A stretch of DNA of 16,166 nucleotides from a virus: UHGV virus genome UHGV-0245760; one strand, written 5' to 3'. The notes beneath the pieces are model-generated. The model was given only the letters and a program-made list of their open reading frames with translations. It was not told where the DNA came from and did not search any database. Positions 1-16,166 of the stretch are shown here, piece after piece (positions within the stretch are counted from its first letter, which is position 1; every line of letters begins with the position of its first letter). Made by a program: the position numbers and the translations under genes.

Positions 1-375
1 TATCTGTATACCGATGTAGCGTTACCTGACGTCGTGGCGATGACCGGGACTGGTAACCCGTTCCTGATGTCGTTCTTCACCCAGACCACAGACGGCAAAC
101 TGAATCTGATGCATCACAAGAAAGCCGGAAACACAAAGTTGGGCGAGTTCGGGAATTACAGTAACGACTGGCAGACGCTGGAGCTGGTGTTCACCGCCGG
201 CAGTGCCACGGTTACTCCGAAACTGAATGGAGTGGCTGTACCGGCATTCCAGGTCATAAAAGACAGTCTGACACTGGGGCTGAATGCACTGACGCTGACA
301 GATATTACCAAAAATGCAACGTATGGCGTCGATATCGGCAGCCTGGTGCTGGAAATCAATAATCCCGCAGCATAA
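1..375 (+). CDS. 3' end of an upstream ORF, 5'-truncated by the window edge; function unknown
   Basis: Reading frame is open from position 1 (YLYTDVALPDVV...) through the ORF-track segment 34..375; stop TAA at 373-375. No family recognised. Confidence 0.45.
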   Translation, partial: YLYTDVALPDVVAMTGTGNPFLMSFFTQTTDGKLNLMHHKKAGNTKLGEFGNYSNDWQTLELVFTAGSATVTPKLNGVAVPAFQVIKDSLTLGLNALTLTDITKNATYGVDIGSLVLEINNPAA

Positions 376-398
376 GGAAGAGCAGGAGAGCAAAACAG

Positions 399-866
399 AT
401 GTTTAAGACAAACAGTCTGCGAGAGTCCATGCTTCATGGGTGTCGGTGGTGCCAGGCTAATCCCGAGAAATTCACCATTTTCGTGGAGAGCGGCAACATT
501 GAAACGACCGGGGAAACGCCCTCGTTTGTTTACCGCTATCAGATGGTGATGTTTGTCATGGATTACGCCGGAGAGCTGGACGACCTCACGCTGCCGCTGC
601 TGGCGTGGTTATCCGAAAATCAGCCACAGTTGTTGCTCAACCCTGAGCGTAATCAGGACATCAAATTCTCCGCCGTTATCAATGACGATGACAGCGCCGA
701 TCTCCTGTTTACGCTCCCCCTGCGGGAACGCGTTCGCATTACGCGCAACAGTCAGGGGACACCGCAGGCAGAACACCTGCAGGAGCCAAAACCCCGTCTG
801 CCCTCTTCCGAAGGCGACTGGTCGCATGTATTCCAGGATGTGACGTGGGGTGAAAGCGATGGATAA
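399..866 (+). CDS. R: P2 gpR-like tail completion protein
   Basis: 155 aa, same length as P2 gpR, with remembered gpR-like motifs (IFVESGN..., LPLLAWLSENQP, LPLRERV). Position immediately upstream of S and V fits P2 order. Confidence 0.7.
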   Translation: MFKTNSLRESMLHGCRWCQANPEKFTIFVESGNIETTGETPSFVYRYQMVMFVMDYAGELDDLTLPLLAWLSENQPQLLLNPERNQDIKFSAVINDDDSADLLFTLPLRERVRITRNSQGTPQAEHLQEPKPRLPSSEGDWSHVFQDVTWGESDG

Positions 867-1494
867 GGCATTCACCCGCGTGGATGAAACCTTTGAGGCC
901 ATCCGCGACAGCCTGAATCAGCAGGCCATCAATAACATCGCCAGAAAGCTGGCACAGGATTTACGCCGCGCCCAGCAGGCGCGTATCCGGTCACAGAAAG
1001 CGCCGGACGGGACCGCATGGACACCACGCAGACGCCGCGTAACCCGGATACAGGAACGTATTCGCTTTATCTGGAATAACGAAGCACGCACGCTGAAAAA
1101 CTGGCATCACGACACGGGGAAATACGGGCGAACCATTACCGGGTGGGATGAGGATAAAAACAATATCCGCACGTTTTACCGGGATGACATCGACCGTTTT
1201 CTGGAAATACGCACCCGGCGCATCAACCAGGACAGCACCAGGCGCGTCCCCATGTTCGTAAAACTGCGCACCGCCCGCTACCTGAAAGCCCGTGCAGATG
1301 CTTCCGGTGTGACGGTGGGTTACAGCGGCGTGGCCGCACGTATTGCACGCGTTCATCAGTTCGGTGAGCGCGATCAGGTTGCGCCGGGCATTTTCACCGA
1401 TTACCCGGTACGTGAGCTGCTGGGTATCAGCCAGGCAGATGAGCGCCTGATTTATAACACGGTGCTGGGCCGGATTGCGGAGGCTGTACGGTGA
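850..1494 (+). CDS. S: P2 gpS-like tail completion / virion morphogenesis protein
   Basis: Position between R and V; basic protein resembling the phage virion morphogenesis family. Start may be GTG 850 or ATG 859; overlaps the R stop at 864-866. Confidence 0.65.
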   Translation: MKAMDKAFTRVDETFEAIRDSLNQQAINNIARKLAQDLRRAQQARIRSQKAPDGTAWTPRRRRVTRIQERIRFIWNNEARTLKNWHHDTGKYGRTITGWDEDKNNIRTFYRDDIDRFLEIRTRRINQDSTRRVPMFVKLRTARYLKARADASGVTVGYSGVAARIARVHQFGERDQVAPGIFTDYPVRELLGISQADERLIYNTVLGRIAEAVR

Positions 1495-2072
1495 GCGCAG
1501 AACTCATGCGACTGCTGAGCAACATCATCCGCACCGGGATCATCTCTGAAGTTGATGAGAAGTCCTGGCGCGTGCGCGTTCGCAGCGGCGAACTGGAAAC
1601 AGGCTGGTTGCGCTGGAACACCACGCGCGCGGGAGCCTTCAATGTGTGGCTGCCGCCATCACCAGGCGAACAGGTGGTAATTGCCTGCATTGGCGGCAAC
1701 CCGGAAACCGCCATGATAATTGGCAGCCTGTGGAGTGATGCCAGTCCGGCCCCCGGCAAAAGCCTGAAAGAAATCGTGGTCAGCGCGCCGGATGGCGCGG
1801 TGTTCCGCTACGACGCAGACGCTGGCGCACTGAGCGCCAGCGGCATGAAAACAGCCACCCTGCAGGCATCCGTCAGCGTGACACTGGACACGCCCGTCGT
1901 GGAATGCACAAACCTTCTGAGAACAGCGACGCTTGACGTCACAAAAGGGGGAAAGATGAGCGGCAATATCACGCACAGCGGCGGCGATTTCACCTCAAAC
2001 GGCATCACAGTGCATACGCATAAACACGGTGGTGTGAAAGGCGGCAGCGATTCGACAGGAGGCCCGCAGTGA
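1491..2072 (+). CDS. V: baseplate assembly protein V (spike)
   Basis: 193 aa; motifs typical of gpV (IIRTGIISEVD, GWLRW, VTLDTPVVECTN, HTHKHGGV). GTG start overlaps S stop (GTGA). Confidence 0.85.
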   Translation: MSAELMRLLSNIIRTGIISEVDEKSWRVRVRSGELETGWLRWNTTRAGAFNVWLPPSPGEQVVIACIGGNPETAMIIGSLWSDASPAPGKSLKEIVVSAPDGAVFRYDADAGALSASGMKTATLQASVSVTLDTPVVECTNLLRTATLDVTKGGKMSGNITHSGGDFTSNGITVHTHKHGGVKGGSDSTGGPQ

Positions 2073-2419
2073 CAACCCGCTACACAGGAATGAATCCGGA
2101 CGGGACGGGAAACCTGAATGATATGGAGCACCTGAAACAGTCAGCCAGGGACATCCTGACCACCCCGCTGGCCAGCCGGGTTATGCGACGGGAATATGGC
2201 AGCCTTGTACCTGATTTGATTGACGAACCCATGAATAACACCACGCGTCTGCAATGCATGAGTGCTGCCGTGATTGCGCTGACACGATGGGAACCCCGCA
2301 TTGCCCTGGACGCCATCGACGTTGTCTGGAAGGCAGGAGGCCGCGCCGGGGTGACGCTGTCGGGCACTGTCATGCAGACCATGCAGAATGTTGAGTTAAC
2401 CATCACGCTGAGGGAGTAA
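2069..2419 (+). CDS. W: baseplate protein W (GP25 / lysozyme-like family)
   Basis: 116 aa, position after V, gpW-like sequence; GTG start with AGGAGG 8 nt upstream; overlaps V stop. Confidence 0.8.
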   Translation: MTTRYTGMNPDGTGNLNDMEHLKQSARDILTTPLASRVMRREYGSLVPDLIDEPMNNTTRLQCMSAAVIALTRWEPRIALDAIDVVWKAGGRAGVTLSGTVMQTMQNVELTITLRE

Positions 2420-2422
2420 ATC

Positions 2423-3319
2423 ATGCCTGCTGTTGACCTTTCCCAGTTACCGGAACCCGCCATCATCGCGAAGCCTGATTTTGAGGCAATTCTGGCTGAC
2501 ACAAAGGCCATGATGATTGCGTCCTATCCTGCCGAACAGCGTGAAGCCGTCTCCGCCGCGCTGGAGCTGGAATCAGAACCCCTGAACGTTATCGCCCAGA
2601 CAACAGCGTTTCGTGAAATGCTGTTACGCCAGCGGGTCAATGAGGGTGCACGCGCCTGCATGTTAAGCCACAGCGCCGGGACAGACCTGGACAACCTCGC
2701 GGGCAATATGAACACAAAGCGCCTGGTTATCACTCCGGCAACGGATACCACCGACGCGGTGATGGAAAGCGACACATCGCTGAGACTGCGGGCGCAACGG
2801 GCGTATGACGGTCTGAGTGTTGCTGGCCCGTCAGGCGCATACGAGTATTTTGCACGCAGCGCCAGCGGTCTGGTACGCGACGCGCGAGCCATCAGCCCGT
2901 CTCCGGCCAACGTGACGGTTTCCATTCTGTCCACTGAAGGCGACGGCACAGCAACGGAGGCGTTGCTTAATACCGTTCGCGCCACTCTGAATGCAGAGGA
3001 TACCCGCCCGGTGGCCGACCGCCTGACCGTACAGAGCGCCAGAATCGTGACATGGCGGCTGAATGCAAAACTGTACTTTTACCCCGGCCCGGAATCCGAA
3101 CCTATTCTGGCCGCGGCTGAATCGTCGTTCAGGAAGTGGCTGGCTGAGCAGGGGCTTATCGGTCAGGACGTGGCGTTGTCCGCCATTGCTGCCGCACTGC
3201 ATGTGCACGGTGTGCAACGCGTGGAGATAATCGAACCCACACAGAATATGGCCATCAGCGACATACAGGCGGCGCGCTGTGAGTCATTCACCATCAGCGA
3301 AGGTGGACGCAATGAGTAA
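2423..3319 (+). CDS. J: baseplate assembly protein J
   Basis: 298 aa, gpJ-like, follows W by 3 nt with GAGGGAG RBS. Confidence 0.85.
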   Translation: MPAVDLSQLPEPAIIAKPDFEAILADTKAMMIASYPAEQREAVSAALELESEPLNVIAQTTAFREMLLRQRVNEGARACMLSHSAGTDLDNLAGNMNTKRLVITPATDTTDAVMESDTSLRLRAQRAYDGLSVAGPSGAYEYFARSASGLVRDARAISPSPANVTVSILSTEGDGTATEALLNTVRATLNAEDTRPVADRLTVQSARIVTWRLNAKLYFYPGPESEPILAAAESSFRKWLAEQGLIGQDVALSAIAAALHVHGVQRVEIIEPTQNMAISDIQAARCESFTISEGGRNE

Positions 3320-3920
3320 TTCGTTGTTACCCCCATCAGCCAGCAATTTCATGCGTTGTGCCGAAGCCGTCGGAACACGCATTACAGACATTCCGGTAGA
3401 CCTCAACACGTTGTGGTCGCCGGACACCTGCCCGGTGCATCTGCTGCCTTATCTCGCCTGGGCGTTTTCCGTTGACCGCTGGGATCGCAACTGGCCGGAA
3501 GAGACAAAGCGACAGGTGATTCGTGATGCATGGCTGATACACCGACACAAAGGGACCATCAGCGCACTGCGAAGAGCCGTGGAGCCTCTCGGCTACCTGA
3601 TTGAAGTAAAGGAGTGGTGGCAACTCAATGAGGAGCCTGGGACATTTCGCATTGTTGTCGGAGTACTTGATCAGGGCATCACCGATGAAATGCATCAGGA
3701 ACTTGAACGCCTTATTGCGGATGCAAAACCAGTAAGTCGCCATCTGACAGGGCTGGCGATCAGTCTGAGTGTGAACGGAAAGATTTTCGTTGGTACGGGA
3801 TGCTATCACGGCGATGCCCTGACGGTTTACCCCTACACCCCGGAGTCCATTATTGTCGAAGGGGATTATTTCCCTGCCCCGGCCATTCATTTAATTGATA
3901 ATCTGAGAGTAAACGCATGA
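3312..3920 (+). CDS. I: baseplate / tail protein I
   Basis: ATG at 3312 overlaps J stop (ATGAGTAA). gpI-like motifs [18 protein letters not shown]. The ORF-track start at 3279 is an in-frame upstream extension and is not preferred. Confidence 0.8.
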
Positions 3921-5347
3921 CAATGAAATACTACGCCATTCTGACTAATCAGGGCGCGGCACGACTGGCTAACGCGACGATGCTCGGCAGTAAGCTGAAT
4001 CTGACGCAAATGGCCGTTGGTGATGCAAATGGTGTGTTACCAACACCAAACCCTGCACAAACAAAACTGATTAACCAGAAACGCATTGCACCGCTGAATC
4101 TTCTGAGTGTTGACCCTAACAATCAGAGCCAGATTATTGCGGAGCAAATCATCCCTGAAGACGAGGGAGGATTCTGGATCCGTGAGATTGGTCTTTATGA
4201 TGATAAAGGTGTACTCATTGCGGTGGCAAACTGCCCGGAAACGTACAAACCGCAGTTGCAGGAAGGCAGTGGACGCACCCAGACTATCCGCATGATTCTG
4301 GTTGTCACGAACACCAAAGCCATCACGCTGAAAATCGACCCGTCTGTGGTTCTGGCAACCCGCAAATATGTGGATGATAAAATCTCAAAGCACGAGCAGT
4401 CACGACGTCACCCGGACGCCTCGCTGACCGCAAAAGGCTTTGTTCAACTTAGCAGCGCCACGGACAGTCAATCAGAAACTGAGGCTGCCACGCCGAAGGC
4501 TGTGAAAATCGCGTATGATCTGGCCCGGGGAAAATACACAGCCCAGGATGCAACAACGACCCGTAAAGGGATCGTACAACTGAGCAGTGCCATCAACAGC
4601 ACGTCTGAAACGCTGGCCGCCACACCGAAGGCCGTCAAGGCTGCATACGACCTTGCAGCCGGCAAGGCGCCCGTCAGCCACACTCACCCGTGGAGTCAGA
4701 TAACGGGAGTGCCTGCTGCCTCGCTGACGGCAAAAGGCACCGTACAATTGAGCAGTGCCATCAACAGCACGTCTGAAATACTGGCCGCCACACCGAAAGC
4801 GGTCAAGGCTGCATACGATCTGGCAAACGGAAAACAACCGGCAGATGCCACGCTCACTGCTCTGGCAGGACTTGTCACTGCAGCAGATCGGTTGCCTTAT
4901 TTTACCGGAGCAGACCGCGCAGCGCTGGCAACCCTTACAGCTATTGGTCGCGCTATTATCGCTAAGGGCAGTATAAAAGATGTCCTCAATTACCTTGGTT
5001 TGGGAGAAGCGGCAAAAAGGAATGTGGGGACAGGGACGAATCAGATACCTGATATGGGTAGCTTCACGCTTTCTGTTTCAGGTACTGGATATCAAAAATT
5101 ACCATCTGGTTTTATTCTTCAGTGGGGCTCAATCGGCGCACCAAGCATTGCACAGGATGTGGTAACCCATTTTCCGATTGCATTTCCAAACAGATGTCTG
5201 CGTGTTTTGGTCTCACAAGACTACACACCAGATAGCGGGGCTGTTGGTTATATTGCCTGTGCAGGTTTTAGTTCCGACCCGGTTAAATTTATATCCAGAG
5301 CCAGTACTCCTGGCCTCGGCGCTTCATTTTTAGCGTTAGGCTGTTAA
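3917..5347 (+). CDS. H: tail fiber protein H: constant N-terminal part (3917-4996) fused to the currently expressed variable C-terminal cassette (4997-5347)
   Basis: 476 aa; N-terminus ([20 protein letters not shown]...MAVGDANG) is the conserved P2 H / Mu S type fiber N-terminus; internal fiber repeats; ATG overlaps I stop (ATGA). Confidence 0.85.
4418..4836 (+). repeat. three imperfect in-frame fiber-shaft repeats within H (consensus [27 protein letters not shown])
   Basis: Copies begin near 4418, 4550 and 4718; copies 2 and 3 are nearly identical at DNA level by eye. They generate spurious minus-strand ORFs 4468..4683, 4472..4837, 4696..4878. Confidence 0.7.
4983..5008. repeat. left inversion crossover site (hix/gix-like 26-bp site), core TT at 4995-4996
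   Basis: TCCTCAATTACC TT GGTTTGGGAGAA; 19 of 26 positions match the Hin hix consensus as I recall it; its inner half-site is the exact reverse complement of the half-site at 6819-6830. Confidence 0.6.
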
Positions 5348-5369
5348 TTTAGCTATATGGAGTGAAAAA

Positions 5370-5810
5370 ATGAATTACATATATTCCGCGACGACAAACT
5401 CTTTCTATCCCTTGGAGATGAAAGAGGATTACACACAAGCTGACTCATGGCCAGATGATGCTGTTGAAGTTGATGAGCAAGTGTATATTGAGTTTTCCGG
5501 ATTACCGCCGAAAGGAAAAATCCGTATCGCTGGAGAAAATGGTTTTCCTGCATGGTCTGAAATTCCACCACCAACACATGAGGAACAGATTGCTGCAGCC
5601 GAACAGGAAAAGCAGCAACTGATTAATCAGGCCAACGATTATATGAACAGTAAACAATGGCCTGGTAAAGCGGCTATTGGTCGTCTGAAAGGTGAGGAAC
5701 TGGCGCAATATAATTTGTGGCTGGATTATCTGGACGCACTGGAACTGGTCGATACTTCCGGTGCGCCAGATATTGAATGGCCTACGCCTCCGGCAGTTCA
5801 GGCCAGATGA
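5370..5810 (+). CDS. tail fiber assembly protein (Tfa / gpG / Mu U type), partner of the currently expressed fiber C-terminus
   Basis: 146 aa; follows the fiber stop by 22 nt with GGAG RBS; C-terminal motif LWLDYLDALELVDTSGAPDIEWPTPP typical of fiber assembly chaperones. Confidence 0.8.
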   Translation: MNYIYSATTNSFYPLEMKEDYTQADSWPDDAVEVDEQVYIEFSGLPPKGKIRIAGENGFPAWSEIPPPTHEEQIAAAEQEKQQLINQANDYMNSKQWPGKAAIGRLKGEELAQYNLWLDYLDALELVDTSGAPDIEWPTPPAVQAR

Positions 5811-6375
5811 CATCCGGCGCGGTGCTGGTATCTGTTGTCGTCACCGCGTCAATGTAATCAAGCACGGCGTTAAGCCGGGTGGTTTCTGCCTGCGTCAGCT
5901 TCCGCCCGGCCTGTAATTTCAGCTGAATCAGACTGATGGAAGCCATTGCAGCATCAATCAGTGACTGGCGCTGTGCTTCTGCCGCTTCTACTGCGGCACC
6001 GTGTTGTGCCTCAGTATCTGTCACCCATTTCTCACCATCCCATTTATCATATGGCGTTAACGGTGAAAGCGTGACATAACCGTTTTTGATGGCACCGATA
6101 TAATCCACTGTAACAGCAGCACCATTTTCGATTGAGTAAACAGTCTCATTGCGATGGTCTTCTTCATGGCTCCATCCCTTACCTGTAAATACTGCCACTC
6201 TTCCCGGAATGTTTTCGCCAGGGTCAATACCAGTGGAACAGGCGGGCATACTTACGCCAGTATTAATATATTCATCAGACCAGCCCGTATACTCAGATGT
6301 TTCAGCATCATAATAAAAACAACGCATATCGCCCGGCACTGTAGCCAGCCCATTTTCATCAAAAACAGGTTTCAT
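5782..6375 (-). CDS. alternative tail fiber assembly protein, silent in this orientation
   Basis: 197 aa; C-terminal LNAVLDYIDAVTTTDTSTAPDVIWPELPEA parallels the plus-strand chaperone; 3' ends of the two chaperone genes overlap at 5782-5810; its ATG (6373-6375) overlaps the stop of the upstream silent fiber cassette (TAATG). Confidence 0.75.
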   Translation of the reverse strand: MKPVFDENGLATVPGDMRCFYYDAETSEYTGWSDEYINTGVSMPACSTGIDPGENIPGRVAVFTGKGWSHEEDHRNETVYSIENGAAVTVDYIGAIKNGYVTLSPLTPYDKWDGEKWVTDTEAQHGAAVEAAEAQRQSLIDAAMASISLIQLKLQAGRKLTQAETTRLNAVLDYIDAVTTTDTSTAPDVIWPELPEA

Positions 6376-6830
6376 TATTTAGCCCTCACCAGAAAGTTAA
6401 ATGCAATATTTCGCGGTCTGACAGCAACAAAATTCACACCATCACCCAAAGAGTTACTGGTGAAATTAAATCGTGAAAATCCTGGCTGATTTCCGGCGAT
6501 GCCATCATGAAAATTAATTGCGTGTCCCGCACCTCCGCCTATATTCCCGGCAAACTGAGAAAAGTTTGTAGCTGCCTGCCAGCTTAATAATTTGCGACCA
6601 CCGTCTGCACCTCGCCCGTCATCCCAGATACGAATGAAATCACCGCGGGCTTCAGGTAATACCAGCGAAGGAAACACTTTTGCCAGCACAGGGTAATCAG
6701 AGGCAGAAAATTTCGCCCCGTTGAACTTCAAAAACACCATACTGGACCAGCTTTTGATTACGGTATCTGGCATTGCGGCGGACGGCCAGAAGAACGGAAC
6801 GCCAATAGCTGGAGAACCTTCTCCCAAACC
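6375..6830 (-). CDS. alternative tail-fiber C-terminal cassette (no own start; expressed only after inversion fuses it to H 3917-4996)
   Basis: In frame with the H constant region across the crossover: after inversion ...[20 protein letters not shown]... reads through to a stop at 6375-6377, giving a fiber of about 511 aa. The ORF-track Met at 6884 lies beyond the crossover site and is probably fortuitous. Confidence 0.6.
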   Translation of the reverse strand, partial: GLGEGSPAIGVPFFWPSAAMPDTVIKSWSSMVFLKFNGAKFSASDYPVLAKVFPSLVLPEARGDFIRIWDDGRGADGGRKLLSWQAATNFSQFAGNIGGGAGHAINFHDGIAGNQPGFSRFNFTSNSLGDGVNFVAVRPRNIAFNFLVRAK

Positions 6831-6844
6831 AACGTTTTCGTTTT
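6819..6844. repeat. right inversion crossover site, core AA at 6831-6832
   Basis: TTCTCCCAAACC AA CGTTTTCGTTTT; 6819-6835 is the reverse complement of 4992-5008 with one mismatch (16 of 17). Confidence 0.6.
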
Positions 6845-6898
6845 TATCCCTACCTATACCAACTCTGTATTTTTCACGAAACAAAGAGGATGTTTTTT

Positions 6899-7498
6899 AT
6901 GCAAATTGGCTATATTCGTGTGTCAACAAACGACCAGAACACGGATTTACAACGCAATGCACTGAACTGCGCAGGATGTGAACTGATTTTTGAAGATAAA
7001 ATCAGCGGAACGAAATCAACCAGACCGGGATTGAAAAAACTGCTCAGAACGCTATCAGAAGGAGATACGCTGGTTGTCTGGAAGCTGGACAGACTGGGCA
7101 GAAGTATGAAACACCTGATCACGCTTATTGAGGAATTGCGGGAAAAAGGTGTTAATTTCCGTAGTCTGACGGACAGCATTGACACGTCAACACCCATGGG
7201 GCGTTTCTTTTTTCACGTCATGGGGGCTTTAGCCGAAATGGAACGTGAATTAATTGTAGAACGTACACTGGCCGGGCTGGCAGCAGCACGCGCACAAGGA
7301 CGCATTGGCGGACGTCGCCCGAAGTTGACAAAAGAACAACACGAGCAAATAGCAAGGCTGATTAAAAACGGTCATGACAGGAAACAACTGGCGATCATTT
7401 ACGACATCGGCATATCGACGATTTATCGTTATCACCCTGTAGGCGATATACAGGCTGAAGCAACAACCAGGCAGACTCAGGAAAATGAAAACCGCTAA
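6899..7498 (+). CDS. serine-recombinase DNA invertase (Hin/Gin/Cin/Pin family)
   Basis: N-terminus MQIGYIRVSTNDQNTDLQRNAL matches the invertase catalytic-serine region; resolvase-type core (LVVWKLDRLGRSMKHL) and C-terminal HTH (GISTIYRY). AGAGGA RBS 8 nt upstream of ATG 6899; the ORF-track start at 6890 is less likely. Confidence 0.9.
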   Translation: MQIGYIRVSTNDQNTDLQRNALNCAGCELIFEDKISGTKSTRPGLKKLLRTLSEGDTLVVWKLDRLGRSMKHLITLIEELREKGVNFRSLTDSIDTSTPMGRFFFHVMGALAEMERELIVERTLAGLAAARAQGRIGGRRPKLTKEQHEQIARLIKNGHDRKQLAIIYDIGISTIYRYHPVGDIQAEATTRQTQENENR

Positions 7499-7524
7499 TC
7501 TGACCATTAGCGGTTTTGCGTTAA

Positions 7525-8013
7525 TCAAAACAGCCCTTTAACGGAGCTGGCCGCGCTGTTAAGGGATGATGTGACCTTATCTTTGAAGCCGGACAGCATA
7601 TCACTGAACGATGAGGATTGCAGGCGCTCCCGCAAATCCTCATCACAGCGTTCAAGGGTCAGTGAAAATTCTATCTTTTTCGCCTTACCGTAGCGATCAA
7701 ACTCGGAACGGGTCGTATTCGTTTCGGTCAGGACATACATGCCGTAAATCTGCCCGACACCATCAATCAGAGGCCAGGGGCGTCCTGTATATGCCTGCGT
7801 GGTCAGCAACGAAAGCGACACTTCGCCACCTGTAATTTCAGGATAAAGCACGCCTGAAAGCACGATGCGATCATCACCTGCACCGATATACTGCCAGCTT
7901 GCTGAACGGTTAACGCGTTCATTTTTCACATGCCGCCAGCTTTTGCTTTGCTGTAACTGCTGATGCGGCAACGTGCGCAGCTCAAAAACAAACATGCCGT
8001 AGATCATCATCAT
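7525..8013 (-). CDS. U: tail protein U (tail terminator)
   Basis: gpU-like (MMMIYGMFVFELRTLPHQQLQ...); GAGGAG RBS upstream; start taken at the third ATG (8011-8013) for RBS spacing, but 8017-8019 is possible. Confidence 0.8.
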   Translation of the reverse strand: MMMIYGMFVFELRTLPHQQLQQSKSWRHVKNERVNRSASWQYIGAGDDRIVLSGVLYPEITGGEVSLSLLTTQAYTGRPWPLIDGVGQIYGMYVLTETNTTRSEFDRYGKAKKIEFSLTLERCDEDLRERLQSSSFSDMLSGFKDKVTSSLNSAASSVKGLF

Positions 8014-8025
8014 GGCCATGACTCC

Positions 8026-10974
8026 TCAATCTTTATCGTAAAAACTGCCACGCCCGGCACGGGCGCGCCGTTCCATTTCTGCCCTGACCATTTCACCGAC
8101 CAGTTTCGCCAGTTCGCGGGGATTCTGCGTAACAACGTTATGCAGATGAACATGAATTTCACCACCAAATCCGGAGGCAACAGGCTCCCGGTTACGGGAA
8201 GTTACAGGAACTGATGCCACTGGCGATCGTATGGCCTCCGCCACCGGGCGGGAGCTGGCCGCAACAACAGGGACCAGCGCCGGAGGCAGCGGAGCCGGGA
8301 CCACGGGTGTGGTATTAATTGCGGGGGCAGGCTTACTGACCTGCGCAATCTTCCGCTCCTGCCACTCCCCACCAGGGACCAGCGCCAGAGGCAGCGGAGC
8401 AGGGACCACGGGTGTGATATTAATTGCGGAGGCAGGCTTACTGACCTGCGCAATCTTCCGCTCCTGCCACTCCCCACGAACGGCAAGTGCGCGGGGCAGG
8501 TTCTTAAAGACAATATCACCGGGGCCAATGCGTTTTTTCGTCTCATCAACCAGCTTACCTGTGTTATCAGCAATTTTGCTGAGTCTGCGTAGCGTACCGG
8601 TATTGCTGTCTGTGAGCGGTTTGTTGTCTTTGGGTTTATCGCCTCCGGTGCCATTGCCATTTTCCGCAGACTTCGGCGGATTGATTTTCGCAATGTCTCC
8701 CTGAAACAGAGCAACCTTGTCCTGAAGAATGGCCGCACGCTGTGCGTCTTCAATTTTCTTGCGCGCCCTTTCCGCTTCATCCGGAAGGACGCCAAGTTTT
8801 TCAAGTATCCACGCCAGCGTATCCAGTAGCATTTTTGCAGGTGTCAGAACAAGCTGTAACGCACCGCCAAGAACGTTACCGAATATCTCGCCAGCACTGG
8901 TACATTTATCCAGCGTTTCCTTGCTGGACTCCATCGGTGACAGCAGCGATTTAAACCAGTTAAAGACCTGAATAATCCCATCGCGCACGACATCAAAAAC
9001 AGGACCGAACCGTTCAAAGGTTTCGCGCAACGGAGCCAGTCGTTCCATAATCCCGTTGAACACCCCGATATAAAACGCCTTGATGGGTTCCCAGTATTTC
9101 CAGATGAGAACTGCCGCAGCCACAAACGCGGCAACAATCAATCCGACCGGACTGAACAGCGCCCCGATAGCGCCACCCAGCAACGAGATGGAACCTGTTA
9201 CCATTCCCCATAGTGCTGGCAGCACCCTGACGACATTCATTGATCCTGTCAGGAGAGAAAAACCGAGACGTAACGTAGCCAGCTTCCCGTGAAGCACCCC
9301 AATAACCAGAGACAACGAACCAACCGTTGCTGTTGTCGCCAGCAGTGCGCCTCCCGCTATCAGTAACTGGCGCGTCAGTACCGGATGGGCCTGCGCCAGC
9401 GCCGTCACCTTTGAGACCACCCGCGTGAGCCACTGCGTGACAGAACGCAGCGGACCGTCAATCAGATCTGCAATGCGGATGCGCAACCCTTCCCATGCAC
9501 TGCCGAGTGATTTCAGATCGCCATCAAGGTTGTTGGCCATAACCTTTGCCGTGCGTTCAGCCTCACCGCGTGCGCCCTCAAGTTCTTTTCTCAGTTTGGG
9601 TAAGGAACCGTCACCCGCCGCATCAACGAGTGCCATAAACGATGTGAAAGCCTCTTCCCCGGCGATGTCCTTAAAGAAGGATACCCGGTCAACTTCCCCG
9701 TATTTGCGGGTAGCTTTATAAAGGTCAGCCAGCAGATCTTCCATCGGGCGCATTTTGCCCCCGGCATCCGAGACGGACACGCCCAGCTCTTTCAGAGCTT
9801 CTGCCGCCGCCTTTGGCGGTGATGCCAGACGAGCCAGGCTGGCACGCATTGCCGTCCCGGCATCACTCCCTCTGATGCCCATATTCGCCAGCACGCCCGC
9901 CATCGCTGCGGCCTGCTCCAGCGATATCCCCAGCTTACCCGCCACCGGACCGGCATATTTCATGGTTTCGCCCAGTGCGCGAAGGTCAGTGTTGGTACGG
10001 GTAAACGCTGCGGTGAGTGTGTCTCCGACCCGGTCCATCTGGTCAGCAGAAAGGCCGAACTGCGTCAGGATATTTGAGCCAATATCTGCCGTCTCGCCGA
10101 GATCCATACCGCCAGCCGTTGCCATGCTCAGTACGCCGGGAAGCGCAGCCTGAATGGCCTGCGGAGTGAAGCCTGCCATTGCAAGAAATGCCTGCCCACT
10201 GGCGGCATCGCCTGCGGTGAACTGCGTTTCAGAGCCAAGTTTTAACGCCTGCTCACGCAGCGCCTTAAACTGCAGGCTGTTTTTGTCGATTCGCGTCAGT
10301 GCCTGAACGCGGGACATCTCTTTCCCGAACCCGATCGCAGGCTGCAAAAAACGCCCGGCAGCATAGCCGCCAGCCGCTGCCGCACCAATTGCCAGCGCAC
10401 CACCTGTTTTCAGTTTTCCTGCTGTTTCCTGCGCGCGCGAATACCGCTCACGCGCACGCGTTACACGCGCAAGCGCCTGCCGTTCGCGTTCAAGCTGATT
10501 GTTGTACTGTTCGGTGCGTCTGATGGCCTGCTGGATGGTGTTATCGCTGCCTGTCAGGGAAATGCCGTGGCGTTTCAGCTCTCCGCCAAGCTCCCGCATT
10601 TTCTGAATTTCCCGTGTGCGCGATTCATTCAGGCGTTCAAGCCGGGTGCTTAACTGCTGCATCAGCTTTTGTTGTTTTTCGCTGAGCACTGTACCCGTGC
10701 GTTGTAACTGATTAAGGGCGTTAAGCTGGCGTCGTGCTTTCACGATGCCAGCATCCGCTTTACTGACAGCGTCACGGGCGCGCTCAAATGAACGCGCCTG
10801 ACGCTCGAGATTTTTGATCGCCCCCTGCGTTCGCTGGATGGAGTCACCAAACTGCCCCATCAGGCGGCGGGCGTTTTCGGCAGGCCGGGTCAGCCTGTCA
10901 ACGGCGCTGAAAGCGACCCGGATATCAAGAGTCTTCATTGTCTGCATTCCCGCTGCGAAGTGCCGCCCGCTCAC
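8026..10974 (-). CDS. T: tail tape measure protein T
   Basis: 982-aa ORF, long helical N-terminal half, hydrophobic Gly-rich central segments, position between E' and U. The 10974 start is GTG; internal ATGs at 10945-10947 and 10936-10938 are alternative starts. Confidence 0.85.
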   Translation of the reverse strand: MSGRHFAAGMQTMKTLDIRVAFSAVDRLTRPAENARRLMGQFGDSIQRTQGAIKNLERQARSFERARDAVSKADAGIVKARRQLNALNQLQRTGTVLSEKQQKLMQQLSTRLERLNESRTREIQKMRELGGELKRHGISLTGSDNTIQQAIRRTEQYNNQLERERQALARVTRARERYSRAQETAGKLKTGGALAIGAAAAGGYAAGRFLQPAIGFGKEMSRVQALTRIDKNSLQFKALREQALKLGSETQFTAGDAASGQAFLAMAGFTPQAIQAALPGVLSMATAGGMDLGETADIGSNILTQFGLSADQMDRVGDTLTAAFTRTNTDLRALGETMKYAGPVAGKLGISLEQAAAMAGVLANMGIRGSDAGTAMRASLARLASPPKAAAEALKELGVSVSDAGGKMRPMEDLLADLYKATRKYGEVDRVSFFKDIAGEEAFTSFMALVDAAGDGSLPKLRKELEGARGEAERTAKVMANNLDGDLKSLGSAWEGLRIRIADLIDGPLRSVTQWLTRVVSKVTALAQAHPVLTRQLLIAGGALLATTATVGSLSLVIGVLHGKLATLRLGFSLLTGSMNVVRVLPALWGMVTGSISLLGGAIGALFSPVGLIVAAFVAAAVLIWKYWEPIKAFYIGVFNGIMERLAPLRETFERFGPVFDVVRDGIIQVFNWFKSLLSPMESSKETLDKCTSAGEIFGNVLGGALQLVLTPAKMLLDTLAWILEKLGVLPDEAERARKKIEDAQRAAILQDKVALFQGDIAKINPPKSAENGNGTGGDKPKDNKPLTDSNTGTLRRLSKIADNTGKLVDETKKRIGPGDIVFKNLPRALAVRGEWQERKIAQVSKPASAINITPVVPAPLPLALVPGGEWQERKIAQVSKPAPAINTTPVVPAPLPPALVPVVAASSRPVAEAIRSPVASVPVTSRNREPVASGFGGEIHVHLHNVVTQNPRELAKLVGEMVRAEMERRARAGRGSFYDKD
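8269..8478 (-). repeat. in-frame tandem duplication (2 x 105 bp) within the 3' part of the tape measure gene
   Basis: Units 8269-8373 and 8374-8478 differ at only a few positions; encodes GEWQERKIAQVSKPA-AINITPVVPAPLP-ALVP twice; explains shadow ORFs 8231..8704 (+) and 8202..8804 (-). Confidence 0.75.
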
Positions 10975-11454
10975 GCCAGCTAACCACTTCGCCGGGCGTC
11001 ATCATGAAGATTTCAGCGGGCGACCAGTTAAAAATAACGGCAATATCTGCCACAAAGTCTTCTATGTGCTCAAAGCACACAACCGTGATCAGGCTTCCGT
11101 CGCCTGTTCGTTCTTCCCGCCAGAGTCCGCACCGCTCAAAAAATTTACGGCAACCACACATAACTGAATAAAGTCACGGGATGCCATTTTTTTGATCGTC
11201 ACTTCATCCAGTCGCGGTGATGTCACGCGTGACAGCAGCGTAAACATGGATTCCGCTTTCAGATTCAGCACATCAGACAACGACAAATCTCGCAGAGATC
11301 CAGCCTGCTCAATAGCTCCGGTGATCTCCACATACGTGATTTTTTCGCCGCCTCGCTCAATTGGTTGGGTAAGTTTTACGCCACGCTCACTGGTTTCTTT
11401 CACAGTGTCAGTAACTACCGTGTTTTCGGTATCGATGTTTTTCGTCTCTTTCAT
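10925..11454 (-). CDS. E+E' tail assembly chaperone made by programmed -1 frameshift (E frame to 11137, then -1 frame to stop at 10925-10927)
   Basis: Slippery heptamer T_TTT_TTG in the E frame; the -1 frame continues as FFERCGLWREERTGDG... (ORF-track 10925..11161) and overlaps the start of T, as in P2. Confidence 0.6.
11089..11454 (-). CDS. E: tail assembly chaperone E (zero-frame product)
   Basis: Position between FII and T; contains the slippery site near its 3' end; start position not verified. Confidence 0.65.
   Translation of the reverse strand: MKETKNIDTENTVVTDTVKETSERGVKLTQPIERGGEKITYVEITGAIEQAGSLRDLSLSDVLNLKAESMFTLLSRVTSPRLDEVTIKKMASRDFIQLCVVAVNFLSGADSGGKNEQATEA
11137..11143 (-). 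promoter_or_regulatory. -1 ribosomal frameshift slippery heptamer T_TTT_TTG (plus strand CAAAAAA)
   Basis: Zero-frame codons AAT TTT TTG; shifting back one nucleotide gives TTT TTT GAG, joining E to E'. Confidence 0.55.
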
Positions 11455-11508
11455 CAGGAAACTCCTTTCAGTCAGAGGCGACGCACTGCGCCGCCTGCAT
11501 ATTACTTA

Positions 11509-12021
11509 TCAGCCAAGCCCAAGCGCGGAACGGATACGGTCAGGCACAATGTCCTTGCCGTCCTTCCGGTAAATGAAGTTCAGCAGGTCAATCTCCCACA
11601 ACGGGCGATCGTTAACACTCAGCTTGTAGTAGGTGTTTTTAATGGCGTAAGTGTGTGATGTGGCTTCGCCCTGTTTGGCTTCCCCCATATCAATTTCCGT
11701 CACACGTCCGCGCATTTCGACTTCATACAGGTCGCTTTCTGCATCGGTGTAGTATTCACCCGCAAAACGCAGCAGCGTGCCGTCAATCGTGCCGCCATAC
11801 TTAAGGAACAGCTCACGAACTGCGCCCCCCATGACAAAGCTCGCATCAAGCGCGGAGTCGTCCAGACCGAGATCAATACTTACCGCACCCATCATGCCAC
11901 CACCCCGGTAGCTGTCGGTTTTGCGCGTCAGTTTAGGCAGAGTGACGGACGTCACCTTACCCACTTCGTTTTCACCATCCACAAACAGCGTAAAAAAGCG
12001 AAGATGTTTTGGTACAGCCAT
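11509..12021 (-). CDS. FII: tail tube protein FII
   Basis: 170 aa, gpFII-like (MAVPKHLRFFTLFVDGE...); start overlaps FI stop (ATGA at 12021). Confidence 0.85.
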   Translation of the reverse strand: MAVPKHLRFFTLFVDGENEVGKVTSVTLPKLTRKTDSYRGGGMMGAVSIDLGLDDSALDASFVMGGAVRELFLKYGGTIDGTLLRFAGEYYTDAESDLYEVEMRGRVTEIDMGEAKQGEATSHTYAIKNTYYKLSVNDRPLWEIDLLNFIYRKDGKDIVPDRIRSALGLG

Positions 12022-13205
12022 CAGGCACCTCCCAGCACCGCAAATGCGGGACCAAAGAATTCATCAGTAAACGACTGGTAAAGCTCCATGTCTTCCAGCG
12101 GGGGAACTGGCGTATATTTGTAGCGAATACGCACACGTCCCTGACGTAAACCCGTGGTGCTGTTATCCACCACGTCATACCAGCACTCCGCGCCAATCAG
12201 TTTCCCGGCAGTAACCAGTGAATCCAGTTTTGCCCTGATGGCACTGATAACATCCTTCACGTTCGCAGGCGTCAGTGGACTGTCGATGGTTTCAAACTGC
12301 GCTTCCGCAATTGAATCAGCCAGCACCTGTGCGGTTCGGGTATACACCTCAAAGATGTAGGCGTTCGTTTCCGGTGTGCGGTTGCCCCAGAAGCGGAACC
12401 CGTTACGACGAATAATGGTCGTGATTTCTTTGTTGTTAAGGCTGTTGGCATCGCTGTCTTCGGCCTGCAACGACCAGAACACATGCCGGGACATCCCCAG
12501 CACATTTTTAACCGGAACGTTGGACAGTGATTTGTGCCAGCCCTGCTCATGGTCAATGTACGCACGAAGGCCGCACGCATAAGCAGGCGCGGGGAACGTT
12601 TCGTTTTTGCCACTTTTCGGGTTGTAGGCGATGAAGTCCGGCCATAAGAGCATCACCTCACGTTCGTTGAATTTCTGGCGGTAGGTAATTGCCTCTGCCA
12701 TCGTGTTACAGCCATGACATGAGGCATACACAAACGCGCGCAGTTTACCCGCAATCACGCACAGGGATTTTGTCACCGCCTCCGTGTCCAGCTCCGGCGC
12801 GGCCAGAATACGCGGACGGTATCCGATGCTTTCATCCTGCTCTGCAACAAGCAGCGCATACATCCCCGTATAGCTGCCGTCAGATTCAGAACCACCGATA
12901 ACCAGTTGATCCTGCGTCTTTCCGTTTTCTTCTTTGTGTTCAGCCACGCGAACGACGATCACCTTTGTGCTCACCTGGTCTGCGATGGCCTTAAGCGCAC
13001 GATAAAGCGTCCCCGTTGTCCCGCATTTTCCCAGCACGTCATTGACGCGGGTCAGCAGTGTGGGCTTGTTCAGCGGGAACAGCTTCGCGTCCGCATCATC
13101 CGCCGTTGCCACGATACCGATAACGCTGGAATCAACATCGTTAATCGCTGTTACCAGGTCGGTACTTTCCGTAACACGGGCACCATGAAAACGAGTTTCA
13201 CTCAT
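12021..13205 (-). CDS. FI: contractile tail sheath protein FI
   Basis: 394 aa, sheath-like throughout; AAGGGG RBS about 10 nt upstream of ATG 13203-13205. Confidence 0.9.
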   Translation of the reverse strand: MSETRFHGARVTESTDLVTAINDVDSSVIGIVATADDADAKLFPLNKPTLLTRVNDVLGKCGTTGTLYRALKAIADQVSTKVIVVRVAEHKEENGKTQDQLVIGGSESDGSYTGMYALLVAEQDESIGYRPRILAAPELDTEAVTKSLCVIAGKLRAFVYASCHGCNTMAEAITYRQKFNEREVMLLWPDFIAYNPKSGKNETFPAPAYACGLRAYIDHEQGWHKSLSNVPVKNVLGMSRHVFWSLQAEDSDANSLNNKEITTIIRRNGFRFWGNRTPETNAYIFEVYTRTAQVLADSIAEAQFETIDSPLTPANVKDVISAIRAKLDSLVTAGKLIGAECWYDVVDNSTTGLRQGRVRIRYKYTPVPPLEDMELYQSFTDEFFGPAFAVLGGA

Positions 13206-13362
13206 AGCTTCAGCCCCTTGTATCCGTTAAATGATTCGGCAACAATCATCACCCACCACGCGCGTAATCTCACCCCTGCGCCGTTCTCCCGCCACGGCGA
13301 CAACAAAAAGCAGTAACCCCCTCCGCACGCACATGCGACCATGCCGCACAGGGAGGGAGCAG

Positions 13363-14472
13363 ATGACCGACACCACCATGCAATTGCTCAGTCAGGGCAC
13401 AGACCCCGTAAAAATGCCGGATTTTGATATTCTCGCGGAGGGTAAAACGCTGTCAGGCGTGGCAGAGCGCCTGATGAGCCTGTCACTGACCGACAACCGG
13501 GGATTTGACGCGGACCAGCTCACCATCACGCTGGATGATGCGGATGGTCAGTTGCAGCTACCGCCACGGGGCGCGCGCCTGACGGTTCTCATTGGCTGGA
13601 AAGGAGAACCGCTGACAGAAAAAGGCACTTACATTGTTGATGAAATCGCTCACGAAGGACCGCCGGACAGGCTGACTGTTTCAGCCAGAAGCGCAGATTT
13701 TCGGGATGAATTTAACGTTAAACGTGAGGTGTCCTGGCATGATGTGACCGTTGAGCGTGTGGTATCCGCCATCGCTCATCGGTATGGTCTGAAACCGCAA
13801 ATCAGCGAAATGCTGATGGATATCGAAATCGACCACGCCGACCAGACCGAAGAAAGCGACATGTCCTTCCTTACGCGCATGGCGGAAATGCTGGGCGCAA
13901 TCACCACGGTAAAAAGCGGCAATCTGTTATTCATCATGCCAGGTGGTGGCGTGAACGCACAGGGCCAGCCGTTGCCCTCGTTCGCCATTACACGCAGCAG
14001 CGGCGATCGCCATCAGTTCCGCATTGCTGACCGCGAGGCGTATACGGGGGTACGCGCCTACTGGCTTGATCTTAATTACGGGAAAAAGAAAAAAGTCAGC
14101 GTGAAACGCCGTAAACCGCCAAAACCCAAAAAGGAGAAAAGCAGCAGCCGTGAAGGTGATTATATGGAAGGCGCGGAAGGCAATGTGTTTGTGTTACGCA
14201 AGACTTATCAGAACGAGCAGGCAGCAAGACGCGCAGCGGCGGCAAAGTGGCAGCAACTACAACGCGGAGCCGCATCATTCTCCATCACGCTGGCGCGTGG
14301 ACGTGCAGAACTCTACCCCGAAATGCATGGCACGGTAACAGGATTTAAAAGCGAGATTGATAATAAGGACTGGATCATTGCAAAAGCCGAGCACACCATT
14401 GATAACAGCGGTTTTACCACGCAGCTTGAGCTTGAGGCAAAAATCCCGGAATGGATAGCGGAAACAGAGTGA
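13363..14472 (+). CDS. D: P2 gpD-like tail protein
   Basis: gpD-like motifs (LTITLDDADGQLQLPPRGARLTV, DEIAHEGPPDRLTVSARSADF, ESDMSFLTRMAE, ITRSSGDRHQF, KWQQLQRGAASFSITLARGR). Start chosen at ATG 13363 with GGGAGG RBS; the ORF-track 13231 extension is not preferred. Confidence 0.85.
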   Translation: MTDTTMQLLSQGTDPVKMPDFDILAEGKTLSGVAERLMSLSLTDNRGFDADQLTITLDDADGQLQLPPRGARLTVLIGWKGEPLTEKGTYIVDEIAHEGPPDRLTVSARSADFRDEFNVKREVSWHDVTVERVVSAIAHRYGLKPQISEMLMDIEIDHADQTEESDMSFLTRMAEMLGAITTVKSGNLLFIMPGGGVNAQGQPLPSFAITRSSGDRHQFRIADREAYTGVRAYWLDLNYGKKKKVSVKRRKPPKPKKEKSSSREGDYMEGAEGNVFVLRKTYQNEQAARRAAAAKWQQLQRGAASFSITLARGRAELYPEMHGTVTGFKSEIDNKDWIIAKAEHTIDNSGFTTQLELEAKIPEWIAETE

Positions 14473-14512
14473 GCAACTTAGAATAGGCAGCACCACGTTA
14501 AGGGAGGTCGCT

Positions 14513-14773
14513 ATGTTCCGTTGTCCGCTTTGTGGCGCATCTGCCCGTATCCGCACCAGTCGTCCGGAAAATGATTCAAACACCGTGCGGCAAAAGTATT
14601 ACCAGTGTAACAATCTGGAATGCGGCGTATGCTTCTCAACACTGGAAGCTTTCCATAAATTCACATCAAAACACGCCTCCGGCGTTCACTCTTCAGAAGG
14701 TATCCCGTGGCATGAGCTGCCAGCTTCACACAGGGGAAACAATCAGATGAGTTTGCCTTTATCTCAGAATTAA
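14513..14773 (+). CDS. ogr: Ogr/Delta-family zinc-finger late transcription activator
   Basis: MFRCPLCGASARIRTSR...YYQCNNLECGVCF: CxxC...CxxxxC zinc finger in the P2 Ogr arrangement; GGGAGG RBS; sits right after D as in P2. Confidence 0.8.
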   Translation: MFRCPLCGASARIRTSRPENDSNTVRQKYYQCNNLECGVCFSTLEAFHKFTSKHASGVHSSEGIPWHELPASHRGNNQMSLPLSQN

Positions 14774-14963
14774 CAGGCAGAATTGCCGGAGTAACAAAAA
14801 AGCGATAGATTACGCGCGGGTGCCTTTCGGCTGATGGTCGGAGGGAATACCCGAAGGCCAGATGTGGAAAGGCCCCGGAAAACATTTCTGTTTAACCGAG
14901 GCCCTGACCATCTAACCTTAGCAAGTGATAGGTTAGCGCCTCCCTGAAAAAGGAGCAAGCGCT

Positions 14964-15104
14964 ATGTCGCAAAAATCGCTTATGGCCATCACGTTCTGCG
15001 TGACGGCAATCCTCATCATCTGGATGCTGCACGGTTCGCTGTGTGAAATACGGATGAGCTTCTGGGGAGCGGAGTTTGCGGCGTTCTTACAGTGTAAGCA
15101 GTAA
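14964..15104 (+). CDS. Hok/Gef-family type I toxin (46 aa)
   Basis: MSQKSLMAITFCVTAILIIWMLHGSLCEIRMSFWGAEFAAFLQCKQ: N-terminal membrane helix, then SLCEIR and E-AAF motifs and C-terminal Cys as in Hok/HokA proteins. AGGAG RBS at 14951-14955. Below the ORF-track length cut-off. Confidence 0.7.
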   Translation: MSQKSLMAITFCVTAILIIWMLHGSLCEIRMSFWGAEFAAFLQCKQ

Positions 15105-15190
15105 GGAAACCGCGACGGGGGAGCTATCCCCCGTCAATCGGTTGCCAGGGTAAGGTCGATAAGGCACCCTATCTCACAGACATGAACAAC

Positions 15191-15226
15191 AAACCCGCAG
15201 CGTAAGAACTGCGGGTTTTCTTTTTG
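15191..15226. terminator. rho-independent terminator between the convergent hok-like gene and the minus-strand exported-protein gene (possibly bidirectional)
   Basis: Stem CCCGCAG (15194-15200) / CTGCGGG (15209-15215), 8-nt loop, then TTTTCTTTTT; A/T-rich on the complementary side as well. Confidence 0.55.
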
Positions 15227-15293
15227 GAACTATCACTAGCTAGTGTACCGTTAACGGCACATAATGCTCGCACAACAAACCTGTTAAAAGAGA

Positions 15294-15575
15294 TTACTCA
15301 GCATTCTCCTGCTTCCATTGCCGGATCATTTCATCGGTAACATCACCCTCATAACATACCACGTCATACCCTCCATTACGGCTATATGCACTGCGTCCAC
15401 CACATCTACTACCATTCCTTGCATGATTATAAGGACACGCACAATTGCCTGGATAAGATTCAATGGATTCTTTAATTATTTCTTTTTTGATCTGAGCATC
15501 AGACTTTCCTGTTGCTGCATATCCGCTAAAAGATACTAAACAAAGGCAGATTGCCATTAATAAACCACATCGCAT
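15294..15575 (-). CDS. small exported Cys-containing hypothetical protein (signal peptide predicted)
   Basis: From Met 15573-15575 the product starts MRCGLLMAICLCLVSFSGYAA (signal-peptide-like), followed by a hydrophilic domain with 4 Cys. The ORF-track start at 15689 adds 38 residues that do not look like part of a secreted protein. Weak RBS; family not recognised. Confidence 0.5.
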   Translation of the reverse strand: MRCGLLMAICLCLVSFSGYAATGKSDAQIKKEIIKESIESYPGNCACPYNHARNGSRCGGRSAYSRNGGYDVVCYEGDVTDEMIRQWKQENAE

Positions 15576-15807
15576 ACCGATACACTCTATTACTAACCAA
15601 TCATAGCCCACATCATAAAATCGAGATGAGGAGTACAATACCTTTAACAAGAAGGTGTCATAACGATAATATGTCGTGCAATTCATCAAAAAAAAGATCT
15701 ATATCAAAGAGATAGAACTCTTATCAGTGCTTCAGACATCGGCATTCGAGGCAGCAGAAAAACAGTAAATCTGACGAATTTGCCTTTTCCCAAGATGTTG
15801 TCAGATT

Positions 15808-15961
15808 AAAAAGATAGATTAGCGCAGGTACCTGTTGGTGGATTGCAGGAGGAAAAATGAAGTCGAGTGGAAAAATCCCAGAAAAATTTTTGTTTAACAG
15901 AGGTCCTGGCTCACTATGCGAAATACGGAGGAGCTGCAGAAGAATTCTGCTTCATCCTTAG
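15808..15961 (+). pseudogene. degenerate hok-like locus remnant (toxin ORF removed by an internal deletion)
   Basis: 15808-15914 aligns by eye with the hok leader 14796-14910; the match resumes at 15915-15936 against 15039-15061 (SLCEIR region), so about 125 bp covering the toxin start and membrane helix is absent. Confidence 0.45.
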
Positions 15962-16043
15962 AGTTTAAACAGCACGTGCACTACCATTGTTTCTGCATAT
16001 CGCCACACCATCGCCACTCAACCGCCATTGCACAAAATACAAA

Positions 16044-16074
16044 TACGAAAAAACCACCCGAAGGTGGTTTCACG
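16044..16074 (-). terminator. rho-independent terminator downstream of tRNA-Leu
   Basis: Minus strand reads AAACCACC-TTCG-GGTGGTTT followed by TTTTCG, about 40 nt after the tRNA 3' end. Confidence 0.6.
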
Positions 16075-16113
16075 ACACTGCTTATTGCTTTGATTTTATT
16101 CTTATCTTTCCCA

Positions 16114-16166
16114 TGGTACCCGGAGCGGGACTTGAACCCGCACAGCGCGAACGCCGAGGGATTTTA
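16114..16166 (-). tRNA. leuZ: tRNA-Leu(UAA), 3' portion only (anticodon loop to CCA); 5' part lies beyond the window
   Basis: Reverse complement of 16114-16166 is TAAAATCCCTCGGCGTTCGCGCTGTGCGGGTTCAAGTCCCGCTCCGGGTACCA, matching the E. coli leuZ 3' half as I remember it (variable arm, T-arm GGTTCAAGTCC, acceptor, CCA). Confidence 0.85.

Follow-up and report, generated by a model that had tools for sequence, protein, structure and literature searches.

The 16,166-nucleotide window analysed here, the whole stretch taken from virus genome UHGV-0245760, contains a phage tail-fibre gene, H, together with a second, oppositely oriented fibre C-terminus and a predicted DNA invertase. Is this arrangement a working switch between two fibre tips, to which known system does it belong, and what kind of prophage carries it? 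An earlier note, made from the letters and their open reading frames (ORFs), had proposed a complete invertible host-range switch inside a P2-type tail module. We followed up that proposal.

Architecture of the invertible segment

Gene H at present occupies 3917-5347 in the ORF list and encodes 476 aa. The segment between the crossovers is 1,838 bp long. It encodes two fibre C-termini, of 116 and 151 aa, as well as two Caudo_TAP chaperones, of 146 and 197 aa, whose genes converge and overlap by 29 nt (Table 1). The earlier note had given about 1.83 kb and the same four protein sizes, all of which agree with the ORF list, and that list holds no fibre C-terminal cassette in the segment beyond these two. 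The chaperone A gene has GGAG 8 nt 5' of its ATG. Cassette B lacks a separate start codon at the junction, and the last base of its stop codon overlaps the ATG of chaperone B. Both tips match the C-terminal ends of PHROG tail-fibre families; for cassette B there is also a weak Pfam Collar match, and a sequence search of a solved-structure library returned marginal matches only, to T4 gp37 (0.008) and a short tail fiber (0.1).

The constant part of H is in frame with both cassettes, as had been claimed: flipping 4995-6832 in silico converts the present 476-aa product into an uninterrupted H of 511 aa. In one relative, RefSeq labels the counterpart of the 6375-6830 ORF a truncated pseudogene; this ORF should instead be annotated as an alternative H C-terminus.

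Table 1. Features of the fibre-switch region, in window coordinates.
Feature	Position	Strand	Evidence and remarks
H constant N-terminal part, 360 aa	3917..4996	+	Outside the invertible segment; Pfam Phage_tail_fib (1-150) and three Phage_fiber_2 repeats
Left crossover site	4983-5008	+	Reads TCCTCAATTACC-TT-GGTTTGGGAGAA; central dinucleotide 4995-4996
Cassette A, expressed fibre C-terminus, 116 aa including GLGE	4997..5347	+	Pfam Gp53-like_C, 5e-15
Chaperone A, tail-fibre assembly protein, 146 aa	5370..5810	+	Pfam Caudo_TAP, 1e-38; same orientation as cassette A
Chaperone B, tail-fibre assembly protein, 197 aa	5782..6375	-	Pfam Caudo_TAP, 1e-26; same orientation as cassette B
Cassette B, alternative fibre C-terminus (silent), 151 aa with GLGE	6375..6830	-	PHROG tail-fibre / tail-collar, 3e-52 and 6e-41
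Right crossover site	6819-6844	+	Reads TTCTCCCAAACC-AA-CGTTTTCGTTTT; central dinucleotide 6831-6832
Gene for a Pin/Gin/Cin-family serine DNA invertase, 199 aa	6899..7498	+	Pfam Resolvase, 2e-51, and HTH_7, 1e-12
Putative recombinational enhancer in invertase gene	6917..6988	+	Aligns with the annotated P1 cin enhancer, 56/72 identical
Candidate hairpin terminator between convergent invertase and gpU genes	7488..7517	-	12-bp stem, then T run

Crossover sites

Direct reading, a repeat finder and a half-site search all confirm the two 26-bp inverted sites described in the earlier note. The sites are inverted relative to each other, the central TT of the left being the reverse complement of the AA of the right. 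The half-site TTCTCCCAAACC occurs in exactly two copies in the 16-kb window, on opposite strands (4997-5008, minus; 6819-6830, plus), and the repeat finder reports an 18-nt inverted repeat of 94% identity at 4992-5009 and 6818-6835. By itself this repeat is just moderately unlikely by chance: when the 2.4-kb region was simulated 200 times with a first-order Markov model, 2.5% of the runs gave a match of at least 17 of 18 positions. The identity of the sites is settled because they match the e14 sites and because the breakpoints in a relative, described below, fall within them.

Alignment with known sites, which the earlier note had suggested, places both as homologues of the e14 sites and as relatives of gix and cix. 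The left site aligns with the e14 left site, CTCTCGAAAACC-TT-GGTTTGGGAGAA, and can also be aligned with P1 cix and Mu gix; the right site has its counterpart in the e14 right site, TTCTCCCAAACC-AA-CGTTTATGAAAA. Between e14 and the window the inner half-sites (TTCTCCCAAACC) and the central dinucleotides are identical, whereas each outer half-site differs at 4 positions. The window's outer half-sites, TCCTCAATTACC on the left and AAAACGAAAACG on the right, diverge from the inner half-site. The same alignment reveals equal outer half-site degeneracy in the functional e14 and P1 sites.

Invertase gene and flanking signals

The gene directly outside the right site had been read as an intact serine invertase, and its relatives bear this out. 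The solved Gin structures 4M6F and 3UJ3 match residues 1-182 of the product at 3e-91, and its identity is 82% to e14 PinE, 72% to Mu Gin and 74% to P1 Cin. Catalytic Ser9, as well as D64, R65 and R68, is invariant in the alignment with these three proteins. Compared with PinE, the window invertase is extended at its C-terminus by 15 residues, and its gene is preceded by a different spacer. The enzyme also has a methionine where both solved Gin chains have valine; this valine is the substitution M114V, which we take to be a Fis-independent mutation.

The invertase start codon is 67.5 bp away from the crossover centre, the distance also found in e14 and Mu. The 54-bp spacer between the right site and the start codon is unrelated to the spacers of e14, Mu and a relative (L001), and a promoter scan between these two points found no sigma-70-like promoter; a promoter for the invertase gene is presumed. 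When the 5' end of the gene was searched for Fis sites, as had also been suggested, two matches to the Fis consensus KNNYRNNWNNYRNNM were found at 6921-6935 and 6969-6983, 48 bp apart. The two matches recur at the same columns of an alignment of the window with L001, e14 pin, Mu gin and P1 cin, a conservation that is confounded by the conserved protein coding. The surrounding 6917-6988 stretch may act as a recombinational enhancer, on which, with Fis, inversion would probably depend. Downstream of the invertase, the hairpin at 7488-7517 is predicted to act as a terminator.

Inversion in related genomes

The closed genome of E. coli ST69 (NZ_CP102488) contains window positions 4992-6835 reverse-complemented, at 99.89% identity over 1,844 nt, between flanks that are colinear with the window (441-5009 and 6818-11191, 97.8-99.9%). 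Alignment of the junctions places a reciprocal exchange at the core TTGGTTTGGGAGAAG, with breakpoints within both crossover sites. Thirteen public E. coli contigs encode a protein identical at every residue to the predicted flipped H of 511 aa, and the present 476-aa form is found on 6-7; in many assemblies the two proteins have an identical 360-aa constant part. As far as assembled genomes can tell, these comparisons show that the switch has flipped in nature and that both orientations occur among E. coli genomes. The proposal that the segment inverts is thus upheld by a near-identical prophage in the opposite orientation and by both H fusions in public assemblies. Isolates that differ in the orientation of this segment alone should not be scored as structurally different.

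Prophage context

Pfam matches in the window comprise GpR, S, V, W, J, I, H, U, T (tape measure), FII, FI, D and Ogr, a gene set that supports the proposed P2-type tail module, and all tail ORFs and ogr are intact. Gene order and strands are identical to those of P88_4B11 (V W J I H tfa / tfa' H' / invertase / U T E' E FII FI reversed / D ogr). The megablast match to P88_4B11 is confined to the invertase region (82%), and the constant parts of the two H proteins are 59% identical; unlike the window, P88_4B11 has Mu/P1-type U/U' chaperones (175-177 aa) and different fibre tips. Directly upstream of the corresponding region, colinear relatives (96-99% identity) have genes for terminase, scaffold, capsid, head completion and lysis. 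Judged from its genes, the host element is a P88-like (Xuanwuvirus), P2-family (Peduoviridae) prophage of E. coli. Rfam and tRNA scans of the window found nothing.

The minus-strand block from sheath to gpU (7525-13205) was considered as a second, larger inversion produced by this invertase, and rejected. All E. coli relatives examined, and P88_4B11 as well, show the same order, and the block borders hold no matching crossover site.

Comparison with known inversion systems

The earlier note had likened the locus to the Mu G, P1 C and e14 P segments. The shared layout stands, and the closest relative among the three is e14 P, not Mu G or P1 C. In the P segment of e14, a cryptic prophage of E. 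coli K-12 (stfP-tfaP / tfaE-stfE / pinE), all five genes are arranged and oriented as in the window, the chaperone genes have the same 29-nt overlap, and the crossover has the same position relative to the invertase start. The chaperones are well conserved between the two elements (60% identity of chaperone A to TfaP, 63.5% of chaperone B to TfaE), whereas the fibre tips are less so (29% for cassette A and StfP, 41% for cassette B and StfE). The constant part of StfP is short in e14, a defective lambdoid element; the window has a full-length P2-type H in an apparently complete myovirus tail module.

Mu G and P1 C follow the same logic as the window: a U/U' chaperone accompanies each of the alternative tips (Sv/Sv') of a constant Sc, the crossover sites are 26-bp gix or cix, and an enhancer, putative in the window, lies within the invertase gene. 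Both of their segments are larger (3.0 kb in Mu and 4.2 kb in P1). The cassettes of the window have no significant similarity to the variable parts of Mu S/S' or P1 S, and chaperone A is weakly similar to U' (30-32%). The central dinucleotide of Mu gix is TC, where the window has TT; P1 cin, unlike the window invertase, is on the opposite side, with cixL overlapping its 3' end.

Inversion has been documented in P2-like prophages. In EPEC E2348/69 it was detected by sequencing in two such prophages, with PCR confirmation for the complex locus (PMC4272514). One of these loci has three repeats and four variants, as against two repeats in the window. The 98% identity of the window invertase to the predicted invertase of E2348/69 links it, indirectly and by sequence, to these experimentally flipping loci. 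In the E2348/69 genome, three regions examined for the gene of that invertase were without a prophage, and the leuZ site was without an integrated element. The element type is already known and experimentally documented, and for P88-like prophages to have an inversion switch on the P2-like H is standard, not unusual.

Interpretation

The locus is very probably a functional inversion switch of the Din family (Pin/Gin/Cin/Hin type) in the tail-fibre gene of a P88-like, P2-family E. coli prophage, a reading drawn from comparative sequence evidence. The features of the Din family were found, namely a small serine recombinase with an HTH domain, inverted 26-bp sites and a segment known in both orientations across genomes. 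So were those of a Mu G / P1 C / e14 P-type cassette, namely a constant N-terminus outside the segment, two opposed tips in frame with it, and one chaperone for each tip.

In the mechanism that we envision, codons 1-360 of H lie outside the segment, as does the late promoter expected to drive them. Dimers of the 199-aa invertase would bind both 26-bp sites, and Fis bound to the enhancer within the invertase gene would promote assembly of the invertasome. Both sites would be cut at the central TT/AA, and subunit rotation and religation would leave 4995-6832 inverted. In the present orientation, H would be made with the 116-aa gp53-like tip, followed by the 146-aa chaperone; after flipping, it would carry the collar-type tip of 151 aa, with the start of the 197-aa chaperone gene overlapping the tip's stop codon. 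Two kinds of virion with different receptor specificity could in this way come from one population of lysogens, a form of host-range bet-hedging. Inversion is presumed to change the receptor or the host range. Such a switch would be a textbook bet-hedging device that swaps the receptor-binding tip of a phage; it is common in the lineage and so carries little weight as a discovery. Host-range prediction for this prophage must take in both tips.

Several other explanations deserve consideration. The architecture could be an intact but frozen relic in a prophage that no longer inverts, either for want of an invertase promoter or through poor binding of the outer half-sites, with the differences between isolates being older. 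The missing promoter-like site upstream of the invertase and the degenerate outer half-sites are what such a relic might show, but functional e14 and P1 sites are no less degenerate. Over 1,844 nt, the inverted NZ_CP102488 copy has diverged by about 0.1%, so the inversion is recent; both orientation-specific H proteins retain the same constant part, and the exact invertase protein is present on 510 contigs of public assemblies. We regard a relic as quite improbable. Still less credible, indeed scarcely so, is RecA-dependent recombination between short inverted repeats, or an assembly artefact, in place of the invertase. The arms share 15-18 identical bases, which could in principle allow rare exchange or confuse short-read assemblers. 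Efficient RecA exchange usually requires a homology longer than this, however, and the breakpoints lie precisely within homologues of the characterised Pin, Gin and Cin sites, adjoining an intact invertase. As for an artefact, NZ_CP102488 is a closed genome, and a short-read assembler outputs both forms only if given both kinds of junction read.

The switch might instead vary the killing spectrum of a bacteriocin in a domesticated tailocin or defective prophage, and not the host range of a phage; the earlier note had allowed for a derived tailocin. The window holds tail, lysis-end and regulatory genes only, and carotovoricin Er is cited as an example of functioning P2-type tailocins whose fibre genes invert (PMC4272514). 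Against this stand the intact tail genes and ogr and the head, terminase and lysis genes of the close relatives, which make a tailocin very unlikely. P88-type phages with the window's gene order are, moreover, inducible according to the P88 report, which makes no mention of inversion or an invertase (PMC5285337). A multiple-inversion system of the shufflon type, with more than two fibre variants, has a parallel in Min of p15B and in the three-repeat locus known from an EPEC P2-like prophage (PMC4272514), and it is highly improbable here. A half-site search that allowed up to two mismatches found no third crossover site in the fibre region, its only further match (76-87) being within chance expectation. 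Inside the segment there is no further AAACC-NN-GGTTT-like site with a plausible half-site, and the cassettes number two.

A functional two-state switch, our preferred reading, might also have wider reach. It is conceivable, if rather unlikely, that the invertase acts in trans on Pin/Gin-type sites of co-resident prophages, or that the gp53-like and collar-type tips provide an unreported pair of receptors. Action in trans is possible because E. coli genomes have a median of 2 places, and up to 17, similar to the fibre-to-invertase region. If it occurs, the host-range states of several phages in one cell would be coupled. There is a precedent in Fin of Fels-2, which, as summarised in PMC4272514, acts in trans on the Salmonella H segment (Kutsukake 2006).

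Both orientations of the tail-fibre segment

The invertible tail-fibre switch that the earlier note had placed in a P2-type tail module is real, and the note's reading of it is supported. Public contigs carry both forms of the tail-fibre protein H, and the segment lies flipped in NZ_CP102488 (E. coli O15:H18 ST69). There, window positions 4992-6835 align by BLAST in reverse complement (99.89% over 1,844 nt), between flanks (441-5009 and 6818-11191) that remain colinear at 97.8-99.9%. The annotated order is H (611 aa) and tfa (197), converging on tfa (146) and a gp53-like fragment, with the invertase next, as predicted for the window in its other orientation. A six-way junction alignment places a clean reciprocal exchange inside the shared core TTGGTTTGGGAGAAG. 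Searches across the junctions in 5,426 complete E. coli genomes recovered each of the two junction kinds, on the left as well as on the right.

The claim that the H frame is kept in both orientations also stands. Flipping 4995-6832 in silico leaves H open and yields a product of 511 aa, compared with 476 aa at present. Exactly this 511-aa sequence is encoded on 13 public E. coli contigs, and the 476-aa protein is found among the same neighbouring genes on 6-7 contigs. In the present state, 22 nt separate H from the gene for the 146-aa chaperone, which is preceded by GGAG; in the flipped state, the H stop codon and the ATG of the 197-aa chaperone overlap by one base. Cassette B, the silent alternative C-terminus, matches PHROG tail-fibre and tail-collar families at their C-terminal ends (3e-52 and 6e-41).

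Genes and crossover sites of the invertible region, with the e14 counterparts of the sites
Feature	Position	Strand	Length	Description (source)
H	3917-5347	+	476 aa	Phage_tail_fib, 3 Phage_fiber_2 repeats, gp53-like C-terminal domain (ORF list, Pfam)
Chaperone A	5370-5810	+	146 aa	Caudo_TAP (Pfam)
Chaperone B	5782-6375	-	197 aa	Caudo_TAP (Pfam); 29-nt overlap with chaperone A
Cassette B	6830->6375	-	151 aa	Open frame without own start (ORF list)
Invertase	6899-7498	+	199 aa	Resolvase + HTH_7 (Pfam)
Left crossover site	4983-5008			TCCTCAATTACC-TT-GGTTTGGGAGAA (sequence read)
Right crossover site	6819-6844			TTCTCCCAAACC-AA-CGTTTTCGTTTT (sequence read)
e14 left site				CTCTCGAAAACC-TT-GGTTTGGGAGAA; counterpart of left site
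e14 right site				TTCTCCCAAACC-AA-CGTTTATGAAAA; counterpart of right site

The two inverted 26-bp hix/gix-like sites were read as the earlier note described them, and in alignment they belong with Mu gix and P1 cix, the e14 sites being the closest. A repeat finder returns an 18-nt inverted repeat of 94% (4992-5009 and 6818-6835). This repeat is by itself suggestive but not decisive, because 2.5% of 200 sequences of 2.4 kb simulated by a Markov model contain an inverted repeat of at least 17/18. Evidence beyond the repeat settles the case for a switch.

Relationship to known inversion systems

By sequence comparison, the nearest named relative is the P segment of the K-12 cryptic prophage e14, joined here to a P88-type H constant part, since the window cassettes are syntenic homologues of e14 genes and lack significant similarity to the variable parts of Mu S/S' and P1 S. 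Cassette A, the currently expressed C-terminus, is 29% identical to StfP and its chaperone 60% identical to TfaP; the corresponding values for cassette B and its chaperone are 41% (StfE) and 63.5% (TfaE). The H protein of P88 is 59% identical to the constant part. In protein alignment, the window enzyme shares 82% identity with e14 PinE, 74% with P1 Cin and 72% with Mu Gin; Ser9 and the conserved Asp and Arg residues are invariant among the four. A match to the solved Gin structures scores 3e-91.

The switch is an element of an already known kind, common and experimentally documented in this lineage. Reproducible phase variation by inversion has been described for e14 of K-12 and for two P2-like prophages of EPEC E2348/69, one locus with two repeats and the other with three; PCR confirmed variants for e14 and the more complex EPEC locus (Goldberg et al. 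2014, PMC4272514). The window invertase is 98% identical to CAS09379.1, a predicted invertase of EPEC E2348/69. Genes enriched at programmed inversions include tail fiber, tail fiber assembly and 'phage tail protein I' (Milman et al. 2023, PMC9881135).

Mechanism and alternatives

Very probably, the invertase, with Fis bound to an enhancer in the invertase gene itself, would bring the two sites into synapsis and cleave at their central dinucleotides. The resulting inversion of 1,838 bp would exchange the C-terminal tip fused to the constant part of H together with the co-transcribed cognate chaperone. Constant part, tip and chaperone would be transcribed from the upstream late operon, and a lysogen population would release two virion types, presumably differing in host range.

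The Cin enhancer is annotated in the P1 record at cin nucleotides 19-90, and the homologous stretch of the window (6917-6988) is identical at 56 of 72 positions. A degenerate Fis consensus, KNNYRNNWNNYRNNM, reportedly that of Hübner and Arber 1989, is matched at 6921-6935 and 6969-6983, 48 bp apart; both matches line up column for column across the window, its relative 06-00048, pin, gin and cin. The distance from crossover centre to invertase start codon is 67.5 bp in the window, e14 and Mu. The window enzyme has Met where both solved Gin chains have Val; that substitution, M114V, is the Fis-independent mutation. Together these features suggest that the switch depends on Fis and the enhancer, an argument weakened because the enhancer bases also encode conserved protein. 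The invertase presumably has a promoter; a scan of spacer 6845-6898 gave no sigma-70-like candidate.

A segment frozen as a relic is unlikely: the flipped copy in NZ_CP102488 differs by about 0.1%, which makes the inversion recent. RecA-mediated exchange between the repeats, or an assembly artefact, could also produce a reversed segment. Either is unlikely, since the breakpoints lie exactly in sites homologous to those of Pin, Gin and Cin, beside an intact invertase. Nor is a shufflon a likely description of a locus where the 12-nt half-site TTCTCCCAAACC has exactly two copies in the 16,166-base window, one per strand, at the two crossover sites. That the module serves a tailocin is likewise unlikely: in colinear relatives, head, terminase and lysis genes precede it directly.

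Additional observations

The 54-bp spacer 6845-6898, from right site to invertase start, is unrelated to those of e14, Mu and 06-00048, and the invertase begins MQIGYI rather than MLIGYV (codons 2 and 6 differ). A hairpin with a 12-bp stem and flanking A and T runs (7488-7517) overlaps the stop codon of the invertase. It separates this gene from gpU, which converges on it, and probably terminates transcription in both directions.

The constant part of H differs in length among near-identical prophages (window 3917-4996 versus L005, a region of an E. coli relative, 5353-7188). H has 611 aa in the ST69 genome, whereas flipping the window into that orientation gives a predicted 511 aa, and the alignment offsets map to the Phage_fiber_2 repeat region. 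In 06-00048, RefSeq labels the counterpart of cassette B (L001 11512-11973) an 'incomplete, missing N-terminus' pseudogene; in strain 1439 (L006 4885-6142), the annotation divides H itself into broken pieces. Such mis-annotation as decay is therefore routine for invertible fibre cassettes.

The window spans the tail region and the right end of a P2-family E. coli prophage. Before H, the plus strand carries GpR, S, V, W, J and I; beyond the invertase, the minus strand carries U, tape measure, E/E', FII and FI, and D and Ogr follow on the plus strand. The block 7525-13205(-), comprising FI sheath, FII tube, E/E', T and U, runs opposite to the baseplate/fibre operon and converges on the invertase, an order that departs from canonical P2. 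A second inversion was considered and rejected: Xuanwuvirus P88_4B11 and every E. coli relative examined have the identical order, which is therefore typical of the lineage. No invertase-type site was found at the block's borders in the window. Within the tape-measure gene, a 105-bp unit is present in two tandem copies matching at 96% (8268-8477). Relatives align with an offset there, which suggests that copy number varies and would change tape-measure length.

The last 1.7 kb of the window is colinear with E. coli chromosomes at 99.9%, which carry there a Hok/Gef gene and then the leuZ-cysT-glyW-pgsA-uvrC neighbourhood. The prophage right end lies between ~15104 and ~16114, because the window ends (16114-16166) within the tRNA-Leu of the leuZ-cysT-glyW cluster, beside pgsA and uvrC. 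Colinearity with an annotated genome places a Hok/Gef-family toxin gene just right of ogr (~14964-15104, plus strand); an Rfam scan of the window returned no Sok/Hok RNA at gathering score. Between gpD and ogr, 06-00048 has a 1.2-kb insert (L001 19520-20720) that the window lacks (14473-14478); it encodes an alpha/beta-fold hydrolase, probably a cargo gene acquired by that relative.

Follow-up and report, generated by a model that had tools for sequence, protein, structure and literature searches.

The window analysed here is a stretch of viral DNA of 16,166 nucleotides (UHGV virus genome UHGV-0245760), taken as one strand from 5' to 3'. Its right end carries, in this order, gpD, ogr, an intact hok locus, a gene for a 93-aa protein on the minus strand, the hok-like remnant considered in this work, and a terminator followed by the 3' part of leuZ. 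The features of this end that are not derived from hok are the following.

13231-14472: gpD
14513-14773: ogr (Pfam Ogr_Delta)
15294-15575, minus strand: gene for a small cysteine-rich exported protein (93 aa; annotation 'hypothetical'), which forms a cassette with its upstream region to ~15780
15974-16044, no strand: phage attP arm, starting at CACGTGCA, a conserved arm common to the Salmonella relatives
15999-16006 and 16010-16017: ATCGCCAC direct repeats, 11 bp apart, candidate integrase arm-type sites
16045-16166, minus strand: att core at attR, made of the leuZ-operon terminator (16050-16071) and the 3' part of tRNA-Leu(UAA)

Prophage context at leuZ

The last 1.7 kb of the window are found with 98-100% identity in many E. 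coli chromosomes, where they are annotated as ogr, Hok/Gef, hypothetical protein and tRNA-Leu. Because the window ends inside this tRNA-Leu gene, ARAGORN detected no tRNA in the window, and the gene was named from annotated relatives, in which the neighbouring tRNA annotations are tRNA-Leu, tRNA-Cys and tRNA-Gly. The core chromosome begins at ~16043-16048 and is matched from there rightward in 5,425 of 5,426 complete genomes, and the empty site of strain ATCC 8739 has no counterpart of the sequence left of ~16045. In strain 55989, a complete prophage lies between yecA and leuZ, with the att core of ~125 bp repeated at attL beside the integrase (L006 6030-6150). With gpD and ogr on its right, an integrase on its left and a duplicated att core, the element is a P2-like (P88-like, Peduoviridae) leuZ prophage, and the remnant is phage DNA located 70 bp from the att core. 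Two other placements of the remnant were considered and rejected. A chromosomal segment older than the prophage is not in agreement with a core match that begins at ~16045 and with an empty site in ATCC 8739 that lacks the remnant, and the end of an older tandem prophage is unsupported, just one pair of att cores being present in strain 55989.

The prophage brings its own leuZ terminator and 3' part of tRNA-Leu(UAA), so that integration regenerates an intact leuZ gene and its terminator. Some variants, including those of E. coli O26:H11 11368 (L005 3309-4448) and L012, have an extra gene for a 'YecA family protein' of ~380 aa between gpD and ogr, a cargo insertion that is absent from the window.

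In the 42.5-kb locus of strain 55989, ATCGCCAC occurs 7 times for 1.8 expected, and three of these copies flank the att core, the third being on the integrase side (L006 6247-6254). Salmonella relatives integrated at leuZ have the arm in common with the window (CACGTGCA...ATCGCCGCCAC.ATCGCCAC) and carry no hok remnant beside it; the pair of arm repeats is kept in these prophages in the form ATCGCC(GC)CAC/ATCGCCAC. The arm sites of P2 Int are TGTGGACA-like. The ATCGCCAC repeats are probably integrase arm-type binding sites.

The 93-aa protein has a signal peptide and an invariant CxCPYNHxRNGSxCG motif, and a Pfam search with it gave no family above the cutoff. Homologues were found in Aeromonas, Kosakonia, Salmonella, Kalamiella, Geomesophilobacter and others, those of Aeromonas, Kosakonia, Kalamiella, Geomesophilobacter and others (50-60% identity) lying outside any phage or hok context; when GTDB species representatives were searched via the same protein, only unrelated chromosomal contexts without hok were obtained. 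On the E. coli contig L161, the cassette is 78% identical up to window positions 15778-15780, where it directly adjoins a different att arm, upstream of copA, with no hok relic. That arm contains ATGTGGAC twice, with an 11-bp spacing. In E. coli, two or more different att sites have the cassette beside them, and the 93-aa gene looks like cargo acquired by P2-like phages. Another locus, L047, was tried as a variant without the remnant and discarded, its 93-aa gene being merely interrupted by foreign DNA.

The intact hok locus and its deleted homologue

The intact locus between ogr and the 93-aa gene was used as the reference copy. Its features are listed below, the promoter, Sok and fbi assignments being predicted by analogy with hok/sok of R1.

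14783-15226, plus strand: intact hokW-like type I toxin-antitoxin locus, from Pfam, Rfam, annotation and sequence reading
14783-14811, plus strand: predicted hok promoter, TTGCCG (14783-14788), 17-nt spacer, TAGATT (14806-14811), with the +1 at ~14818
14834-14947, plus strand: mok-like ORF
14866-14958, minus strand: predicted Sok-type antisense gene, read from the sequence on the R1 sok layout
14958-14930, minus strand: predicted Sok promoter, -35 TTGCTC (14958-14953), 17-nt spacer, -10 TAACCT (14935-14930)
14950-14955, plus strand: hok Shine-Dalgarno (SD) sequence
14964-15104, plus strand: hok CDS, 46 aa
15161-15169, plus strand: predicted fbi, AAGGCACCC, complementary to the 5' end GGGTGCCTT (14818-14826)
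15191-15218, plus strand: terminator of the hok locus, found by scan

The intact Hok passes Pfam HOK_GEF (PF01848) with 30.2 bits for a cutoff of 22, and the locus is annotated as 'Hok/Gef family protein' in RefSeq and as 'MokW-like host killing protein' in phage records. The Rfam sok model RF01794 matches the leader (14818-14977) with 42.7 bits and an E value of 6.9e-8, under its gathering score of 59; at gathering thresholds no match was obtained over the whole window, and standard Rfam annotation therefore misses the hokW-like subfamily. The leader folds better than its shuffles (z -3.83). The Sok promoter and 5' end were placed on the promoter layout of R1 sok, and the predicted Sok RNA would run from ~14924 to 14866 (~60 nt), with a hairpin followed by UUUCC at its end; the fold of this hairpin has a z of -2.95. 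A tac/fbi arrangement, in which GGGTGCCTT pairs with AAGGCACCC, is likewise predicted in the intact copy. The mok-like ORF stops at 14947, just upstream of the SD and 17 nt before the hok ATG; in R1, mok overlaps hok.

The sequence on the other side of the 93-aa gene comprises the following features.

15780-15825, plus strand: homologue of the hok promoter region, from sequence reading and alignment
15808-15908, plus strand: remnant of the hok mRNA leader, homologous to intact 14797-14906, with the +1 equivalent at ~15826
15857-15961, plus strand: chimeric ORF of 34 codons, MKSSGKIPEKFLFNRGPGSLCEIRRSCRRILLHP, from the ORF list, in which the mok-equivalent leader frame is fused to the Hok frame
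15909-15973, plus strand: remnant of the hok CDS 3' end (GSLCEIR... to the stop region), homologous to intact 15033-15102, with an extra frameshifting gap

The first-pass annotation had described a degraded hok-like locus, paralogous to the intact neighbour, in which the leader match jumps directly to the SLCEIR-coding region, and it had proposed a pairwise alignment of the two loci as a check. In this alignment, the similarity was far above chance expectation for both segments. Window positions 15808-15908 align with intact 14797-14906 at ~74% identity and with a local score of 66, to be compared with a mean of 18.6 (sd 2.4) and a maximum of 30 over 300 shuffles, and the nucleotide identity between the remnant and the co-resident leader is 72-74%. 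A second match joins 15911-15973 to 15036-15102, the last part of the hok CDS from the SLCEIR motif onward, with a score of 22 that was reached by 0 of 500 shuffles (9.2±1.3); its 25-nt core has a score of 30 for 16.8±2.1 in shuffled sequences. The gap implied between the two matches corresponds to intact 14907-15032, i.e., 126 bp, close to the deletion of about 125 bp across the toxin ORF that had been announced, and 1-2 nt of G microhomology are present at the junction. As read from the sequence, a further gap of ~4 nt in the CDS part puts the last codons out of frame. At several positions, GATGAG among them, diverged variants of the remnant are nearer to the intact hok. Homology, deletion and loss of the Pfam family all agree with a degraded paralogue, and the two hok-type loci are arranged, as described in the first-pass annotation, as direct repeats flanking the minus-strand gene at 15294-15575.

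The 126 bp missing from the remnant cover the equivalents of several functional parts: the promoter and 5' end of Sok (14907-14958, predicted by analogy with R1), the hok SD (14950-14955), the ATG at 14964 and the first 23 codons with the membrane helix. Accordingly, no Hok/Gef toxin ORF, which would have ~46-55 aa, an N-terminal transmembrane helix and a PF01848 match, is found in the remnant. There is no counterpart of the 3' UTR either, the homology stopping at 15973 with the attP arm directly after it, and neither an fbi-complementary box nor a plus-strand terminator was found in the remnant. When Rfam was searched at E≤10 over 14700-16166, only the intact locus was matched. The fold of the remnant leader (z +0.76) and that of the antisense equivalent (z +0.67) are no better than those of shuffled sequences.

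A promoter scan gave no site on either strand of the remnant. The TAGATT at 15815-15820 is a perfectly kept copy of the -10 of the intact locus, and the sole TTGCC-type -35 nearby (15780-15785) is located 29 nt upstream of it, not 17; a TTGTCA at 15798-15803 is just 11 nt upstream. The remnant is probably not transcribed, though some weak transcription may occur. Between the remnant and the intact transcript, exact matches extend over at most 10 nt in the CDS and 8 nt in the leader, lengths for which efficient antisense pairing is not expected. In the window, the mok-equivalent frame has ATT at its start, where other variants have ATG or GTG; the frame is readable here but runs into a stop or a frameshift in several variants. 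Since there is no hok start in the remnant, the mok frame would have nothing to drive.

The chimeric ORF of 34 codons, without membrane helix, is present at 15857-15961 as listed in the first-pass annotation, and a Pfam search with it gave no family. Elsewhere, it has 13 codons in three variants (L002, L009 and L011), is frameshifted to 36 codons in L010 and has its C-terminus altered by a 7-bp deletion in L012. The ORF is accidental and unconserved, and should not be called a gene in annotations.

Distribution and divergence of the remnant

At least 615 of the 5,426 complete E. coli genomes have one match covering at least 80% of the remnant query, and these were single collinear matches among the matches listed. 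Any match, with the 'distant' blastn setting, was obtained in 643 complete E. coli genomes, as collinear copies of 260-270 nt or as IS-interrupted copies among the matches listed. The deletion junction is identical in all 8 fully aligned loci spanning the range of divergence, and an intact version of the second locus was not found in complete E. coli genomes, among the matches listed. In IMG/VR, pattern searches with a leader 15-mer and a 3' 22-mer gave 31 real copies of the remnant, all collinear with the deleted form, and no intact second locus (31 of 31 deleted). In the phage collection, only hok leaders were matched by the remnant, the best being those of P88-like phages (72.5%), and the plasmid search returned two records only, both misassigned chromosomal sequences. 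No annotation of the remnant was found in any record examined.

Between variants, the identity of the remnant is 79-84%, with 1-bp indels and a 7-bp deletion, and that of its surroundings is 97-99% for the hok CDS, 95-97% for the 93-aa gene, 93-95% for the region upstream of this gene and 88-99% for the attP arm stretch. The divergence of the remnant is 0.15-0.18, as high as or higher than the synonymous divergence pooled over the three flanking genes (0.05-0.13). On this comparison, the remnant appears as the fastest-evolving segment of the region, as would be expected of unconstrained sequence. In some E. coli, the remnant region is further fragmented by an IS element of the IS3 family or by IS1, located within it or next to it (L007 1244-2457; L008 1748-2445).

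Interpretation and origin of the relic

This segment combines disabling lesions and the lack of any sign of constraint with a nucleotide homology to genuine hok that is both significant and collinear. We consider it highly probable that a second hokW-like hok/sok locus once stood near the att end of this leuZ P88/P2-like prophage and that ~15780-15973 is its relic, a pseudogene. One ancient deletion of 126 bp would have joined the leader to the last third of the toxin CDS and, as judged by homology with the intact copy, would have taken away the transmembrane helix of the toxin, the signals that start hok translation (ribosome-binding site and start codon) and, on the antisense side, the promoter and 5' end of Sok. 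Also lost would be the 3' UTR, fold-back element and terminator included, the attP arm being the next feature. Such a relic would make neither toxin nor antitoxin, would hold no constrained RNA structure and would drift neutrally; it may persist because it is short and is flanked by useful modules, with the exported-protein cassette on one side and the attP arm on the other.

The first-pass annotation had suggested that the remnant may still make leader or antisense RNA able to cross-regulate the intact copy, and a truncated leader or a Sok-like antisense could indeed be imagined as a Sok sponge or as an extra antitoxin for the intact hok/sok locus. The leader homology of 72-74%, the -10-like TAGATT and the presence of the relic in every examined lysogen having the intact copy are consistent with this idea, but the deletion spans the Sok promoter and 5' recognition end predicted from R1, neither the Sok terminator hairpin (z +0.67) nor the leader fold (z +0.76) has survived, and no correctly spaced -35 accompanies the TAGATT, the promoter scan being empty. 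Exact runs of at most 8 nt with the leader and 10 nt anywhere in the transcript, together with a neutral rate of evolution with indels in what is the fastest-evolving segment, also argue against it, as do the Salmonella relatives and the other E. coli prophage that carry hok and the cassette without the relic. We regard this cross-talk as very unlikely. A role of the DNA itself, with the hok ancestry being incidental, would be that of a part of the attP arm or of the control region of the 93-aa gene, kept for sites of IHF, Cox, Int or a regulator. The segment is 70 bp from the att core and 205-400 bp upstream of the 93-aa gene, has the arm bearing the ATCGCCAC repeats as its direct neighbour and keeps a constant form across diverged variants, all of which would suit such a role. 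However, the conserved arm elements begin only at 15974, Salmonella phages have the same leuZ core and arm repeats without the remnant, the upstream homology of the cassette ends at ~15780 with the cassette found elsewhere without the remnant, and the remnant is far less conserved than either flank, which makes this role very unlikely.

That the 34-codon ORF codes for a working small protein, for instance a peptide derived from Hok and attenuated, appears highly improbable. Its frame is open and begins with an ATG, upstream of which GGAGGAAAAA might act as a ribosome-binding site, and the closest variants have it intact, but it has neither membrane helix nor Pfam match, is shortened to 13 codons in three of the diverged variants, is frameshifted in a fourth and changed by the 7-bp deletion in a fifth, and bears no sign of purifying selection. 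A chance resemblance to hok in an AT-rich intergenic region, for which only the short lengths of the matches speak, has a negligible probability in our view, as both segments score above every shuffle and are collinear in the expected order, the sole matches of the remnant in the phage collection are hok leaders, and diverged variants are nearer to the intact hok at several positions. The occurrence of the same deleted form across variants that are 15-20% diverged could hint at a positional or minor role, and the neutral persistence of a 190-bp segment fits equally well. There is a very small chance that the relic influences hok loci in trans, be it the intact hokW-like one or others in the same cell, through a short transcript from the -10 region or by read-through from the cassette, or that it serves as accessory protein-binding DNA tuning integration and excision at leuZ; if true, a trans-acting or protein-binding relic would explain the persistence across variants with this divergence.

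The pseudogene favoured here has counterparts in known systems. Decayed hok loci are well known in E. coli chromosomes; in K-12, as Pedersen and Gerdes are said to have reported in 1999, hokA, hokC and hokE are disrupted by IS elements and hokB and hokD by mutation or truncation. Like the remnant, these inactivated loci combine a structural lesion and decay with a leader homologue that is still recognisable. The remnant differs from them in having an internal deletion of 126 bp and a loss of the 3' UTR with no IS as the cause, and in its location in a P2-like prophage, where it adjoins attP beside an intact paralogue and is unannotated in the records examined. The intact neighbour belongs to the hokW-sokW subfamily, with 81.5% nucleotide identity to the Stx-phage hok over 373 bp. 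The hokW-sokW locus of the Stx2 prophage Sp5 of O157:H7 Sakai is complete, experimentally toxic and equipped with a working antisense RNA (PMC8621323), whereas toxin start, membrane helix and antisense promoter are all missing from the remnant. Hok is enriched in prophages, and a survey of its diversity removed CDS of less than 40 aa (bioRxiv 10.1101/2025.08.07.668861), so that relic copies are discarded by Hok surveys by design.

Related Salmonella enterica leuZ prophages (L157-L160, and L048 from IMG/VR) have the integration site, the arm repeats, ogr, the exported-protein gene and the hok slot in common with the window. They carry two intact tandem hok loci on the ogr side and a third that is truncated by the 3' end of the convergent exported-protein gene, with its leader, SD and first 4-5 codons left. 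In L157 (4360-5520, minus strand of the locus) and L048 (289-1452), the three hok-type loci are arranged head to tail from ogr to the exported-protein gene, and the intact pair encodes 46 aa and 46 aa or 53 aa and 46 aa, depending on the strain. The truncated third copy of Salmonella is on the ogr side of the exported-protein gene, whereas the relic described here is on the att side, and nothing hok-like is present in Salmonella between this gene and the arm. An intact second toxin, which the first-pass annotation had proposed to look for in related genomes, is thus present in the Salmonella relatives, but it is not an orthologue of the relic.

The P88-like phages Chuche, P88 and Xuanwuvirus P884B11 are 95-98% identical to the window from ogr to hok. 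These and further P88-like phages, which have other integration modules, diverge from it just past the hok terminator, at ~15177-15227, and Chuche has a com/methyltransferase cassette between hok and the integrase. This divergence and the Chuche cassette indicate that the interval between hok and attP is a variable cargo slot. Concerning the route by which the relic came to this slot, the first-pass annotation had favoured local duplication followed by inactivation of one copy; the degraded homologue of the intact copy is confirmed, and simple duplication would be one of two possible routes. The leader of the remnant has 72-74% identity to the co-resident hok, 70-72% to the Stx-phage hok and 63-66% to the Salmonella copies, and thus appears marginally nearest to the co-resident one, but after so much neutral decay these differences cannot separate duplication from recombination. 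The tandem hok arrays of the Salmonella relatives are a point for duplication. The remnant interval is bounded by two mosaic joints, the end of the cassette at ~15780 and the start of the attP arm at 15974, and since it lies exactly between them, recombination of two phages fits equally well. We infer that the relic arose either by a tandem hok duplication within the slot or by recombination of two phages that each carried hok beside attP.

About 11% of complete E. coli genomes, those of the O157:H7, O26:H11 and 55989 lineages among them, carry this unannotated hok pseudogene, the direct importance of which is small. Taken together, the Salmonella arrays and the E. coli relic show that hok copies are repeatedly gained and lost in the slot between ogr and attP of P2-like phages, which holds one intact copy and one relic in E. 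coli and two intact copies and one fragment in Salmonella, and the relic can be used as a neutral marker for the mosaic history of this prophage family.
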